Source of the DNA: Promethearchaeota archaeon | GTDB lineage: Archaea > Asgardarchaeota > Thorarchaeia > Thorarchaeales > Thorarchaeaceae | Length of the DNA: 64,000 bases | Assembly: GCA_014728035.1 (NCBI GenBank) | Contig: WJMJ01000101.1 | Coordinates: 32,001 to 96,000, forward strand | Direction of reading: 5' to 3' | Shown: one piece after another, positions 1-64,000 of the stretch | Position numbering within the stretch: position 1 is the stretch's first letter | Layout: each line of letters begins with the position of its first letter | Notes under the pieces: generated by a model | Seen by the model: only the letters and a program-made list of their open reading frames with translations | What the model was told of the DNA's origin: nothing | The model's database searches: none | Translations under genes and position numbers: made by a program

Positions 1-2
1 AA

Positions 3-377
3 CTAGCTATACTTGCTGAACAAGACGATAAAGCAACCATTGAACAGAATAATAGCAAAGGAAGTTTGGACCCCAAAGATGTCGGCAGTATGTTGTCCAA
101 AGCTGGTAGTATATTGCATGGATTAGATAATAATCGTGTTATGAATTATTTAGAAGACGCGATTAGAAGTGAAAAGAACACTGAAGAAGCTGCCAAACAG
201 AGATCTATATGGGAAAGTACAGGCATTAATTGGCGTTTAGAAGGTGTCGAATTGCTGAACGATGATGTAGCTATGAAGTTGAAAGTTAAATATAGCTCTG
301 ATGGTACACAAGAAGGCGTTACAGAGAAGATTCTTACAGTGCGCTTACAGAATACCCCGGAGACTGATTTGAAATGA
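3..377 (+). CDS. Hypothetical protein, 5'-partial
   Basis: Frame is open from position 3 to TGA at 375-377; the stop overlaps the next start (ATGA). Confidence 0.7.
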   Translation, partial: LAILAEQDDKATIEQNNSKGSLDPKDVGSMLSKAGSILHGLDNNRVMNYLEDAIRSEKNTEEAAKQRSIWESTGINWRLEGVELLNDDVAMKLKVKYSSDGTQEGVTEKILTVRLQNTPETDLK

Positions 378-931
378 ATATGATTGACGATCCAATCTTA
401 CAACAATTAATTTCTAAAGTAGCACAACATGAAACACAAAATGACATCGATGATATTGATGACAATATGGGTGAAGACATAGATGATACACACGATGAAG
501 ACATAGATGATACACACGATGAAGACATTGTCGAACCAGATGATATAGGTACTAGTGACATTGTGCCCACAGAAGATGCAGACACCGAAGTGGATGCTAT
601 TAATGCAGATATATCAGACGGCAATAATACGCCTGAAGACGATATTGATAATGATCTTAATAACAAATTCAACGAAATGGTAAACGAAGTACATCAAAAT
701 TATAAACAAGATAGAGAGAATATATCTGATTTTATAGAATTCCTTAAACACAAGATTGAAAATGACGAAGGCATGCCTGTGCGCGTATATTATGAATCAC
801 TGTCTTCTTGTCTGCGAACAAAATCAGAATCATCTGCTACCATGATAAAATTGCTAGACAATATCAATAAAAGAACAAATAAAGAGAGTGGTGGCCTTAA
901 TATTAATTTGCAAGAATTATTGCAAGAATGA
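374..931 (+). CDS. Acidic hypothetical protein, candidate terminase small subunit by position only
   Basis: 185 aa with a D/E-rich N-half and helical C-half; ATGA overlap with terL. Confidence 0.55.
   Translation: MNMIDDPILQQLISKVAQHETQNDIDDIDDNMGEDIDDTHDEDIDDTHDEDIVEPDDIGTSDIVPTEDADTEVDAINADISDGNNTPEDDIDNDLNNKFNEMVNEVHQNYKQDRENISDFIEFLKHKIENDEGMPVRVYYESLSSCLRTKSESSATMIKLLDNINKRTNKESGGLNINLQELLQE
472..528 (+). repeat. 24-nt coding tandem repeat (EDIDDTHD, about 2.4 copies)
   Basis: TGAAGACATAGATGATACACACGA repeated exactly. Confidence 0.9.
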
Positions 932-3900
932 ATGATTTAACCAAAAGCAAAATTAGAAAAGTCATTAAGGATTGCCAAAGTTCCTGCGATTATTTTATTA
1001 ATAAATATTGCAAAGTTAAGCACCCATCTGCTGGCATCATACCTTTTACCACTTTCTCATATCAAAAGAAATGCCTAAGAGCATTTCAAGAACACCGGTT
1101 CAACATTTTCAGTAAAACCCGACAATGCTTTGCTGAAGGTAGCATGGTTTGGACTCCTTTAGGCCCAAAACCCATAGAAAGCATAAAACCACATGACATT
1201 ATATATACATTAAAAGATGGTATTTTGACTACGGCGCAAGTCAGTAAAGTGTTTAACAATGGTTCTGCAGAATGCGTTCAGGTGCGCACCAAGTCAGGAC
1301 ATAGATCTATCAGCACACCAGATCATAAATTTTTAACCTATGATGGATATAAGGAAGCATCACTATTAACTCAAAATGATATTCTTGTGGAAGTTAATGA
1401 CCTACCTCACTATAATACAACAGATAATAGATCCAAAGCAATACTTCTGGGATACCTAATAACCGACGGATATTGTGCAGGATCTGCTCATTTTACCAAT
1501 ACCAGATGGAAATATCTATTGGATTTCCAAAAACATTACGAACTTTTGTTTAATGACAGATTGAAAATTAAGAAGCATTCAACATCTGGTTTTGGATCTG
1601 AGGCAGCATTCCGCATATGCTTGCGTAAAGACGGCAAAGAATGGCTAAAGAAATTGGGAATATGGGGATTAATAGGAGAAAATAAGCGCGTACCTAACGA
1701 AGTTTTTTCTTGGGATAATGATTCTATAGCGATCCTTATTAATAGGATGTTTGCTGGCGATGGATGGTATACAGGATCGATAAACACTAATGAGGCAGGG
1801 ATTGGATCTGAATCTAATATATTGTTGCATCAAATCAAGCAATTGTTATCAAGATTTGGCGTAAATTCAAAATATTGTCCAGCGAATAAAATATCTTTAC
1901 CTAAATTGCGCATAGTGGGTGGTAGAAGTTTTAAGAGATTTCATGATATAATAGATATATTTGGTAAGAAACCAAGACACAAAATAACGAAAGGATTTAT
2001 ATTTAACCGCAAAATTGGTCAAGTCTTGTCTGTTACGCCAGTGGACGGTAATAGACAAGTATATGATTTGCTCGTACCACCAAATCATAATTATGTGGTG
2101 GACGGAGCCGTAGTTCATAATTGCGGAGCGTCAACTCTATCTGGGTCTTTTGCTTTATGGTTTACCATGTTCTTTGGAAACAAAACAACACTCATCACCT
2201 CGAAAAGAGATAATGATGCCAAAGAATTTATGGGCAAGAATATCAGGTTTGTGTGGGATAATCTTCCTGATTGGATGAAATCAATTTGGCAACCCACAGT
2301 TGACAACGAACACGAATTTGGATTTTCCAATGGATCTAAAATTAAATCATTGCCATCCGGACCACATACATTAAGACAATTTTCATCATCTCTCAATATC
2401 ATTGATGAGGCTTCTGTATCTCCACATATGGAAGAAATGTGGGCATCTGGATCTCCCACGTTACAACACGGAGGTCGATGTTTATCCGAAGATTCATTGA
2501 TTGTTACACGAGATGGGTTGGTTTCTATAAGCAAAGTGAAAGATGGTGATGACATCATATTAGATGGTATACATAATGTAGAGTCCAAATACGTCAACAA
2601 AGACATTGAAGACACCATTTCTATAACCACTAGTGATGGACACTATGTACAAGCAACTCCAGATCATAGATTTAAAACAATAAACAATGATGGTGACATA
2701 TCATGGAAATTAGTGTCTGACTTATCATTGGGCGACCACCTAATACTCGATTGTGAAGAAATACAATATGGTAGTATACAAGAATTAGACGACAATATTA
2801 ATAAACTTATTGCTATAAAATGTGGTTGCGACAATGGATGTATTAGCTGCGCAACCTCGATGAATATGTTGAGAAATAAACATATTCCGAAGAGTCTAGA
2901 TGAGAATTTATCATTATTATTGGGGTGCGTATGGGCAAATGGGTTTATTCAAGATTGTGGCAGAATTGGTATATCATATAATAGTAAGTATGGTGATTTA
3001 TCAGATAAAATAAAATCAATAATAAATAATATACCCCATATGCACACATGGGAAGAACAACACAATGGGGATCACAGTATACGGTTTCATTCAAAGTCAC
3101 TGACACTTGCTTTGGAATTAAATGGAATTATAAAAGCATCAGCGAATTATATAGAAATACCCAGTTTGATTTTGAAATCGCCTGAAAATGTGCGTTGTTC
3201 TTTCTTGCGTGGATTTTTTGAACTAGATGGTAGTATATCAGGCGATCAAGTATCAGTGTCTTCCACCAGTCTACGCATGCTAAGACAGATACAAATTATG
3301 CTTCTTAATATGGGAATGCGCAGCATAATTGCTACGTATGAAAGAACCAATGGATATGCAGAGGGACTACAACATGAGTTAACCCTCAAAACCAAGAATG
3401 ATGTGATTAAATTTAGAGATAAAATTGGGTTTCTAAGTACTTATAAACTTAATCTTTTAAATAATGTAAATGCAACTAAGCGATCGCACAATGATCGTTT
3501 CACACATCAAAACGCAATTGATAAATTTTATGACGCCAGCAAATCTTTACCGTCAACTACTAGACAGAGAATATTACAATGCAAAAGAAATTCATCCTTG
3601 CCCAGATATCTAGCCAAAACCATGTGTGAACATGAATGTTTAAAGAATACTTCATTGGGGATATTAGCCAACACCAATAAGTTTACAGATACTATTGTGA
3701 ATTTAGAACAATCAAAATCTTATGTACAAGATATACAGGTGTCAGATATTAATTCTTATGTAGCCAATGGTTTTGTATCACACAATTGTTTAGTAGTCGC
3801 GACTAGTAATGGCATAGGCAATTGGTATTGGAAGACATGGACTGATGCGGTCGCTGGTTATAATAATTTCCACCCAATCGTTATCGATTGGTGGGATATG

Positions 3901-5082
3901 GATTGGGAAATTAGATATAAAGATTCAATAAGCGGTAAGATGATCATATTATCGCCAACGCGTAACATGAGAAAATGCAGAGATGAAAAAGAAAGAGCAA
4001 AATATGGCCCATATTGGAGTCCATGGTTAGAAAATGAATATAGACAACTGGTTGCCCGTGGCGGAGAGAATCTGTTCAGACAAGAAATATTGAGGGATTT
4101 TCTTGGTAGTGGCAATACAGTTATATCGCGTGATGCCATTTTACATATTAGGGAGACTGAAAACAGAGATTATGAAACAGTTAAAAATGTGGATTTTGTA
4201 CACCCAGTGACAGGAGATAACCACAGAATAGAATTTGATGATAACTTATGGGTGTGGAGAAAACCACAACCTGATCATGTGTATACAGTTGGTGTTGACA
4301 TTTCTGGTGGAGAATCACACGACTGGTCTGCCATAGAGGTATTTGATGTCTTGGAACAAGAGCAGGTGGCGGAGTTACAGATCAAAACCACCCCAACTAA
4401 TCTTGTAATGATGGTAGATTTCATCGGTAGATGGTATAATAATGCCATAGTAGTTCCTGAGCGTACTGGTATTGGGCAGACAGTTTGCCAAGATTTAGAA
4501 GTGGCACATTATCCACGGTTGTGGCGACGTAATATGTTACACAATGGAAAGGATAAAAATAGCACCAAAAAATCAAACCATGTTGGCTTCTTAACCACTG
4601 GATCAGGAAAACCAATCATAAATAGAGCATTAATAGATAATTTGGGTCCAGATGGATACAACATATATTCGCACAGATTATGTCAACAAATCGAAACATA
4701 TGTACATCTTGGTGCTGGTAAAACTGGTGCTGAAAAGGGCACATTAAATGATGATTTACCAATTGCATCTGGATTGGCATTTATAGGTGCAGATCAAGCA
4801 GTAGTACGTGGTAATAATATATTATTACCATTGATTTCTGATGTTAATAGTATTACCAACAAATATACTACACAAAGAAATAATGATGGACCAAAAGTAA
4901 TTAAGGACCATAATGCCCTTCAACCAGTGGGCACAAAACAGGAACCAGATAGGAATACAGACATCCAAAAGCAGGTTACCGAATTCACCACAAATCTGAT
5001 CAAACAGCCCAATGTAGAACTTCCACGGGTAAAGAAACGTAATGATAATGGTCAGAAATTGCTGTTTGGAATTCGCAAATAA
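928..5082 (+). CDS. terL: Terminase large subunit (T4 gp17-like) with two inteins
   Basis: YQ adenine-binding motif, KTRQ/CGAST Walker A region, IIDEA Walker B, ATSNG motif III, RNase H-like VGVDISGG and NDD; lies directly upstream of the portal. Confidence 0.95.
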   Translation: MNDLTKSKIRKVIKDCQSSCDYFINKYCKVKHPSAGIIPFTTFSYQKKCLRAFQEHRFNIFSKTRQCFAEGSMVWTPLGPKPIESIKPHDIIYTLKDGILTTAQVSKVFNNGSAECVQVRTKSGHRSISTPDHKFLTYDGYKEASLLTQNDILVEVNDLPHYNTTDNRSKAILLGYLITDGYCAGSAHFTNTRWKYLLDFQKHYELLFNDRLKIKKHSTSGFGSEAAFRICLRKDGKEWLKKLGIWGLIGENKRVPNEVFSWDNDSIAILINRMFAGDGWYTGSINTNEAGIGSESNILLHQIKQLLSRFGVNSKYCPANKISLPKLRIVGGRSFKRFHDIIDIFGKKPRHKITKGFIFNRKIGQVLSVTPVDGNRQVYDLLVPPNHNYVVDGAVVHNCGASTLSGSFALWFTMFFGNKTTLITSKRDNDAKEFMGKNIRFVWDNLPDWMKSIWQPTVDNEHEFGFSNGSKIKSLPSGPHTLRQFSSSLNIIDEASVSPHMEEMWASGSPTLQHGGRCLSEDSLIVTRDGLVSISKVKDGDDIILDGIHNVESKYVNKDIEDTISITTSDGHYVQATPDHRFKTINNDGDISWKLVSDLSLGDHLILDCEEIQYGSIQELDDNINKLIAIKCGCDNGCISCATSMNMLRNKHIPKSLDENLSLLLGCVWANGFIQDCGRIGISYNSKYGDLSDKIKSIINNIPHMHTWEEQHNGDHSIRFHSKSLTLALELNGIIKASANYIEIPSLILKSPENVRCSFLRGFFELDGSISGDQVSVSSTSLRMLRQIQIMLLNMGMRSIIATYERTNGYAEGLQHELTLKTKNDVIKFRDKIGFLSTYKLNLLNNVNATKRSHNDRFTHQNAIDKFYDASKSLPSTTRQRILQCKRNSSLPRYLAKTMCEHECLKNTSLGILANTNKFTDTIVNLEQSKSYVQDIQVSDINSYVANGFVSHNCLVVATSNGIGNWYWKTWTDAVAGYNNFHPIVIDWWDMDWEIRYKDSISGKMIILSPTRNMRKCRDEKERAKYGPYWSPWLENEYRQLVARGGENLFRQEILRDFLGSGNTVISRDAILHIRETENRDYETVKNVDFVHPVTGDNHRIEFDDNLWVWRKPQPDHVYTVGVDISGGESHDWSAIEVFDVLEQEQVAELQIKTTPTNLVMMVDFIGRWYNNAIVVPERTGIGQTVCQDLEVAHYPRLWRRNMLHNGKDKNSTKKSNHVGFLTTGSGKPIINRALIDNLGPDGYNIYSHRLCQQIETYVHLGAGKTGAEKGTLNDDLPIASGLAFIGADQAVVRGNNILLPLISDVNSITNKYTTQRNNDGPKVIKDHNALQPVGTKQEPDRNTDIQKQVTEFTTNLIKQPNVELPRVKKRNDNGQKLLFGIRK
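1126..2121 (+). mobile_element. Intein 1 with LAGLIDADG homing endonuclease (332 aa), inserted in the TerL Walker A region
   Basis: Starts CFAEGS, has block B TPDHKF, LLGYLITDG and MFAGDG motifs, ends VVHN followed by Cys. Confidence 0.93.
2479..3786 (+). mobile_element. Intein 2 with LAGLIDADG homing endonuclease (436 aa) in TerL
   Basis: Starts CLSEDS, has TPDHRF and FLRGFFELDG, ends VSHN followed by Cys. Confidence 0.93.
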
Positions 5083-5097
5083 TTCGCAGGAGACAAC

Positions 5098-6915
5098 ATG
5101 TCTTGGCAGCTATTTGATAGAATAAGATCTTTCTTTCGTACAGCAGATCTATATAGACAAGATAGTCTATTGCAGGACCAAGACAATTTATCAAGAACCA
5201 CCCATGGTGGTGAGTTTATTAATTATTCAAATGGTGGTCTAATTGATCAAACCAATCTACACATAAATCGTCTTGAGAGATATAAAGATTATGATCAAAT
5301 GGATCAGATGGGTGAAATTTCATTAGCTCTTGATTTATACGCGGATGAAGCCACCCAGATCGATAACGAAGCCAAACATGCCCTGAACATACGAGCACGC
5401 AGTAAAAAGGTCAAAGAAGAGCTTGAAAGCTTATTTTATGATACCCTAAATATCGATTATAGAATCAGACCAATTGTAAGATATCTATGTAAATATGGTG
5501 ATTTTGCTGCTGAGATTGTCGCAAATAAAAATAGAGATGGCATATCATCATTTAAGCATGTCAATGTATATAATTTTGTCAGGGTTGAGACTATATATGG
5601 AGATTTAGTTGGATTTTACTTCGCAGAATCAATGGCGGAGCCAACTTTCCTGCACCCGTGGCAGACTTTACACATGAGGTTAACATCATATGAACTTCCG
5701 TTTAGACCATATGGAAGAAGCATACTAGAAGGTGGTCGTAGAGATTTTAAACGACTACGACTTATGGAAGATGCCGCACTTATCTATAGAATTACCAGAA
5801 GTCCACTTAAAAGAGTGTTCACCATTCCAGTGGGCGATATTCCACCACACGAGGTGCCAGATTATCTCAATAACATTGCTGACCAGTTCAAGCGCAAGCG
5901 GTTTTTTGATCCTGCCACCGGAGACGTCAATTGGCGATATATGCCATTAATCCAGGAAGATGATTATTGGATGCCAGTCCGACAAGATGGCACTGGTCCC
6001 AAGGTAGAAAATCTTCCTGGTGCTGAGAATCTTGATCAAATAGCGGACATATTGTACTTTAAGAAAAAGATGATCAGTGCCCTTAAAATTCCTTTTTCAA
6101 GGGTTGGATTGGGTCAAGATGGTACCGAGTCATCCAATGACAAAGCATTATCACATACAGATTCTGACTTTGCCAAAGCAGTACAATGGGTCCAAATGAC
6201 CACGACTATTGGCCTGAAAAAGATCGCGCTCGTGCATCTGGCATTGAAGGGATTTGGCATTGAAGATCTGCAAAATTTTGATCTTTCATTAACGGCATCA
6301 TCTGCAATTGATGAATTGTATCGAATAGAAACCTGGAATTCGAGAGCTACTGTTATTTCGAATCTCAAGGAGACTGGGCTGTTTCCAGACGAGTGGATAT
6401 TGCAGCATTTTACTGATATGACAGATGACGAAATAACACAAATGCAAGATGAAACATTGCCATCCGATCTGGAACAAGCACTCGAAGAACTGCCCACTGA
6501 GGAAGGTGGTGGAGAAGAAGGTCTGGCCGAGCTTGGCCTAGAAAGCCAATTTGATACGGGACTGGCTAAAAACGTCATTCATGAATATGCAAAATTATCG
6601 AAACCAAAATTGATAGAAAATACAAAATATAATAGTGGATTTGACGCTATAGCAAATGAAAACGAGTTTAATGGCATATTTGTACCCAAGTCAGAAAGCA
6701 AACCAAGTAATGATCCATTTGTGTTGACAGAAGATATTAATGAAAATGAAGAAGATGACGATTCCAGAGCTTTATCAGAACAATGGGGCGATGATTATAA
6801 AGACATAAAAGAGCTACTTGAAGAAAACCGCAAGACTATCGAAAACATCCAACACACTAAAGTAGAAGAGGATGATGAAATAACTTATGAAATGGTATCA
6901 AAAATCACTAAATAA
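5098..6915 (+). CDS. Portal vertex protein (T4 gp20-like) with acidic C-terminal extension
   Basis: LRLMEDAALIYRITRSP, EDDYWMPVR, VENLPGAENL, DILYFKKKMISALKIP motifs; AGGAG RBS. Confidence 0.95.
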   Translation: MSWQLFDRIRSFFRTADLYRQDSLLQDQDNLSRTTHGGEFINYSNGGLIDQTNLHINRLERYKDYDQMDQMGEISLALDLYADEATQIDNEAKHALNIRARSKKVKEELESLFYDTLNIDYRIRPIVRYLCKYGDFAAEIVANKNRDGISSFKHVNVYNFVRVETIYGDLVGFYFAESMAEPTFLHPWQTLHMRLTSYELPFRPYGRSILEGGRRDFKRLRLMEDAALIYRITRSPLKRVFTIPVGDIPPHEVPDYLNNIADQFKRKRFFDPATGDVNWRYMPLIQEDDYWMPVRQDGTGPKVENLPGAENLDQIADILYFKKKMISALKIPFSRVGLGQDGTESSNDKALSHTDSDFAKAVQWVQMTTTIGLKKIALVHLALKGFGIEDLQNFDLSLTASSAIDELYRIETWNSRATVISNLKETGLFPDEWILQHFTDMTDDEITQMQDETLPSDLEQALEELPTEEGGGEEGLAELGLESQFDTGLAKNVIHEYAKLSKPKLIENTKYNSGFDAIANENEFNGIFVPKSESKPSNDPFVLTEDINENEEDDDSRALSEQWGDDYKDIKELLEENRKTIENIQHTKVEEDDEITYEMVSKITK

Positions 6916-7126
6916 ATTCCAACTAAATGGTGAGTACGATGAATCCACATGCACAGCCATGTTGATTTTGACAGATAATATAAGCAATAAAATCATCCAA
7001 ACAAGACATATCATGTCGGACATGGATTCAGTCATCGTTGATGATCTAATGCGAATATTCTCCAGAAGCATTAAAAAGATAGAATCCATGACAGAAGATC
7101 AGTTAGTGTTGATGGTATCAAAATAG
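6887..7126 (+). CDS. Hypothetical protein
   Basis: 79-aa ORF, GAGG upstream, continues the operon. Confidence 0.5.
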   Translation: MKWYQKSLNKFQLNGEYDESTCTAMLILTDNISNKIIQTRHIMSDMDSVIVDDLMRIFSRSIKKIESMTEDQLVLMVSK

Positions 7127-7153
7127 GGCTATCAAAATACCCAAGAAAAATAC

Positions 7154-7182
7154 TTGACACGATATTTGCGTCTGTGTATAAT
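7154..7182 (+). promoter_or_regulatory. Sigma70 consensus promoter P1
   Basis: TTGACA-17 nt-TATAAT with an A-rich UP-like element. Confidence 0.85.
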
Positions 7183-7225
7183 GGCGTTCATCCGGTTGTG
7201 GTTGATGGACTGCCAAGAAAAATAC

Positions 7226-7254
7226 TTGACAAACCATATGTTCGTGTGTAAAAT
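7226..7254 (+). promoter_or_regulatory. Sigma70 promoter P2 (duplicate of the P1 unit)
   Basis: TTGACA-17 nt-TAAAAT; the 19-mer CCAAGAAAAATACTTGACA is identical to P1. Confidence 0.8.
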
Positions 7255-7342
7255 GTGTTAAGTTCATACGGTCGTGGTTGAAACGGCACAAAGACATATA
7301 TGAAAGCCCAATGGTTAAACATAGTAATAACAACAAACATGA

Positions 7343-7371
7343 TTGACAGCGTGCATCATATACTGTATAAT
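7343..7371 (+). promoter_or_regulatory. Sigma70 consensus promoter P3
   Basis: TTGACA-17 nt-TATAAT. Confidence 0.85.
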
Positions 7372-7497
7372 TGTCATAATGACATGATGTGGGGGTAAAC
7401 ATACAACCCATGTAGATTATGTATACGATGGATTGGATATGTCGCTGGCATGGTGCTTGCGATACAGGGGGTATACCATCAGACAAAAGGAGAGAGT

Positions 7498-8709
7498 ATG
7501 AGTGACCGGAAATCTGGGGGGAACGGGACGTATGCATCGTCCAACATGTATGAGATTCCTGACGCACCGCCTCTGTTCAAGAAGGACGAGCAGCAATGGT
7601 CTGCCAAATTGCGCACACTGCGGAACAAGACATTCAAAAACAAGGATCAGTGGGAAGGTTATCTTGAACGATATTTGTCGATCAAGTCTGGCAAAATAAG
7701 TGAATATCAATACCAAGGAGACCCATCGGCACTAGCTGAATACGAAAATTTCGTATGCGAATTTACTGAGAGATTGTCTTATATATGTGTCAAAGAGGCC
7801 CAAAAATTGGTTCCTCAATGTCGCAAGGGTCTGCAATATGGTGATCTGATTACTGAGGGTACCATGGCAGTTCATGAAGCCATCCACAGACATAAGTTTC
7901 GTGATTTGGTTAGCACATGCAGTAACCCGCAAATGAAGTGTGGTACGTGTGGCAAGGTTCATCAGATAACCAACGGGCAGACCATATGCTCACAACATGG
8001 ATGTGATGGCAAACTCAAGCCCATATGTAATCACGTGACTCGCAAACCAGAGGTCAGTGAATGTCCGAAATGTGGACACAAAATGTCCACACCAGCCTTC
8101 TCTGGGTTTGTGCGAAAACTGGTGCGCACCCGAATGTGGACTTTTCTTGACGACAACAGTAATACCATAAAGAAGCCAACGAGCAAGATAGAACTCATCT
8201 ATGTGGCGAACAAAGGTACGAGTTATAATGATGATGTGGCAATGAATAAGTTGGCCAAGAAAGTAAATATACCGGTATCAGAACTGCGTTCTTTCATGAT
8301 CCCAACGGCTTCTATCAACAATATAGAAAATGAAGAAAGCATTCAGCTTGCAGATCGTAGTGACAACAACAAAGACAGTCTAGATGCAAGACGCAGAAAA
8401 TATATCACCAAGGCTATTCAATTGGCAACTAGTGGTAATGATGAATGTGATTTTGATGAATTAAATCGCAACACAAAGATCTACATTGCCAACCAACTTA
8501 TGAATGATTATAAGGATAGCAATCAGGGTGGGTCTATGTATAGCCTATCATCCCTGGCTGAGATATACGGTGTTACCAAGCAGCGCATTAATCAACTCAT
8601 CAAGCGAGTGGATAAAAACTTACGCAATACCCGTGATCCTCGGGTATTTGGGTATCTTATCAAGGCAAGATTAGTGGGAACTGAGTTCGACGAATTCGAC
8701 GAGGAATAG
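7498..8709 (+). CDS. Phage sigma70-family factor with zinc-ribbon insertion
   Basis: Region 2.2-like YGDLITEGTMAVHEAI, region 2.3/2.4-like FSGFVRKLVRTRM..NTIKKP, region 4 HTH SLSSLAEIYGVTKQRINQL; start placed at the ATG after AAAGGAG. Confidence 0.85.
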   Translation: MSDRKSGGNGTYASSNMYEIPDAPPLFKKDEQQWSAKLRTLRNKTFKNKDQWEGYLERYLSIKSGKISEYQYQGDPSALAEYENFVCEFTERLSYICVKEAQKLVPQCRKGLQYGDLITEGTMAVHEAIHRHKFRDLVSTCSNPQMKCGTCGKVHQITNGQTICSQHGCDGKLKPICNHVTRKPEVSECPKCGHKMSTPAFSGFVRKLVRTRMWTFLDDNSNTIKKPTSKIELIYVANKGTSYNDDVAMNKLAKKVNIPVSELRSFMIPTASINNIENEESIQLADRSDNNKDSLDARRRKYITKAIQLATSGNDECDFDELNRNTKIYIANQLMNDYKDSNQGGSMYSLSSLAEIYGVTKQRINQLIKRVDKNLRNTRDPRVFGYLIKARLVGTEFDEFDEE

Positions 8710-8719
8710 CCTATCCACC

Positions 8720-8769
8720 CATGGGCGGGGTTGGTGCCCCCACACCGATAACCCCGCCCATGTCTTTTT
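8720..8769 (+). terminator. Rho-independent terminator between the convergent sigma and AKR genes
   Basis: 13-bp perfect stem CATGGGCGGGGTT/AACCCCGCCCATG followed by TCTTTTT. Confidence 0.85.
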
Positions 8770-9695
8770 CATGGCTTATGTCCAACCACCGTATGTGGAT
8801 CCCCTAGATCATCCCTCGAATCATACCCGCCAAATTTGCTTCTGAAGAATTGTGACCTTTTAACATACCCTTTCGATTTTCCCTCAATATGCTGCATCTG
8901 TGATGATGTCAAAGGTTTAAAGCTTCTAGCTATAGCCACGTTTTCTTCTAACTGAGCAATGTTATCACATCCAACAATAATAGTGCTTATGGGTAAAGAC
9001 ATAGAATAAGACAATGTCTCCCATGCAGTGGTTATACCTTTGGGATGGAAAATATAACCCTGCGCGAACACTTTCATCCCTATAATGCCTAATTTTCTAC
9101 GATTAGCCACAGGAATGAATGTTTTAATGAATGAAGGATCAACATGTTTGTCAGCCGCATTTAAAGGTATCAACGCTGTATCAAAATCGAATCTGTTGGC
9201 AAGTTCAATGAGCGGTTTAGGATGCTCATGCCCAGTAAAACCCAAATTTTTGACCACACCTTGTTCTTTCATTTCCACCAATGCCTCTAGAGCACCACCT
9301 TGTGAGGTCACTTCATTAACTTCACCAATATTCTCAATATGATGTATCTGCCACAGATCAATATAATCTGTTTTTAATCTTTTTAATGATTTTTCTATGA
9401 GTCGCATTGAACCATCATATGATCTATCATGTGTTTTTGATGCCAAAAACACGTTGTTTCTCCATCCCTTCATAGCATTACCATAATAATCCTCGGAAGG
9501 TCCATACACAGGTGATGTATCGAAATAATTTATGCCCAATTCGTAGGCTCTATTGATGATATTAACCATATCATCTTGCCGCCCACGATGAGTCTCTAAA
9601 GCACCTTGCCCACCCAAAGATAATATACCAACTTTGGTTCTAGTTTTACCGAGAGGTCTTTGGGGTATTTGATCGATGTCTTCATTGAGTCTCAT
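8769..9695 (-). CDS. Aldo/keto reductase
   Basis: RPLGKT, GINYFDTSPVYGPSE, LASK, SLKRLKTDYIDLWQIH, LGFTGH motifs; GGAGG RBS. Confidence 0.95.
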   Translation of the reverse strand: MRLNEDIDQIPQRPLGKTRTKVGILSLGGQGALETHRGRQDDMVNIINRAYELGINYFDTSPVYGPSEDYYGNAMKGWRNNVFLASKTHDRSYDGSMRLIEKSLKRLKTDYIDLWQIHHIENIGEVNEVTSQGGALEALVEMKEQGVVKNLGFTGHEHPKPLIELANRFDFDTALIPLNAADKHVDPSFIKTFIPVANRRKLGIIGMKVFAQGYIFHPKGITTAWETLSYSMSLPISTIIVGCDNIAQLEENVAIARSFKPLTSSQMQHIEGKSKGYVKRSQFFRSKFGGYDSRDDLGDPHTVVGHKP

Positions 9696-9735
9696 TTATG
9701 TCCTCCGTATCTAGATTTGCGCGAAGGAGATTATA

Positions 9736-9972
9736 ATGGACCAAAAAGTATGCTCAAAATGTCACCAGCCAAAGGATTTCTCAGAGTTTCATCGTGACAG
9801 TAAATCGTCAGATGGCCTTGCATCACGGTGTAAGGAATGCAAAAGAGAGACCAGGAAGAAGAGATATCAAGAAAATCCAGTTACTGGAGCGCAATGGAAT
9901 AGAGAACACAGGGAAAGTATACTTGAAAACATGCGTAAATATAAAAATAGTATTAAAAAATTTACGGCATAA
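9736..9972 (+). CDS. Small CxxC...CxxC zinc-finger protein (N-terminal module typical of phage HNH/EndoVII nucleases, no nuclease domain)
   Basis: KVCSKCHQPKDFSEFH..DGLASRCKEC; AGGAG RBS. Confidence 0.7.
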   Translation: MDQKVCSKCHQPKDFSEFHRDSKSSDGLASRCKECKRETRKKRYQENPVTGAQWNREHRESILENMRKYKNSIKKFTA

Positions 9973-10021
9973 ATATTTGAATTGTGAACTACAACAAAGA
10001 TTATAGCACCGGAGATGAAAA

Positions 10022-10345
10022 GTGGATATAAAACAATTCATTGGATATCGTTATAGATTTAAATATAAATCTATTGAATTCAGTGGTATCTTCAAAGGAA
10101 TTGGTGAATCAACTGGTAAATATGGGATGATATTCACTGACGTCATGGCGTGGGATAAACCAGTTGACAAAGTATTATCATTATTGATACACCCGTCACA
10201 AACCAAATGTGTGCGTAATTCCGGTAGATTTGCACAATTGCGATCTATGTGCAGAAAGATATTTAAGAGCAATAATTCACAGTCAACTGAGAACCCATAT
10301 GTGCCATCTAACACATTGGGTGGGGAGTCAGATGGTACGCACTAA
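10022..10345 (+). CDS. Hypothetical protein
   Basis: GGAG RBS before GTG. Confidence 0.6.
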   Translation: MDIKQFIGYRYRFKYKSIEFSGIFKGIGESTGKYGMIFTDVMAWDKPVDKVLSLLIHPSQTKCVRNSGRFAQLRSMCRKIFKSNNSQSTENPYVPSNTLGGESDGTH

Positions 10346-10544
10346 ATTGGTAAAATGTAATTGTTACGTGTGTCTACTTGATGACAAGAAAACAACAGAC
10401 AAACCACACAAAGACATTGAGAACGGCACGTGGTATTGTCCAACAATACAATCCACGATTCAAGAAGATGATGAAGTCCCACATGATTGTCCACATGCAT
10501 TAGAACATTACATTATATCCTCACGACCTCCTACCCAAATATAA
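10332..10544 (+). CDS. Small Cys-rich hypothetical protein
   Basis: GGGGAG RBS before ATG at 10332; CNCYVC..CP..CPH. Confidence 0.55.
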   Translation: MVRTKLVKCNCYVCLLDDKKTTDKPHKDIENGTWYCPTIQSTIQEDDEVPHDCPHALEHYIISSRPPTQI

Positions 10545-10560
10545 TGTGGAGGATTTATGT

Positions 10561-11175
10561 ATGAATAGTCTGAAGATTGGCATCCCATTCTGGCACAAAT
10601 CTGGTAAAACCATCCAAGTCAGAAGACATGGATCAGACTGGGAACGCAAAATAAAAGATGGTGCAATACGTCTATTATTGGACCAAAAACAACGTATATT
10701 ATATATTCAAATGCACAGTAAAACTCAAATGAGATCTGCCATTAGTGCTGTGCACGATATTGCATACGGAATGTATGATATTGACCCATCTATTGTTGAT
10801 CCCGAAGATGTGCCTCAAGCAGTAAAACCACTCAAATTTGATAAAATAATTCTGGAAATCGACGACAAAATTTCTTCATTTAAAGACGTTGAAGAGATGG
10901 AATTGATCGAGTCCAAGGAGGTAAGTGATGGTTTGTTTGAGAGCAAGCTAGAATCTATTCTCAGGTTGGAAAATGATATTCCGGACGAAGATCGTAATGC
11001 CGCTATAATAGAAGCACTCAAGCCATATTTTGAATTTGCCATAGCTGAAGGCAAAATTTATGGCACTAACGGCAAAACAATAGTACAATATGACAATGAC
11101 ACATGGTCATTCCAAACTAATAATAAGACTATTCAAAACCCAGATATCCAGACCATGATCAGTATGTCTTGGTGA
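10561..11175 (+). CDS. Hypothetical protein
   Basis: GGAGG RBS, about 200 aa. Confidence 0.7.
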   Translation: MNSLKIGIPFWHKSGKTIQVRRHGSDWERKIKDGAIRLLLDQKQRILYIQMHSKTQMRSAISAVHDIAYGMYDIDPSIVDPEDVPQAVKPLKFDKIILEIDDKISSFKDVEEMELIESKEVSDGLFESKLESILRLENDIPDEDRNAAIIEALKPYFEFAIAEGKIYGTNGKTIVQYDNDTWSFQTNNKTIQNPDIQTMISMSW

Positions 11176-11314
11176 CATGCCCAAACCATCAATATCACCC
11201 GTTGTATATAAATTTCAATCATAACTGCAATACATTGCATATTCTTCTGGAATACTACTTGCAGTGTGTCATATATAATTTTAGCAAATTTACCTATGGA
11301 GGTGGAGGTGAAAT

Positions 11315-11584
11315 ATGACACCACGAAGATGCCCAGTTTGTGGTAGGATCTATGACATTAGCGATTTTTCGGCAACCAAAACACATTACTGCCATGTGTG
11401 TGACACTGAATTCCCGGTGATCATGATGCCGCCCATATCATCTGTTGGTTCACCACTGGCAGATGATATAAGCGATAGGGACTTTGATATTTTGAAGCGA
11501 TCTCTTGATGATCCAGAATCATTCTGGATTTCGATGCGAGAAGCCGATCGTTGTCAATATAATGATGATGGAGAATCAAAATGA
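11315..11584 (+). CDS. Zinc-ribbon protein
   Basis: CPVC..CHVC; GGAGGTG RBS. Confidence 0.7.
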   Translation: MTPRRCPVCGRIYDISDFSATKTHYCHVCDTEFPVIMMPPISSVGSPLADDISDRDFDILKRSLDDPESFWISMREADRCQYNDDGESK

Positions 11585-12807
11585 TGGGTTCAGGATATTG
11601 GCTCAATCCGCGCACTGGTGAATATATAGAAGTCAACAAACATGAGAAGTGGATAAGCAACAAGAAGAATGCACGCCATATCGGCCTATCCAAACGTGCG
11701 TATGAAGAAATTAAACAATTAAATCCGAGTGAAGATATTGATGAAATCAGAATTATTGCTATCATAGATGGGCTGGTTCGAATTCGTGATTATCAAAGCA
11801 AGGTGGCCATTCAATTTTATGCCGGAAGAGGCCAAACACGAAAAGTGTTGTGGTCCGTATATGAAATGATGCAGAACGAGCCATCATTGCGTAATGCGTG
11901 GGATCTTATTATTGGCAATCTAAAAACGAAAGAGGACGTTTCATTACCGAAAGATGAATTTGATAAAAAGATGACATCCGATGAAGCCATCATGATGATG
12001 GAAAATGATAATTTTGAGAGGGTTTCCTCACTTATCACGGTGGTGGAGTCGAAGCTCAGTCACAATTATGATGAACGTTGGATCAATCATGAGGTGATTG
12101 ACCGCATAGAATCAAGAATGGAGAATGAAGGTATCATAGACGATAATTGTAGGTTTTCAATTGTTGATGAAATTGATCACAAATGCAATAACCTCATTTC
12201 TGAGGCAGGTTTATCACGCTTGTTGCGAAAATTTAATAGCGACGTTGAATTTGCCATCATAACAGCGCATCGTCACAAATACGGCAAAAAAGAAAACATC
12301 AAACGCAACAGGGATTTAAGATCAGAATTGAACGCAAGACATATGGGTGTATATCAGCTGGTGGGGCATTGGCGCGAATGTCAGGATGAAAATATTGAAT
12401 ATAAGGATTGTCCACCAGACAAGCTGAAAGACACAGTAGAGAGATCATATATGGTGGTCAAACCTGAAACAATGACATCAAATGAATTTGAGCAGCTAAT
12501 TCTTGATCTTGTAAATAAGTATGAGCAAGATGGTGCTGTAATCAGACAGAACAACAAAATAGAAATCATAGAGAAGAGTGGAGATAGGTTTGCAATAGGT
12601 GAAAGGATGTCTCTAGGTAAGATTGCCCAGGCATATAGTCAACACGTAAAGAAATTAAATGTACCATTTACATTTGAAGGAGTCGAAATACCATCCACCA
12701 ACACAGGTGCACGCATATTTCAAGAATATGGTGTATCATATCCAACAATAAGTAATAAAGATTTAATGTCAACCAAAGAATGGTGCCATCTACTCATAAG
12801 ATCATAG
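11581..12807 (+). CDS. Two-domain phage hypothetical protein, possibly head-associated
   Basis: 408 aa; C-domain EAGLSR..FAIITAHR..ERSY..YEQDG resembles a family recurrent in large myophages (recognised from memory). Confidence 0.65.
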   Translation: MMGSGYWLNPRTGEYIEVNKHEKWISNKKNARHIGLSKRAYEEIKQLNPSEDIDEIRIIAIIDGLVRIRDYQSKVAIQFYAGRGQTRKVLWSVYEMMQNEPSLRNAWDLIIGNLKTKEDVSLPKDEFDKKMTSDEAIMMMENDNFERVSSLITVVESKLSHNYDERWINHEVIDRIESRMENEGIIDDNCRFSIVDEIDHKCNNLISEAGLSRLLRKFNSDVEFAIITAHRHKYGKKENIKRNRDLRSELNARHMGVYQLVGHWRECQDENIEYKDCPPDKLKDTVERSYMVVKPETMTSNEFEQLILDLVNKYEQDGAVIRQNNKIEIIEKSGDRFAIGERMSLGKIAQAYSQHVKKLNVPFTFEGVEIPSTNTGARIFQEYGVSYPTISNKDLMSTKEWCHLLIRS

Positions 12808-12841
12808 ACAGAAGTAATAGATTCTGTAAGGATAACCAACT

Positions 12842-13598
12842 ATGCCTCCTAAACAAGTCACTTGTTCCATTTGTGGTGAACTGGTCATGAAATCACAAAC
12901 TTATGCGACTGGAGAATCGGATTGTGAGGGCAATCCTCTTAGGGCATGCAAATCTCATGACGGGATTATTGAAAAAGCTGAGCAACTAAAAGAAGATAAA
13001 ATCAACAAAACATTAAACGAAGCCAAAGACAAATTACAAGAGGTTGAATCGATTGCTTATGATGATCATACGTGGACGGCCAAGGCTCAAGAACATAAAG
13101 AATGGTCAGAGAATCATTGCTGGTTATGAGCGTTCAGCAGTATCAATTCAAGAAGCAGCATTTAAAAGTCTAATTACATTGAAGAAAGCTGAATTAGATG
13201 GTGAAGATGGATTTAGTCATATGTTCTTTGAACCTGAGAAATTGAAGAAATATGCAAATAAAAATGATAAAGGCAAAGTTATTGCTCATCATATTGTTCT
13301 TAATAATGATCAAATTGAATTACTAATGAAGTGGACAAGAATGAAGCCATTGATCAGAGATACTATTAATTTTCTTTGTATTGTATTTCTTTGTGATGAA
13401 TGTCAGGATCGAGTAGGGGTTCACTCAGTATCTATGTTAGAACATTGGAAGAGTAAAGGAATGAGTCCAGAAGACATAATGAAGAAATTATGTTATCTGG
13501 GTTCTATTACTCAACAAGGACAATTTCAGGAAGTAATTGGAAATATAGCCCATGCCGAGTTGCAAGAGGATCGCCAACGATCACTTGACAGGAATTAA
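12842..13598 (+). pseudogene. Frameshifted zinc-binding protein gene (pseudogene or assembly indel)
   Basis: First frame ends CWL-TGA at 13129; another frame continues ERSAVS. Restoring 2 nt (TTA TGT GAG) gives CWLC, which would pair with the later CDEC. Confidence 0.55.
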
Positions 13599-13771
13599 TA
13601 TCCCTTACCACGCCAATTTTGCAACAATCGCTCGTCATGTTTTGGCTCAACCACATATTGCTGATACCATTTTTGTGGTGATTTACTAGGTTTAGTAAAT
13701 TGCCAAATGTTGGTTGATCCCTGATGTCGCTTCTTGATACGTGGTGAGTACAATTCTGATAATCGTGCCAT
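13595..13771 (-). CDS. Small basic hypothetical protein (58 aa, below the ORF-track cutoff)
   Basis: MARLSELYSPRIKKRH...RGKGY fills the intergenic gap. Confidence 0.5.
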   Translation of the reverse strand: MARLSELYSPRIKKRHQGSTNIWQFTKPSKSPQKWYQQYVVEPKHDERLLQNWRGKGY

Positions 13772-13790
13772 ATAATAACTTTGACACGAT

Positions 13791-14087
13791 TTAATCTTTC
13801 GGGTACATGGTATTCATTATTTCTTGTGGCAGAAAATATTCAGGTCCAACCTCACCAAACATATCATAAGTTTCTGGCGATACCTGAAATCCTGCTTCAT
13901 TCATTTTGGCGGCAATGAATGCCTTAGCCTGCTCGAAAGCTTCTCTGTTGGTCTTAGATTCTAAGCCTCTGTTGGCTTCAACCATCCAACTTAAAGCATT
14001 GGCAAACCTGCCCACGTTAACTTGATCCAATGCACTATCTAGTTCGAATTTAATCGGTAGGCGTCTGTGAAATCGTGGTCTATCCAT
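13791..14087 (-). CDS. Hypothetical protein
   Basis: 98-aa ORF filling the gap, protein-like composition. Confidence 0.6.
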   Translation of the reverse strand: MDRPRFHRRLPIKFELDSALDQVNVGRFANALSWMVEANRGLESKTNREAFEQAKAFIAAKMNEAGFQVSPETYDMFGEVGPEYFLPQEIMNTMYPKD

Positions 14088-14127
14088 AGTATCTTAAATA
14101 CATCCATTCGTATAAAGGGAGACTGAT

Positions 14128-14403
14128 ATGATCACATTGATTGTGGGACCAAAGAGGACTGGTAAGAAGACTATTGCAAAAGCACTCAAAAACATGTGCA
14201 TGGAATCAAATATGCCATGTCGAATTGTTGATCTTGATGACGAGCCATTACCGTTTAACGTCCACGAGCTTATTGATGGAGACATGATAGTGTTGTCATC
14301 TGACGATGAATTCGAAGTCAGAGACATGATGAAGAAAAGATGGAACCTGATAGAGTATTGGAAGTCTCCATATCAAGAAAGTTGGACTCAGAAAGACGAT
14401 TGA
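14128..14403 (+). CDS. Small protein with an N-terminal P-loop-like motif
   Basis: LIVGPKRTGKKT; GGGAG RBS. Confidence 0.55.
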   Translation: MITLIVGPKRTGKKTIAKALKNMCMESNMPCRIVDLDDEPLPFNVHELIDGDMIVLSSDDEFEVRDMMKKRWNLIEYWKSPYQESWTQKDD

Positions 14404-14765
14404 GTCTTAGATAATATATTCTTGACGGAAGTCATCAAATCTATACTAGTGAATGGTTTCATTAGTAAATAAGACCGTCGTGGAAGGTCACCAGCAATTG
14501 ACATATCAGATGTGGTGAAGAGTATTGGAATATCACAACCAAATACTTTGGCCATTTCCACACTCTCTATACTACCATATCCATTCATGCCAATGTCAGC
14601 AATAACAAGATCAAAATCATTCTTGCATTCTGTGAGCATCACATATAGTTGACGTCCAGTACTTACACAAGATACATGATACATCTCAGTCAGCACATTA
14701 TATATCATAAACCGCACATGCGGGATACTATCAGCAACAAGTATACGCTTTGTAGTATAATCCAT
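14388..14765 (-). CDS. Stand-alone CheY-like response regulator receiver
   Basis: RILVADS, FDLVIADIGM (phospho-acceptor Asp), IPILFTTS, YLLMKPF; GAGGAG RBS. Confidence 0.85.
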   Translation of the reverse strand: MDYTTKRILVADSIPHVRFMIYNVLTEMYHVSCVSTGRQLYVMLTECKNDFDLVIADIGMNGYGSIESVEMAKVFGCDIPILFTTSDMSIAGDLPRRSYLLMKPFTSIDLMTSVKNILSKTQSSF

Positions 14766-14806
14766 GATGTCTCCTCAAATGCCTATTATATTTTTGTGGA
14801 GTATCT

Positions 14807-14983
14807 ATGTCTAGTAATTTAGAAGATCATTGGAAAGAACAAGTTTGGGAGTGCAGATGTAAGCTATTCCCACATAGAAGAATACCAACATATAAGCGAA
14901 TGAAGGCTGATGATGATAAAGGTATCAAGTTAAAGAAGATGTTGGAGGATACTTTTATTGATCCATTTGGTAAATCAAACTGA
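14807..14983 (+). CDS. Small hypothetical protein (58 aa)
   Basis: GGAG RBS, ATG at 14807, TGA at 14981. Confidence 0.5.
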   Translation: MSSNLEDHWKEQVWECRCKLFPHRRIPTYKRMKADDDKGIKLKKMLEDTFIDPFGKSN

Positions 14984-15261
14984 ATATTGGTAGTCTAAGT
15001 AGCTATTCATCTTCAAGTTCTTCTAGTCTATCAAGCTCAAGTTCATTATCTAGCTCATCTAGCTGTGATTTCACAGGTGGAATTGACAGCAACACAGTAC
15101 TGATGATGCACGCGGATGGTGATTTAAATTCTGGCCATAATATAACACCAATAAGTGAACCGAGGCAGGTCGCTTTAAATCCATTTAATGATGTATATCA
15201 AGGGAGTTGGGATTTTAGCGGCGGTGAAAAATACCTACAATTAGATAACAGCACAGATTGA
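14980..15261 (+). pseudogene. Orphan poly-Ser + truncated LamG-module paralogue of the tail cassette at 45.1 kb
   Basis: Poly-Ser then CDFTGGIDSNTVLMMHADG (18/19 aa identical to 45146-45202); stops at TGA where the paralogue has Trp; no ATG before the poly-Ser. Confidence 0.85.
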
Positions 15262-15283
15262 TAAGTAAGTGTAGGAGTATGTT

Positions 15284-15781
15284 ATGGATAACGAAATTAT
15301 TTCTAGTAATGGTATCAATATGGCAGCGGATAATCCTATCGAAGATCCTATGGATGAGTCAGCACAACCAGTTGGTGGTGGTCAGGAACAGGTTCTTAAG
15401 GAACTTCTAAATAAGATTCGTAAATGTCCAACATATTCATCTCTTTATGATCTTGAGCCATTATTTAACCGCAATGGTCTAACCATGCAAGTCACCACCA
15501 AGAATCGCATGATAGCATGTAAGATTATGGAGAATAAACCATATTGTAAAAATGTTATTGATGATTATATGTTTATTGGCGCTCTTCGTGATCGTGATTA
15601 TGAGATATCTGACAGAGTACGTGAATGCCTCACGGATTTCGTAATCAATGCTGCTTCCGGTCCTGCCGTGGTTGAGAATAAGCAACGCAATTGGCAGGAT
15701 GATACGCGTCTTTATGGGGATAGGATCTCCATAGCTCGTGAGGATGTTAACACGGTAGCACAAAATGTTATCTTAGGATAA
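15284..15781 (+). CDS. Hypothetical protein
   Basis: AGGAG RBS, 165 aa. Confidence 0.7.
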   Translation: MDNEIISSNGINMAADNPIEDPMDESAQPVGGGQEQVLKELLNKIRKCPTYSSLYDLEPLFNRNGLTMQVTTKNRMIACKIMENKPYCKNVIDDYMFIGALRDRDYEISDRVRECLTDFVINAASGPAVVENKQRNWQDDTRLYGDRISIAREDVNTVAQNVILG

Positions 15782-15783
15782 CA

Positions 15784-17247
15784 ATGGCCAGTTATGATTT
15801 TCCGATTCCTAACCCACGGGGCTTCAGGGCTAAAGATTCTCAGCGAAAATGCGACAAGCCCACTAGTCCAGACCCCGATAGAGCCTGCTGTCCAGACCCA
15901 ACAGAGCTAAGAGCTAATGGGTTAATTCTACATGCCCTCCTTGCTCGTGTAACAGCCAACAATAATACTGTCCACGAATTTGAAACAATTTTCGATGATA
16001 AGAGAAAACTTCTGGAGCTTGATATTCCAGATTGTTATCTTGATTTTATCGAAGATATAGAGGTCGGGCCTAACATATGTCGTTACTTGCGTTGGTTGAT
16101 GTGTGCTGGTGGTGTGGGTGGTAATTATTACCTTCAACCCATTCATCCACCAAATTCAACTAATGTAGTTATATCTGGAAATAGTACCACCGCATTTGAT
16201 TCCGCCATAAAACTTATATCTGATCACAATAACGGAACTGGCAATGAAGAGACGAATGGTGTAGTACTTGATTCTTCCAAATCTTATAAGATTTATATTA
16301 GAGATCATGATAGTCAAGACCCAATAAATGATGGTGATGATAATGAAGTCTATGGCCGTCTACTATATGATGGTACTGAATATGTAGTTGATTTTTATTC
16401 ATGGGTGGACGGGGTTGAAACCCCATATACGTTCACGACCGATGTAAATGTGGACTTGGCGTATGTTCTTGTGTCAAGACAATCGGGTGATTTGACATGG
16501 GATAAATTTGTTGATGTAGAGTTCCACGATGTTATTGATTTGCAGGGTAATCAGGGTCCTCGTGGATACCAGGGGTTTCAAGGCCCTACGGGTTTTCAGG
16601 GTGATCAAGGATTCCAAGGGGATCAGGGATTCCAAGGGAATCAGGGGAATCAGGGTAATCAAGGATTCCAAGGTTATCAGGGATTCCAGGGTCTAAGAGG
16701 ATTCCAAGGCTACCAAGGCAATCAGGGTAATCAAGGTTATCAGGGCTACCAAGGTTTAAGAGGATTCCAAGGCTACCAAGGGAATCAGGGCTATCAAGGT
16801 TATCAAGGATTTCAAGGGAATCGCGGGTTTCAAGGCTACCAAGGCAATCAAGGTAATCAAGGTTATCAGGGATTCCAGGGTCTAAGAGGATTCCAAGGCT
16901 ATCAAGGCAATCAGGGTAATCAAGGCTATCAGGGATTCCAAGGGAATCGCGGGTTCCAAGGCAATCAGGGGTTCCAGGGTCTAAGAGGATTCCAGGGACC
17001 AGCATTAGCACACAAAGCTGGTATTGTCAATGGATCTTCATTCGCTGGTAATCCCAAGACATATTCAGTGACATTTACCACAAGTTTTCCAGATACAGAT
17101 TATGCAATCACGATCACCGGTGCTGTTGAGAGAACATGGACATATGAGAACAAGACTGCAGGTGGGTTTGACATTAATTCTAATTCACCAGTGGCATTTA
17201 CTGAAGAAGTTAGTTGGATAGCTATGGTTATTGGGGAATCCACATAA
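15784..17247 (+). CDS. Collagen-like (G-X-Y) fibre/decoration protein
   Basis: About 150 aa of uninterrupted G-(N/F/Y/D)-Q and GLR triplets; C-terminal small beta domain of fibre-tip type (VTFTTSFPDTDYAITIT). Confidence 0.85.
   Translation: MASYDFPIPNPRGFRAKDSQRKCDKPTSPDPDRACCPDPTELRANGLILHALLARVTANNNTVHEFETIFDDKRKLLELDIPDCYLDFIEDIEVGPNICRYLRWLMCAGGVGGNYYLQPIHPPNSTNVVISGNSTTAFDSAIKLISDHNNGTGNEETNGVVLDSSKSYKIYIRDHDSQDPINDGDDNEVYGRLLYDGTEYVVDFYSWVDGVETPYTFTTDVNVDLAYVLVSRQSGDLTWDKFVDVEFHDVIDLQGNQGPRGYQGFQGPTGFQGDQGFQGDQGFQGNQGNQGNQGFQGYQGFQGLRGFQGYQGNQGNQGYQGYQGLRGFQGYQGNQGYQGYQGFQGNRGFQGYQGNQGNQGYQGFQGLRGFQGYQGNQGNQGYQGFQGNRGFQGNQGFQGLRGFQGPALAHKAGIVNGSSFAGNPKTYSVTFTTSFPDTDYAITITGAVERTWTYENKTAGGFDINSNSPVAFTEEVSWIAMVIGEST
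16543..17001 (+). repeat. 9-nt-period collagen-coding repeat
   Basis: CAGGG/CAAGG recurs every 9 nt, with higher-order blocks. Confidence 0.95.
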
Positions 17248-18014
17248 TGCTCAATGTTGATTTGGGGTTTGATAATACATTTCGTGTGTCGGTAAAGAAT
17301 GTTACTGGCTCATCTATTGCTGCAAACAAAGCGGTTGCGATAGCGGGATATGATGCTACTGATGATCTTCTCCAAGTGCAGTTGGCTGATAACAGTACTG
17401 GAAAACCAGCCATTGGAGTAGTTGAATCGGCCATTGATAATAATGGTATTGGAACAGCGGTAAAATATGGATTACTGCCGTATGATACTTCTGGAACTAC
17501 AATTGGTGATTTGTTATATTTAGGTACCAATGGCGATCTCACATATACATTGCCAGCTGGATTAGTTGTCAGACAAGAGCTTGGTAGAGTGGCTTATGTT
17601 AATGCGTCTGGGTATTTATATTTATTTCCCAAACCATATTCTCCATTGACTCCTGGTGTGCCGTCCATGACGACATCATTCTTTAATTCATCAGCTACTT
17701 ATCTTGAATATAATACGACATCATGGCAAGCTGCTGCCCAATGGCCTTACGTGGGAACTGATATATGGAGGCCATATACATTCGTATTGATAGCATCTAG
17801 GTCTGGCACTAGCGGCACATCTTATGTGAGGTTGGCTGATATCACGAATAATAATGAGATTTCTAATATTGCATTCACCTCGTCCACATTGGCATTTTAT
17901 GAAGATACTACACTTCTCAACTTACCAGCCAATCAAGCTATATTGGAGATTGATACACAGAAAAGTAGTGGTGGTGCATCAAAGACACGTATTCACTCCG
18001 TGGCTCTATACTAA
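17247..18014 (+). CDS. Putative virion fibre/decoration protein
   Basis: TAATG coupling to the collagen gene; KNVTGSSIAA..AIGVV..G..LYLG..G pattern of phage structural domains. Confidence 0.6.
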   Translation: MLNVDLGFDNTFRVSVKNVTGSSIAANKAVAIAGYDATDDLLQVQLADNSTGKPAIGVVESAIDNNGIGTAVKYGLLPYDTSGTTIGDLLYLGTNGDLTYTLPAGLVVRQELGRVAYVNASGYLYLFPKPYSPLTPGVPSMTTSFFNSSATYLEYNTTSWQAAAQWPYVGTDIWRPYTFVLIASRSGTSGTSYVRLADITNNNEISNIAFTSSTLAFYEDTTLLNLPANQAILEIDTQKSSGGASKTRIHSVALY

Positions 18015-18035
18015 AATTCTGGGTGTATCTAAGTT

Positions 18036-20984
18036 ATGGAGGATTTTTATATGTCTATAGCTGGTATAAGTGTGTTATGTGTTGGAAGATCGTGGGATAT
18101 GCCATTCGGTATTGTGGTATGTGACGACAATGAAGATAATGTACTCTATAATATTGCTAGACATAACCCAGATGTAATCGTACTAACTGAACCAAGACCA
18201 TCATATATATTAGACTTTAGTTTTGAAATCCAGAAAAAATGTGTTATAGTGCCTAAGGATATATCTGCTGATCATGTGATATCTAATATTGAGCGCTGTT
18301 ATGTGACAAATATTTATAGCGATATGCATGAAGTTCCACTTGTAAGTGTATATACCCCAGCATATGACGCTGGGAATATGATATTGGAAACATATCAATC
18401 TCTGAAAAATCAGACATATCCACATTGGGAATGGTCGGTAGTAGATGATGGTAGCACTGATGGTACGTGGTCTACCTTGTTGGCTATTGCAAACAAGGAT
18501 AATAGAGTTCATCCTGTAAAAATCAAACATAGCGGTTATATTGGATATACCAAAAACATTGCAACTCGGTTGTCTAATGGTGATTTCTTGGTCGAATTAG
18601 ACCATGATGACATGTTAACAAACAATGCATTAGAAGAGATTGTACGCGCATTTATGGATCATCCAGAAGTTGGGATGGTATATAGTAACTGCGCACAAGT
18701 ATATTCAGATGGTAGATGCCACCAGTTTAGCGGTCCAGATTGGGAGGGTAGATATCGTGAGACTGAATATGGTGGTAAGGTATATTTGGAATGTATCAAT
18801 CCTGATATTTATGATAGATTTGGTCCTCATCATACACAGCAATTTGGTTGGTTTCTGACTATGGGTCCCAATCATGTGCGTGCTTATAGATCAAGTACGC
18901 TGTGGGAACTTGGTGGTTACAATAGTAAATTGCCAGTGGCTGATGATTGGGATTTGTTTGCTAGATTCTTTTTGAGATCACAATGTTATCATATTGATAA
19001 GATGCTATATATTCAACGGATTAGAGACAATTACAAGAACACAACTCACGTGAGAAATAAAGCAATCCAGGATAATTTGAGTATATGTAGAGCGCATTAT
19101 GAGAAGGAATTTATAGAGTTTAATAGACAAAGAATATCAGAAAATCCTAGCCTATCAGTAGTTATTTTAGATTGGAACACGAAGAATGACACAATTAAAT
19201 GTATGCAATCAGTAAAAGAATCATATCCAGATGCACAGATAATACTGGTACAGAACGGCCAACATTTCGATAGTGAATATGCCGACATTGTTGTTCCATT
19301 GGAGATTAATGTTGGATATGCGGCTGGGTGTAATCGTGGTGCCATGGAATCCAACGCAGATTTCATATGTTTCCTTAATAGTGATACTATAGTATTTCCT
19401 GGTATGTTCGCATCATTAATGAGGATGGCATCGATTGATAATGTTGGTGCGGTTGGCCCTTATTGTGATCATGCCAAACCACCACAGGGCAATTTTGGAT
19501 TAGATGATATTTTACCAGATGATTTAGAAGTGGATTCTGTTGTTGGCGTATGTATGCTTATGAGGCGTTCTGTGTTTGAATCTGTTGGTGGATTTGATAC
19601 TAGATTCTGTAATTTCGAAGACGACGATCTATGCTTGAGACTTAGACGTATGGGTTTGCGCAATATGGTTGTTGGTAAGACCTGGATACATCATAAGGAA
19701 CACGCATCATTTGAAGCTAATAATGTGCAAATAACGCGCCCCATGGAACAATCTAGGGAAAAATTCTTTGCAAAATGGCCGCGTATCAAATTGGTGGCCA
19801 TTACTTACAATGAGATAAATTCATTACCGGGGTTTGTTGAACAGTTTAAGGGCATTGTAAATGATGGCATGGCTATCCTTGATTCTGGTTCAACTGATGG
19901 TACTGTTGAATGGGCTAAGGCACATGGTATAGATGTTATGTTCCATGATTTTGATCAATTCGATAGTCAGCGTAATCGTGCCATACGTGCGCTTGGTGGT
20001 GATGCCGAATGGATCATCATGATGGACCCAGATGAGAGACTTGATGATAATACTCTCACACATTTTTATCAATTGGTTCGTTCTACTAAATATGACATAT
20101 ATCTGTCACCGCTTGTTGATTCTAATGGTGTATGGTGGGTGCCGAAACCATTTTTATTTAGAAATAAACCAGATATTAAATGGATCAATGCAGTTCATGA
20201 AAAACTTATAGGCTCACATAAACAAGCCATGGTTAAGAATTCTACCATTATGCATTGCCTAGATTTGCATAGTAAAAGCAGAAGACAGCAAATGCAATAT
20301 AAATATGATTCGCTTGGTGGTGATGCACAACTTAGTGATGAATGGCCAATTCTTAATTATGAGCATAAAGATGATGATCGCATTGATAAAATCTGCATTG
20401 GGCCACAAGTTTCGATAATAGTACCCACATATAAACGCAAGCATTTGCTGGCCAGAGCATTAGAATCAATTTATAAACAAGATTATTTGTCATATGATAT
20501 TAAATTGGTTAGTGATGGTGATAATGATATTGAGGGAGGCTACATACTACCACAGAATCACGGTGCCGGTGGTGCTGTGCCTCGCAATTATGGTATTATG
20601 CTATCATCTGGTCAGTGGATTGCTTATCTGGATGATGATAACCAGTGGCAACCAAATCATCTTTCTACCGTGATGAATGAAATAATGAAGTCGGGAGCAT
20701 TATTCGGGTTTTCGTCTATGAGCGTTGGTGGCAAACCACACATTTGTGATGAGCCGGTAAGGGGTAAAATAGATACTTCATGTGTTATACATCATCGAAG
20801 CTTGATTAAGCACTTCGGTTGGTGGAAGGATAGAACTGAGGCAAATTATTGGCATGACTGGGAATTTGTGAGTAGATGGGTTGACGCTGGAATACCGTGG
20901 GTCGCCACAAAGATACCAACGGTGATTTACAATGCCGATACTTCAGGCCAAGCGGATTACATAAGACAAATGGTGGGAGAATAG
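18036..20984 (+). CDS. Multidomain glycosyltransferase with four GT2-like domains
   Basis: VSVYTP..DDGSTD..ELDHDD; SVVILDWN..FLNSD; ITYNE..DSGSTDGT..MDPDE; VSIIVPTY..YLDDDN. Confidence 0.9.
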   Translation: MEDFYMSIAGISVLCVGRSWDMPFGIVVCDDNEDNVLYNIARHNPDVIVLTEPRPSYILDFSFEIQKKCVIVPKDISADHVISNIERCYVTNIYSDMHEVPLVSVYTPAYDAGNMILETYQSLKNQTYPHWEWSVVDDGSTDGTWSTLLAIANKDNRVHPVKIKHSGYIGYTKNIATRLSNGDFLVELDHDDMLTNNALEEIVRAFMDHPEVGMVYSNCAQVYSDGRCHQFSGPDWEGRYRETEYGGKVYLECINPDIYDRFGPHHTQQFGWFLTMGPNHVRAYRSSTLWELGGYNSKLPVADDWDLFARFFLRSQCYHIDKMLYIQRIRDNYKNTTHVRNKAIQDNLSICRAHYEKEFIEFNRQRISENPSLSVVILDWNTKNDTIKCMQSVKESYPDAQIILVQNGQHFDSEYADIVVPLEINVGYAAGCNRGAMESNADFICFLNSDTIVFPGMFASLMRMASIDNVGAVGPYCDHAKPPQGNFGLDDILPDDLEVDSVVGVCMLMRRSVFESVGGFDTRFCNFEDDDLCLRLRRMGLRNMVVGKTWIHHKEHASFEANNVQITRPMEQSREKFFAKWPRIKLVAITYNEINSLPGFVEQFKGIVNDGMAILDSGSTDGTVEWAKAHGIDVMFHDFDQFDSQRNRAIRALGGDAEWIIMMDPDERLDDNTLTHFYQLVRSTKYDIYLSPLVDSNGVWWVPKPFLFRNKPDIKWINAVHEKLIGSHKQAMVKNSTIMHCLDLHSKSRRQQMQYKYDSLGGDAQLSDEWPILNYEHKDDDRIDKICIGPQVSIIVPTYKRKHLLARALESIYKQDYLSYDIKLVSDGDNDIEGGYILPQNHGAGGAVPRNYGIMLSSGQWIAYLDDDNQWQPNHLSTVMNEIMKSGALFGFSSMSVGGKPHICDEPVRGKIDTSCVIHHRSLIKHFGWWKDRTEANYWHDWEFVSRWVDAGIPWVATKIPTVIYNADTSGQADYIRQMVGE

Positions 20985-20985
20985 A

Positions 20986-21186
20986 ATGAGCGATTTTGAT
21001 AGTATGCTATCCGAAGCGATAAATATAAGTCGTTGTACAACATGCCAACATTATGTCAACAAAAAATGCAAAGTCAGGGACAAAGTAATAGCTCGTCATG
21101 GCGCGGCACAGCTGCACGAATGGCTTTCTTTGCCACATGAGATAAATCGTTGTTCTCTTTACTTGTCCATTTCTGATATGCACTGA
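20986..21186 (+). CDS. Small Cys-rich hypothetical protein
   Basis: CTTC..C..C; GGGAG RBS. Confidence 0.55.
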   Translation: MSDFDSMLSEAINISRCTTCQHYVNKKCKVRDKVIARHGAAQLHEWLSLPHEINRCSLYLSISDMH

Positions 21187-21260
21187 GATACCATGACAGT
21201 ACCAGAATGCAACGGAGGGCACGGGTGAGCCTTCCGTGGTATCAGGAAAGGTATATCTGA

Positions 21261-21557
21261 ATGTCCACAAGACAGATACAATTCATTAGGAAGATATATA
21301 CCCTGGATAGTGATGAGGTAAATGAGGTCATCGCAGATACTCAAATAGATATAGGTGAATTCTTAATATATAAAATTGGTAAGAATAAGGTCAAAGAACT
21401 GAATATGGTTATTGGTGCCGATGTGGTGCGTAATATAAGCGACAAAGGCATGCTTGAGATGGATATTATATTTACCATAAATGCTTCGGATGATGTGGCT
21501 GGTTTATTGGAACGAGATATGCGTCTACCATATCTTAAATTATGTCATGCCAATTAA
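21261..21557 (+). CDS. Hypothetical protein
   Basis: 98-aa ORF. Confidence 0.6.
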   Translation: MSTRQIQFIRKIYTLDSDEVNEVIADTQIDIGEFLIYKIGKNKVKELNMVIGADVVRNISDKGMLEMDIIFTINASDDVAGLLERDMRLPYLKLCHAN

Positions 21558-21927
21558 TGGCAAGAAATTCTTAAAGTTAAATAAAAGAGAATCATTGATT
21601 GTAACAGATCATGCTCTCGGGCGTATCTCTAAGCAGATAGGTAGATGCATTGGATATGAAAAAGCACTGGATATATTTAATGATGCTGTGCATATTAAAT
21701 ATGATGATTTAATCACAATGGGATATAGGCCGTCAGTCCATAAACACACTCAGAAAGGACATAAATCTTGGTACTTCATATCTATTATAGACGACAATGA
21801 AATGGTTATTGTAGTGACTAACTGTAATATTAGTGAATCACTGATTTGGGTCACTACATATTTCCCCAACAGACTAAGTAATAATTTGAAAATATTGGAC
21901 TTTGATGATTTACGGATGGGAAAATGA
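21547..21927 (+). CDS. Hypothetical protein with a small RNase/toxin-like pattern
   Basis: VTDHALGR...WVTTY; start placed at the ATG overlapping the upstream gene. Confidence 0.5.
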   Translation: MPINGKKFLKLNKRESLIVTDHALGRISKQIGRCIGYEKALDIFNDAVHIKYDDLITMGYRPSVHKHTQKGHKSWYFISIIDDNEMVIVVTNCNISESLIWVTTYFPNRLSNNLKILDFDDLRMGK

Positions 21928-22151
21928 AAAGAAAAATCAAACTGTGTTTATTGTGTGTGTTTATGATATTTACCATGACAGTGTGTAGTGGTTGTTTTTT
22001 GCTCATGGCTGCATTGATTCGTTGGGATAATAAGAGATATGCGGCTATGCAAAAGGAAAATAACAGTCATAAAATTGAGCAGGATGACAATCACATTAAT
22101 GGGGAGATTACTCCAGTTTGTAAATGGGAGGAGGACGATGATCTAGAATGA
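21924..22151 (+). CDS. Small membrane or lipoprotein-like protein
   Basis: Basic N-terminus, hydrophobic stretch, CSGC lipobox-like motif. Confidence 0.55.
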   Translation: MKRKIKLCLLCVFMIFTMTVCSGCFLLMAALIRWDNKRYAAMQKENNSHKIEQDDNHINGEITPVCKWEEDDDLE

Positions 22152-22287
22152 CGCACTTTGTAATTGTGTGGCACGATTGCATAAGCAAATCTAAAACACG
22201 TGATAATCAGACCCTAACAGAGACATTTCAAATATGATCAACAACTCGTATTTCACGTACCGGTTTGCTAAAGATAGGAGGCTGGAC

Positions 22288-22596
22288 ATGGGCGATCGTG
22301 TCATAATCTACGGAATGCCAAATTGTGGGAAATGTGAAGCAGCGAAAGATAAGCTCAAAAGATTTAACATACCATTTGAAGAGGCATCATACGAGAAATT
22401 TGTTACTGTGCATGATGGTTGGAGAAATGATGGTAGTATAAAGGTTATGGCGGCACGCAATTATTATGGTGAGACTCATGTGCCATTGATCAGACAGAAC
22501 GGTACGGTATTTGATTATCCAAGTTTCATGAAACATTTAAAGAATAACAGATTGACACCAGACAGGAGTAAGCATGCCACCGAGGTTCGTGTCTAA
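22288..22596 (+). CDS. Glutaredoxin/NrdH-like redoxin
   Basis: IIYGMPNCGKC..VP; GGAGG RBS; overlaps the nrdD start. Confidence 0.85.
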   Translation: MGDRVIIYGMPNCGKCEAAKDKLKRFNIPFEEASYEKFVTVHDGWRNDGSIKVMAARNYYGETHVPLIRQNGTVFDYPSFMKHLKNNRLTPDRSKHATEVRV

Positions 22597-25396
22597 GAGA
22601 GATGGTCGTAGCGTTTTATTTAATAAAAACAAAATAACTGAATCAATACTGGCCGCATCATCTGAGGTGAAACCATTCACACGTGATGATGTCATGCCCA
22701 TAGTTGATTCAGCTATTGAATTACTGCATCATGAAAAGATCGATGCAACGTCTATTTATAAGGTAGTTGTTGATACTATACAAGGAAATGGCCATCCGGA
22801 CGTTGCAGATGCGTATGTTGATTATCGGAAGACACGCACAAATATTAAGAGTATAACTAAAGTGCGTAAGCAGGTGTCCGGCCATAATGATGCTACAGAT
22901 ATCAATTTGCTGGTAAGTCCAGAAAGTAAAGCAGAATATCATGGCTGGGATAAATCAAGAATTGCAGATGCTCTTGTGCTGGAAGCTGGTGTAAACAGAA
23001 CAGAGGCAGAAGAGATAGCCGCAATAGTTGAGAGGCGCATATTTAAATCCGGCATAACGATGGTGTCAACGTCTCTCATCAGAGAACTGGTTGACAATGA
23101 ATTATTTGAAAGAGGATATCAGAACTCACTTCAGAAACAACGTGTTATTGGTATGCCACGGCATGACATAGAAGAACTGATATTTTCTAAGAGCAAAGAA
23201 AACTCAAACATAGCGACCAACAATCCAGAAGCTGTGGGGCATTCAATAGCAGAGACTGTTCTTAAACAGTATGCATTGCAGGAAGTGTTTTCAGAAGAAG
23301 TAGCAAATGCACATAGAATGGGCATTTTTCATCTGCATGACTTGGGATACCCACACAGATTATATTGTGGAAGCCATTCCGTTGAATATATTAAGAAGTA
23401 CGGGTTGAGATTACAAAATCTTGATTCATTTTCTGCACCAGCAAAGCATGCACGTAGTCTCACCACTCAACTCAATACATTTTTAGCTAGTATGCAGGCA
23501 TATTATGCCGGTGCTCTTGGTGTTGCGCATATCAACATAATGTACGCACCATTGGTAGACGGAATGTCTGACACAGAATTGAAGCAGGAAGCACAACATC
23601 TTATATTTCAAGCATCACAATCTGCCTATACGCGGGGTGGGCAGTCGGTCCATGGTGATGAATGTATTATCATATACGACACGATCGAAGATAGAACATA
23701 TTATCCTACTATTAGTGAATTTTATCTAAATTTTGTTAAGGATCGGTATCATACATTGTCTATGAATCGATCTAATGGTATGTTGGAATGGAAATCCATA
23801 TTGGGCGTGGTGCAGCATAATCTACGATCAGAGCTTATGAAAGTAACTATAGCAAACGGTTTGTCAGGGATATTTACTGAAGATCACAGTTTGTTTACTG
23901 TAGATGATGGCCAAATTGTTGAATGTATGACAAGCAAAGCCCATAATATTATGGTATATCATGTGGGTGATATGCCAGATTATGTTTCTCTATGCGATAA
24001 GATTAGTAATGATCCAATAGCAAAGCTGTGCGATGTGAGTATCGAGCCATTTAATGATGGAAGTAAATATGTATATGATTTATCAGTAGCTGATAATGAG
24101 AATTTCTTACTATTAAATGGTATTATAGCCCACAACACGTTGTTTAGTGATTTTAATATTCATACTGGAATACCTTCATATCTGAAGGATGTGGATGCTA
24201 TAGGTCCTGGTGGTGAATATAATGGCAAGAAATACGGTGATTATGCCGAGGCGGCTACCAGGTTCACTAGAGCCATGATGGAAGTGTGGTATGAAGGAGA
24301 TGGGGATGGTCATCCAATGGCTTTCCCGAAGAGTGACTTCCACATTAGTCATGATACATTTGAAGATCCTGAGCAAGTTAAATTACTTGATTTTGCTTGT
24401 GAGACGGCAGCAAAAAATGGATCTACATATTTCATATTCGACAGAGATGAGGTTACATTATCTGCATGTTGCAGGTTGAGAACAGCAGTGCGTGATCAGT
24501 ATATGATCAAGCACCCGGAAAGTCTGCGTTTTTGTGGATTTGGGAACATAACCATCAACTTGCCACAATGTGCATATCGTGCTGGTCGTGGTAATATAAA
24601 GAAATTTCACGAAGAACTTGAGAGTGCGATGCATTTAGCTGTTGATGCGCACTTGCAAAAACGCAAGTTTGTAAATAGATTAATGAGTGGGCCATCCATG
24701 CCATTGTGGCAAGTTGGCAAGATTGCTTTTGATGGTCGTAAATATGTTGATTTAGACACGTGCACATATATTATAGGCATTATTGGCTTGAATGAATGTC
24801 TTCATTTCTTGACAGGCAAGGAACTTCATGAAGACGAAGACATGCTTCGCCAAGGACTTGAAATCATAAGTTATATGTATTTTGTGGCCAAAGAATACGG
24901 TGACATGCACAATATGAAGTTTTCTCTTGAAGAAAGTCCTGCAGAATCAGCGTCAAGACGTTTGGCCAAAATAGACGTACAAAATTATGCCTGTGCCGCC
25001 GATTTTGTGCGTGGTGATGTTGATGCTGATGAAATGTACTACACAAATTCTATTCATCTTAGGCCCGATGCAGATGTTGATATCGTAACTCGTATTAAAT
25101 CACAATCTAGATTCCATGATCTCATAGAATCTGGCGCTATTATACACGCTTTCGTAGGAGAAAATCAACCATCTCCTGGTGCAATCAAGAGTCTGGTTAC
25201 AAAGACTTTCTATAACACACATGCAGCCCAAATAACAATATCGCCAGAATTTACTGTATGTAGTTGTTGTGGGTCCATTAGAGTTGGAATGACAGACATA
25301 TGTTATAAATGTGGATCCAGGAATATTGATGCTTCGAGAGAAGACCCAAATCGCGAATTTAATGGGTGGGATAGAAACATAATCTCTCAATTGTAG
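22574..25396 (+). CDS. nrdD: Anaerobic (class III) ribonucleotide reductase large subunit with tandem ATP-cones and a mini-intein
   Basis: VSKRDG cone, HLHDLG..YC, SACCRL finger loop, EESPAES, YYTNS, C-terminal CxxC..CxxC zinc site. Confidence 0.93.
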   Translation: MPPRFVSKRDGRSVLFNKNKITESILAASSEVKPFTRDDVMPIVDSAIELLHHEKIDATSIYKVVVDTIQGNGHPDVADAYVDYRKTRTNIKSITKVRKQVSGHNDATDINLLVSPESKAEYHGWDKSRIADALVLEAGVNRTEAEEIAAIVERRIFKSGITMVSTSLIRELVDNELFERGYQNSLQKQRVIGMPRHDIEELIFSKSKENSNIATNNPEAVGHSIAETVLKQYALQEVFSEEVANAHRMGIFHLHDLGYPHRLYCGSHSVEYIKKYGLRLQNLDSFSAPAKHARSLTTQLNTFLASMQAYYAGALGVAHINIMYAPLVDGMSDTELKQEAQHLIFQASQSAYTRGGQSVHGDECIIIYDTIEDRTYYPTISEFYLNFVKDRYHTLSMNRSNGMLEWKSILGVVQHNLRSELMKVTIANGLSGIFTEDHSLFTVDDGQIVECMTSKAHNIMVYHVGDMPDYVSLCDKISNDPIAKLCDVSIEPFNDGSKYVYDLSVADNENFLLLNGIIAHNTLFSDFNIHTGIPSYLKDVDAIGPGGEYNGKKYGDYAEAATRFTRAMMEVWYEGDGDGHPMAFPKSDFHISHDTFEDPEQVKLLDFACETAAKNGSTYFIFDRDEVTLSACCRLRTAVRDQYMIKHPESLRFCGFGNITINLPQCAYRAGRGNIKKFHEELESAMHLAVDAHLQKRKFVNRLMSGPSMPLWQVGKIAFDGRKYVDLDTCTYIIGIIGLNECLHFLTGKELHEDEDMLRQGLEIISYMYFVAKEYGDMHNMKFSLEESPAESASRRLAKIDVQNYACAADFVRGDVDADEMYYTNSIHLRPDADVDIVTRIKSQSRFHDLIESGAIIHAFVGENQPSPGAIKSLVTKTFYNTHAAQITISPEFTVCSCCGSIRVGMTDICYKCGSRNIDASREDPNREFNGWDRNIISQL
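23645..24136 (+). mobile_element. Mini-intein (164 aa, no endonuclease) in NrdD
   Basis: RGGQ|SVHGDE.., block B TEDHSLF, VYDLSV..NENF..IIAHN|T. Confidence 0.9.
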
Positions 25397-25462
25397 ATAT
25401 TTAGATTCCCCGCATCAAAAATAATATGTAGGCGTCAGCAATCTTACCGTTTTGATGGGGGT

Positions 25463-25600
25463 ATGCAAATGCCAAGTTGCTGCAGGGAAGCGAAAGTATT
25501 ACACGAAGCATATTATGATGGCCATTTGTTTAGATGGTTGAGATGTGATATTTGTGGTGGTTTGCGTCTAGAGAAAGTGGACCATCAACGGGTTGCATAA
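25463..25600 (+). CDS. Small zinc-ribbon protein (45 aa, below the ORF-track cutoff)
   Basis: MQMPSCC...LRCDICG; GGGGG RBS-like site. Confidence 0.55.
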   Translation: MQMPSCCREAKVLHEAYYDGHLFRWLRCDICGGLRLEKVDHQRVA

Positions 25601-25730
25601 TTACACCCTATGTACAATTGATGTCGGCAATATATAATATTAACTAACAATGTCAGGCCCTCATCCTCGGGCCTAAGCTCACCCACGATGGTGAGTAATC
25701 TCCGGATGGAGACCATACAACGGGTGTAAT
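25600..25730 (+). ncRNA. Putative structured RNA / leader abutting the first CRISPR repeat
   Basis: Closing stem ATTACACCC/GGGTGTAAT plus three internal GC-rich hairpins (25655-74, 25678-95, 25699-712). Confidence 0.55.
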
Positions 25731-26056
25731 GTGACGTCCACGTACGCATGGGAGGATGGAAAGGAGGGCCAGCCATGGCTTCGATCTACAAGTGACGTCC
25801 ACGTACGCATGGGAGGATGACACGCCTTAGTCTCTCAGAGTCACAGTGGCCGGTGATGCCCACGTACGCATGGGAGGATGGCTTGATGTGGTTGCTTCGG
25901 CACAAAAACATTGCGTGATGCCCACGTACGCATGGGAGGATGGACTATGTAGCCGCGTGCCGCTCTTTCCGAACGTGACGCCCATGTGGGAGGATGGCCG
26001 ACGGCGAACGGTGTAGATTCGGCGTGACGCCCACGTACGTATTGTACGCGTGGATG
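25731..26056 (+). CRISPR. Cas-less CRISPR mini-array, type I-E-like (6 repeats, 5 spacers)
   Basis: 29-nt repeat GTGAYGYCCACGTACGCATGGGAGGATGR at 25731, 25792, 25853, 25915; degenerate copies at 25975 and 26024; unique spacers of 32, 32, 33, 31 and 26 nt. Confidence 0.92.
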
Positions 26057-26074
26057 ATATAGGAGGTATATATT

Positions 26075-26353
26075 ATGGGATATTATATTCGTACATGGTT
26101 CGCTTGGGTGATATCGGCACACCATTTTTGCGATACTATTTCTTTGGCAGCAAGAAAATCCAAATTTGACAAAGGAATTGAATCATTGAGAATGATCTAT
26201 CAAACAATAGACAATCTTGGATGGCGATATTATCCAATGAAATTATATATATATCTGTATCATAATGATCAGATGGATCTTTTCTCATTATATAATGAGA
26301 TGTCAATATATAAGGATTCGGACAAAAATATTAAAACAAAATTGCCTACATAG
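26075..26353 (+). CDS. Hypothetical protein immediately downstream of the array
   Basis: AGGAGG RBS; 92 aa; no Cas motif recognised. Confidence 0.55.
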   Translation: MGYYIRTWFAWVISAHHFCDTISLAARKSKFDKGIESLRMIYQTIDNLGWRYYPMKLYIYLYHNDQMDLFSLYNEMSIYKDSDKNIKTKLPT

Positions 26354-26362
26354 GAGAATCAA

Positions 26363-27004
26363 ATGTCCGAGTCTAATGAAGTCATTGAAGAGCGCAAAGA
26401 TCTTACCGAGATTCCTGGCAATCCAGCATTTGATGGTCGTAGGAAATGGGATCTCATTATGTCAATGGAAGATCCAGAGGAGCTTGCAGAAACACTTCGC
26501 AATCTATTCACTGGTCCTGGTGCTGGTAAGTCTGCACAAAAACAGCTTGAAAACATTAGAGTGGTTATGGGTGATAGAGAACCACGTAGTGGTCAAGAAT
26601 CGTTTTATTTGAGTCAGGCACACAGATATGGTCCAGTAGTTGCTCTTCAGGACATATTTAAGAACTTTATTCTTGGGGCGATGGGTCTTGGTGGCGGGAT
26701 AATTCGTAGAGAAGACCTTGACAAAGAATATATGATGGTTGGCGAGGACACTGAGATAGAGATTGATGGTAAACGATTTTTATTGGAGAAGGGCGATAGG
26801 ATTGCCGTGACTTCTAAATCGGTGGTATCTGAAGAAGCCATGCGTTTGTATTTGGTGTCTGGTGGTGATTATGGTATGTTTGAACAACCAGTTGTTGTAT
26901 GCAATGAAGACGATCTGGATGATGCTATTGAGATGATGAGAACAAAAGTTGATTCGGTCACTGTGAATCCAATTGGCAATCCAGTATCAACGCGTGGTTA
27001 TTAA
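26363..27004 (+). CDS. Hypothetical protein
   Basis: AGGAG RBS; contains IDGKRFLLEKGDRI. Confidence 0.75.
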   Translation: MSESNEVIEERKDLTEIPGNPAFDGRRKWDLIMSMEDPEELAETLRNLFTGPGAGKSAQKQLENIRVVMGDREPRSGQESFYLSQAHRYGPVVALQDIFKNFILGAMGLGGGIIRREDLDKEYMMVGEDTEIEIDGKRFLLEKGDRIAVTSKSVVSEEAMRLYLVSGGDYGMFEQPVVVCNEDDLDDAIEMMRTKVDSVTVNPIGNPVSTRGY

Positions 27005-27026
27005 ACACACAAATACGGAGAATAAG

Positions 27027-27359
27027 ATGAAAAAGTTGACTATGAATGAATTCGTAGTATCATCCGATTTTAAAGCCATTGTTGAAGGCGACACGATTCT
27101 GTTTGAACGTGGTGATATTGTTACATGTGGTAAAGGCAAGTCTCTTGATGCCGATGTAGAAGCAATATTGGGTGGGAATTCATACTTGCTTGAAGCCGGG
27201 GATAAAATTCAGCTGAAAGAATCAAAGAAAAAGCTAGTAAAAACTAAATCCCTGGGCAAAGATCAAGACCATGATGAATATGATGAAAAAGACAAGTACG
27301 ATGAAAAAGATGAATATGATGAAGATGAATATGATGAAGAAGATTATGACGAGGACTAG
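27027..27359 (+). CDS. Hypothetical protein with acidic YDE repeat tail
   Basis: GGAG RBS; two LxExGD motifs; (DEYDE)n tail. Confidence 0.75.
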   Translation: MKKLTMNEFVVSSDFKAIVEGDTILFERGDIVTCGKGKSLDADVEAILGGNSYLLEAGDKIQLKESKKKLVKTKSLGKDQDHDEYDEKDKYDEKDEYDEDEYDEEDYDED

Positions 27360-27399
27360 CAAGACATAGAATATATAATCAATTATTAGATGACGTATA

Positions 27400-28077
27400 G
27401 TGAAGAAGATAAGAACATGTGCTGATGCAGTTCTTATAGGTTCATCAGCTACACATTTTTGGTTCCCTGACTTCAGACTTAAAGATTATGATTTTTATGC
27501 ATACCCCAGTTTTATTGGCAGATTTTTAAAAACCAATCCTAGTGCTGCACTCATAAAACAGCACAAATCCATAAAATATTACGAGCTTAATGGACAGTCC
27601 ATAGATATCGTTTGTGATACTGGTGTCAATGGTATTGGTGAAATAGTAGATGCCAATTGTGGTTCAGCTATTATTGAATTATTTGGTCTTAAGGTGCTGG
27701 TAGCCAAACCAACAACATTGCTTCTTATAAAGAAGTTATATTCTTGTACGAATTCACGTTGGCATAAGAACTTATCTGATTATATGTTCTTAAAGGAAAA
27801 CGTAATGGAGGAACCTAGCCGCGATGAATTAGCGGCCATCACCAAAAGAACTGCATATATGTGTAATGTGTGGAGAGGTAAAAATAATCGTAGATTCACG
27901 CCAGAAGATGTAATCAATCGACTAGAACATAGTCAAGACAGAGTAGCAGATTTATATAAAATTGTAAAAGAAGCAGATTTTAATACAAATGAATGGATAC
28001 GTGACAATATTGATCGCTTGCGTGAAATTCCTCAGTATAATTCTACTAACACCACATTTACATCATTGGTGATGTAG
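27400..28077 (+). CDS. Putative nucleotidyltransferase-fold phage protein
   Basis: VLIGS..A......KDYDF motif and KxxxD near the C-terminus. Confidence 0.55.
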   Translation: MKKIRTCADAVLIGSSATHFWFPDFRLKDYDFYAYPSFIGRFLKTNPSAALIKQHKSIKYYELNGQSIDIVCDTGVNGIGEIVDANCGSAIIELFGLKVLVAKPTTLLLIKKLYSCTNSRWHKNLSDYMFLKENVMEEPSRDELAAITKRTAYMCNVWRGKNNRRFTPEDVINRLEHSQDRVADLYKIVKEADFNTNEWIRDNIDRLREIPQYNSTNTTFTSLVM

Positions 28078-28427
28078 ACATACTTGTCACGATCAATAAA
28101 TACGAATTGAAAAGGATAACCAAAAACATCTGGTATGTCGTGACCTCGCCAGTCTGGTAGAATCCATGCTGGCGAGAATGTTATATCAGACGCAATGTTG
28201 ATTCGTCGGGCTTTAATGCTGTCGGGTGGCGGGGCCATCTTCCTATTGAGTTCAATGCATGTAATGGTGTAATCCGATATTATATATTTAACGCCAAGTC
28301 TGTCTCGGAAACATATCTGATCATCCTCGAATAGATTTGGGAATGCGTTCTGTTCGTGTATGCGATATATTTCACAGTCTTCGAATGGTTTGTCTCCAGA
28401 TATGATCATTCTTTTAACTTTAACCAT
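28032..28427 (-). CDS. Hypothetical protein
   Basis: GAGGAG RBS, 131 aa. Confidence 0.65.
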   Translation of the reverse strand: MVKVKRMIISGDKPFEDCEIYRIHEQNAFPNLFEDDQICFRDRLGVKYIISDYTITCIELNRKMAPPPDSIKARRINIASDITFSPAWILPDWRGHDIPDVFGYPFQFVFIDRDKYVYITNDVNVVLVELY

Positions 28428-28656
28428 GATGGCTCCTCATGAATTTTATCACATATCGTTGTAGGGTTTGATTTTCATTATTTTGTCGTAATTTTTCAAT
28501 CATTTGGTCTTCGGATAAATTGGGGAATTTTACCAGATATCTCTTAGCCTTCGACAGCAGTCTTGCTGTGGGTGAATGCATATTTATCCTTAATCAGCAA
28601 GTATATTAATTACAACCATATATTATGTTTGATCACAAAAATAGTATGGAGATAAA

Positions 28657-28923
28657 ATGCCTGAATGGCCACGATCCAAGTCTGCCGATAATTTCATGAT
28701 GACTTCAAAGGTGGGTATGATGCAACCAGATGATCAAAATCCAGTACCCGAGCAAGACGTCATGCGCATAGCAGCAATGATGGATCAAGTGAATACAGGT
28801 CCATCTTCTACTGTACCAAAAGGCAGTGTGAACAAAGCAGATATAAAAATATCAAACAATCAACAGCACGATGGGCAGCGTGTTTTGTATGCTAAGCGTA
28901 AGGGGCGCTTCAATTGTATTTGA
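28657..28923 (+). CDS. Hypothetical protein
   Basis: GGAG RBS; first gene of the GT cluster. Confidence 0.65.
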   Translation: MPEWPRSKSADNFMMTSKVGMMQPDDQNPVPEQDVMRIAAMMDQVNTGPSSTVPKGSVNKADIKISNNQQHDGQRVLYAKRKGRFNCI

Positions 28924-28929
28924 TCAAAC

Positions 28930-30099
28930 ATGATAGAAGAATTACGTAGTCAATTAAAGCGTTACGAAAACATCATTGAAAACCGCAAAATAAATCCGGT
29001 TGAAGAAAATCCTGAATCTCAGCGTATATGGCAGAACCGTATTTGTGACCGTATGGATGAGATCAGGGATAAAATCAAGTCACTAGAACAGAAACAAAAT
29101 CATACCCACAGCAACGCCAAGAAAATCATTTTGAAAAATGAACAATCTCCAGGTGATATTGTGATGTTAACTGCGGCGGTACGTGATCTGCATCTGAGCC
29201 ATCCTGGGAAATTTATTACGGACGTCCGCACCTTATTCCCAGATATTTGGTTGCACAATCCATATATAACGTCACTTAATGAAGAAGACGATGATGTGGA
29301 TGTTATAGATATGCAATATCCAATTATACATAATAGTAATGATGGGGCTTACCATTTTATACATGGTTTTAGCATGTTTCTGGAAGATCAACTTGGGATT
29401 AGAATTAAGGTGCATAAATTCCAAGGAGATATTTATTTAAGCGATGAAGAAAAATCCTGGGTCAGCATGGTCGAGGAACATTATACACACGAGGATACAC
29501 CGTTTTGGTTAATATGTACTGGTGGTAAGACTGACTATACTGCAAAATGGTGGATTGCAGAATATGCACAAGAGGTGGTGGATCATTTTGTTGGCAAGAT
29601 TCAATTTGTACAGTTTGGTGCGGAAGGAGAAGGACATTATCATCAACGTCTACATAATGTGATAGATTTGATAGGCAAAACTGATATTCGTATGTTTATG
29701 AGATTGATGTATCATGCGGATGGTGTAGTGTGCCCCGTGACTATGGCCATGCATCTAGCTGCAGCAATACCAACAAAACCAGGAAAGCCAAAAAACAGGG
29801 CATGTGTGGTGACAGCGGGTGGTAGGGAGCCAAGTAATTTTACATTTTACACAAATCATCAATATCTTCACACTAATGGCGCGTTGAAATGCTGTGATAA
29901 TGGGGGTTGTTGGAAAAGTAGGACTGATAGACTGGGCGATGGAGACCATAAAGACAACGAATTGTGCGTTGATACTGTGCAATTCAATGGTCGTAAGGTA
30001 CAGCGTTGTATGTACGAATGCGTGAAGCCAATAGATGTGATCAGAGCAATTGAGAAACATTATGATGGTGGGGCATTGAATTTTGGAATATCAACATAA
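28930..30099 (+). CDS. GT9 (ADP-heptose:LPS heptosyltransferase-like) glycosyltransferase
   Basis: PGDIVMLTAAVRDL, DIWLHNPYI, DLIGKTDIR, MHLAAA. Confidence 0.85.
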   Translation: MIEELRSQLKRYENIIENRKINPVEENPESQRIWQNRICDRMDEIRDKIKSLEQKQNHTHSNAKKIILKNEQSPGDIVMLTAAVRDLHLSHPGKFITDVRTLFPDIWLHNPYITSLNEEDDDVDVIDMQYPIIHNSNDGAYHFIHGFSMFLEDQLGIRIKVHKFQGDIYLSDEEKSWVSMVEEHYTHEDTPFWLICTGGKTDYTAKWWIAEYAQEVVDHFVGKIQFVQFGAEGEGHYHQRLHNVIDLIGKTDIRMFMRLMYHADGVVCPVTMAMHLAAAIPTKPGKPKNRACVVTAGGREPSNFTFYTNHQYLHTNGALKCCDNGGCWKSRTDRLGDGDHKDNELCVDTVQFNGRKVQRCMYECVKPIDVIRAIEKHYDGGALNFGIST

Positions 30100-31510
30100 A
30101 CTGGGCATCGTATTGCCTACTAATATACGAGGAATCAGAGATAAGATTCTGATTAAGGAATCTGGTAGGTTCGTATCACAATGTCAAAGTAAACTTAATG
30201 CGCTTGTGGCAGTATCAAATTGTGACGATGATATATTGGGATTCAAGGCAGATGTTCACATAAAATGTGATAAAGATGGTATTGTGAATCCAACTATCAG
30301 AATGATAGATAGATTGAAGAACAAATGTCAATATATAATGAGAGTCACACAAGACACAATTATCGATTTTGATGAATTCATAAAGACATTCGATGAGGTT
30401 GATGGCACTGATAATTTTATATGTGGTGGCAAGGCATCGCTTAACAACATACAGATGGAACGCACTAAAGGTAGGGCCAATGCATTAGGAATATCTATTT
30501 CTGATGGTAGAGATTACGTGCAGGGCAATGTCATGTTGGCACCTACACGTGTGTGGTTGGAATATTATTATCGTGTGGCTCAGGTGGTAAAACACTATGG
30601 TGATGATTCATTATTGTCTCGTATAGCTAATAAAAATGGCATTGAATTGCGATTTGTGGAAAAGTTCTGGCAACATAAGCACATAAAAGTAGATAGAGTC
30701 AATATTAAGAAACCATTAATAGCTAGTTTCCCGAGATCTGGAACGCACTTTTTAATAAATACTATTAAAGATAACTTCATAGACGTTGATAATGGGTGGG
30801 TAGATGTTGTCCATGGTGTTAAGCACAGGTGGGTTAAAGATGTCAAACCAGATGGTAGTAATTTGTCAGAAAAGATCAGGGAACAGTTGATCAAATATGG
30901 CGAATCGCCCGTGCGCAAACCTCTTAAGACACATTATCAGTTTTACTTCCTGGAGCGCCATTGGGATGTGATAAAAGAACTCTATGATGTGTTCTATATA
31001 ATTCGCGACCCAAGAGACGTAATGGCAGCATGCTTCAATTATTATAATAAAACTAATTTTGAGATTTTCATAAAAGAGAAGAATTTCTCTAAATTTTTGC
31101 GCCATGAGCTTTGGAATGCACATTCAGAGACACAACCATTTTCTTTTAGCCTCGTTAAACCTCGCAATATAGTTGACAAATGGAATAAGCACGTCCATAG
31201 CTGGATGACATTTGTAAATAGAGGCGTGACTTTGATTAAATTTGAGGACTTAAATCAAAATCCGACAAGAGTAATAAATCATATCGAGAATGAAACGAGT
31301 CAGAATAAAATAAATGACAAAATTAAAATAGTTGACATTAATGATAAAAGATATCGACCTGATTACGAGGGAGATAATCCGAGAGGTATTGGGTGCTGGA
31401 AGCATTATTTTAATTTAGATGACATTGACTGGTTGTATGGGGGAATCAATTTTGCACAGATATATACAAATACGACAGCCGAAAACCAAACAGCACACAA
31501 CATCCATTAA
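30083..31510 (+). CDS. Fusion of a GT-like N-domain and a PAPS-dependent sulfotransferase
   Basis: 5'-PSB ASFPRSGTHFL, KTH, 3'-PB YIIRDPRDV, W..HV.SW, FEDL. Confidence 0.8.
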   Translation: MEYQHKLGIVLPTNIRGIRDKILIKESGRFVSQCQSKLNALVAVSNCDDDILGFKADVHIKCDKDGIVNPTIRMIDRLKNKCQYIMRVTQDTIIDFDEFIKTFDEVDGTDNFICGGKASLNNIQMERTKGRANALGISISDGRDYVQGNVMLAPTRVWLEYYYRVAQVVKHYGDDSLLSRIANKNGIELRFVEKFWQHKHIKVDRVNIKKPLIASFPRSGTHFLINTIKDNFIDVDNGWVDVVHGVKHRWVKDVKPDGSNLSEKIREQLIKYGESPVRKPLKTHYQFYFLERHWDVIKELYDVFYIIRDPRDVMAACFNYYNKTNFEIFIKEKNFSKFLRHELWNAHSETQPFSFSLVKPRNIVDKWNKHVHSWMTFVNRGVTLIKFEDLNQNPTRVINHIENETSQNKINDKIKIVDINDKRYRPDYEGDNPRGIGCWKHYFNLDDIDWLYGGINFAQIYTNTTAENQTAHNIH

Positions 31511-32261
31511 AAAGAAGCTACTCGTCAGAAAATCAAATAAAATTCCGGTTGTGATTCGTAGTCGAAATAGATGCGAATTTCTAGATGTTACATTAAGAAG
31601 TATGATTTCAACCGGAATTTATCCTGATTTGATTATTGATGATGTTAGTGACGATAAATTGACTAAACAATATTTGTTCACAGATCAAAAAATGCACATG
31701 AGAGTTAGATGGCCAACAGATGCCGAATGGATACAATACGTTGGAAAATTAAATAATACCTGGCACACAAAAGGTATCCGTTATTCTCATAAAGTAGTTC
31801 AGCCTACGAATCGCAAGGGTGTGTTGGGTGGTGTGTTTTGGTGTCTAACTTATGCATTCAATAAATTTAACGCAGATGCTGTTATATTGATAGAGTCTGA
31901 TGTACTGTTTTGCTATAAATGGTATGATACTTTAATACAAGAATACAATATAACACCGGATGCTGGCATTGTTGCTGGTTTTGTTTGCCAATCTGGATTC
32001 ATACCAAATGTGTTGATACTGGTAACTAGAGATTTATATAACAAAAGATGTATGTCATTTAATCGTGAGTATGATATTAATAAAACTGATGGCGATAGGG
32101 CATTGAGAAGAATGTGTAAAAATGTGGGGTTAACTGTTAAATGCACTGATAAATCTGTTTGTCAGCATATTGGATTTATATCATCGTGTCACATGAGGGC
32201 ACGTAAAAAAGACCGTGCAATAAGTAAAAGCCTAATTGATAGTTTGTGTTTTAATGCATAG
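31452..32261 (+). CDS. GT-A fold glycosyltransferase (paralogue of 34595-35395)
   Basis: PVVIRSRNR, IIDDVSDD, LIESDV, CQHIG. Confidence 0.75.
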   Translation: MHRYIQIRQPKTKQHTTSIKKKLLVRKSNKIPVVIRSRNRCEFLDVTLRSMISTGIYPDLIIDDVSDDKLTKQYLFTDQKMHMRVRWPTDAEWIQYVGKLNNTWHTKGIRYSHKVVQPTNRKGVLGGVFWCLTYAFNKFNADAVILIESDVLFCYKWYDTLIQEYNITPDAGIVAGFVCQSGFIPNVLILVTRDLYNKRCMSFNREYDINKTDGDRALRRMCKNVGLTVKCTDKSVCQHIGFISSCHMRARKKDRAISKSLIDSLCFNA

Positions 32262-33012
32262 ATATATTCAGATTTATAAACATAAAAGCAAATCTCGTCC
32301 TGTTAGGCATAAACAGAACGAAATTCGTATAATATTCAGTTTTATTGTTCCATATCGTGATAGACAAGAAATGATACCAGGATTGATCAAGAATATAAAC
32401 AAATATTATAATAATTACGAAATCTTAATCATCGAGCAAAGAAATAATAAACCATTTATGCGTGGTCAATTATGTAATCTAGGTTATCAAAGAAGTATTG
32501 GTAAATATGTAATATTTATGGATGTTGATGCCAGATTTTTATATAAGATTGATTTGGTTCCCAAAGACAGACCTATGGTAATGTTTACAACTGTAGTACA
32601 AGTGAAAGAAGATGGTGACAAACTAATACCATTAAGCGAAAGTCGTAGATTATCTGGGTTTGGTCTTTGTACTGCGTTTAGTAGGAAGCAATTTGAAGAA
32701 TCGAATGGATTTTCAAATTTACCAATTGGGTGGGGATGCGAAGATAATATACTGCACAAAAGAGCAAATCTCATACGCATGCCACATAAGATGGGTCATG
32801 TATGGCATGGTAATATTGGTTGGCGTGGAAAGACAACAAAGAAGGCACTGGCAAATAATAGAAAGATACTAAATGCGGAACGTAATAAAGACACATCACA
32901 CGATTCTTACAAACATACAACAGGTGTGAATGAAATCAAAAATGTTGCACATCAATATGACTACAACCGGTATATTATATACTCATTTGAAGATATAGAA
33001 GTGAATAAATGA
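32254..33012 (+). CDS. GT7/GT2-like galactosyltransferase-type enzyme
   Basis: FIVPYRDR, PFMRGQLCNLG, FMDVD, NGFSN..GWGCED. Confidence 0.85.
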   Translation: MHRYIQIYKHKSKSRPVRHKQNEIRIIFSFIVPYRDRQEMIPGLIKNINKYYNNYEILIIEQRNNKPFMRGQLCNLGYQRSIGKYVIFMDVDARFLYKIDLVPKDRPMVMFTTVVQVKEDGDKLIPLSESRRLSGFGLCTAFSRKQFEESNGFSNLPIGWGCEDNILHKRANLIRMPHKMGHVWHGNIGWRGKTTKKALANNRKILNAERNKDTSHDSYKHTTGVNEIKNVAHQYDYNRYIIYSFEDIEVNK

Positions 33013-33830
33013 AGATATTTATCGGTGCACATTGGCCACACCATATACATAAATGGTTATTAAATTTAATAACGTATTTGCGCCATAATGGTATCGGTGT
33101 GGATTACCAAACAAAATTTAATGGTGGTGTTGACATGGCAGAAAGAGCTAGCAAATCAGATATTGTTATTATCTGGAATGGAGAAGAAGAATGTTATTTA
33201 CCAACAAAATTGGTATGCAAGGAAAACAATATTCCGTGTTATATTGCAGAAGTTGGATATTTTCCGCAGCATAAATTCTTTATATTGGATACAGTTGGAA
33301 TTAATGCATCATCATCATTGATGAATGATGATTTGTCGTGGATAACAGAAAAACACATGGAAAAAGCAAAAAAGAGAAAAGTTGCTCTCATGGGCAAAAG
33401 GAAGAGAATTGCTGGTGATTATACATTTGTGCCTCTACAATACTATAGAGATACTAATATAACACATCATTCACCATTCAAGGATATGTTTTCTTTTATC
33501 AATCATGTTGAGATGAAATTTCGTGGTGATAATGTAATATTTAAAAGGCATCCGCGAGACAAAACGATATATAATAGTAAATTTCCAGTCGTTACTAGTG
33601 GTTCAAGTATAGATTATGTATTAAGATGTAAGAATGTATATGGTATTAATTCTACTGTGCTATTTGAGGCCGCACTTTTTGGTGTGCCTGTAGAATCAAT
33701 TGGTGATGGTTTATTAAGGGCACATCGTGGTAATTACGATAAAATTGTTGCTGCATTGGTCGATAGGGAGATTCCAGTAAATACCACTAATCTTGATTAT
33801 TGGATAAGACCGATCATAGAAGGACAATGA
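33009..33830 (+). CDS. KpsS/KpsC-like (capsule synthesis, GT-B) protein
   Basis: EVGYFP, D..GINA.S, FVPLQ...DT, FKRHP, INSTVLFEA. Confidence 0.8.
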   Translation: MKIFIGAHWPHHIHKWLLNLITYLRHNGIGVDYQTKFNGGVDMAERASKSDIVIIWNGEEECYLPTKLVCKENNIPCYIAEVGYFPQHKFFILDTVGINASSSLMNDDLSWITEKHMEKAKKRKVALMGKRKRIAGDYTFVPLQYYRDTNITHHSPFKDMFSFINHVEMKFRGDNVIFKRHPRDKTIYNSKFPVVTSGSSIDYVLRCKNVYGINSTVLFEAALFGVPVESIGDGLLRAHRGNYDKIVAALVDREIPVNTTNLDYWIRPIIEGQ

Positions 33831-34520
33831 TCACTGCGGCATAATTACCAACGTCCCCTGCCACTCATTTTGTTGGATTGTAGTTTTGCCTGAAATATCC
33901 ATGATATAGATTGCAAGTTTGGTTTTGGTCTTATCTGAATATGATATGTACATGTTTGTTTTTGTGCATTTTGGTATGGGTATAGATGACGCCACATATA
34001 TTGTGCCTTTCCCAGATACCACAATGGATGGTTTTCCACCGCCATCGATCATTGTATACTTCATACCAGAAAGTTCTTCAGGTACATGTAGCCACACATA
34101 ATTTCTGTTCCGATAAGCTTTGCCATTCTTGGTTAGCGTTGTAAACGCAAAACCATTCCCTGTTACTTGAATTGGTGAACGGTCCAGTGCGTCATTAAGC
34201 TGCGTTGTAAACATTTCCTTCTTCAGGCGATCAATCTCTTTGAGCAGTACAGAGGCCGTCCGGATGTCACCCTTCTTGGTGTAGATCTTCATCGTGTCCT
34301 GATAGGCTTCGATTGTTTCCTGCTTGAGCTTATCAATCTTCTCAAAATGCTTCTGTTTGGCTTCTTCGAGTTCCCTATCAGCCTCCTCCTTGTCATGAGC
34401 GATACTTCTGATCTTTCGCTTGAGTTGAATGTTTTGGTTGATCACATCTTCCAGAGCACCCTCTCCAGCACACACCATTGTACAACTAACACTAAGCACA
34501 AGAATAATAAAATAACGCAT
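33831..34520 (-). CDS. Secreted coiled-coil protein with signal peptide
   Basis: MRYFIILVLSVSCTMVCA; coiled coil; GGAGG RBS; GC-richer N-half. Confidence 0.7.
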   Translation of the reverse strand: MRYFIILVLSVSCTMVCAGEGALEDVINQNIQLKRKIRSIAHDKEEADRELEEAKQKHFEKIDKLKQETIEAYQDTMKIYTKKGDIRTASVLLKEIDRLKKEMFTTQLNDALDRSPIQVTGNGFAFTTLTKNGKAYRNRNYVWLHVPEELSGMKYTMIDGGGKPSIVVSGKGTIYVASSIPIPKCTKTNMYISYSDKTKTKLAIYIMDISGKTTIQQNEWQGTLVIMPQ

Positions 34521-34594
34521 AAAAGCCTCCTTTCTTTCTTAGGGCATTTTTATATATAGATAATATTAATCTACTACGAGTTGTAAAATATACT

Positions 34595-35395
34595 ATGAGT
34601 TGTATGTGGATAGGTATAATGATATATAAAATCGCTCGTGGTTATGATCCTCTAGGTAAGATGGATTTTAATACTGGGCATATGCCAGTTATATTGCGCA
34701 CTAGAAATAGGCACACATATTTACATATTACTATTAGTAGCCTAGAACTAAGTGGAGCAAAGCCGGATTTAATTGTAGATGATAGAAGCGATGATGATGA
34801 TGCACACAAATATTTGTTTACTAATGATCCAGTTGATCTTAATCTAGATATGTGGCCACGTATTGTAAGAAAACCACAGACAAACATTGTACGTGGAATA
34901 TATGGTAAATATGAAACCATACAACCACCAACTAGAAAAGGAGCACGAGGTGGTATATATTGGTCGGCTGCATATGGTTTTGCTCGGTTTCCACAGAGCG
35001 CAGCTATTATATTAGTGGAAGCAGACGTGTTGTTTTGCGATGGATGGTATCATAAATTTTTGGAAGAATATCATAAATCATCTAGAGACGTTGGTATCAT
35101 ATCTGGATTTAAATGTTCCAGAAATTATACTGCACAATTATGGTTGATCACTCGTGATGTTTATGTGCGTTCATATGATGATTTCCACAAACATTATAAG
35201 ACACGTCAAACAGGTGGTGATATTGCGTTGAGAAAGAGTTGTGAACATGCTGGATTGAAGATTATTAAGACGCCCAGAGCATTATGTCAGCATATAGGAT
35301 ATCAGTCAGTGGCGCATCCACGCAGAGCTAGGAAAGGCAGGGTTCTTATGGTAAAGCCGAGTTTATTATACTCTAAGTTGTGTATTCCAACATGA
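34595..35395 (+). CDS. GT-A fold glycosyltransferase (paralogue of 31452-32261)
   Basis: PVILRTRNR, IVDDRSDD, LVEADV, CQHIG. Confidence 0.75.
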   Translation: MSCMWIGIMIYKIARGYDPLGKMDFNTGHMPVILRTRNRHTYLHITISSLELSGAKPDLIVDDRSDDDDAHKYLFTNDPVDLNLDMWPRIVRKPQTNIVRGIYGKYETIQPPTRKGARGGIYWSAAYGFARFPQSAAIILVEADVLFCDGWYHKFLEEYHKSSRDVGIISGFKCSRNYTAQLWLITRDVYVRSYDDFHKHYKTRQTGGDIALRKSCEHAGLKIIKTPRALCQHIGYQSVAHPRRARKGRVLMVKPSLLYSKLCIPT

Positions 35396-36078
35396 AGTAC
35401 AATGTCAATAAAGTGATTCCACATAAGATTCAATCTGATTCAATATCATTTTGTATTTTTTGTAAAGGTAGATTGAAATACGCATTAGTATGTATAAAAA
35501 ATCTAATTGAATATATTTCAGATAAAGATGAAATCATATTTGTTGACTATTCATGTCCAGATAATAGTGGTGATGTTATATCGTCTATGCAAAATGAACA
35601 TATAAATGTAATTCGTGTTTTAAACTGTGATAGTTGGCATATTAATCATGCGCGAAATTGTGCTGGTGTTAATTCATCAAAGGATATCATAGTTATGTTG
35701 GACTGTGACATTATATTAAATCAAAATAATGTTGATGAGATAAGAAGATTGGAGCAGGGATATTACTTGAGGTCCAAACTACGAGGTAAAGGCTATGATG
35801 GTTTTGTGGCTGTATTTAGATCTGATTATATGGCAGTGTGTGGATATGAAGAAGGTATATGTTGTTATGGTCATGATGATAAAGCTTTTTATCATTCTCT
35901 TGATAGATTAGGCTTAAAATGTGTCAGGATGAATTCTACGTTTAACCCAATGAATAATACCATGGGTGAAAAGATTAGATTCGCACCAAAATCGTCTTTA
36001 AATAATGCAATCTATAGACTGCTGCGCAAGAGACATAAATATCGCAATAATGTTGGACGTAACTGGGGTCGGGTGTGA
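35392..36078 (+). CDS. GT2/GT7-like glycosyltransferase
   Basis: EIIFVDYSCPD, ARNCAG, MLDCD, GYEE...YGHDD. Confidence 0.8.
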   Translation: MKYNVNKVIPHKIQSDSISFCIFCKGRLKYALVCIKNLIEYISDKDEIIFVDYSCPDNSGDVISSMQNEHINVIRVLNCDSWHINHARNCAGVNSSKDIIVMLDCDIILNQNNVDEIRRLEQGYYLRSKLRGKGYDGFVAVFRSDYMAVCGYEEGICCYGHDDKAFYHSLDRLGLKCVRMNSTFNPMNNTMGEKIRFAPKSSLNNAIYRLLRKRHKYRNNVGRNWGRV

Positions 36079-36842
36079 AATATTTATTGGGCAGAAAACA
36101 TCTGCCATCAATAAAGGTGACTAGAAAGGGCAGCAATATTGGTGATCAAATGCTGGCGTCATTATTTGTTCATGTTCTCACTAACAACAATATTGATGCT
36201 GTTTTAGAATGTAAATTTGATCATCTTTGTAATTGTCCCAAGCCTGTGTCGCATAATAAATACACAAATTTTGAATTCAGGTATGAAGACAATAATTATG
36301 ATTATGCTTACGGAAATATTGTGCAACGCGCTATAAACGCATTTAATAATCGTTTTCATACTAATGTACATATGATATGCCCAGATCATATTCCAGTACA
36401 TTTTAGAAAATTAAACACTCCAAATTATGATGTTGTAATGTCAACAAAATCAAGTGGTTGGACATTATATAAAGAGTGGCCATATTTTACGGATCTAAAG
36501 CACACCTTGCGTCAGATGGGCATTAGTAGTTGTGATATTTCTTATATTCATAATTATGCATGTTTGAATTATGTAAACAATGCTAAAATTTATGTGGGGA
36601 TTGACAATGGTATGGCGCATTATGTGTCACAATTTGCCAATAATAAAGCCATAATTATACAAAGTGGGTATACAAATTCAGAATTTTGGTGCTACTATAA
36701 TTATGATATTATTAAAAATAAAGTTCATTGTAGTCCATGCTCATTGCGTAGTGGATGTATATTTAACCATGCTTGTATGTCGGAAATCAAAGTAAATACG
36801 GTTATTGATCATATTAAACGTAAATTGACACAAATCATATGA
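36075..36842 (+). CDS. GT9-like glycosyltransferase
   Basis: IGDQ, KEWPYF, YVGIDNGMAH, CSPC...C...CM tail. Confidence 0.75.
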   Translation: MKYLLGRKHLPSIKVTRKGSNIGDQMLASLFVHVLTNNNIDAVLECKFDHLCNCPKPVSHNKYTNFEFRYEDNNYDYAYGNIVQRAINAFNNRFHTNVHMICPDHIPVHFRKLNTPNYDVVMSTKSSGWTLYKEWPYFTDLKHTLRQMGISSCDISYIHNYACLNYVNNAKIYVGIDNGMAHYVSQFANNKAIIIQSGYTNSEFWCYYNYDIIKNKVHCSPCSLRSGCIFNHACMSEIKVNTVIDHIKRKLTQII

Positions 36843-37605
36843 TACCACCAAATATTAATTTAGACAAATAATGAGTTTCATCATCGAATTTGTCCATGAA
36901 CCACGAAAGGTTTTTATATAACTTCCATCGTTCAAGTACTTTGAGTTCTTGACCAGCTTTATTGCGACCATCAAAACTACTGCCCCGACCAAATTTGCTT
37001 ACGAAATTTAGACCATCATCATTCCATATGTCGCATAGATCGTTGCTTACTTTCTTTCTATAATTAATGTCTGATACCCACGAATTAAAATTTATTTTGT
37101 ATTTATTATTAAGATATTTGGTAATGTCTAGATATTCTTTAGCGTGGGTTTTCCATAAATCTATATAATTATGGCGGTGTTCTGGTATGCCACGACGTTC
37201 TCTGCTTGCAGCCAAATTGAATGGATCCCTAAGTATGATGATATTCTTCATAATGTTGGTTGGCCCTATAAACCTGTTTATGTTGTTGCTTATTTGTTTT
37301 ATGTGTGCGTCTTCATAATTTGTGAATAATCCATATTTTCTTGTCGATTTAAATCTTTTTGTGTCTCTGCGAGATTTTATAGCATTCACAAAATCTGGGT
37401 ATTGTCTGCCGTGTTCCCATATTGGTGTCTTATATGGATCACCCATTGCATTATTTATAAACAATACCTTTCTATGCATCTGTTTAGCAATCCACAATAT
37501 TATTGCATGTTGACCACCTCTCTTGAGTGAATAGAAAACATATCCATAATGTTGTCCACCATTATTGGTATCATGACCATATTTGTTGGTAATTAAATAT
37601 TTCAT
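36835..37605 (-). CDS. Sulfotransferase-like P-loop protein
   Basis: SLKRGGQHAIILW, IILRDPFNLAAS, GSSFDG, VLERW. Confidence 0.65.
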   Translation of the reverse strand: MKYLITNKYGHDTNNGGQHYGYVFYSLKRGGQHAIILWIAKQMHRKVLFINNAMGDPYKTPIWEHGRQYPDFVNAIKSRRDTKRFKSTRKYGLFTNYEDAHIKQISNNINRFIGPTNIMKNIIILRDPFNLAASRERRGIPEHRHNYIDLWKTHAKEYLDITKYLNNKYKINFNSWVSDINYRKKVSNDLCDIWNDDGLNFVSKFGRGSSFDGRNKAGQELKVLERWKLYKNLSWFMDKFDDETHYLSKLIFGGII

Positions 37606-37680
37606 AAAGTATGTTTGATATTATCATTCAAATATAATATCAAAGGATTCATTAACAACCTCGATCTCTAGGAGATAATT

Positions 37681-38157
37681 ATGCGCAAGGTGCTAACTGA
37701 GCAAGAAGACATTGAACAAGCAGTGGCCGTTGCCACAGAGCCAGAAACACCAGACATGCCCGATTTCGACGCCATTGCCAAAGACATGGATTATGAAATT
37801 GATGAACCAGAAGAGAAAGAGGATTTGATTTGTTTCAATCCTTCATCTCTCATTCGTGCGCTTGAGCATGCTAGGGAAGATTTTGAGGGTGAAGGTGGAG
37901 ACACTGAACTTCATGAATTTGCAGAGATGCTTATTGAACTCGCTGAGGAAAAAGGCGATGGTGAATGTATCTGCGTAGAGGATCTTGAAGATATGTTCGA
38001 AGAAAGTTCAGAGGAAGAAGCCGAAGAACTTGAAGCTGGCGAAGACATGGAAGAAGCAGAATTCGACGTTCTTGGCAACGAAGAAGAGGCCATGGAATCA
38101 GCGCAACATGATGACAATGTTATCACTGAGAAGACCGACAAAATCCAGTCAAAATAA
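37681..38157 (+). CDS. Highly acidic hypothetical protein
   Basis: AGGAG RBS, E/D-rich. Confidence 0.7.
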   Translation: MRKVLTEQEDIEQAVAVATEPETPDMPDFDAIAKDMDYEIDEPEEKEDLICFNPSSLIRALEHAREDFEGEGGDTELHEFAEMLIELAEEKGDGECICVEDLEDMFEESSEEEAEELEAGEDMEEAEFDVLGNEEEAMESAQHDDNVITEKTDKIQSK

Positions 38158-38187
38158 ATTGACTAGAGATAAATGATGCAAGATGTG

Positions 38188-38212
38188 AACCCCAGTCTTT
38201 ATGGCTGGGGTT
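38188..38212. terminator. Hairpin between convergent genes (probable terminator)
   Basis: AACCCCAG..CTGGGGTT stem. Confidence 0.6.
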
Positions 38213-38561
38213 CTTCGTATATACGCACGTCTTTGATGTCTATAATCCTAATGACATCTTCATCATCGAAGGGTGATATTATAATTGGTTTGATGGTGAG
38301 TTTGGAAATATCATAAGATTGGTCTATTAATTCTATATCCGCACACAATCGATTATCTTTGATATATAATTGATGCGTAACATGTGTGGCTGTACGATAT
38401 CGTTGAATATGATCCCTATTCAAATACCCACCAACACATGGACAACCAGCGTTAAATTTATCCATGGCTAACTTGGCATCATTTAGATTATATTTCCTGC
38501 CGCTTTCTGATATAATTAATGGTGGTTTTATATATAACTTAGCGTAGATTGTATGGTGCAT
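38199..38561 (-). CDS. Hypothetical protein
   Basis: AAAGGA RBS, 120 aa. Confidence 0.6.
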   Translation of the reverse strand: MHHTIYAKLYIKPPLIISESGRKYNLNDAKLAMDKFNAGCPCVGGYLNRDHIQRYRTATHVTHQLYIKDNRLCADIELIDQSYDISKLTIKPIIISPFDDEDVIRIIDIKDVRIYEEPQP

Positions 38562-38597
38562 ATTAATCCTTTCTTATATTACATATCGTTAGAGTAA

Positions 38598-39785
38598 ATG
38601 CACAGAGAACCATTAGCATATAGACTCAGACCCAAAACCATTGATGGGTTCATAGGGCAGGACCACATCGTGGGTGAAGGCACTTTATTAAGACAGATGA
38701 TAGAGAGTGACAGTCTGCGTAGCGTGATATTTTATGGTCCAGCAGGTACTGGTAAGACAACACTTGCTGAGATCATAGCGAATCATACAAATTCTCACTT
38801 TGTGAGACTTAATGCGACAGCTGCTGGTATCAAAGACGTGCGCAATGCAATTCGCCAAGCTAATATTGAGTACGATTTAAATGAAAAACGTACAACGCTG
38901 TTTATTGATGAGGTACACAGGTTTTCTAAAAACGTGCAGGATGCGTTATTGCCCTCTGTTGAAGATGGTACAGTTACAATCGTCGCTGGTACTACTGAGA
39001 ATCCGTTTTTCTCAGTGATAGGGCCACTAATCTCACGTAGTCATATCTTCCAATTTGAATCATTAACAGAGAAGGATCTATACAAAGTATTACTTGGTGG
39101 TATAAATCACTACAAGCAACAAAATCGCAATATAAGCATTGATGAGGACGCCGCCAAATATCTAGCTGTCAAATCAGACGGCGATGCAAGAAAAATACTC
39201 CAATCGTTAGAATTAGCTGTAGAATCATTTGGGTCCGACCATATCGACATCAATTTGTGCAAACAAGTAGTACCCACAAAGTCGGTGTTTTTCGATAAAA
39301 CTGGTAGTGCCAAGTATGATCTCGCTTCATGCTTGCAGGGGTCTATACAAGCAAGCGACCCCGATGCCGCCATTTATTGGTTGGCTAGGTCGTTGGAATC
39401 TGGGGAAGATATTATTTATATAGCCAGGAGGTTGCTTGTATCTGCGGCTGAGGATGTTGGTGTTGGTAACCCAATAGCGATACCATTAGCTCATAGCGTT
39501 CTGGAATCATGCAAGATTGTTGGTAGGCCAGAATGTGACTTGCATCTTGCCACTCTGGTGGTATTCCTAGCATCTAGTAAACGCAATAAATCTGCTGCTA
39601 TGGCAATTTGGGAAGCTCTTGGCGATGTAAGGAATGATTTTTCCGTTGTCATTCCTCCAGCAATGAAGGATTGTCATTATAAGGGCGCGGAACAACTTGG
39701 ACACGGTGCGTATCATGATGGATCTAATCAAGACGCATATGTAGGCATAAGCAAGAGATATTTCAAGCCTGAAAATTGGACCTGA
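38598..39785 (+). CDS. rarA: Replication-associated recombination AAA+ ATPase RarA/MgsA
   Basis: PLAYRLRP..GQ, GPAGTGKTT, LFIDEVHRF, TTENPFF, SDPDAAIYWL, AEDVG. Confidence 0.95.
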   Translation: MHREPLAYRLRPKTIDGFIGQDHIVGEGTLLRQMIESDSLRSVIFYGPAGTGKTTLAEIIANHTNSHFVRLNATAAGIKDVRNAIRQANIEYDLNEKRTTLFIDEVHRFSKNVQDALLPSVEDGTVTIVAGTTENPFFSVIGPLISRSHIFQFESLTEKDLYKVLLGGINHYKQQNRNISIDEDAAKYLAVKSDGDARKILQSLELAVESFGSDHIDINLCKQVVPTKSVFFDKTGSAKYDLASCLQGSIQASDPDAAIYWLARSLESGEDIIYIARRLLVSAAEDVGVGNPIAIPLAHSVLESCKIVGRPECDLHLATLVVFLASSKRNKSAAMAIWEALGDVRNDFSVVIPPAMKDCHYKGAEQLGHGAYHDGSNQDAYVGISKRYFKPENWT

Positions 39786-40044
39786 TATAATTCTTTAGGT
39801 CATCATTCCTTTCGATATCACAAACCACACACAAATACTTATACTTGCCGGATGATGTTTCGTAGCATTCATCCATCCATTCCTCTATGTGTTCACTCCG
39901 CTTCATATCAAATCTTCGGGCAATATCATCCGGGTACGCATTAACCTTAACTATGGGTCTGCCCACACTCCCACCACCCCACACAAAGTCATAGAACTTG
40001 GGATCATTACTCCATACTAACGACATTTTCATTCTATTCTCCAA
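39763..40044 (-). CDS. Hypothetical protein
   Basis: 93-aa ORF. Confidence 0.5.
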   Translation of the reverse strand: MENRMKMSLVWSNDPKFYDFVWGGGSVGRPIVKVNAYPDDIARRFDMKRSEHIEEWMDECYETSSGKYKYLCVVCDIERNDDLKNYIRSNFQA

Positions 40045-40252
40045 ACGGTATGTGGGCCATATCGATGTCTACCCAATGCCAGTATTCTGCAAAACAAGAT
40101 CGACAGCGTCTTGCTAATTGTATCTTACCATTGTTTTTTGTACCAAGTCCAATTGGTTTTGTCAACCCCTTACATGATGGGCATAGAACAGAATCATGTT
40201 CTATCCCATTCACTGCGATCTGAAGAATTTTAATAATATAGTTGTTAATCAT
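40034..40252 (-). CDS. Small zinc-ribbon protein
   Basis: CPSC..CRSC. Confidence 0.55.
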   Translation of the reverse strand: MINNYIIKILQIAVNGIEHDSVLCPSCKGLTKPIGLGTKNNGKIQLARRCRSCFAEYWHWVDIDMAHIPFGE

Positions 40253-40319
40253 ATGTGGTCAAATACAATAGTTATATGCCCACAGCAAAGTTAAATAAAA
40301 TATAAATAAGAGAATATAG

Positions 40320-42014
40320 ATGTTTCCAAGAAAACCATATGATGGCCAGCAAATTATTGATACACGAGGAATGCTGCACGAGTTTGATGCAGAAATAGAT
40401 GCGTGGGTTGTAAAGGGATATGTAGATGTCTACAGTGATGTTACGGAACTAGATGACGGCCTCGTCCCGCCATCGCTGAATAATTTCATTAAGTCTATAG
40501 ACAATGCTGATTTTAATAGTGTAAAAATAGGTCACAGTGATGCGTATTTTTGTTTATTTTATTCTGATGATCATTCTATTGCATTTAGAATTGAACATAA
40601 TCCCAACAAGAATCTACGCATTGAATTAGGCAGTAAGGCAATCGTGCGTAAATTTTTACGCACTGCATGTGTTGGGCCACGTGGTGAAAAAGGAATGGTC
40701 GGGGATGACGGAGATGATGGTGACCCAGCAGATAATGAACCGATATATAATATAGCACCATCTGATGGGATTTTTACCGTTGATAACACCGCAGTATCAT
40801 ATCCTATAGATACTCCGGTTTCTCTTCGCCTTTATAAAGATAATAATTTAATTGCTGATATACGAGTGACGCTTGATGACCAGGCGTCATTATATTTTGT
40901 ACATGATGGTTATAATGTAACAAATTATGATATCAAACTTGGTAACAATAAAATATCTGGTGTTATTAATCTTGATGGAGATTTGTCTGGTGAATGGGAT
41001 TATAGGGTTAGACAAGTAGGTCCTGACGGAGATCCTGGTCAGGATGGATCATCATTCCTGGAGATCCGACAGTCTGTTTTATCTGATCCAGATTTAGTTA
41101 GCAGAAGTGCTGTAGCTCATATATTTAAAGTTATAAATAATATTGCGCAGACAGCTATTGATTTTTCATCTACTACTTGTGTGTCAAGATTAACATCAAG
41201 TGGATCTTGGCGTTTTAGTCTTGATAACTCATCATTACTATCATGCAAGATATCGACGCAGGAGTGTAAGGATTTATGGTCATATAACTATGAGCATGAG
41301 GACATTAATTCTAGTGCGCTGGAAATGCCAACATGGGTGCCTAGTAGTAACTGCCCCAATTATAGAAGACATGATCAATTCAAATTTGAATGGACTGATC
41401 AGGCTACGTCAACTGTACCATATGATTTTATAAATGAACCGAGACCTGATGAACAGTGTTGTCAGGAAGACTTCTTCTTGTGTCCTAATCTTGGTGATGC
41501 GTGTCCTCCGGATGTGTCAATAGATCCACCATTACCACCATTTTTGCCACCTCTGCCTAGTCCTAGCTCATCCTCATCTAGTTCTGCAGTATCTTCATCT
41601 AGTTCATCTTCATCTAGTTCATCTTCATCTAGTTCATCATCTTCATCTAGCTCGTCTAGCTCATCTTCTATCTCATCATCTTCAAGCTCATCATTTTCGT
41701 CTTCAAGTTCATCGTCTAGCTCGTCTAGTTCCAATTACTCATCGAGTAGTTCTAGCTCCTCATTACTGCCATCTAGCTCGTCATTATCGTCATCTAGCAG
41801 TTCATCAAGTGGTTATTCGCCGCCAAATTGTGGATTTTGCATTATGTCTAGTGGTACTGATTGTGACGATTGTTATAATAATTTTCTTGCTGAATGGGGT
41901 GATATAAGTTCAGTATGTGGATCTGGGTGTTCACCCAATTACGACTGCATATTCTATTCAGGCATAGGCACATATTTGTGTGGATGTGTTGTAATTGATA
42001 GTTTGTGCCCGTAG
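40320..42014 (+). CDS. Tail/baseplate-region structural protein with short collagen segments, poly-Ser linker and Cys-rich tip
   Basis: Paralogous N-terminus with 52332 and 53873; GPRGEKG; about 80-aa Ser tract. Confidence 0.7.
   Translation: MFPRKPYDGQQIIDTRGMLHEFDAEIDAWVVKGYVDVYSDVTELDDGLVPPSLNNFIKSIDNADFNSVKIGHSDAYFCLFYSDDHSIAFRIEHNPNKNLRIELGSKAIVRKFLRTACVGPRGEKGMVGDDGDDGDPADNEPIYNIAPSDGIFTVDNTAVSYPIDTPVSLRLYKDNNLIADIRVTLDDQASLYFVHDGYNVTNYDIKLGNNKISGVINLDGDLSGEWDYRVRQVGPDGDPGQDGSSFLEIRQSVLSDPDLVSRSAVAHIFKVINNIAQTAIDFSSTTCVSRLTSSGSWRFSLDNSSLLSCKISTQECKDLWSYNYEHEDINSSALEMPTWVPSSNCPNYRRHDQFKFEWTDQATSTVPYDFINEPRPDEQCCQEDFFLCPNLGDACPPDVSIDPPLPPFLPPLPSPSSSSSSSAVSSSSSSSSSSSSSSSSSSSSSSSSSSISSSSSSSFSSSSSSSSSSSSNYSSSSSSSSLLPSSSSLSSSSSSSSGYSPPNCGFCIMSSGTDCDDCYNNFLAEWGDISSVCGSGCSPNYDCIFYSGIGTYLCGCVVIDSLCP
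41565..41810 (+). repeat. Poly-serine coding tract
   Basis: Mixed TCN/AGY codons with TCTAGTTCATCTTCA-type sub-repeats. Confidence 0.95.
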
Positions 42015-42070
42015 AATTAGAATGTAGTTGTCACAAATATACATATGGATTAGATTGATGATGATAAATT

Positions 42071-45000
42071 ATGGCACGTAGCGCACAACCATATTTTTAT
42101 AGATACCCGCACCAGAACAATCGTACTGGTTGGCAACCTGTATGGGTGGGTACGGTACTAATAGCACCATGGCGTAGGGATAAGTTTGGCAATAGTATTT
42201 CTGGTTCGGGTATTATTGAGCTTACATTTGGCATAGAACAAATTGCTGGAGCCAGGGTTGCTGGTCATGACCACATTGGCGTTTTCAAACCAGATTTTAA
42301 TTTATTAAATATTACCATCAGTCCAGTTGAACTAGAAGAATCATATATTGATCTGGACACAGTGTCATTTTATACGGCAGATGGTACACCAATTGACAGA
42401 TCAGAAGCTGATGAAGGTGATTATTTCGAACTTGTTATTGCACGCGGTGTTGTAGATAGAGTACCATATTTACCAGATGCGGACTATTATGACTTATCAT
42501 CGTATCAATTAGAAGTTGAAAATTTAGAGCACGATAGATATAATTTTGTATGGCAGGCTCAATATCATCCGAGAGTCGTCGATAGTAATGATGATTTTCT
42601 GTGTATCAATGTAGATCATGTGTCTCTGGCTCGTTTGGAATCCATTCTTGCACATCCTGGCGAAGTTCATGCCGAAATGGTGAGTAAGACTCCGCCGTTT
42701 TATTTCGAGTCAGAGGACAGGTCCAGCGACCCATTAATTCAATTATATAGACCGTTTGCTGATGCACTTCAGGACATCTTTGATGAGCAGACATTGCTGC
42801 GCGGTCTTAACTGGGTTGATAACATTCCAGGCCAGTTAATACCATATCTAGCTTATTTAATTGGCATTGACTTACCCTATTTCCAGACAGCAGATGATAA
42901 AATTCGTAGATCTATAGTTAGACGTGGTACATATCTTCAGAAGCTAAAGGGTTCCCGGCGTGCCATAATCGAATTGTTCAGAATATTTGGATTTACCATA
43001 GATCTTATTAATTTATGGTCTTCTCAAGATGGTAGTAGATTTATTGCACCAAATGAAAATATCAATGACTCCTCACAGCAAATAACCACAGAAGATATAT
43101 GCCAAGTTGACCCCATACTTGTTGGATATACAGATGAGGGGTTCGGGCAATTAGACATACCATTATTATATAGAAATAATAATGATGCTATAACAGTGGA
43201 CATATGGTTGGTAAGAAATGATTCCAACCTTAAAACATCTCTTGATGATGCGTTGGAATCCATTAATACTGATCCTGAGGCATTTGCTGACGATGTTTGT
43301 GTGCGTGATGCATCAGGTGCCATCATACCACGTAAGCTGCTTGAAGTAGTTCGTAATAAATCCGGATCAATAGGATATAGTCATTTATATTTATCAGACA
43401 ACGTTGTACAATCTGAATATCATACCGGATTGGCCCCATTAACTAATAATAGTATTACATATGATCAAGATACCAATGTCATGAATTTGACGTTTGGCAG
43501 GTATCAGGAATTTGATGGATATTCTGCATATGCATTTGTGTCTTATGAACACACCAAGATAAGCATCCCAATATCATTACAAAATTTGCAGTCCAATAGA
43601 TTCGACATAAATATTATTTCTCGTAGTGGCGTAGACATAGATTCTAATTTATATGAATATCTTCTCGACTTATTATTTAATTTTAAAGCATTCCATTCAC
43701 TGCTGCGCAAGATTAGTTACGTTGTCGATATACTTGATGTATACAATGTCACTGATTATTGTGTTGGTGGTGCTAGTCAGGACGATCCGCGTTTTGATGC
43801 TGGTAATTTGCAAATACCTCCTGCCATACTTCCCACAGATGAAACAGATATTGATTGTGATGATGATATTAGAGATCGAGGGTTTAAGGAAGATGATCTA
43901 ACATTACGTCAAAAAATCATCACATCCTTGCGTAACGAATATGAGGCATGGCAGTTTCTTATCAACACACATAAGATAACTTCTCAAGATAGGAATGATC
44001 TTAGTAAAGTCTCAGATCTTAGCGCGGCCAATGTAGATCCAGATGATGATGGATATAACGAAGAAGGCCAAAATAGGGTCAAGTTTGAATCTGATTTTGA
44101 TCCAGATCATGGCCCAGACAATAGAGAGATTGTAAGAGATGTAGATAATCCACCAACAGATCATTGCTATAAGGGTAGAGTCGAGCAGAATCTGGTGGTT
44201 GAGCGTGTCATACCTCTTGTAGAACAGGTAAGATGTAAACCATGTACCTTAATGCCAGGTCGTGGTGTTTATTATACCCACAATATTAGTAATCCCACAC
44301 CACAGGAATTTGGTTTTCTTGGTGGTTTGCAAAGTCGATATGGCAATTCCAACCTACAGTTTGATACGCGTCATTTTGTTGACACATTTGATGCACGCCC
44401 AGCATACTTTAGACCAAGTCTTGATATCCAGAAAGATACATCACATTTTCCCGGACATCGGTTTATATGCGGTAATCGACTTCTCACTGATTTTGTGCAT
44501 CCAGAATGGCGTGCTCATCCATGGGATTATAACGAGCCATGCGATTGCGACGATAGTGAATTTAATCCGCTTAATGCCTATTTGACAGAGGGAACTGATG
44601 GAGATGAATGGTTAATATTTGATGATATTGCTCAGTCGTGGGAAGGCAATGGACTTGAACCTGACCTTGCCTCATTAGGTGATCAAACTACTGATTATAG
44701 TTTTACCCATGAATTATATACTACTCAACCTGAATCACACCCCTCTATAACCCTAGATAGAGTAACTTTTACGGATGATGAGTCAATATATAGTGATGGT
44801 GAAGCTATATATGACTCCGCTTCTGAATGTGCTAGTTTTGGTGATTTTAGAGATGGTTATCCATCCGAGAGTGATAATTATACCATAAGTGCATATGAAT
44901 TTGTGGTTAAGGTGGGTCCTCACGCTGATTTGTTTGAGGCTATGGGAATACCAGGAGTATATCTTGGATCATCAAGCTCATCGTCTAGTAGCTCATCATC

Positions 45001-45868
45001 TAGTAGTTTGAGCCTGAGTTCATCAAGTAGCTCATCTAATCTCTCATCAAGTAGTTCGAGTAGCTTATCGTCATCAAGTTCAAGTAGTTTAAGCTCATCA
45101 TCAAGTAAATCAAGCAGTTTTTCATCATCGAGTTCAAGTAGTCTATGTGATTTTACAGGCGGCATTGATAGCAACACGGTGCTGATGCTGCATGCGGACG
45201 GCACTGATGGGTCGACTTCGTTCCCAGATGATTCTGATTCTAACCACACTGTTACTGCAAATGGCGACGCTCAGGTTGACACAGCAGTTAAGGTATTTGG
45301 AACCGGCTCCGCCCAATTTGATGGCACTGGAGATTATCTGTCAGTACCCAATTCTAATGATTGGGATTTTGGTTCAGACGATTTCACGATTGATGGTTGG
45401 ATTTACCCAACAGGCCCATCTAGTAATTTTGAGACTCCGCTTTGCATTGACAAGAACGCACAGCACCAAGCGTACAGATACCTTATTGATATTTACATCA
45501 ATTCAAGCGACATCTTCCGGGTGAATGTGTCGGACGGGGCGTCAACGTATGTGGCGAGCGCGACCACAGATGTCCGTGGCGCTTGGCACCACTTCGCGGC
45601 TGTCCGAGACGGCAACACCCTCCGGTGGTTTATCGATGGCGTGCAGGAGGACACAGTTGATGTTACCGGTGTAACGGTGAATTTTGATTCTTCAATGGTA
45701 GTCAATATCGGCGCTCGTACAGACGCTGCAGAACCATTCCAGGGTTATCTTGATGAAATTCGAATTTCCAAGGGCGTGGCTCGTTGGACCAGTAATTTCA
45801 CTCCACCATGTGGACCATATACCGCAGTTGAGAGTTCATCATCAAGCAGTTCGAGTAGCTTATCTTGA
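42071..45868 (+). CDS. Baseplate wedge/tail protein (P2 gpI-like domain) ending in poly-Ser-LamG-poly-Ser
   Basis: LIPYLAYLIG..LKGSRRAIIELFRIFG; LamG motifs FDGTGDYL, DFTIDGWI, WHHFAAVR, GYLDEIRISKG. Confidence 0.8.
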   Translation: MARSAQPYFYRYPHQNNRTGWQPVWVGTVLIAPWRRDKFGNSISGSGIIELTFGIEQIAGARVAGHDHIGVFKPDFNLLNITISPVELEESYIDLDTVSFYTADGTPIDRSEADEGDYFELVIARGVVDRVPYLPDADYYDLSSYQLEVENLEHDRYNFVWQAQYHPRVVDSNDDFLCINVDHVSLARLESILAHPGEVHAEMVSKTPPFYFESEDRSSDPLIQLYRPFADALQDIFDEQTLLRGLNWVDNIPGQLIPYLAYLIGIDLPYFQTADDKIRRSIVRRGTYLQKLKGSRRAIIELFRIFGFTIDLINLWSSQDGSRFIAPNENINDSSQQITTEDICQVDPILVGYTDEGFGQLDIPLLYRNNNDAITVDIWLVRNDSNLKTSLDDALESINTDPEAFADDVCVRDASGAIIPRKLLEVVRNKSGSIGYSHLYLSDNVVQSEYHTGLAPLTNNSITYDQDTNVMNLTFGRYQEFDGYSAYAFVSYEHTKISIPISLQNLQSNRFDINIISRSGVDIDSNLYEYLLDLLFNFKAFHSLLRKISYVVDILDVYNVTDYCVGGASQDDPRFDAGNLQIPPAILPTDETDIDCDDDIRDRGFKEDDLTLRQKIITSLRNEYEAWQFLINTHKITSQDRNDLSKVSDLSAANVDPDDDGYNEEGQNRVKFESDFDPDHGPDNREIVRDVDNPPTDHCYKGRVEQNLVVERVIPLVEQVRCKPCTLMPGRGVYYTHNISNPTPQEFGFLGGLQSRYGNSNLQFDTRHFVDTFDARPAYFRPSLDIQKDTSHFPGHRFICGNRLLTDFVHPEWRAHPWDYNEPCDCDDSEFNPLNAYLTEGTDGDEWLIFDDIAQSWEGNGLEPDLASLGDQTTDYSFTHELYTTQPESHPSITLDRVTFTDDESIYSDGEAIYDSASECASFGDFRDGYPSESDNYTISAYEFVVKVGPHADLFEAMGIPGVYLGSSSSSSSSSSSSSLSLSSSSSSSNLSSSSSSSLSSSSSSSLSSSSSKSSSFSSSSSSSLCDFTGGIDSNTVLMLHADGTDGSTSFPDDSDSNHTVTANGDAQVDTAVKVFGTGSAQFDGTGDYLSVPNSNDWDFGSDDFTIDGWIYPTGPSSNFETPLCIDKNAQHQAYRYLIDIYINSSDIFRVNVSDGASTYVASATTDVRGAWHHFAAVRDGNTLRWFIDGVQEDTVDVTGVTVNFDSSMVVNIGARTDAAEPFQGYLDEIRISKGVARWTSNFTPPCGPYTAVESSSSSSSSSLS
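44969..45142 (+). repeat. Poly-serine coding tract preceding the LamG module
   Basis: About 58 codons, mostly Ser. Confidence 0.95.
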
Positions 45869-47184
45869 ATGGTAGTGATGAATACCTCAGCAAGACACCA
45901 ACAGCTGGTAATAGAACCACATGGACTTATTCAATATGGGCATTAAGGGATACACTTAGTACATCACAATGCTTGCTTGCTGGCGGTACAAGTGGTAATG
46001 ATGATACAACTCTACACTTTAATTCAGATAAAATTCAAATCTATGATTATACCGGATCAATAAACTTTAATTTAAATAGCACCAGCACATATATTAGCGT
46101 GGACAGATGGTATCACTTCTTGTTTGTTTATGATAGCACACAGGCAACAAGTAGTGATCGTATTAAGATATATGTTGATGGTACACAAATAACTGCATTT
46201 GATACTGAAACTTATCCTTCACAGAATTATCAGAGTCGTATAAGTTCAAATAGTACCCATGCTATAGGGCGTAAGCATAATACTGGATCGGAATTTCTAG
46301 ATGGTAAAATAGCAGAAGTATATTTCATTGATGGTCAGGCAAAAGCACCAAGTGATTTTGGTTATGATAATGGTGGCACTTGGACGCCTAAGGCATATGC
46401 AGGCACATTTGGATCAGAGGGATTTTATCTAGATTTTGAAAATAGTAGTGATCTTGGTGCTGATGTTAGTGGTAATAACAATGACTGGACTACCAACAAT
46501 ATTGATTCTTCCAATCAATCTACAGATGTGCCACCATCAATCATAGTTGATTTGATGAGTATTGATTTCAATACTACCACTAGAGGCGTGTATATATACG
46601 ATGAAGTGACAACAACAATTACTGATAGTTTTGCGCATCCAAATAATAATCCTAGCGGTGCCACTTATGATGGATCCAATCTTATCACATGTGGAGAGGC
46701 CGGATCCACAGACAGAATTTATATTCATAGTGGCATATCTAGCACAATAAGTGATAGTTTTGCATCGCCAGATGCATCACCAAATGGCTTGACTTATGAT
46801 GGAACAGATCTAATCAGTTCGAGTCGCGCTGCTGGCAATATATTTATACATGATGGTATAACATCCACTGTACAAAGTAGTTATAATGGTCCTGATCTAT
46901 ATCATTCTGGTTTGGCACATGATGGCACTAACCTCATTAGCACTGGATTTAATGGCGATAAGATATATATTCATTCTGGATTGAGTAGCACTATTACAGA
47001 TAGTTTTTCTACACCAGGTACCGTCCCATATGGTCTAACATATGATGGAAAACATTTGTTATCATGTGATTATGGTACAAATAGAATATATATGCACGAT
47101 GGAATTAGTTCCACCATAATTCATTCTTTTGCAACTCCGGGCAATGATGCTAGTGGCTTAGCAACTACTGGTAGCCCGTGGTAA
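45865..47184 (+). CDS. LamG domain + beta-propeller-like repeats (putative adhesin)
   Basis: NGSDEYL..WTYSIW..WYHF..GKIAEVYFIDG, then 4-5 repeats of GLTYDGxxLI..IYIHxGISSTIxDSF; TTG start overlaps the upstream TGA. Confidence 0.8.
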   Translation: MNGSDEYLSKTPTAGNRTTWTYSIWALRDTLSTSQCLLAGGTSGNDDTTLHFNSDKIQIYDYTGSINFNLNSTSTYISVDRWYHFLFVYDSTQATSSDRIKIYVDGTQITAFDTETYPSQNYQSRISSNSTHAIGRKHNTGSEFLDGKIAEVYFIDGQAKAPSDFGYDNGGTWTPKAYAGTFGSEGFYLDFENSSDLGADVSGNNNDWTTNNIDSSNQSTDVPPSIIVDLMSIDFNTTTRGVYIYDEVTTTITDSFAHPNNNPSGATYDGSNLITCGEAGSTDRIYIHSGISSTISDSFASPDASPNGLTYDGTDLISSSRAAGNIFIHDGITSTVQSSYNGPDLYHSGLAHDGTNLISTGFNGDKIYIHSGLSSTITDSFSTPGTVPYGLTYDGKHLLSCDYGTNRIYMHDGISSTIIHSFATPGNDASGLATTGSPW

Positions 47185-47208
47185 AATATACTCCAGAGGA
47201 AATTGATA

Positions 47209-48021
47209 ATGTCAGCTGGAACTGATGGCTATACTTTTGAATTTGTGGCGCGGATGGGTTCTGGTGTTCGTGTATATCAAGATGATTATAATTATCATAG
47301 ATGGAAGGGGTATAGATTCGATTGTGGATGCCTGCAGTTTGAATGTGGCACAGAAGGGACTGGTGAGGTAACTGGTACAGAACCTATCACAAGAGATAGA
47401 ATTTGTAATATTGGTTTGTTTCAGGATAATAATCAAAATGACTGGAATTGTGATAAGGTAGAAATTGAAGGCAAAATATTATTAGAAGAAACTTTTGGTG
47501 CACATATGCACCAAGCTGATGGTGAACTAGCCAATTTATTGGTAGCTGATGGGTCAATCCCGCAAAATGGATCATATGATTATGTTGATGACTATGGACT
47601 CATATACCATGTGGAATGGGAATCGGCCAACAATAGAATTGATATTATCTCCGAAGTATTCGACCCACGAGTATGGGGAGAGGATGAACAAGGGTTCATA
47701 GAAAACAGAAGAGTTTACAGGCGTGGTATTGTTACCATTACACGCCAGATAATAATGAACACGCCATACGGATATATGGTTACTGCAGAAGGATCAGAGC
47801 AATATATAGATACCAGGCAGACAAATTATATCTGTCCAGATACTAAACCAGATGATCCGTTTACCAAGCATTTAGATAGCATGGTAAGAGACGATATTGA
47901 TAATATCGTGGTTACTGGTGCGCGGTGGGGTGATGTAGACGAATCAACAGATTCTGATAATAAATGGTCTGGTGTGGGTGGTTCAGACGGTGGTATGTAT
48001 TGGACAAATGTGTGGGCCTAA
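47209..48021 (+). CDS. Tail/baseplate-region hypothetical protein
   Basis: GAGG RBS; acidic Cys/Gly-Thr composition like 42071. Confidence 0.65.
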   Translation: MSAGTDGYTFEFVARMGSGVRVYQDDYNYHRWKGYRFDCGCLQFECGTEGTGEVTGTEPITRDRICNIGLFQDNNQNDWNCDKVEIEGKILLEETFGAHMHQADGELANLLVADGSIPQNGSYDYVDDYGLIYHVEWESANNRIDIISEVFDPRVWGEDEQGFIENRRVYRRGIVTITRQIIMNTPYGYMVTAEGSEQYIDTRQTNYICPDTKPDDPFTKHLDSMVRDDIDNIVVTGARWGDVDESTDSDNKWSGVGGSDGGMYWTNVWA

Positions 48022-48045
48022 TGGTGCAAAAATAAGTAAGCAATT

Positions 48046-48321
48046 ATGTCTACTGATCTTATAGAACTATTTCTTGATCGTATGAGCATTGAGGCACAGG
48101 ACATAGATCCTGCAGGAACGGAATTTGTTTATGGTGATGCCGAATGCGAGATTAAATCGGTCAATGAGGATACAGTGCAGCTGACTATTAATGGTAGTAA
48201 TTTCGTGTCAGATGACATAAGTGAATTGGAATCTTACTTTGATACTGAGTTCGACATAACACGCGAGAGGAATATTGACGAACTGGCGAGGGAGCTTCGT
48301 GTTGCATTCAAAGATGGATAA
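48046..48321 (+). CDS. Hypothetical protein
   Basis: 91 aa, acidic. Confidence 0.6.
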   Translation: MSTDLIELFLDRMSIEAQDIDPAGTEFVYGDAECEIKSVNEDTVQLTINGSNFVSDDISELESYFDTEFDITRERNIDELARELRVAFKDG

Positions 48322-48784
48322 TATATTAGAAGATCTCCAGGAAATTCGAAGTCAGATGCGAGATCTGATTGCAACGAAGCGTGATTTGATGGATAGGTTG
48401 GATGCTGACCCATCCAATAAAGCATTACGATCCAAATTGGATGATATACAATTTAAGATCAGATCTGCTAATGAACAATGGAAAGAAGAGGCTATTGTAC
48501 AAGATCCAAACCCATCTAGGGAGGATATTAAACAATTATTCTTAGCACACGCCGCCAAGGCATCTGCCGGTGAATTGCGCGGATCTGATCTTAAGATATG
48601 GGAGAAGCTGAAAACCAAACTCCCCAATGGTGTTGTTGATAAGATAATCAGTATGTTACGCGATGCTGCGACAGCCACAATGCAAGAGGATCAATATAAA
48701 TATCCAAATCGCAAACATATTAGAAAGCAATCGTTATTCAGATCATCATTCAATAAGAGTAGATCATTCGGCGGAAGAAGTTGA
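48314..48784 (+). CDS. Coiled-coil hypothetical protein
   Basis: ATG overlapping the upstream gene. Confidence 0.6.
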   Translation: MDNILEDLQEIRSQMRDLIATKRDLMDRLDADPSNKALRSKLDDIQFKIRSANEQWKEEAIVQDPNPSREDIKQLFLAHAAKASAGELRGSDLKIWEKLKTKLPNGVVDKIISMLRDAATATMQEDQYKYPNRKHIRKQSLFRSSFNKSRSFGGRS

Positions 48785-48811
48785 TGTATTAAAGATATAT
48801 AAGGACATTTA

Positions 48812-49444
48812 ATGACATTACCTGATAATAGAATAAAATTCCCATCAACAGAGGTTGATTTCAACAATGACGTAGGTACTACTGGTCAGGACCACGATAA
48901 TTATCCGGAAGAAGACACACAAGCCAGATATGATTGGATACGATTATATCTGATTGGATTACTAGCAAACCAAGCATCATATGAAGAGCCTGTTAATTAT
49001 CGTCAAGGCTCTATATGGATGAATTTAACCGATGGATACTTTAGATTCTATAATGGCAGTGATTTCTCACCAATGGCACATGCGTTGGGTGTGCCTGGAG
49101 ACGTGGCATCTGCTACGGAAGAGAGCCTCTATAGTTGGATTGTAGCTGCCAACGAACGATTATCAAGCATACGCAAGAATGCAACTTTTAGTGGTGTTGC
49201 TAATGTTGATGCCTCATCTATCAGTATCCCAGATGAGGCCAAAGATGCAGCAGCAGATGATGGTACCCACCCATTCTTATATAAGAATGGTAGATTGGTT
49301 GATCCAAGATTGACATCATATAATGTTGGATGCCCAGTCGTGGTCGAACTTACCGGCAATGCTGTTTTAAGTAGTGGTGATACTTTCACAGTGATCATAC
49401 AGCGCATGGATACAGTTGTGTCTGAATCCGTAATCATCGATTGA
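48812..49444 (+). CDS. Putative structural protein
   Basis: AAGGA RBS; tail-region context. Confidence 0.6.
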   Translation: MTLPDNRIKFPSTEVDFNNDVGTTGQDHDNYPEEDTQARYDWIRLYLIGLLANQASYEEPVNYRQGSIWMNLTDGYFRFYNGSDFSPMAHALGVPGDVASATEESLYSWIVAANERLSSIRKNATFSGVANVDASSISIPDEAKDAAADDGTHPFLYKNGRLVDPRLTSYNVGCPVVVELTGNAVLSSGDTFTVIIQRMDTVVSESVIID

Positions 49445-49452
49445 GGATAGAT

Positions 49453-50469
49453 ATGAATATACTTAATCTAGAGGAAAAGATCGACCCAAAATATCGGGGT
49501 GAGATAGAAATTATTATAAAAGACCGCAATGGCAATGTGATAGAGCGTGTGGTTGAACCAAATATCGTCAAGATATTTGCCAAAGAAATATTGTCACACA
49601 CAATGCCATTCTCTAAGGTGTGGGATCCAAATGCATCCTCTGGATCTGGTGGGTGGGTAGATTCTGAAATAGACCCCAATGAAGATTTTGCTGTAAAGTA
49701 CATCCTATTGGGGGCATCATTTGATGCCAATGGTATTCCATTGGATACCGAGGATACAAGATTTTACACTCTAGACCCTGTGACTGATACATATAAACCA
49801 ATACGGTTGGAACCTGGTGCCTGGTATGATGGTGGTTTGATAAATGCTATCCCCATCGCAGACCCAGACCGTCCTCTCAAGCGTATTGAGAGGTTTAGTT
49901 TTGAACCCACATATCAACCAGCTGGTTCGCCATTGTTGCAGGAAGACGTTAGAGCGATCAACAATGTGTTGAAAGCAGAGACGACTTTGCGCACTGACGA
50001 GTATAATGGATTTGGTTTAACTGATACTGATTTTTTCACTATTACAGAAGTAGCACTGGCGGCTGGTAAGACTATTGATGGTCTGGACTCCTGTGATTGC
50101 ACACCACGTGAATTATTCCTTGATGGCCCATACCCAGCCACTCTAACCGGTGGTGATGTAGTTACTTTGGATGATACTTCTGATGTGTTGTCCATTACGG
50201 CAGGAGATCAAATCAAAATCACAGGTGCTGGTAGTGAGGAAGATTTGGATCAGGTCACTCCATTTTATCTCGTTCTCGATAAAGCGGAGACTGGTAGAGA
50301 TATTCAGCTTGATAGAGTCCCAGTTGATGCTGATAATGATCCACTTACCGGGTCGGTGCAGTTGTGGAGGGACACATTGCGCATATTTAGCCACCGAATA
50401 TTATCAAGCCCAGTGAAGAAAAGTAATGTTTTTGAGATTACCATCCGCTGGTCGATAATATTCAATTAG
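49453..50469 (+). CDS. Putative baseplate/tail-fibre attachment protein
   Basis: GEIEIII..NGNVIE..PNIVK, ITEVAL, FSHR....VKK..FEITIRWSIIF pattern. Confidence 0.65.
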   Translation: MNILNLEEKIDPKYRGEIEIIIKDRNGNVIERVVEPNIVKIFAKEILSHTMPFSKVWDPNASSGSGGWVDSEIDPNEDFAVKYILLGASFDANGIPLDTEDTRFYTLDPVTDTYKPIRLEPGAWYDGGLINAIPIADPDRPLKRIERFSFEPTYQPAGSPLLQEDVRAINNVLKAETTLRTDEYNGFGLTDTDFFTITEVALAAGKTIDGLDSCDCTPRELFLDGPYPATLTGGDVVTLDDTSDVLSITAGDQIKITGAGSEEDLDQVTPFYLVLDKAETGRDIQLDRVPVDADNDPLTGSVQLWRDTLRIFSHRILSSPVKKSNVFEITIRWSIIFN

Positions 50470-50486
50470 TATTGTAGGAGATCATA

Positions 50487-52208
50487 ATGCCACAAATAAA
50501 TCCCAGTCTGGTGCCAACAGTAAGCCCAGGTAACCTGTTCAGTAGGCTTACTTCTGACCCCAGTCTTGCTATACGTTGGTTAACTTCAGTTGATCCTGTA
50601 TATTTTGAAGCATGGAATAGACCGTTAGCCGATGAGGCCATGCGTCAATTAATTATTGCCAAATCGCTGGATCAAGTTAGTCTTCGTTTAGGACACCAGA
50701 CATATTTCCCATTCTTGGTTCAGCCAGTTATTACTGGTGGTATGGATGTGCCTCTATCTTGGATATGGGATGTGCATTCATCAGTACCCGCAAAATGGGA
50801 GAATTTGAGATTAGCACGCATTAAGAGAGTGAGTGGTAGTAATCCTGGAGGGTCTGGTGGTTCTGAGGATTACACCGGAACTCTGAGATTGGTATTCACT
50901 GCCAATCAATCAGGGTCGACAACTGAAGTTGCCCTCTTTACTCTTGATTATGATATTGGTTCCACACTTACATATCAACGTGTGGATGTTGTTGTGTCTA
51001 CCGAAGAGACCATTAACGTAGACCCAAGTGAAGCGGATACCATATCAGGTTTTGCGATTTTCCGCACTCTTGATCTTAGTGACTCTACAGTACAGTCGTT
51101 TCTCGATTTTGTTGAACCACCCACAGATACGACTGATTCTGATAGTGACGGCGAATTTGATAATCCAGCAGTATATACGATAATCGATTCAAGCCCAGGT
51201 GTATTTGGTATGGCAGCATTGCCACATGGTACTGGTGTATTGGTGGATTCGGCATCCAATTCTATACCTGATACTGCAGCGCAGATAGCCAGTTGGGTTT
51301 CTGCATTTAACTATCCATTCAGATATACAGCCACCAGAAAATCGACTTCACCAGTAGTCATCGAAATACCAGCAGGTTTGTTCTATGAGTTTGATATTAC
51401 AGCACCAGCTGGCGATGAGCCGGATGGAGACACATCTGGAACATATTATCCAGTGTGGATAAGTCGTGTCGTTCGTGAAGATGTGTCGGCTGATACTCTG
51501 ACATTTTATTTTGCAACTTATGCTATTGTTGATGAAAATCCGTCAACAGCACCAGTAGAATTTGCCACATTGACTCTGGAGCGTACATTTACATCCGGGC
51601 AGGTGGTTGAAATTGAATCAATTGATAATCTATATAATGTAACTGGAACAAATTCTGATTTGTTCAATCAGCATTTTGGCCGTGGACATGTGATGCTGAG
51701 CAGTCTGTGGGGTGGTACAGGCGATACTGTTACCGACTTTTTCGATGCATTTCTTACAATAGTTGGAGATCCAGCACAAATCGAATTCGTTTCTGGAAAC
51801 TCCATACTTTCTAGTTATGGAATCAGTCGTGTACCCAAATATGTACCAACATTGGGTGAGAATCAGGCACTGAAAGGTAGTAGTGCTACCAGAGAAGACA
51901 ATCCAACACACCCCAGCGATGACAATCGATATGTAACACAAGATGATCAGGGACTTGGAGATCGGGTAGATTTTGAATCTATATCTGGTATTAGTAGTAA
52001 TGCCGATATTGAACGATATGGTTATAAGGGTGGGCTTGTCTGTCGTAAGGTGAAGCTGATTGTGAATTCGTCTGGCACCAGCCATAATTATGAAGATGAT
52101 GTGTTGCCGAGACTAAGGTGTTTGCTTGGCCGAGACCCAATATTTGGAGATGAATACTGGGATGGTACTAGATGGTTCAAGTTCAATGGTGACACCTGGA
52201 CCGGTTGA
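50487..52208 (+). CDS. Putative structural protein
   Basis: AGGAG RBS, 573 aa, S/T/G/D-rich. Confidence 0.65.
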   Translation: MPQINPSLVPTVSPGNLFSRLTSDPSLAIRWLTSVDPVYFEAWNRPLADEAMRQLIIAKSLDQVSLRLGHQTYFPFLVQPVITGGMDVPLSWIWDVHSSVPAKWENLRLARIKRVSGSNPGGSGGSEDYTGTLRLVFTANQSGSTTEVALFTLDYDIGSTLTYQRVDVVVSTEETINVDPSEADTISGFAIFRTLDLSDSTVQSFLDFVEPPTDTTDSDSDGEFDNPAVYTIIDSSPGVFGMAALPHGTGVLVDSASNSIPDTAAQIASWVSAFNYPFRYTATRKSTSPVVIEIPAGLFYEFDITAPAGDEPDGDTSGTYYPVWISRVVREDVSADTLTFYFATYAIVDENPSTAPVEFATLTLERTFTSGQVVEIESIDNLYNVTGTNSDLFNQHFGRGHVMLSSLWGGTGDTVTDFFDAFLTIVGDPAQIEFVSGNSILSSYGISRVPKYVPTLGENQALKGSSATREDNPTHPSDDNRYVTQDDQGLGDRVDFESISGISSNADIERYGYKGGLVCRKVKLIVNSSGTSHNYEDDVLPRLRCLLGRDPIFGDEYWDGTRWFKFNGDTWTG

Positions 52209-52331
52209 TCTGGTCAACAACAATCAATAAACTGTGTATTTGATGCACAAATGACATACATACAGTTGTTGTGCATGTTGACTCATAATATATCCAATTC
52301 TCACAAATATAATAAAGATTGGAGCGTATAA

Positions 52332-53876
52332 ATGAGTCAACTCCCCCAATTTCCATTTGCAGGACAAATACTGATTGATTTTTATGGTGTGCAGTGGCAA
52401 TATGATCCAATAATTGATGGATGGAAGAGGCTGGGAGATAAAGAAGACGTTCCAATAGCTGATGGAACACAATCTGGCCTTCTCAGCCCAATACTGAAAA
52501 ATAAAATTGATGGCATACCTGATAGGGGTGGTGGGTGTGGCATCATCGTAAAACCATTGAAGAGAAATCTTGATAATTCAGATGGTATGTTGGTAGGCGA
52601 TATCAATCTTACCAGTCATTCGTTGGATATTACGTGTGTCGATAGTAATGGTGAGGAAATAGCAGAGAACTGTTTACCAGATGTAGAAGTGTCTGCGGAC
52701 GAACGCCAACCGGGATTTAACTTCCAAATAAAACAGAAGACATTGGATGGGTTATGTATCAGAGTGCCTGGGATTCCAGGACCTAAAGGACCACAGGGAG
52801 ACAAAGGAGATCCTGGACAACCAGGCACTGGTGATGGTCCACAGGGCGAACAGGGTGTTCCTGGTAAAGATGAAACAGAACCTGGGACATTTACGGGAGT
52901 GAAAATACTGGACGATCCCGGCATTTATGATAATGCTGTGGTGGGGTTGGATCTAGATGCTGACAATGGCATTTTAAATGTCATAAAATCCAAAGTCAGA
53001 GTTCCAACAGACAACACACCCGCGAATCAGGTTATAGCTCAACAGATATCAAGAGACATTGTATTTACCGGTGATAGATGGGATTTTCAATTGGGTAGAC
53101 CGTCTGGAGATCCGTTAGAGGAAACAGACCCAGATATTCTGCATATGCCAGCTGGGTTTGAACCAGATGGGAATACCAACACCGAACTTAGTTCTAAGAA
53201 ATTAAGCACAATATTACAACATGTCATAAATAGATATGACGATGATCTGCAGATTGTGGAAGCACAATACGATAAAGAATTGAGAGATTATATTCTTTCC
53301 AAGGACGAGGAATGTCGTAATATTCTCGCTGCTCTAGCACAACAGTTATCAGAATGTGAATGGAAGCTACCCATAGACTTCTGTCTTGGCATTAGCCCCG
53401 GTGATTGTATCCCAGATGAATCTGGCACTGAAGGTGTATTGAATTGCATACGACGAGATTCCATAGAAGTTATTGAATCGGTTCAAGATTTTGATTATGT
53501 GGATTATAGTAATCCATCGGCACCTGTACTTATTGATATTGACGCCACTGATGCACTGTTGAATGCTGGTGGTGGTGCAATAGAAGCCGTTGATGTGACT
53601 GTGGATTATGAAAATGGTGCTGGCCCAGATACCTGGGAAATTATATATATGGGCAACACTCTGGCCGAGCAGACTGATTCTGGTAGTGGGTCGTTCAGTG
53701 GGTCGGCTACTGGTAGTTCACCCATTGTGCAGATTAAGGTGACTCCTGGAGATAGTGGTACTGCGTGGTCAGGCACAATAACAGCAACATTTGATATATG
53801 TGTGTTTAGTAATCCTTCGCCAGGACCAATCACGGAAGCACCAGTCATAGTTGAATATAAAGATGAGGACGCATGA
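52332..53876 (+). CDS. Tail-region protein with collagen segment (paralogue family)
   Basis: FP..GQILID..G..WQYD..GLLSP; GPKGPQGDKG. Confidence 0.7.
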   Translation: MSQLPQFPFAGQILIDFYGVQWQYDPIIDGWKRLGDKEDVPIADGTQSGLLSPILKNKIDGIPDRGGGCGIIVKPLKRNLDNSDGMLVGDINLTSHSLDITCVDSNGEEIAENCLPDVEVSADERQPGFNFQIKQKTLDGLCIRVPGIPGPKGPQGDKGDPGQPGTGDGPQGEQGVPGKDETEPGTFTGVKILDDPGIYDNAVVGLDLDADNGILNVIKSKVRVPTDNTPANQVIAQQISRDIVFTGDRWDFQLGRPSGDPLEETDPDILHMPAGFEPDGNTNTELSSKKLSTILQHVINRYDDDLQIVEAQYDKELRDYILSKDEECRNILAALAQQLSECEWKLPIDFCLGISPGDCIPDESGTEGVLNCIRRDSIEVIESVQDFDYVDYSNPSAPVLIDIDATDALLNAGGGAIEAVDVTVDYENGAGPDTWEIIYMGNTLAEQTDSGSGSFSGSATGSSPIVQIKVTPGDSGTAWSGTITATFDICVFSNPSPGPITEAPVIVEYKDEDA

Positions 53877-56458
53877 ACTTCCCTGATAATCCAACTGATG
53901 GAATGATTTTTGAAAAATCTCCTGGTGTATACTTCCAATATAACAAGGGAACTAATACGTGGACCAGACTGGATGGTTATAAGTCAATCCAGATAGCGAC
54001 TAGCTTGCGTCCTGGTCTTATGTCATCAAACGATTTTACTAAACTCAATAAACTATTGGTACCACCATCAAGAACTACCCTAACGTCAGATCAATGTGAT
54101 ACAGTGTTTGAAACGGGGATTATCGGTCTTTATTCAGACGATGGTTCTCTAATCATTGACAGCAATCTAAGTCTCTATGATCATTCAACAGAAAGTCCTA
54201 ACGCAATACCTACTGAATGGCAGATTCATGAAAACACCTATGGCTTCAATTTCAAAGTCAATATGAATCAGCTAATTAATACGTTAACTGACAATGGCAA
54301 TTTGTATATAGAAACCATAAGAGGCGAGCGCGGTAATAAAGGAGAAAAGGGAGATCCTGGTGTTGATAAGTTAGACACTGGTCCTAAGGGTGAGACTGGA
54401 CCATCAGGTTCTAATGCACCGTTCCTGGGCGACCTCATTGATGAACCTCTCCAGCTAGAATTAGTGCAAGACAATAATAAAGCCGTAATTGATATCAAGG
54501 TGGAATCGGTATCAAAACAAGAAAATTATCTAGTAATTACCAGAGCCACAATTGGAAGTGATGCTTGCCCCAGAGAAGTGTTACCACAATCGAAGCAGAG
54601 TTCATGGGTAGTAGCTGTTGATCCAAAATTAGGTGGGCAGTTACAATGTAATACTGAGTGTGTGAAATGCTCAATGCTGTTCCATCTGGATATAGAAGAT
54701 TTAATTGACAATATAAAGGATAGATATCGATACTTATTGACACAGGCAAAACAGCAACGTGAATCATTGGCGCGTGAATGGCTACAGACAATGATGACTG
54801 TTTTCAATCAACAGAAAGCAGCACTTTGCTGTGCATTGGAGAATTGTGAATCTAGGAAGAGAAACCAGGACACCAGAAGATTTATAGAATCTCAACGAAT
54901 ACAAGCAGCACAAGGTAATTTTCAACTCCATGTTGATAGTACGCCAGACCCTGAATTTACTATTGATATGGACGCTTATAAAGATTGTGAAGCTGAAGGG
55001 GGACAGGTTACTGAACAACCTGGAGATGGTGGGTGCGAAGATTGTGTTATGCGTGTGGTGGTTGAAGCTAAGAATGACTTTAACAATAAGGTTATTGCTA
55101 GCCTTCCCGGAGGAACCTATGCTGCTGAGATTGTGGATGGCTGTATTTATAATGGTATTGAATGGAATTGTGAATTATCACTGAAATCCAATATTGCTCC
55201 TGCCGTAACTAAACAATATGAAATTCCAGCACGATCCACAGCTGATTATGATTTTGCTACCAATGAAGCTGCGAGAGAATACTTCCTTAACAGTGTAGTA
55301 TTCTTCGATCACGTGGGCGGGGATATAGAGGCATGGGTAGCAAGTCCTCACCCACAATCTGGATTAGTTACACTGTGTATATGGAACGCAGAATGTTTCA
55401 CGGGTATACCTACTGGGATTGGTTATGAGGGTTATGATAACTGGTGCGTCATGACAGTTGAAAATATTGCATGGCATGAACGCACATTCAATACACAAAC
55501 AACCAATGGTGGGTTGATACAGGTTGGTGGCACTAAATGGATAATATCTCAGCCATCATTAAGCCCAGATTTACATTGTATGAGGAAATTCATAGGAGAT
55601 GGATTCGGCACTCCAGCACTTGCTTGGCAAACTACTGACGGTGAGAATTTTGCTGGCCTTAAGTCTAGCGGTGCCTATGTACTTATATATGATGATAATA
55701 TGAATACCCTGTTCAGGGATAAATTACATAATGATCCCATATCAACTGTGGGTGATTATCAATCCATAGATACTATTATATTCCCATATGAACATGTTCA
55801 AGTTTCGGATTTCTATGCGCCATCTACTTCAACTAAAATACTGATCATTGATGACAATCCATCCGCACAGATTTACAAAAGTGATATGGATAGACTAGGT
55901 TATGATGCGACTTGGCAGGATGATGCAACGAATATCAAAGATTATGCGGCTGTCATATTGCTCAGTAACACGGCGGCGCGTGGCGATACTGATAATATTG
56001 AAATGTATGTTGCAAACGGCGGTGGGCTTATAACCATTGGTAGTACTATATATCATCTTGCGCGATCTCCTGGAGTAACTTCGCTACCTGATTGGGTCGG
56101 TGGGGGAGGTGCCTATTATACTATTAGGAACACTACACCCATAACGGCTACTGCTGTCAAAAATTTCGGATCTATATCATCAGGAGATGAAGTATATAGT
56201 ATAAATAATGGGCTTGGATTGCCAACCATATTTGACCCAGACCCATCTGGAATTGTAGCCATATTTGATCAGAACGATATTGAAATCCCTGGAAGAGAAT
56301 ATGTAAATGATCCGCCAAGACCAGAATGTGCTGCATATATGGTTCGCACTGGTGCTGGCAGGGTGTTCTGGGCAACTAGACCATATTCAAGCCCAACAAT
56401 CGCAAAATGGGATGCATTATTAGATAGTGCCATACAATGGGCTGCTGAGGGTAGTTGA
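53873..56458 (+). CDS. Tail-region protein with collagen segment and C-terminal alpha/beta domain (paralogue family)
   Basis: NFPDNPTDG..GLMSSNDFTKL; GERGNKGEKG; Cys-rich. Confidence 0.7.
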   Translation: MNFPDNPTDGMIFEKSPGVYFQYNKGTNTWTRLDGYKSIQIATSLRPGLMSSNDFTKLNKLLVPPSRTTLTSDQCDTVFETGIIGLYSDDGSLIIDSNLSLYDHSTESPNAIPTEWQIHENTYGFNFKVNMNQLINTLTDNGNLYIETIRGERGNKGEKGDPGVDKLDTGPKGETGPSGSNAPFLGDLIDEPLQLELVQDNNKAVIDIKVESVSKQENYLVITRATIGSDACPREVLPQSKQSSWVVAVDPKLGGQLQCNTECVKCSMLFHLDIEDLIDNIKDRYRYLLTQAKQQRESLAREWLQTMMTVFNQQKAALCCALENCESRKRNQDTRRFIESQRIQAAQGNFQLHVDSTPDPEFTIDMDAYKDCEAEGGQVTEQPGDGGCEDCVMRVVVEAKNDFNNKVIASLPGGTYAAEIVDGCIYNGIEWNCELSLKSNIAPAVTKQYEIPARSTADYDFATNEAAREYFLNSVVFFDHVGGDIEAWVASPHPQSGLVTLCIWNAECFTGIPTGIGYEGYDNWCVMTVENIAWHERTFNTQTTNGGLIQVGGTKWIISQPSLSPDLHCMRKFIGDGFGTPALAWQTTDGENFAGLKSSGAYVLIYDDNMNTLFRDKLHNDPISTVGDYQSIDTIIFPYEHVQVSDFYAPSTSTKILIIDDNPSAQIYKSDMDRLGYDATWQDDATNIKDYAAVILLSNTAARGDTDNIEMYVANGGGLITIGSTIYHLARSPGVTSLPDWVGGGGAYYTIRNTTPITATAVKNFGSISSGDEVYSINNGLGLPTIFDPDPSGIVAIFDQNDIEIPGREYVNDPPRPECAAYMVRTGAGRVFWATRPYSSPTIAKWDALLDSAIQWAAEGS

Positions 56459-57003
56459 TGGAATTAAATGTGTCTCTATTTTGTAGCTTGGCCAGGCAAT
56501 CATACTGGAATGAATGGCTATCTGATTATGATGTGGGTTTGCATTCATTTCTTAAATCCGCATTGAAAAAGGGTGGATGTAGACATGTGCGTCAATGTAT
56601 GATTAGGATTATGGAAGAGATAAAGAAGAGAGGTGATGGCCGTAGGTTGGCCGCTTTTCTTATTCGAAAGTATCCGTCATTGATTAAGAATCGATTTAAA
56701 TCAGTCAGTCATATATCTTCTAATATAGACAAGAAGTTTAGTGATATAAATAAAGTGTTTAGTTTTTATAATAGACATATTCTCACGTTTCCACACAGAA
56801 TGATAATTTGTGATGATGATAAAAATCAATTGATGCATAAAATAGAGTCATTCTCCAAGGATAAACGTGATGTTGATTATGTTATTGTAGATGGATGTGC
56901 TTATCTGGAGTATTTCACACCAGAAACCGAATATATGTCAGATTCGATCCATCAAAACGATAGAGAAGTAACTTTATATAAACAAAAGATTGGAGCAAAA
57001 TAA
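56458..57003 (+). CDS. Hypothetical protein
   Basis: TGATG coupling to the upstream gene. Confidence 0.6.
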   Translation: MELNVSLFCSLARQSYWNEWLSDYDVGLHSFLKSALKKGGCRHVRQCMIRIMEEIKKRGDGRRLAAFLIRKYPSLIKNRFKSVSHISSNIDKKFSDINKVFSFYNRHILTFPHRMIICDDDKNQLMHKIESFSKDKRDVDYVIVDGCAYLEYFTPETEYMSDSIHQNDREVTLYKQKIGAK

Positions 57004-57004
57004 T

Positions 57005-57475
57005 ATGAAATGTCCCATATGCGATAAGAAAGTCAAGAATCAAGGCGCATTGGTATCTCATATGCGCACACACGTAAAAAGAGGCGAGGTAATTGAATCT
57101 AAGGACCCCATATCCGGCAAGATGTTTTTTGATAAGGTTCCCGGTGAAATTGTAGAGGAAAAGACATTCACTGAAGATGCACCATTCGCCATGCTTGGTG
57201 ATGAGCCAGTAGGTGGACAACCCAAGAAGGTATGGGAAGTACCAATAGACCAATATAAGGCTATTGATCCTAGACAATACTTTGTTACTACTGGTGAGGC
57301 CATAATCAAAATTGACCAGCTAATTGGTGATCTCAAAAATTTGCAATCTAATATTAAAAAATTGAGAACCAGATTATTGAAGGCAAAGAGTGAATCAAAA
57401 TACCTCGAAACAGCTTGGGAGCAAAACAAACTTATTGTAAAGCGCAAGGATCCCAGACGGAAAAGCTTGAGGTAA
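57005..57475 (+). CDS. C2H2 zinc-finger protein
   Basis: CPICDKKVKNQGALVSHMRTH; GGAG RBS. Confidence 0.75.
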   Translation: MKCPICDKKVKNQGALVSHMRTHVKRGEVIESKDPISGKMFFDKVPGEIVEEKTFTEDAPFAMLGDEPVGGQPKKVWEVPIDQYKAIDPRQYFVTTGEAIIKIDQLIGDLKNLQSNIKKLRTRLLKAKSESKYLETAWEQNKLIVKRKDPRRKSLR

Positions 57476-57477
57476 TT

Positions 57478-58377
57478 ATGAAAAAAGAATTTGTTAATGA
57501 GTTGAATTCAATTTTAAGTGAGGCGGTGATTGACTGGACTCGTAGTCGTTTGGATCCACGAATATTTGATCTGTTCAATGATACTTATATTATGAGGCCA
57601 GAAGTATCCAATTTCATCAATGATGTAGTAAAATCAATTAACGACAATATAATAGATGTAAATAATTATTTTGTTAAGGGTAGTATTCTTAGTTTCCAAT
57701 GGCTTGATCATAGTGATGTTGACGTGCTGGTTGAAATAGATGATGATATTGCCGACGATGAACGAGATAGGCTGCAACGCGAAGTAGATGATGCATTCGA
57801 TAATGTACTGATACCAAATACGGAACACCCCATTCAGATTTATTTAAATGTTGGTGAATATGACCCAGACAATGCTGATGGTATTTATGTAATTGATTAT
57901 GCCCGTAGGGGTATGTCAGATCCATGGGTGAAGGGTCCATATAATATTAGAGTTGACATTGATGATTATATGTCTAAATTCCAAAAAGTGGCGGGGTCTA
58001 TTGACATAGATACTGGGGAGCTTAGACGCGACATTATTGATTATGAGTTGCTCAAGAAACTGCCTTATGAAGATATTAATAACCTCGAACATAGAATCAA
58101 TAGTAAATTAGATGAAATCAATGATGGTGTGGATGATTTAGTATATCAATATAAACACATACGCGATTTGCGCCACAAAGCTTTTAGCGATGAATTGACA
58201 CCACAGGAAATCATTAAATATGGTAGCAAGAATAAACTACCAGAGAATGTTATATTTAAAATGCTGGAACGATACTATTATCTGTCTATGTTGCGCAATC
58301 TTAAGGATCTCACAGCACGCGATGATATAGATACTGATAATGTGGATGATGTGAAAGAAATAATTAAGGAGATATGA
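57478..58377 (+). CDS. Pol-beta superfamily nucleotidyltransferase
   Basis: VKGSILSFQWLDHSDVDV (GS..DxD), ENVIFKML. Confidence 0.75.
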   Translation: MKKEFVNELNSILSEAVIDWTRSRLDPRIFDLFNDTYIMRPEVSNFINDVVKSINDNIIDVNNYFVKGSILSFQWLDHSDVDVLVEIDDDIADDERDRLQREVDDAFDNVLIPNTEHPIQIYLNVGEYDPDNADGIYVIDYARRGMSDPWVKGPYNIRVDIDDYMSKFQKVAGSIDIDTGELRRDIIDYELLKKLPYEDINNLEHRINSKLDEINDGVDDLVYQYKHIRDLRHKAFSDELTPQEIIKYGSKNKLPENVIFKMLERYYYLSMLRNLKDLTARDDIDTDNVDDVKEIIKEI

Positions 58378-58892
58378 TGAAATCTTTAGATAAAAGATTA
58401 AATGAAGCTCTGGAGATTATTGAAGATTCTACAGCACTTGATCAGATGGTGGCTCTTATAGAATCGATGGATGAGAATGAGCTTTGTCTTTTGGAAGATC
58501 TTATAGAAGAAGCAATTGATATATATCAATTGCTTAACAACATTAGAAATATATTGAAGAAGATCAAAGCCGAAGCACCAAAAGTCACCACCACAAAGGC
58601 GTACAGAAGTTTAGCTGAGTTTGCTAATGAAACCGATCCTAATAAGATTAGTAAATTGGCTGGCGATCAGGTCCTAACTGATAGAATAAACAGTCTGTCT
58701 GAAATGCTAGATAAAGTTGGTGCATCAGAATTGGCATCTGAATTAAATAAAATTGCGCCCAAGCCCAGTCTTGGTAAAAGGGCCGGGGAAGCGGCCAAGA
58801 AATTATTACAACCGAAAGCAAGCAAGAAAGAGGGAGTACCTCGTTGGTTGAGAACTCTTAGCGATATCGCCAAAACAGTTGGTAGACATTAA
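58374..58892 (+). CDS. Hypothetical helical protein
   Basis: AAGGAG RBS. Confidence 0.65.
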   Translation: MMKSLDKRLNEALEIIEDSTALDQMVALIESMDENELCLLEDLIEEAIDIYQLLNNIRNILKKIKAEAPKVTTTKAYRSLAEFANETDPNKISKLAGDQVLTDRINSLSEMLDKVGASELASELNKIAPKPSLGKRAGEAAKKLLQPKASKKEGVPRWLRTLSDIAKTVGRH

Positions 58893-58928
58893 TATATATA
58901 TTGATATTTACATCTTGGATCTAGCATC

Positions 58929-59882
58929 ATGATTCCTCTAAGTGATTTACATAGACATCTTGGCGGGTCTACGGGTCTTGATTTTGTATATGCAACCGCC
59001 AGAAAACATGGTATGAATCTGTCGTATCAATATATTAACTCGTCAATGACATTCTTGCCTGGGGAACCATATGGTTTCTATGAGTTTCTTCGCAAATTTG
59101 ATATTTTGAATCAGATACCATGGGATTGTGAAGATATTATCAGCCTAGCTTATCATGTGACGAATCAACTTGCTTGCGAGGGAATTGAATACGCTGAAAT
59201 CAGATTTACTGTTAATAAATATCTAGAGTCTACGAAGTTTGATCATGTAGAAGCCATTAAATTTGTGAAGCGTGCTTTCGATTCGGCTTGTGCAGAACTT
59301 GGGGTCAATGTTGGGTTGGTACTGTCTTTGAAGTATGAGACTGATAATTATGATGAGATGCGTGCTGCCAGAGACTTGTCACGATATGATGATTGTGTGG
59401 TGGGAATAGATCTTGTTGGTGATGAGGCTAAATTTTCTGTTGATAAATTTAAACCCATAATGAAAATTTGGCATGATGCTGGCAAAGGAATTATGGTACA
59501 TGCGGGTGAATCACAACCATCATCAAACGTTCGTGATGCAATTAGGCATTTATATGCAAACCGTATAGCTCATGGAATTAAAGTAATACAAGAGCATAAT
59601 ATGCCACTTCTTGGCGAATGTATTGACCGCAATGTTTGCTTTGATGTAGCCATAAGTTCCAATATTATGACTGGGTTGGTGGCAGATGCTAAATCACATC
59701 CCGCCAAAATGATGTTTGATTGCGGTGCACCAATAACCATAGGCACGGATGATCCAGTGATTTGTAGGACATCATTGCTTAAAGAACTTGCGTTGGTTAA
59801 AGAACATTGGGGTCTATCTGACGATGATATAGATCGCATAAAAGCGAATTCTATAGAGTATGCATTTAATCATTTCAAGTAA
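58929..59882 (+). CDS. add: Adenosine deaminase family protein
   Basis: DLHRHLGGS, YAEIRF, GIDLVGDE, HAGE, RIAHG, SN, GTDDP. Confidence 0.93.
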   Translation: MIPLSDLHRHLGGSTGLDFVYATARKHGMNLSYQYINSSMTFLPGEPYGFYEFLRKFDILNQIPWDCEDIISLAYHVTNQLACEGIEYAEIRFTVNKYLESTKFDHVEAIKFVKRAFDSACAELGVNVGLVLSLKYETDNYDEMRAARDLSRYDDCVVGIDLVGDEAKFSVDKFKPIMKIWHDAGKGIMVHAGESQPSSNVRDAIRHLYANRIAHGIKVIQEHNMPLLGECIDRNVCFDVAISSNIMTGLVADAKSHPAKMMFDCGAPITIGTDDPVICRTSLLKELALVKEHWGLSDDDIDRIKANSIEYAFNHFK

Positions 59883-59902
59883 TACTTTCTCAAATATATA
59901 AT

Positions 59903-60619
59903 ATGAAATTAGATATACTCAGCAGCACACCTTCAGAGTATGCACCCATATTGTGCGAGGGATATGGTAGGGTATATTATTTTAGATATTTGCGGTGGAA
60001 ACATGACCCACGACCTCGTGCTCTATTTCTGGGGAGATATCGACATCCTTCCACTAGAAATATGCTCATGTGCGCAATCAATCTGAATTATCTAACCGAA
60101 TCACAAATTACGCGTCTACAGAGGAATTTATCCAAAGTTCTTAGTTTTTCTAGGAATGGGTATTATAGATACTGGATGGCTCGTAGTCTCGGTCTTGGTG
60201 ATATCCTGGACACGGCCTACCGCACATATCGTGTTGATGCCATTGATTCAGTTGAGGGAATTTCCCCATCTACATTGAGGTTCATAGCAGAAGGAATACA
60301 ACAGGAAAGGGCCTCTGGAAAAGTCAAGAGGAAACCCATAAAACCAGATATCAAGGTGAGACAAAAGCCCAAGGTGTCAATAGAACCCGTGGAACCGGCA
60401 GAAGAGCCAGAAGAAGCCCCAGAAGAAAAACCAGAAGCTCCCGAGGTACCAGAACCACCTGAAGAAATGGAAGAGCCGGAAGAGGCCACGGAAGAGCCAG
60501 AAGAAGGTACGGAAGAACTACCACCAGAGATTGAAAAAGCCAAAGTACCGCCGGAACATCCTGACGAAGAAATTGATATAGAAGAGAACCCACCGGAAGA
60601 TATAAGTGAGGGTGAATGA
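59903..60619 (+). CDS. Possible T4 gp2-like DNA end-protector with acidic Pro-rich tail
   Basis: FRY...DPRP..L...AINLNYL..YRTY pattern (recognised from memory). Confidence 0.45.
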   Translation: MKLDILSSTPSEYAPILCEGYGRVYYFRYLRWKHDPRPRALFLGRYRHPSTRNMLMCAINLNYLTESQITRLQRNLSKVLSFSRNGYYRYWMARSLGLGDILDTAYRTYRVDAIDSVEGISPSTLRFIAEGIQQERASGKVKRKPIKPDIKVRQKPKVSIEPVEPAEEPEEAPEEKPEAPEVPEPPEEMEEPEEATEEPEEGTEELPPEIEKAKVPPEHPDEEIDIEENPPEDISEGE

Positions 60620-61326
60620 ATCGTAGACCAGCCAATGCTTCTCGTGAAGCTATGCGCGAGTGGCTTACATATCATAAGAATATGTCATCGCTACAATTGG
60701 CCAGACAGAGTGGCCTAACTATAGAACGTATCATCCAATGGCGTATCCAATATGATGTTATTGACATAAAGGATAAAGAACTATTCAAAGCATGGTTATT
60801 ATATAAGGATTATACAATAGGTGAATCGGCAATTTTATTAAATGTCACCCAGCGCACATTCAGATATTATTTAAAGAAATATAATATCAAAAAATTCGAG
60901 AAATCTGATGAGCAGTTCAGTGATTATAGACATAAGCAAGTACTTAAGTATGTTGATTTGGATAGAAGTGTGTTGCGTGATAAAGATATGCTTGCTGAAT
61001 TATATAAGCACTATGGTAGAGTTGCATTGGCCAAGATGTTTGGAGTATCTAATACAAGGATGCTAGTAGTGTTGCGCAAATTTGGTATCATGGATCCCAA
61101 TAGAAAATGGGATCCACCAAATGGATGTAAAAACAGGGAATGGTTATATCAGAAATTTGTGGTGGAAGCCAAAACATTAACTGAATGTGCAAACGAAGCT
61201 GGTGTATGCCCCCATACGATACGCAATTGGCTTATTAAATTTGGTATTAGACCTAGGGATTTAGGTGAAGCTACAAGATTACGATTTAATAAGAAAGACT
61301 CTAAAGTTCTTACATGCACAGCATAA
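60616..61326 (+). CDS. Multi-HTH DNA-binding protein
   Basis: Four repeats of WL..Y..(T/S)..(E/Q)xA...GV...I..W. Confidence 0.7.
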   Translation: MNRRPANASREAMREWLTYHKNMSSLQLARQSGLTIERIIQWRIQYDVIDIKDKELFKAWLLYKDYTIGESAILLNVTQRTFRYYLKKYNIKKFEKSDEQFSDYRHKQVLKYVDLDRSVLRDKDMLAELYKHYGRVALAKMFGVSNTRMLVVLRKFGIMDPNRKWDPPNGCKNREWLYQKFVVEAKTLTECANEAGVCPHTIRNWLIKFGIRPRDLGEATRLRFNKKDSKVLTCTA

Positions 61327-62233
61327 TGTAGTCGAAGCACATGTTGTAAGATCCAATCAAATAAGGGTAAGGTTCACTGACGGCATCATTGAATATTGGT
61401 GGTATAGGGTCGATGTGAGCAAGAATAACATATATAGAGTATATGTTATGCCCACTGATAGCTATCCGTTTGATACAAATAATCATCCGGAGATATTAAG
61501 TCAATTTACACGCAATCCTCTTTATAAAGAAGAATATGATAGATCAGATGGTCAGTTCATGGTTAGATACAAATATTTAAAAAAGTTTAAATTCTGTAAT
61601 GTTAGAATATTCCTACACGAATTTGCAAAAAAGTTAGACGATGAAGGGTGGATTGATATTTGGCATCCCAATGACCAATTGTCTCACATGATGCATAGAT
61701 GTCGTAGATATAATTTAAATCGTCTAAGGCAATCTGATCATGAATACCTGGAAAGTATATGGTGTTATAAGTTTTCACAACCTATCCTTGCTTCTCTGAC
61801 TAATATGCGTGATCACACAAATGGTGTCATAGATAAAGCGTGGACTACAAAACCTCTTTTGAGGGCTATGAATAGATTGTATAGAAAGAAAAAATCTATC
61901 ACAAGATTTAATTTATTTTGCGAATTGAAAAGCAAGTTTACTGGTTTGTCTCTTGGATACCCAATGTCAATGGCTTCATTTCTTCAGAACCACACACGTG
62001 GTCCTATTGACGACCATACTTGTTCACCATGGATATCATTAGCTTGCACAATTGCCGGAATTCCATATAATAATGGTAATAGTAAGATCTTGATCACAGA
62101 CAGAGAAGATGAATTGAATGATAGAAAGACTGTATTATATCTAGGGGATCTTGAAAATCACACGGAAAAATTTTATATCTATGGCCCCAATGACCATTCA
62201 AAGACCAAAATTATCACCATCAAATATAATTAA
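61265..62233 (+). CDS. Hypothetical protein (start uncertain)
   Basis: 322-aa ORF overlapping the HTH gene by about 60 nt. Confidence 0.6.
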   Translation: MKLQDYDLIRKTLKFLHAQHNVVEAHVVRSNQIRVRFTDGIIEYWWYRVDVSKNNIYRVYVMPTDSYPFDTNNHPEILSQFTRNPLYKEEYDRSDGQFMVRYKYLKKFKFCNVRIFLHEFAKKLDDEGWIDIWHPNDQLSHMMHRCRRYNLNRLRQSDHEYLESIWCYKFSQPILASLTNMRDHTNGVIDKAWTTKPLLRAMNRLYRKKKSITRFNLFCELKSKFTGLSLGYPMSMASFLQNHTRGPIDDHTCSPWISLACTIAGIPYNNGNSKILITDREDELNDRKTVLYLGDLENHTEKFYIYGPNDHSKTKIITIKYN

Positions 62234-62249
62234 GAACTAGGAGGATCCA

Positions 62250-62480
62250 ATGATGGTGATTACTATAGAAAGAAGGTTGCCAGTTATCAATGGATTTGTG
62301 CGTATCCCAGATGTTGGGAACCGCGCACTAACTTCATTGACCCCCGCAGCTGTGGAGTCATTGATACCAGTGTCTAGTGAGAGTACGATAGTGGATCAAA
62401 ACTTTGTAGCATTTCCGGCATACTATGCCGACGAGGTAGTTCCAGAAGATTATTTTGGGACTTTGCGAGAAGCGGTATAA
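62250..62480 (+). CDS. Hypothetical protein
   Basis: AGGAGG RBS. Confidence 0.65.
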   Translation: MMVITIERRLPVINGFVRIPDVGNRALTSLTPAAVESLIPVSSESTIVDQNFVAFPAYYADEVVPEDYFGTLREAV

Positions 62481-62726
62481 ATGGCAAGCGTGAACATCTT
62501 AGATGATATTATGGAACGTAGAAATGTGGCAAGCACATTTCCTGAAGGTGGATTGCCACACAGATTTATTGAATTGCTTGGCGGTGAAATTGTAGAAGTT
62601 ACCGCATTTGAACCTGATGCTCGCACCTCTGATATGGATTTTTATTACAATGCTCGTGATAATGTGTTATATAAAAGAATAAAGAGCCGTTTTCCTCATT
62701 GGATGCGTGTGACAGACTACCATTAG
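62481..62726 (+). CDS. Hypothetical protein
   Basis: ATG immediately follows the upstream TAA. Confidence 0.6.
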   Translation: MASVNILDDIMERRNVASTFPEGGLPHRFIELLGGEIVEVTAFEPDARTSDMDFYYNARDNVLYKRIKSRFPHWMRVTDYH

Positions 62727-62748
62727 TTGTTAGAGCAGGAGATGAATA

Positions 62749-64000
62749 ATGCTGTATAAGATTCCACCGGCCAGTCAATTGCAGGACACTCAGTTCGTCC
62801 AAGTTGAGGGTCCTGATGGACTTACGACTGGATATCAATATAATGCTGAGAGTAGAACATTATACTTTAAAGAATCCCAGATCATTATTCCCAGTTTCCA
62901 TGGTGTTAGCCATGTTGCTGAAGATCCTGTTCCCAATGCTACTGTAGATATGCCTGGGTTGATGTCAGCCGATGATAAGGCTAAATTAGAATCTCTGATC
63001 CAGATGCGTTTGGGTGTGCTTGGTTTTATGGGCGCTGGATTCCCTGATGATGGTGGTTGGATGCAGGGTGACATAATTATGGCATCTGGGTCCGAATTGT
63101 TGTCCATAGAACGCATAGGCAATGTAGTACGATTCACTGTTGATTCACAAATTCCTCTTAACTGTAACTGTGAAGCATGTGCACAGATATATTGGATTCA
63201 AGATGAAACTGATGTCAAAGCAATAAGGCCACCTTCATGTGCAGGCGTGCTTCCCGATGTTAACGCCTATGGTGAGCTTGCCGTTTATCTGTTCCCTGAA
63301 TCTGTGGTCGTTGATCCAAACAACGTTGCCGATACCATTAAGAATAAAAATGATTATCCAGCATTAATATTCAAGAGGTATGAGGATTCAACAACTCCAG
63401 CACTTGGCCAAATGGAGATGGTACTTCGTCGCTCCACTTCTGGTACAAGTACTGTTGGTTGGTCAATGACTCCTGGGGATCCAGCACAGAATGAATTTGC
63501 TGAATGCGTATGGTTCACAGGTACGGATACCGACGGCAACCGAATTCGTTTCGACTTGCAAAGCGAGGATGACCCTGGTCTATTTGGAGCGTTACTCTAC
63601 AAGGGACACACTCTCACGCGAAAAATGGGGGTTATTACAGATTATCGTCCCACAGTTCTCACTACAAACCAATATGAGGTCAGATATTGGGATATCCAAA
63701 ATCAATCTCCATCAGGTTCATCATTTACCGCAACGAATATATGGAGATATAATAATCCCGAAAACGCTTTCACAAATCCTAGTGCACCCAAATCTCTCGC
63801 TCTAGATGGCTATAGCCAAGTTCTTCAAATAGGAACTTTGGTGCAATTGTGGGAGATGAAAATTAGTGACACTGTCACTCGTCGCTATTTCAATTTGGAG
63901 CCACATCTTAGTGCAAATGTGATTTATAATTTAACTAATGCGCAGAGGTTTGGCGATGCGTTGACTACCGAGAGCGATACCGATACCGAGACTGGCGGTG
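62749..64000 (+). CDS. Large tail-region structural protein, 3'-partial (absent from the ORF track)
   Basis: AGGAG RBS; MLYKIPP..HGVSHVAEDPVPNAT..PGLMSADDKAKL; no stop seen before the window end. Confidence 0.8.
   Translation, partial: MLYKIPPASQLQDTQFVQVEGPDGLTTGYQYNAESRTLYFKESQIIIPSFHGVSHVAEDPVPNATVDMPGLMSADDKAKLESLIQMRLGVLGFMGAGFPDDGGWMQGDIIMASGSELLSIERIGNVVRFTVDSQIPLNCNCEACAQIYWIQDETDVKAIRPPSCAGVLPDVNAYGELAVYLFPESVVVDPNNVADTIKNKNDYPALIFKRYEDSTTPALGQMEMVLRRSTSGTSTVGWSMTPGDPAQNEFAECVWFTGTDTDGNRIRFDLQSEDDPGLFGALLYKGHTLTRKMGVITDYRPTVLTTNQYEVRYWDIQNQSPSGSSFTATNIWRYNNPENAFTNPSAPKSLALDGYSQVLQIGTLVQLWEMKISDTVTRRYFNLEPHLSANVIYNLTNAQRFGDALTTESDTDTETGG

Follow-up and report, generated by a model that had tools for sequence, protein, structure and literature searches.

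The stretch at positions 14974-15261 on the plus strand of the analysed DNA (the window, 64,000 nucleotides) is a startless, cut-off remnant of a serine-linker plus lectin-like (LamG) module in the genome of a large uncultured phage. The window comprises positions 32001-96000 of C70, a 121,357-bp contig with 38% G+C from a metagenome-assembled genome of 173 contigs (4.3-Mb assembly). C70 is phage-like and encodes a P2 gpI-like baseplate protein, members of the PHROG baseplate-wedge and tail-fibre families, a collagen-like fibre and many poly-Ser proteins. The fragment is probably an untranslated relic of ectopic or illegitimate recombination and not a working spare part for host range.

The fragment lies in a frame of 95 codons from stop to stop, which opens behind a TAA at 14971-14973, stays open to 15258 and closes with TGA TAA at 15259-15264. 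When the 285 nt were shuffled, the frame remained open in 0.1% of the trials. From its N-terminal end, the frame encodes IKLNIGS, a 24-residue Ser-rich run, the head CDFTGGIDSNTVLMMHADG and 46 residues ending in YLQLDNSTD. No ATG, GTG or TTG precedes position 15103, where the first canonical start, an ATG, falls within the head. Both ATG-start forms were looked up and no protein called on record was found for either; the stretch is called orphan because it lacks a start codon and because these two forms have no gene call. The 95-residue translation gave no Pfam or PHROG match, including at the threshold of PF13385, vs 73 bits for the paralogous domain LamG1.

Three coding segments and one breakpoint were delimited: a poly-Ser tract (14990-15062), the head (15064-15120), the N-terminal 46 residues of a LamG body of a short-loop type, here subtype B (15121-15258), which ends just before the [W/F]xFG..DFT motif, and the right-hand breakpoint (15259-15283). 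The last comprises TGA TAA, two further stops (TAA and TAG) in a second frame and the AGGAG that serves the next gene as ribosome-binding site. The frame ends as GAT TGA TAA, 22 nt 5' of that gene; the breakpoint motif is unique within the window, and no LamG-like coding was found beyond 15259. The fragment is not flanked by repeats or a target-site duplication, the only repeats around it being trivial inverted ones of 12-15 nt, and the region gave no Rfam match and showed no excess of RNA structure.

Upstream of the fragment lies o58 (14807-14983, plus strand), a 58-aa ORFan with a GGAG ribosome-binding site and the first gene of the plus-strand unit; the orphan frame is in the -1 frame relative to it. 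The TGA stop of o58 is located 6 nt ahead of the point where the fragment's homology starts. Among 5.8 billion proteins, o58 has no homologue of any length other than itself, and it has no Pfam or PHROG match; the idea that it is the N-terminus of a longer protein was thereby ruled out. Downstream, an ATG at 15284 preceded by AGGAG starts o165, which is followed by a collagen-like tail fibre gene (15284-17247 for the two, plus strand). The fragment is thus sense-oriented in the fibre operon, directly 5' of o165 and the fibre gene, and is not remote from all tail genes. It is probably transcribed, since it is in sense orientation within an operon in which no terminator-like site was found.

The head was compared with its paralogue at 45146-45202 in the tail locus. 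The two copies matched at 47 of 57 nt, with nine synonymous codon differences and one replacement (M/L), leaving 18 of 19 amino acids identical; a tblastn search of the window aligned the orphan frame to 45146-45361 with 44% identity over 75 columns (E 2e-10). The alignment stopped at NS[T/N]D; the next codon is TGG (W) in the paralogue, whereas the orphan frame has TGA TAA. The first-pass annotation had described the poly-Ser plus head frame, the nucleotide match with nine of ten differences synonymous and the TGA vs TGG end, all of which were confirmed. It had also taken the constant head for a recombination handle, an interpretation that the following comparisons do not support.

Scanning IMG/VR with both heads recovered GIDSNTVLMLH.DG in unrelated phage proteins, at the extreme N-terminus in L009 and L010 and in tandem in L008. 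An exhaustive HMMER search with the 65-residue fragment against 1.84 billion representatives gave 15 matches, mostly multi-LamG proteins, and in P0001, P0002, P0005 and P0007-P0009 the motif opens each unit directly after the FTPP end of the preceding one. By phmmer, P0001 matched the fragment at 5e-43 over six units, P0014 and P0008 were also matched, and the piece that is present was homologous to bona fide Laminin_G_3/LamG family members. In an AlphaFold model of LamG1 (pLDDT 68, pTM 0.75), TVLML forms a beta-strand, and about 225 of the 235 residues aligned to concanavalin-A-like/LamG jelly rolls in Foldseek. A widespread phage LamG family thus has GIDSNTVLMLH.DG as its conserved first strand.

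Over a core of 14 codons, LamG1 matched L008-L010 at 28-32 of 42 nt with 13 of 14 amino acids identical and almost all differences synonymous, compared with 34 of 42 nt between the orphan and LamG1. Because the same pattern is found in unrelated phages, the synonymous-only divergence of the head is a family-wide background reflecting constraint at the protein level. Only CDFTG (13 of 15 nt) is specifically common to the two copies in this phage; its sharing argues for a common lineage history and not for recent exchange. The orphan region and 44900-45400 have no exact match longer than 11 nt, too short a stretch for homologous recombination between the head copies. A search for further copies of the head gave only two in the assembly, and neither 86 related genomes nor the scanned collections yielded one.

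The body that follows the head conforms to the short-loop consensus HADGDL..H..TP...P..V...P..D...GSW[DE]F.G...YL. In HMMER alignments it was 48-49% identical, ungapped, to units of P0001 and 48% identical to P0014, vs approximately 33% for LamG1 of the same phage, in which 9 residues are inserted. On these alignments, the orphan body belongs to a different LamG subtype from that at the tail locus. In P0014 (1222 aa), an unrelated body is followed by a poly-Ser stretch of about 150 residues, by the head and by a LamG of subtype B, showing that the full-length poly-Ser, head and subtype-B architecture exists elsewhere. The fragment covers about 65 of the approximately 225 residues of the domain, a complete sandwich having about 150-220, and the matched part reaches only about the fourth of the 14 strands of the LamG1 model; judged against this model, the fragment cannot form a beta-sandwich. 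The 3' remainder of the LamG domain was not found beyond the fibre/glycosyltransferase block or elsewhere in the 4.3-Mb assembly.

The poly-Ser tract has a separate history. Positions 14990-15062 matched C70:112480-112558 at 69 of 73 nt (94%) with one 6-nt indel and in the same codon phase, including an exact run of 35 nt at 15028-15062. The matching segment lies outside the window, 65 kb away, in the 440-residue Ser linker of a 763-aa poly-Ser/propeller protein (C70:112131-114419). Other pairs of poly-Ser tracts on C70 share exact matches of at most 11-18 nt. The homology ends precisely where the Ser codons give way to TGT GAT (CDF). This linker match, its boundary at CDF and its start 6 nt past the o58 stop indicate that the fragment is a mosaic, in which a recently shared linker is joined to an older, different LamG head and body.

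The region around this linker, C70:110681-114419 (outside the window), encodes a pair of neighbouring proteins, one with a Ser run of about 175 residues and the other with one of about 440. The C-terminal propeller of the latter is 66% identical to window positions 46549-47181. Over its N-terminal 73 aa, the former shares 94.5% identity with a gene on C74, which instead bears an extra segment of about 70 aa and ends in a poly-Ser tail.

At the tail locus, the gene at 42071-45868 (plus strand) encodes a P2 gpI-like baseplate protein followed by poly-Ser, LamG1 and a short poly-Ser tail (Pfam Tail_P2_I and Laminin_G_3; PHROG baseplate wedge); LamG1, which contains the head paralogue at 45146-45202, matched PF13385 at 3e-20. 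It is followed on the same strand by a LamG2 plus propeller-like repeat protein (45865-47184), whose TTG start overlaps the upstream TGA in the -1 frame, and by a gene at 47209-48021 that is separate in C70. In the related contig C140, the homologous baseplate protein (L012, C140:2641-6717, minus strand; 1359 aa; 41%) runs directly into a domain of the 47209-48021 type (32% identity, E 3e-34), which forms its C-terminal domain, and the poly-Ser, LamG1, LamG2 and propeller block is absent. A block of about 2.2 kb was thus either inserted in C70 or deleted in C140. The tail-locus LamG is accordingly not invariant among relatives. Of the two observations that the first-pass annotation had named as refuting its exchange hypothesis, a lack of other copies is therefore seen here but an invariant LamG is not.

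The propeller linked to LamG2 and the C-terminus of the 763-aa poly-Ser protein share 66% identity, so that one propeller occurs on two carriers. On C74, poly-Ser runs in frame into a LamG2-type domain (LFDSGSSEYI vs LNGSDEYL in C70). Given this in-frame fusion, the LamG1/LamG2 pair of C70 may be a frameshifted fusion (by mutation, consensus error or recoding) or may be translationally coupled. In the window, 11 residues of poly-Ser and a TGA close the 1265-aa baseplate/LamG1 protein (45830-45880), and the LamG2/propeller ORF has its LamG domain from residue 3 and no alternative start for 230 codons. It is clear that modules beside Ser linkers have moved over evolutionary time. The part of the earlier proposal that concerned reshuffling beside poly-Ser is supported by the C140 tail protein without LamG, the propeller on two carriers, P0014 and the 94% linker match; the part that cast the head as the handle is not.

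The bin holds four further contigs of related but distinct phages (C152, C140, C74 and C27). C152 encodes homologues of o165, the fibre, RNR and RarA at 45-60% identity, and the o165 plus collagen-fibre module is present in C152 and in three metagenome contigs (L014, L015 and L016). All four contigs that carry the module lack o58 and the fragment. The position directly 5' of the o165 homologue is taken in C152, L015 and L016 by a RarA-like gene on the opposite strand, and in L014, the closest relative by o165 (66% over residues 2-107), by other genes. The C70 RarA homologue is found 23 kb from the fibre module (window 38598-39785), and the module lies 5' of nrdH/RNR in C70 and 3' of them in C152. 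Because the context of the fibre module differs between C70 and C152, the fragment sits on a phage-specific rearrangement junction.

Close relatives of the fragment were not detected in IMG/VR, JGI metagenomes, the index of 5.8 billion proteins or 86 genomes of the host's order. One IMG/VR match, L004, was a chance match with no further similarity to C70. Close relatives of the phage were likewise absent from INPHARED (megablast) and from IMG/VR (queried with o165 and the baseplate protein).

Further differences between these phages were noted. A 117-aa ORF 5' of the o165 homologue in L014 (L014:311-661) is Cys-rich with a helix-turn-helix-like tail and resembles the N-terminal part of a transposase, a hint that the site 5' of the fibre operon may serve as a landing site for mobile DNA. 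The RNR-like gene at window 22574-25396 aligned to C152:8353-11889 in three pieces, with about 1.5 kb of extra C152 DNA between the first two and C70 residues of about 362-523 unmatched; judging from this alignment, either phage or both could carry an intein, an intron or an inserted homing endonuclease here. The RarA-like ATPase (window 38199-39785 vs C152:19226-20769) is flipped in strand relative to its small neighbour and is followed in C70 by tail genes and not by the o165/fibre module as in C152. This arrangement points to an inversion or translocation that sets the sibling phages apart.

We infer that the fragment is a relic on the basis of its missing canonical start and ribosome-binding site, its -1 frame relative to o58, its coverage of no more than about 65 of the roughly 225 residues of the domain and the absence of the remainder. 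Set against this are the 95 codons without an internal stop, the intact residues typical of subtype B and the recurrence of the TGA-overlap geometry at the tail locus. The intact frame and subtype-B residues imply that the truncation was recent or that the frame is still under selection. The overlap geometry, in which the first-pass annotation saw a feature shared with 45865, is probably a coincidence, as GGTAGT belongs to the linker homology in the orphan and encodes the Gly-Ser of LamG2 at 45871; the pattern TGAAT-N0-3-GGTAGT occurs in the window only at 14981 and 45866, vs 0.07 expected, for a pattern chosen after the sites had been seen.

Translation of the fragment would account for its open frame. 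The peptide GIDSNTVLMMHADGDLNSGHNITPISEPR belongs to the poly-Ser/LamG frame and could be reached by a -1 frameshift from o58, by coupled re-initiation at aaCTGAat or from a rare start (ATC, CTG or ATT), yielding a small protein of a serine linker and a LamG head-piece, perhaps glycosylated or docking on another LamG. The sense orientation in an operon without a terminator and the similar stop/-1 overlap at the genuine gene start at 45865 are consistent with such a product, as is, for its glycosylation, a 982-aa four-domain glycosyltransferase gene 3 kb 3' of the fragment. We regard translation as unlikely nonetheless: the 7-nt overlap ATCAAACTGA contains neither an X XXY YYZ slippery heptamer nor a homopolymer, a frameshift-stimulating RNA structure was not found (over the 300 nt that follow, folding is no stronger than in shuffled sequences, z 0.26), and the frame has no ribosome-binding site, whereas the neighbouring genes have GGAG. 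Moreover, 65 residues are less than a third of a beta-sandwich and too small to fold, and the four relatives do without the fragment.

The proposal that poly-Ser and the constant head form a handle, with the fragment as a silent or decayed donor of receptor-binding LamG bodies for the tail locus, draws on the near-identical head beside a divergent body, the CDFTG junction found in these two copies alone, the one recent exchange of a poly-Ser tract and the LamG block missing from the sibling's tail protein. We consider it very improbable. Constraint on the protein accounts for the conservation of the head in unrelated phages. Nine of its 19 codons differ synonymously and the bodies are about 33% identical, so that no recent conversion has taken place, and the exact match to the tail-locus copy is 11 nt at most. 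Two thirds of the domain and any 3' homology block are missing, no copies other than the pair described above turned up in the assembly, the 86 related genomes or the scanned collections, and a single crossover between copies in direct orientation would delete 30-65 kb with essential genes. C70 also carries no reverse transcriptase or invertase.

A chimeric assembly of C70 at repetitive poly-Ser DNA would be another source of the mosaic, and it is prompted by at least six contigs of the bin that end in poly-Ser coding repeats (C26, C74, C131, C140, C164 and C165), by the 35-nt exact run shared with another locus and by the co-binning of related phages. Since poly-Ser tracts break assembly, parts of the co-binned phages are probably missing. 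An artefact at the fragment itself is nevertheless improbable, in that a join within poly-Ser leaves both odd junctions unexplained, the one 6 nt past the o58 stop and the LamG cut at 15259, and there is no repeat at the right-hand junction; 35 nt is also shorter than the final k-mers of most assemblers.

Under the preferred reading of the fragment as a relic, the 5' 272 nt of a virion-protein module of poly-Ser linker and LamG would have been left between o58 and the o165/collagen-fibre operon. The linker would be derived from, or recently converted by, that of the phage's own 763-aa poly-Ser/propeller gene, and the LamG part would have been drawn from a different subtype than LamG1 of the tail locus. 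The identity of the head would have been kept by protein constraint on the first beta-strand while both genes were whole, with no handle at the DNA level, and the recombination that left the fragment was possibly templated via linker homology. More generally, and as a tentative possibility, serine-linker DNA might act as a homology patch in poly-Ser-rich phages, through which C-terminal modules such as LamG subtypes and propellers are swapped; the fragment would then be a footprint of such an event, combining the linker of the 763-aa gene with a foreign LamG.

As a gene relic, the fragment is of little consequence, but it offers a dated glimpse of binding-module movement in poorly known large phages with serine-linked virion proteins. 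If linker DNA is a preferred crossover site, this would explain why the same domains occur on different carriers in such phages and would provide a simple rule for predicting module boundaries in the receptor-binding proteins of uncultured phages. A literature search returned nothing specific on poly-serine phage fibres or LamG shuffling.

Among known systems, Laminin_G_3 (PF13385) and concanavalin A-like domains are found on phage baseplate and fibre proteins (PHROGs 24074, 3545 and 13163), and the fragment corresponds to the start of such a domain, from its N-terminal extension through its first strands; unlike them, it has only about 65 residues and stays under the Pfam and PHROG thresholds. 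It superficially resembles the pilE/pilS genes of Neisseria and vlsE of Borrelia in being a startless partial copy of a surface-binding gene apart from the expressed copy, but it has neither a cassette array nor two-sided homology. Models based on invertases or diversity-generating retroelements (DGRs) were rejected, C70 having no resolvase or reverse transcriptase. In contrast to the Mu Gin and P1 Cin switches, no serine invertase is encoded on C70 (the sole resolvase-family match is on C16), and the fragment is a 5' piece in direct orientation. In contrast to DGRs, RVT_1 matches were found only on C136 and C106, and the orphan has A at just four of the ten mismatches.

Gene remnants are found at the mosaic junctions of tailed phages, where modules are exchanged by illegitimate or short-homology recombination, as in lambdoid and T4-like phages. 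The fragment resembles these remnants in being a truncated piece of a structural gene, without a start codon and without a partner fragment, that lies between intact genes at a site where gene content and order vary among relatives. It differs from them in that one of its ends is a low-complexity poly-Ser linker with 94% identity to a linker of the same genome, which suggests that linker DNA was itself a participant in the exchange. Such remnants at mosaic junctions are a known kind of feature, and the near identity of linker to linker is the sole unusual element here.

Follow-up and report, generated by a model that had tools for sequence, protein, structure and literature searches.

What is the 131-nt segment that stands directly ahead of a short CRISPR-type array in this DNA, and with what kind of effector does it belong? 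The segment (25600–25730) sits between the stop codon of a 45-aa Cys-rich ORF (25463–25600) and the first repeat, within a stretch of 64,000 nucleotides (hereafter, the window) that is part of contig C70 (121 kb) in a bin of 4.3 Mb, 173 contigs, and 8.5% contamination. An initial reading of the letters alone (the original prediction) had proposed a multi-hairpin RNA, fused to the array, that displays a short anti-repeat in a loop. Here, we followed this proposal through the structure of the segment, its copies in the same phage, and its relatives in other metagenomic contigs.

A three-hairpin RNA ahead of the mini-array

Folded as RNA, the 131-nt segment reached −43.6 kcal/mol (z = −3.9), a value that none of 200 shuffled sequences equaled, and the three consecutive hairpins expected ahead of the array were all found at the predicted place. 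Hairpin H1 (25655–25674) is formed by AGGCCC and GGGCCT around the loop TCATCCTC (25661–25668), H2 (25677–25696) by GCTCACC and GGTGAGT around CACGAT, and H3 (25699–25712) by TCTCC and GGAGA around GGAT. A covariance model built from the relatives described below matched positions 25654–25714 with an E-value of about 1e-15, which was its single match in the window. Based on this model, RNAalifold, and pair counts, we annotated 25654–25714 of the plus strand as a conserved scaffold RNA with three hairpins. An Rfam search of window positions 24000–27500 gave no meaningful match.

Since G–U pairs are frequent in the scaffold stems and are compatible with the plus strand only, we assigned the RNA to the plus strand. 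The minus strand of the window copy, taken alone, folds slightly better than the plus strand; it was ruled out as the RNA strand on account of these G–U pairs and of the orientation of the copies, which are all co-oriented with the arrays and genes.

The array that follows has a geometry like that of type I-E, with a 29-nt repeat, a stem-loop (the stem of which contains a C–A mismatch), an 8-nt 3′ handle, and a 61-nt period. Repeat 1, GTGACGTCCACGTACGCATGGGAGGATGG (25731–25759, plus strand), is followed on the same strand by repeats 2–4 (25792–25820, 25853–25881, and 25915–25943; 29 nt each, with spacers of 32–33 nt), by a truncated repeat with a deleted hairpin loop and a retained 3′ end, GGGAGGATGG (25975–25997), and by a degenerate terminal repeat that has lost its 3′ end (26024–26052). 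The H1 loop TCATCCTC is the exact reverse complement of GAGGATGA in repeat 2 and pairs with the 3′ end of repeat 1, GAGGATGG, with one G–U pair. The predicted complementarity between this loop and the repeat end GAGGATG(A/G) is therefore present in the window.

The phage carries six such arrays of 2–6 units each, and all their spacers are unique. Across them, the 3′ end GGGAGGATGG is retained in most truncated or degenerate repeats, a few having lost it, including the terminal repeat of the window. Because most truncated repeats keep that end, the conserved unit appears to be the repeat 3′ end plus the downstream spacer, a layout that fits a type V crRNA and not a type I-E crRNA processed by Cas6e. 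Several repeats have an intact 3′ end and no hairpin loop, and thus lack the intact hairpin expected for Cas6e processing. Searches for spacer targets yielded only chance-level matches within the bin (the best being 17 nt) and no convincing match in the phage collection, which also contained no DNA similar to the window locus. In IMG/VR, the exact H1 and H2 sequence patterns had no match, and a degenerate repeat pattern had one chance match, in a GC-rich coding region.

Six near-identical modules in a T4-like phage

The gene content of C70 is T4-like, including a large terminase, portal, tail fibre, baseplate, and NrdD with an intein. Within the bin, the window repeat is confined to C70, C131, and C74. 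A stretch of 78 nt, from TCAGGCCC up to repeat 1, recurs in near-identical form 5′ of five more mini-arrays, which alignment of the copies placed at C70:19354, C70:19911, C131:6886, C131:9648, and, on the minus strand, C74. The phage bin thus holds six near-identical copies in total, each directly 5′ of a mini-array. BLAST searches with the leader and repeats against 86 genomes of the bin's family recovered only the bin itself. As C131 holds the bin's one gp23 capsid gene, C70 and C131 probably derive from a single phage genome. The effector gene described below is encoded neither in the window nor on C70, and we infer its membership in the same genome from the binning, the single capsid gene, and the identical modules.

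Some features of these contigs are recorded here in their own right. In the array behind copy C131a (C131:6956–7100), the 5′ half of the repeat differs (ATCGTCTTCGTGCGCGTGTGGGAGGATGG) and the 3′ end is the same; the linker after hairpin 3 of this copy is also different. The window encodes an anaerobic ribonucleotide reductase, NrdD (22574–25396), with an ATP-cone and an intein at about residues 373–521, and a 1384-aa terminase large subunit (928–5082), the matches of which are split by helicase- and endonuclease-like inserts that probably represent inteins or homing elements. The bacterial fraction of the bin holds a Cas1 gene and arrays of its own with a 37-nt repeat, GTTTCAGTCAGACTAGTAATAGGGTTGAAAG (C36:6331–6565, C83:8478–8815, and C104:413–1270), which are unrelated to the phage arrays.

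Comparison of the six copies also set the limits of the element. The RNA had been proposed to extend over the whole of 25600–25730 and to be closed by an outer stem of ATTACACCC (25600–25608, plus strand, overlapping the stop codon of the ORF at 25463–25600) and GGGTGTAAT (25722–25730). This inverted repeat does exist in the window copy, where its 9-bp run was equaled in 7 of 2000 shuffles. The arm ATTACACCC, however, is located upstream of a promoter-like site and is present in the window copy only; it is missing upstream of the other five copies, which display merely chance-level runs of 4–6 nt of complementarity to the linker. For this reason, the closing stem was placed outside the conserved element, and its 5′ arm is probably not a component of the functional RNA. 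The proposed extent accordingly holds for the inner part, 25654–25714, which recurs and covaries, and not for the outer closing stem.

A consensus scan identified the promoter-like site, TGTACA–16 nt–TATAAT, at 25611–25638 of the plus strand (10 of 12 matches). Its −10 part, AATATATAAT, corresponds to a motif, TGATATATAAT, that abuts H1 of the scaffold in four of the other five copies (C131b, at C131:9648, is without a clear copy) and that recurs at further intergenic sites of the phage. This motif is probably a phage promoter, from which the RNA would start at hairpin 1. Between the −10 motif and the scaffold, the six-copy alignment revealed a 14-nt insertion, ATTAACTAACAATG (25639–25652, plus strand), in the window copy only. 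The linker between the scaffold and repeat 1, ATACAACGGGTGTAAT, which is part of CCATACAACGGGTGTAAT (25715–25730, plus strand) and includes the 3′ arm of the closing stem, is kept in five of the six copies and varies in relatives. Several related contigs share a different motif 5′ of the scaffold, TT(G/T)ACAAC with an AT-rich stretch (L036:7302–7340, L032:1492–1530, L030:2260–2290, and L031:7470–7500), which may be the promoter of those phages. The small flanking ORFs at 25463 and 26075, which had been put forward as possible partners of the RNA, had neither a family match nor a counterpart at related loci and were set aside; small zinc-ribbon ORFs upstream of several scaffolds showed no convincing homology.

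The scaffold is linked to a nuclease-dead Cas12f-like protein

The two scaffold copies on C131 flank the gene for P0001 (C131:7211–8602), a protein of 463 aa. A Pfam scan of P0001 gave no match. In a phmmer comparison, it matched the Cas12f of PDB chain 9nzq (E = 1.5e-6), and the profile of its family matched 9nzq at 2e-23, AsCas12f at 1e-18, the published dCas12f 9n9c at 1.7e-13, and TnpB (9nzp) at 7e-11. In the alignment, Ala replaces the RuvC-I Asp and Phe replaces the RuvC-II Glu of P0001, which also stops short of the zinc finger and RuvC-III. All 26 aligned relatives have the same early end and no catalytic residue at either aligned RuvC position, although the alignment at RuvC-II is less certain for a few rows with gaps. 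The active RuvC of type V-F was thus found neither in P0001 nor in these 26 relatives, and, judged by sequence, the P0001 family is nuclease-dead and Cas12f-like.

The gene order on C131 is P0001, P0002, a Cys-rich ORF, the second scaffold with its array, and a 230-aa protein. P0002 (C131:8701–9438, 3′ of P0001) is a stand-alone RAMP/Cas7(Csm3)-like protein that is found in virus-only clusters of the ESM Atlas, one of which is called RAMP protein; the Cys-rich ORF of 61 aa (C131:9455–9640) lies between P0002 and array 2. P0002 was considered as a conserved neighbor and rejected, as it is absent from nine related loci, in which a different protein of ~210 aa occurs. The 230-aa protein of C131 (C131:10076–10768) is a homologue of this conserved neighbor (E = 2.7e-39). 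In relatives, this partner has ~204–230 aa and is usually encoded directly downstream of the dead Cas12f-like gene (for example, L031:6855–7469, L033:7454–8092, L037:6221–6859, and L039:3836–4495). It has no Pfam family, and comparisons of its fold model (mean pLDDT 76) using Foldseek and VIA-align detected no PDB match above background. A Pfam scan of the C131 neighbors found no rpoE/sigma or HTH genes.

The three stems covary in relatives

A word-based homologue search with P0001 recovered only P0001 itself. An exhaustive HMMER search identified 189 relatives at E ≤ 1e-3, with 25–37% identity, and we examined the metagenomic contigs of eleven of them. Nine independent contigs carried the same RNA architecture on the strand of the Cas12f-like gene, so that the link between the scaffold and a Cas12f-family effector is seen on C131 and nine other contigs. 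Their common plan consists of a GC-rich H1 with a 7–9-nt loop, RARGC, H2, NNAA, H3 with a GGAK-like loop, and the repeats. In L033, L036, and L042, H2 is of a shorter type.

RNAalifold, applied to a plain MAFFT alignment, returned exactly the three helices of this plan, and 16 of the 17 pairs in them carried compensatory changes, with both sides changed. When the alignment was fitted to the model, 86% of the cells were paired versus 62% in shuffles. None of 500 shuffles gave an equally good covariation score, which collapsed when the partners were slid by one column. Conservation and covariation in related phages, singled out beforehand as a test on which the proposal depended, were thus found in nine independent contigs, and they support a structured scaffold RNA attached to the array. 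A second pairing had also been suggested, between loop 1 and the GGATGG at hairpin 3. It is unsupported: even in relatives that have a wholly different loop 1, the H3 loop reads GGAT/GGAG, and it thus does not vary with loop 1.

Three arrangements in the related contigs deserve separate mention. On L044, six 29-nt repeats with a 61-nt period (GTCGGACCCACGGGCGTGGGGACGGCGGG; positions 1–330) precede a dead Cas12f-like relative, and type I-E-like array geometry therefore recurs in the P0001 family; this contig begins inside the array, and the scaffold falls outside the captured sequence. On L030, a gene call of the public record (2401–2673) is in fact a regular CRISPR array with 32-nt repeats, five copies of which run to the contig end. 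The same contig carries, at 806–925, a scaffold and a single repeat-like unit directly 5′ of the start codon of the dead Cas12f-like gene. Its guide position overlaps the ribosome-binding region of that gene, an arrangement that may represent autoregulation.

The H1 loop and the repeat end change together

We then compared the H1 loop of each scaffold with the repeat of the array behind it. In 13 of 13 distinct scaffold/array pairs, the loop complements the end of its own repeat over 6–8 nt, with a sequence that differs by locus, and the paired segment always stops 0–2 nt before the spacer. The pairings are UCAUCCUC with GAGGAUGR in the window phage, ACUCGCC with GGCGAGU in L030a, CUCUCA with UGAGAG in L030b, CUUGCU with GGCAAG in L031, CUUCCG with UGGAAG in L032, CUCUAG with CUAGAG in L037, CCCAUG with CGUGGG in L039, and CCGCAA with UUGCGG in L043. 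Three further pairs lie on one contig, L033 (CUGUGC with GCACAG, CUGUGG with CCACAG, and CCGUGC with GCACGG), and two on L042 (CCUGUG with CACAGG, and CCUGUA with UACAGG). Single-base compensations between loop and repeat are thus seen within one contig, both in L033 and in L042.

For ten pairs, the mean Watson–Crick run was 5.8 nt between cognate partners versus 2.7 nt between non-cognate partners, and neither the 100000 partner permutations nor the 20000 loop shuffles ever reached the cognate sum; in the first loci, the repeat boundaries had been read after the complementarity was seen, and L030a is a single unit with a subjective repeat boundary. L042 and L043, which were retrieved once the model already existed, provide an out-of-sample comparison: the model alone pointed to their scaffolds, and all three new pairs (3/3) conform. 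Covariation, both in the stems and between the loop and the repeat end, was thus observed in the homologues, as the original prediction had anticipated. Together, these results support the notion that the anti-repeat is real and under selection, and the covariation in 13 pairs bears out the suggested likeness to the tracrRNAs and scoutRNAs of class 2 systems.

A proposed guide scaffold for a non-cutting effector

We propose that 25654–25714 is a guide-scaffold RNA of ~60 nt, which would be transcribed from the TATATAAT motif on the plus strand and form the 5′ portion of the array transcript. The H1 loop, 8 nt long, would serve as a short anti-repeat that pairs with the last 7–8 nt of each repeat (GAGGAUGR), just 5′ of the spacer, and the scaffold and a repeat–spacer unit would together be bound as the guide RNA by the phage's own nuclease-dead Cas12f-like protein, P0001. 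Joined in cis, the scaffold and the first unit would amount to a natural single guide; the later units would be served by the scaffold in trans, as by a tracrRNA or a scoutRNA. As the anti-repeat has just 6–8 nt, assembly would need the help of protein. The resulting complex would bind its presumed target DNA without cutting it, leading to silencing or blocking and not to destruction. We give a probability of roughly 0.7 to this reading, according to which a tracrRNA/scoutRNA-like scaffold makes each repeat–spacer unit a guide for a DNA-binding, non-cutting Cas12f.

The same pairing between loop and repeat could instead act as a switch in a cis-acting leader, controlling the folding, processing, or stability of the pre-crRNA, with the leader forming no stable component of an effector. 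Such a role would agree with the short complementarity and with the scaffold being always in cis with the array, and the RAMP/Cas7-like P0002 of the C131 locus might process the hairpin repeats. However, the RAMP is missing in all nine related loci, whereas the scaffold and the Cas12f-like gene are always present, and the combination of several hairpins with a guide-adjacent pairing recalls the guide scaffolds of Cas12f and TnpB, including those in recent work on dead Cas12f (PMC13472631 and a structure preprint, 10.1101/2025.06.10.658880). We therefore consider a switch of this kind unlikely.

Mimicry is another conceivable role, in which the dead Cas12f and the scaffold would sequester crRNAs that belong to a type V or other host system with the same repeat end and thereby disarm immunity. 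Although the effector is phage-borne and nuclease-dead, and both a phage dead-Cas9 with a tracrRNA (Altae-Tran et al. 2023; PMC10910872) and RNA anti-CRISPRs (PMC11656645) offer precedents, these phages have arrays themselves, in which the spacers are unique and which are in part long and regular (L030 and L043), and a search of 185,579 species genomes with the window repeat pattern gave no match, no host array with this repeat being found there or in the bin. Moreover, a decoy of the dead-Cas9 type is hard to reconcile with a loop that follows the repeat variants of the phage itself, even inside one contig (L033 and L042). These observations render mimicry very unlikely.

An ordinary leader of virus mini-arrays that hijack a host type I-E Cascade, with hairpins devoid of RNA function, is also judged very unlikely, since the 29-nt repeat, 61-nt period, stem-loop, and 8-nt 3′ tail, and the published examples of virus mini-arrays exploiting host systems (PMC11656645), are outweighed by compensatory changes that preserve three RNA helices and a loop/repeat pairing needless for a DNA leader, by the retention of repeats with a destroyed hairpin, by the consistent linkage to dead-Cas12f-like genes, by the different 37-nt repeat of the bin's own arrays, and by the lack of matches to the Cas7e (PF09344) and Cas6e (PF08798) profiles in the bin, in a search to which the control genomes responded poorly. 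Given the I-E-like repeat hairpin and the 61-nt period, use of the repeat by a host class 1 system keeps a small probability. The type I leader frame from which the locus was first viewed is not supported, as the linked effector is nuclease-dead and Cas12f-like despite the I-E-like geometry.

The guide-scaffold reading can be extended to a more elaborate picture, which we regard as speculative and rather doubtful. The RNA would be an intermediate between single omega/sgRNAs and split tracrRNA/crRNA pairs, held together by a kissing contact between loop and repeat, and the six modules of a lytic T4-like phage would silence genes of the host or of rival phages via the dead Cas12f, the ~210-aa partner, and the Cas7-like RAMP, the latter maybe processing the I-E-like hairpins, in a hybrid of class 1 and class 2.

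If the guide-scaffold reading is correct, the phage would achieve CRISPR-type targeting with almost no protein, using a non-cutting Cas12f-like protein of 463 aa, a 60-nt helper RNA per small array, and no adaptation genes. The covariation provides a rule for guide assembly, namely that the loop and the repeat end change together, and the minimal anti-repeat of 6–8 nt bears on how single transposon guide RNAs were split into tracrRNA and crRNA. The metagenomic family of 189 members, along with its partner protein, could give very compact programmable DNA binders. A word of caution also follows: phage arrays of type I-E geometry need not rely on a host type I system.

Comparison with known systems

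One close parallel is the tracrRNA:crRNA of type V-F Cas12f (AsCas12f, OsCas12f, and Un1Cas12f1). Both have a small effector that, by sequence, has the Cas12f fold and a multi-hairpin helper RNA, encoded next to the array, that pairs with the spacer-adjacent repeat segment, and in both the guide lies 3′ of the repeat. Unlike type V-F effectors, the protein here is without the RuvC-I and RuvC-II residues, the zinc finger, and RuvC-III. The anti-repeat here is a 6–8-nt hairpin loop in place of a long duplex, the anti-repeats of characterised Cas12f tracrRNAs being much longer, and the helper is fused 5′ of every mini-array, six times around the phage genome, with no adaptation genes. The scoutRNA of Cas12c and Cas12d, as reportedly described by Harrington et al. 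in 2020, is a small structured RNA with an anti-repeat of a few nucleotides that is needed together with the crRNA. The scaffold resembles it in presenting a short anti-repeat within a small structured RNA and differs in having a Cas12f-like effector and in its probable transcriptional fusion to the array.

In TnpB omega-RNAs and TldR guides (bioRxiv 10.1101/2023.11.30.569447), the scaffold likewise lies 5′ of a 3′ guide. TldR-type effectors, which phages use for RNA-guided repression, are truncated, nuclease-dead RuvC proteins (10.1101/2023.11.30.569447) and share the trait of a truncated, dead RuvC with P0001. In contrast to TnpB and TldR, the system described here has repeat–spacer arrays and a separable scaffold, and its protein is nearer to Cas12f (2e-23) than to TnpB (9nzp, 7e-11). 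Virus mini-CRISPR arrays and RNA anti-CRISPRs (PMC11656645) are similarly short, without nearby cas genes, and scattered in the virus genome. Those arrays use host repeats and host effectors, whereas this phage encodes an effector-like protein and a dedicated scaffold RNA. The hallmark of an RNA anti-CRISPR is a solitary repeat unit that mimics the repeat of the host and has no functional spacers; the arrays here have 2–6 units, with unique spacers.

In the literature, we came across no description of dispersed scaffold–array modules with a phage dead Cas12f. The nearest publication is that of Hoffmann et al. (Nature 2026; PMC13472631), who described a dead Cas12f that is associated with sigmaE and single guides. 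They also noted briefly another dead-Cas12f cluster, linked to arrays, in which covarying structured RNAs 5′ of the CRISPR loci are putative gRNAs. In the structure preprint (10.1101/2025.06.10.658880), the gRNA has four paired regions followed by the guide. As in the dCas12f of Hoffmann et al. (9n9c), a C-terminally truncated dead Cas12f is here combined with a structured scaffold that lies 5′ of the guide. Unlike the dCas12f–sigmaE system, which resides on Bacteroidota chromosomes, the phage system has no rpoE/HTH partner. It has true arrays in place of fixed single guides, a different conserved partner of ~210 aa, and a scaffold at each of six dispersed arrays. The P0001 family is also nearer to active Cas12f (9nzq) than to 9n9c; it may correspond to the array-linked cluster of Hoffmann et al., which is unnamed. 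The scaffold is a new variation on the Cas12f guide-RNA theme.

Follow-up and report, generated by a model that had tools for sequence, protein, structure and literature searches.

Does a CRISPR-like array carried by a phage, with no cas gene in the 64 kb around it, depend on the interference machinery of a host, or does it serve an effector that has escaped recognition? The array that raises this question lies at positions 25731–26052 of a 64,000-nt stretch of DNA (hereafter, the window), which comprises bases 32001–96000 of contig C70 (121 kb) from the assembly of a Thorarchaeota MAG (4.33 Mb in 173 contigs, with an estimated contamination of 8.5%). The contig is that of a tailed phage, encoding a large terminase, portal, clamp loader, baseplate wedge, an intein-bearing NrdD and glycosyltransferases. 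The original prediction, made from the window sequence, described a 'Cas-less' mini-array of type I-E geometry and proposed that it might borrow a host Cascade or provide guides for an unrecognised effector.

Four 29-nt repeats start at positions 25731, 25792, 25853 and 25915, at a spacing of 61, 61 and 62 nt (determined from the sequence and with a repeat finder), and are followed by one truncated and one degenerate copy. The five spacers, each of them unique, measure 32, 32, 33, 31 and 26 nt and have a higher G+C content (45–65%) than contig C70 (∼38%). The last base of the repeat is A in repeat 2 and G in the other repeats, the variants GACGTCC, GATGCCC and GACGCCC are all present, and the decay of the array sits at its right end, in agreement with the original description. 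With the internal stem of its repeat (one C–A mismatch on the + strand, and a 7-nt tail after the stem) and its ∼32-nt spacers, the array also has the geometry of type I-E, as had been pointed out. It was missed by Tandem Repeats Finder because the spacers break the period. Since five other arrays of the assembly belong to the same repeat family, the window array is not a product of chance; it is a genuine phage-borne CRISPR-like mini-array. The features of the locus are the following:

25463–25600, + strand: 45-aa zinc-ribbon ORF (from the ORF list and its translation), the immediate upstream neighbour; membership in the system is not implied
25611–25638, + strand: sigma-70-like promoter match (consensus scan, 10/12 positions), with a predicted start ∼9 nt before the scaffold
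25655–25674, + strand: scaffold hairpin 1 (from folding), 6-bp stem and 8-nt loop
25677–25696, + strand: scaffold hairpin 2 (from folding), 7-bp stem and 6-nt loop
25699–25712, + strand: scaffold hairpin 3 (from folding), 5-bp stem and 4-nt loop
25713–25730, + strand: linker between scaffold and repeat 1, 18 nt, conserved in 5/6 copies
25731–25759, + strand: repeat 1, 29 nt
25760–25791, + strand: spacer 1, 32 nt, joined to the scaffold via repeat 1
25792–25820, + strand: repeat 2, 29 nt, last base A
25821–25852, + strand: spacer 2, 32 nt
25853–25881, + strand: repeat 3, 29 nt
25882–25914, + strand: spacer 3, 33 nt
25915–25943, + strand: repeat 4, 29 nt
25944–25974, + strand: spacer 4, 31 nt
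25975–25997, + strand: truncated repeat 5, 23 nt owing to an internal 6-nt deletion, with the conserved 3' ten bases intact
25998–26023, + strand: spacer 5, 26 nt
26024–26052, + strand: terminal degenerate repeat, 72% identity, lacking the conserved 3' end

As the terminal repeat lacks the conserved 3' end, no guide is expected after it. A 92-aa ORF (window 26075–26353), which has a ribosome-binding site and matched no family, starts 23 nt past the last repeat and could be transcribed together with the array. Small zinc-ribbon ORFs resembling the upstream neighbour in kind adjoin the effector described below, or its arrays, also on contig C131 and in the related loci L053, L054 and L056. They were considered as a fourth component of the system and dropped, having no significant mutual similarity.

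The 76 nt that precede repeat 1 turned out to be a conserved structured RNA, made up of a 58-nt three-hairpin scaffold and the 18-nt linker. A leader had been predicted on the left; the array does run rightwards on the + strand, but what stands upstream of it is this structured RNA and not a plain leader. Seven bases of the hairpin 1 loop are the reverse complement of repeat positions 22–28 and, thus, form a potential anti-repeat. Linker bases 25722–25727 could, as read from the sequence, pair with repeat positions 4–9 if G–U pairs are included, and the three repeat variants differ at these positions by transitions only, so that the G–U pairing with the linker is kept; this part of the linker may represent a second anti-repeat.

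The scaffold is not peculiar to the window. Six arrays of the repeat family are distributed over three phage contigs: three on C70 (the window array and two upstream of the window), one on C74 and two on C131. Each is preceded by the 58-nt three-hairpin element, the copies of which are identical at 56–58 of the 58 bases, with variation confined to the hairpin 2 loop. In four of the five copies outside the window, the scaffold is immediately preceded by an AT-rich box resembling a –10 element. No spacer is common to any two of the six arrays, and spacer lengths across them are irregular (17–35 nt). The scaffold of the window array is that of array D, which adjoins the effector gene, save for one loop base, while the spacers of the two arrays are all different. 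Arrays A and B, both on C70, are badly damaged, and some of the six units may be decaying.

When the 21 repeat units were aligned by their right ends, conservation amounted to 96% for the last ten bases, 79% for the middle and 66% for the 5' third, and the truncated repeats always retain the 3' end. Repeat function therefore appears to be concentrated on the bases next to the 5' end of the spacer, as in type V guide RNAs. Along the same lines, the two arrays of C131 (locus L046, 6886–7131 and 9648–9991) have the scaffold and the 3' ten bases of the repeat in common and differ in the 5' parts of the repeat; in a related locus, L082, two different repeat types are likewise found around a single effector. 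The effector seems to read just the scaffold and the repeat end.

The original prediction had left the orientation of the array unsettled. Four lines of evidence lead us to regard the + strand assignment as settled, as far as sequence can tell: the scaffold and the promoter-like site stand upstream; the arrays run the same way as the flanking genes; the 3' ten bases of the repeat are far more conserved than its 5' third; and in nearly all related loci the direction of the array is that of the effector gene.

Tetranucleotide composition of C74, C118, C27, C131, C160 and C158 correlates with that of C70 (r = 0.93–0.97) better than it resembles a host contig; for C131 and C74 the correlation is 0.95–0.96 to C70, compared to 0.81–0.86 to the host contig. 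The seven contigs, C70 included, sum to ∼210 kb. The assembly has a single gene for a major head protein, which is located on C131, and a single portal gene, on C70. Accordingly, C70, C131, C74 and the others are, on strong but indirect evidence, likely to be pieces of a single tailed phage of ∼210 kb; C70 and C131 are placed in one phage by their composition, by hallmark genes that occur once each and complement one another, and by a scaffold identical on both, rather than by a joined sequence. C27 and C131 share ∼134 nt at their left ends, in reverse complement, and C118 overlaps C160 at both ends; joins in the assembly graph, or else a bubble or circle, may account for these overlaps, which could be of use in closing the phage genome.

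The genes of this phage are rich in selfish inserts. The large terminase ORF (window 928–5082) encodes 1384 aa and contains inserts that resemble helicases and endonucleases, and an intein splicing domain is present in NrdD (window 22574–25396). On C131 (L046, 3459–5630), PHROG matches point to a head-closure protein with an HNH endonuclease-like segment that is either fused to it or interrupts it.

The absence of cas genes from the window was confirmed, there being no match to Cas1, Cas7e, Cas6e or Cas8e within it. Likewise, Cas7e, Cas6e and Cas8e produced no Pfam match anywhere in the assembly, with models that matched just one of 14 control genomes. The single Cas1 of the assembly is encoded on an archaeal contig, C104, beside a different, 37-nt repeat, and the Cas1 search revealed no adaptation genes in the phage. 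The arrays of the binned archaeon (C36 6330–6560, C83 8477–8815 and C104 1–1270) contain two longer repeat types and are found at the ends of contigs, with Cas1 next to one of these arrays; no spacer of the archaeon matched the phage contigs.

We also searched for the repeat and the scaffold in other genomes. The locus has no match in Rfam at gathering scores and none at E ≤ 10, and no CRISPR-DR family was recognised. Exact-pattern scans of IMG/VR with the repeat and with the scaffold returned no match. One genome per species in GTDB yielded no array with the window repeat and 28 single chance matches, and neither did the 399 genomes of the phylum of the binned organism contain such an array; the lone cyanobacterial match to the repeat falls inside a gene. 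A metagenome scan with a 19-nt word of the scaffold gave 21 matches, all of them to unrelated coding sequence. GenBank phages had no match to the window, to the window array locus or to array D, and produced weak GC-rich noise only with the arrays of the relatives L056 and L082. Matching the repeat to bacterial arrays, which had been suggested as a route to the host, thus led to no bacterial or archaeal species genome with such an array.

The effector was found on C131, tens of kilobases plus a contig break away from the window array. There, a gene for a protein of 463 aa with no Pfam match is flanked by two arrays of the repeat family. Sequence comparison with Cas12f proteins in the PDB gave E-values of 1.5e-6 with the single protein and 1.2e-24 with the family profile. 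The structural model of the protein (pLDDT 86.8) matched the folds of AsCas12f (E = 3.9e-18), a Bacteroidota dCas12f (2.3e-16) and TnpB (1.7e-9). The gene is single-copy in the assembly. The 'Cas-less' appearance of the locus is thus an effect of the window and of the fragmented assembly, and of the earlier suggestions, guides for an unrecognised effector came closest to what was found.

The protein has the Cas12f/TnpB fold, encoded on another contig of the phage than the window array, but an intact RuvC Asp–Glu–Asp triad and a zinc finger are missing. In HMMER alignments, the position of the RuvC-I Asp is taken by Ala275 and that of the RuvC-II Glu by Phe385, and members of the family end shortly past the last shared helix–strand motif, without the zinc finger and without RuvC-III. 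The protein is therefore predicted to be incapable of acting as a RuvC nuclease.

A second conserved protein, of 203–230 aa, is encoded next to the effector in seven loci; C131 is one of them, and there the gene for it follows the downstream array. This partner has no sigma-factor or other recognised Pfam domain and no structural match in the PDB. The C131 partner (L046, 10076–10768) displays a sub-threshold Pfam match to the Spt5/NusG NGN domain (E = 0.029, residues 150–188), which, if real, would hint at contact of the partner with RNA polymerase. Between the Cas12f-like gene and the downstream array of C131, in the place that the partner occupies in relatives, stand a gene for a 245-aa protein with no Pfam match (8701–9438; 47% G+C, compared to 41% for the contig) and a 61-aa zinc-ribbon ORF (9455–9640).

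Relatives of the effector were collected from metagenomes. A word-based protein search returned the query alone; an exhaustive HMMER search retrieved 189 cluster representatives at E ≤ 1e-3, with identities of 25–37%. No description of this family was found in the literature searched. The DNA of eleven distinct related loci was examined. CRISPR-like arrays adjoin the effector gene in all eleven, and the three-hairpin scaffold is present in ten; the contig of the eleventh begins inside the array. The scaffolds follow a common plan: a hairpin with a loop of 7–8 nt, a short A-rich joint, hairpin 2, two or three bases, and hairpin 3 with a 4-nt loop. Because two of the related loci carry 29-nt repeats closely resembling the window repeat, a geometry like that of type I-E is considered characteristic of the effector family. 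One locus, L056, contains three scaffold–array units in tandem (4504–5580), each scaffold being closed by a long outer helix that is absent or weak in the phage copies.

The sequences of these scaffolds differ, and 10 of 12 fold on their own into three hairpins. Hairpins 2 and 3 were recovered by RNAalifold, and each of the ten pairs that it predicts (seven in hairpin 2 and three in hairpin 3) shows compensatory changes. Since MAFFT was unable to align hairpin 1 in register, its pairs were counted by a script: the stem is canonical in 58 of 60 cells and displays two to five pair types at four of five positions, that is, compensatory changes. The loop of hairpin 1 forms on average 5.5 contiguous Watson–Crick pairs with its own repeat end (seven in the phage), compared to 2.8 with non-cognate repeat ends, across 12 scaffold types; in 100,000 permutations, the observed sum was never reached. 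The loops and repeat ends used here were read by eye from the folds before the test was run. As regards a tracrRNA with an anti-repeat, what is seen is a loop of which 5–7 nt are complementary to the 3' end of the repeat and covary with it across loci, and no long anti-repeat duplex.

The spacers had been expected to reveal targets and a PAM. The ∼19 spacers had no match beyond 17 nt in the whole assembly. The first 16 nt of the 19 spacers that are long enough, with up to two mismatches allowed, gave no match in the phage contigs, compared to a mean of 1.15 for shuffled sequences. A match of spacer 3 to window positions 7274–7297 (20 of 24 bases) is at the level of chance (∼0.3 expected, by estimate) and was discarded. 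With no spacer target in the assembly or the phage contigs, nor in GenBank phages for the window array and array D, there is neither a PAM nor a direct hint of which genes would be regulated.

Taking the scaffold, the effector and the related loci into account, we consider it probable that the window array is a scaffold-led guide array which serves the nuclease-dead Cas12f-like protein of the phage itself, in a complex that binds DNA without cutting it and likely silences transcription. Positions 25655–26052 would constitute one + strand transcription unit, transcribed rightwards and consisting of the 58-nt scaffold, the 18-nt linker and the five-guide array. A guide RNA would consist of the 3' part of the repeat followed by the spacer, in type V fashion, and the loop of hairpin 1 would pair with the last approximately seven bases of the repeat, beside the guide. 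Such pairing would rebuild the pseudoknot of TnpB omega-RNA. For spacers 2–5 it would have to form in trans; spacer 1 is fused to the scaffold via repeat 1, so that its pseudoknot would form in cis, and it could act as a natural single guide. The guides would be loaded onto the single Cas12f-like protein of the phage (463 aa, C131), beside which the ∼230-aa partner is encoded, and the RNA–protein complex would bind matching DNA and leave it uncut. The anatomy of the array, the co-occurrence of effector, partner, scaffold and arrays, the covariation, and an effector that has lost its nuclease site, were all observed; transcription, processing, loading, binding without cutting and silencing are what we infer from them.

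The most likely outcome of such binding would be the silencing of transcription of genes of the host or of rival elements, because there are precedents in the repression of fliC by TldR and in dCas12f clusters near CRISPR arrays. As the main alternative, the effector could bring its partner to the targets for transcriptional activation or another DNA transaction, a reading that we regard as rather unlikely yet worth keeping in sight. The conservation of the partner beside the effector in seven loci, its NGN-like Pfam match and the precedent of dCas12f–sigma-E (PMC13472631) would agree with recruitment, but the partner has neither a recognised domain, sigma-factor or other, nor a structural match in the PDB, and nothing ties it physically to the effector. 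It is also conceivable, although improbable, that the array once served the effector and is now non-functional DNA that persists only on account of being recent. A remnant would be expected to show what is seen here: a truncated repeat, a degenerate final one, badly damaged arrays A and B on the contig, irregular spacer lengths and no adaptation module. Such decay is difficult to reconcile with four intact repeats, with the 3' ten bases kept even in the truncated one, with a promoter-like site at the right distance, and with a scaffold that equals that of array D bar one loop base while the spacers all differ.

Two further readings assign the array to effectors that the phage does not encode. 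The scaffold and repeats might act as an RNA decoy, that is, an anti-CRISPR of the Racr type which soaks up a Cas12f-type effector of the host or a rival, the spacers being irrelevant. The much better conservation of the scaffold and the repeat 3' end than of the spacers and repeat 5' parts, the many copies dispersed in the genome and the lack of identified targets could be understood in this way, yet a matching protein is encoded by the phage, with an array on either side of its gene; arrays accompany the gene for this protein across 11 loci; no spacer is repeated, and in the four best units of the window array the spacers have the length of guides. We consider a decoy highly improbable. Even less credence can be given to the proposal that a type I-E-style mini-array borrows a host Cascade and Cas3 to act against competitors or host genes. 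It would account for the 29-nt repeat, the ∼32-nt spacers and the internal stem with its 7-nt tail, and a host with a type I-E system is possible, the true host of the phage not being in the assembly. Against it stand the lack of Cas7e, Cas6e and Cas8e in the assembly, the absence of arrays with this repeat from the GTDB species genomes and the 399 genomes of the phylum, the lack of an Rfam CRISPR-DR match, and the occurrence of arrays of the same geometry and with a similar repeat beside Cas12f-like genes in unrelated metagenomic loci; the scaffold and the complementarity of its loop would be left unexplained. As the searches revealed neither Cascade genes in the assembly nor a host array containing the window repeat, the array does not appear to be a member of type I-E. 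The original prediction had allowed that a standard cas operon elsewhere in the genome might explain the array: a gene for a nuclease-dead effector was indeed found elsewhere, together with a partner, but neither a standard operon nor adaptation genes.

How does the system of the phage compare to those already described? With type V-F Cas12f (AsCas12f, OsCas12f and Un1Cas12f1; PDB 8j12, 9nzq and 7c7l) it shares the effector fold and sequence family and, as predicted, a guide located 3' of a repeat-derived handle and a separate structured RNA that pairs with the repeat. It differs in that the phage effector has neither the zinc finger nor any of the three RuvC catalytic positions; in that the repeats measure 29 nt rather than ∼36 nt and the anti-repeat is a hairpin loop of 5–7 nt rather than a long duplex; and in that the scaffold is fused to the head of the array, cas1 is absent and the arrays are dispersed far from the effector. 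Since the nuclease site is missing, the system does not appear to be canonical type V-F; it resembles, rather, a nuclease-stripped type V-F and the TldR and dCas12f repressors.

A nuclease-dead Cas12f that operates with sigma-E has been described in Bacteroidota, in a study which also mentions a separate, uncharacterised dCas12f cluster near CRISPR arrays (Hoffmann et al., Nature 2026, PMC13472631). That protein (PDB 9n9c) and the phage effector are alike in their C-terminally truncated, RuvC-dead Cas12f fold, from which DNA binding without cutting is expected. The family profile of the phage effector, however, scores active Cas12f (E = 1.2e-24) higher than that dCas12f (E = 6.9e-14), so that inactivation may have occurred independently of the Bacteroidota dCas12f. 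Moreover, no operonic ECF sigma factor with a C-terminal extension accompanies the phage effector, the conserved neighbour having no sigma domain; the guides come from arrays plus a scaffold and not from a single chimeric RNA, and the carrier is a large phage.

TldR of a prophage silences host fliC (Wiegand et al., bioRxiv 10.1101/2023.11.30.569447). TldR and the phage effector are both phage-borne, nuclease-dead, truncated proteins, and the repression proposed here would likewise be RNA-guided. In prokaryotic omega-RNAs, the 3' end forms a pseudoknot with the scaffold of the same RNA (PMC13565253), and in the phage, too, the scaffold stands directly upstream of a guide and a pseudoknot is predicted between the scaffold and the guide-adjacent bases. 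The splitting of omega-RNA into tracrRNA and crRNA is a published route from TnpB to Cas12, with TranC intermediates, according to the account of Jin et al. (Cell 2025) given in PMC13565253, and the idea of such a split would fit the phage system. In contrast to TnpB and TldR, one scaffold heads a multi-spacer array in the phage, there is no transposon context, and the protein resembles Cas12f more closely than TnpB in both fold and sequence.

Mini-arrays and solitary repeat units carried by viruses, such as those of Sulfolobales viruses and huge phages, and Racr, copy the repeat of the host in order to use or block its Cas proteins. The arrays described here resemble them in being short, located on a viral genome and free of adjacent cas genes. 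They differ in that none of the host arrays examined shares their repeat (the binned archaeon has other repeats, and the window repeat was present in none of the genomes scanned) and in that the virus brings an effector and a scaffold of its own. Compared to the literature that we found, the fusion of a scaffold to the head of each array, the display of a very short anti-repeat in a loop, the six dispersed arrays, the conserved partner and the viral carrier are new.

What had appeared to be an orphan array thus becomes part of a complete and testable RNA-guided system of a phage, with an effector, a partner, a scaffold and ∼20 guides. Its RNA also has a design of interest, with a single scaffold at the head of an array that would recognise every repeat through a loop of 5–7 nt. 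This natural design bears on the split of omega-RNA into tracrRNA and crRNA and could be copied for compact multiplexed dCas12f tools. A bolder view, which we put forward tentatively and with some doubt, is that scaffold-led arrays are a living intermediate between transposon omega-RNA and split tracrRNA/crRNA, and that the ∼20 guides of the six loci, together with a dead Cas12f and a new partner, reprogram transcription of the host or of rivals at many sites. In any case, the effector family comprises at least 189 sequence clusters, and the finding suggests that multi-guide systems which bind DNA and do not cut it exist in large phages of the lytic type, beyond the prophages that carry TldR or VIPR.
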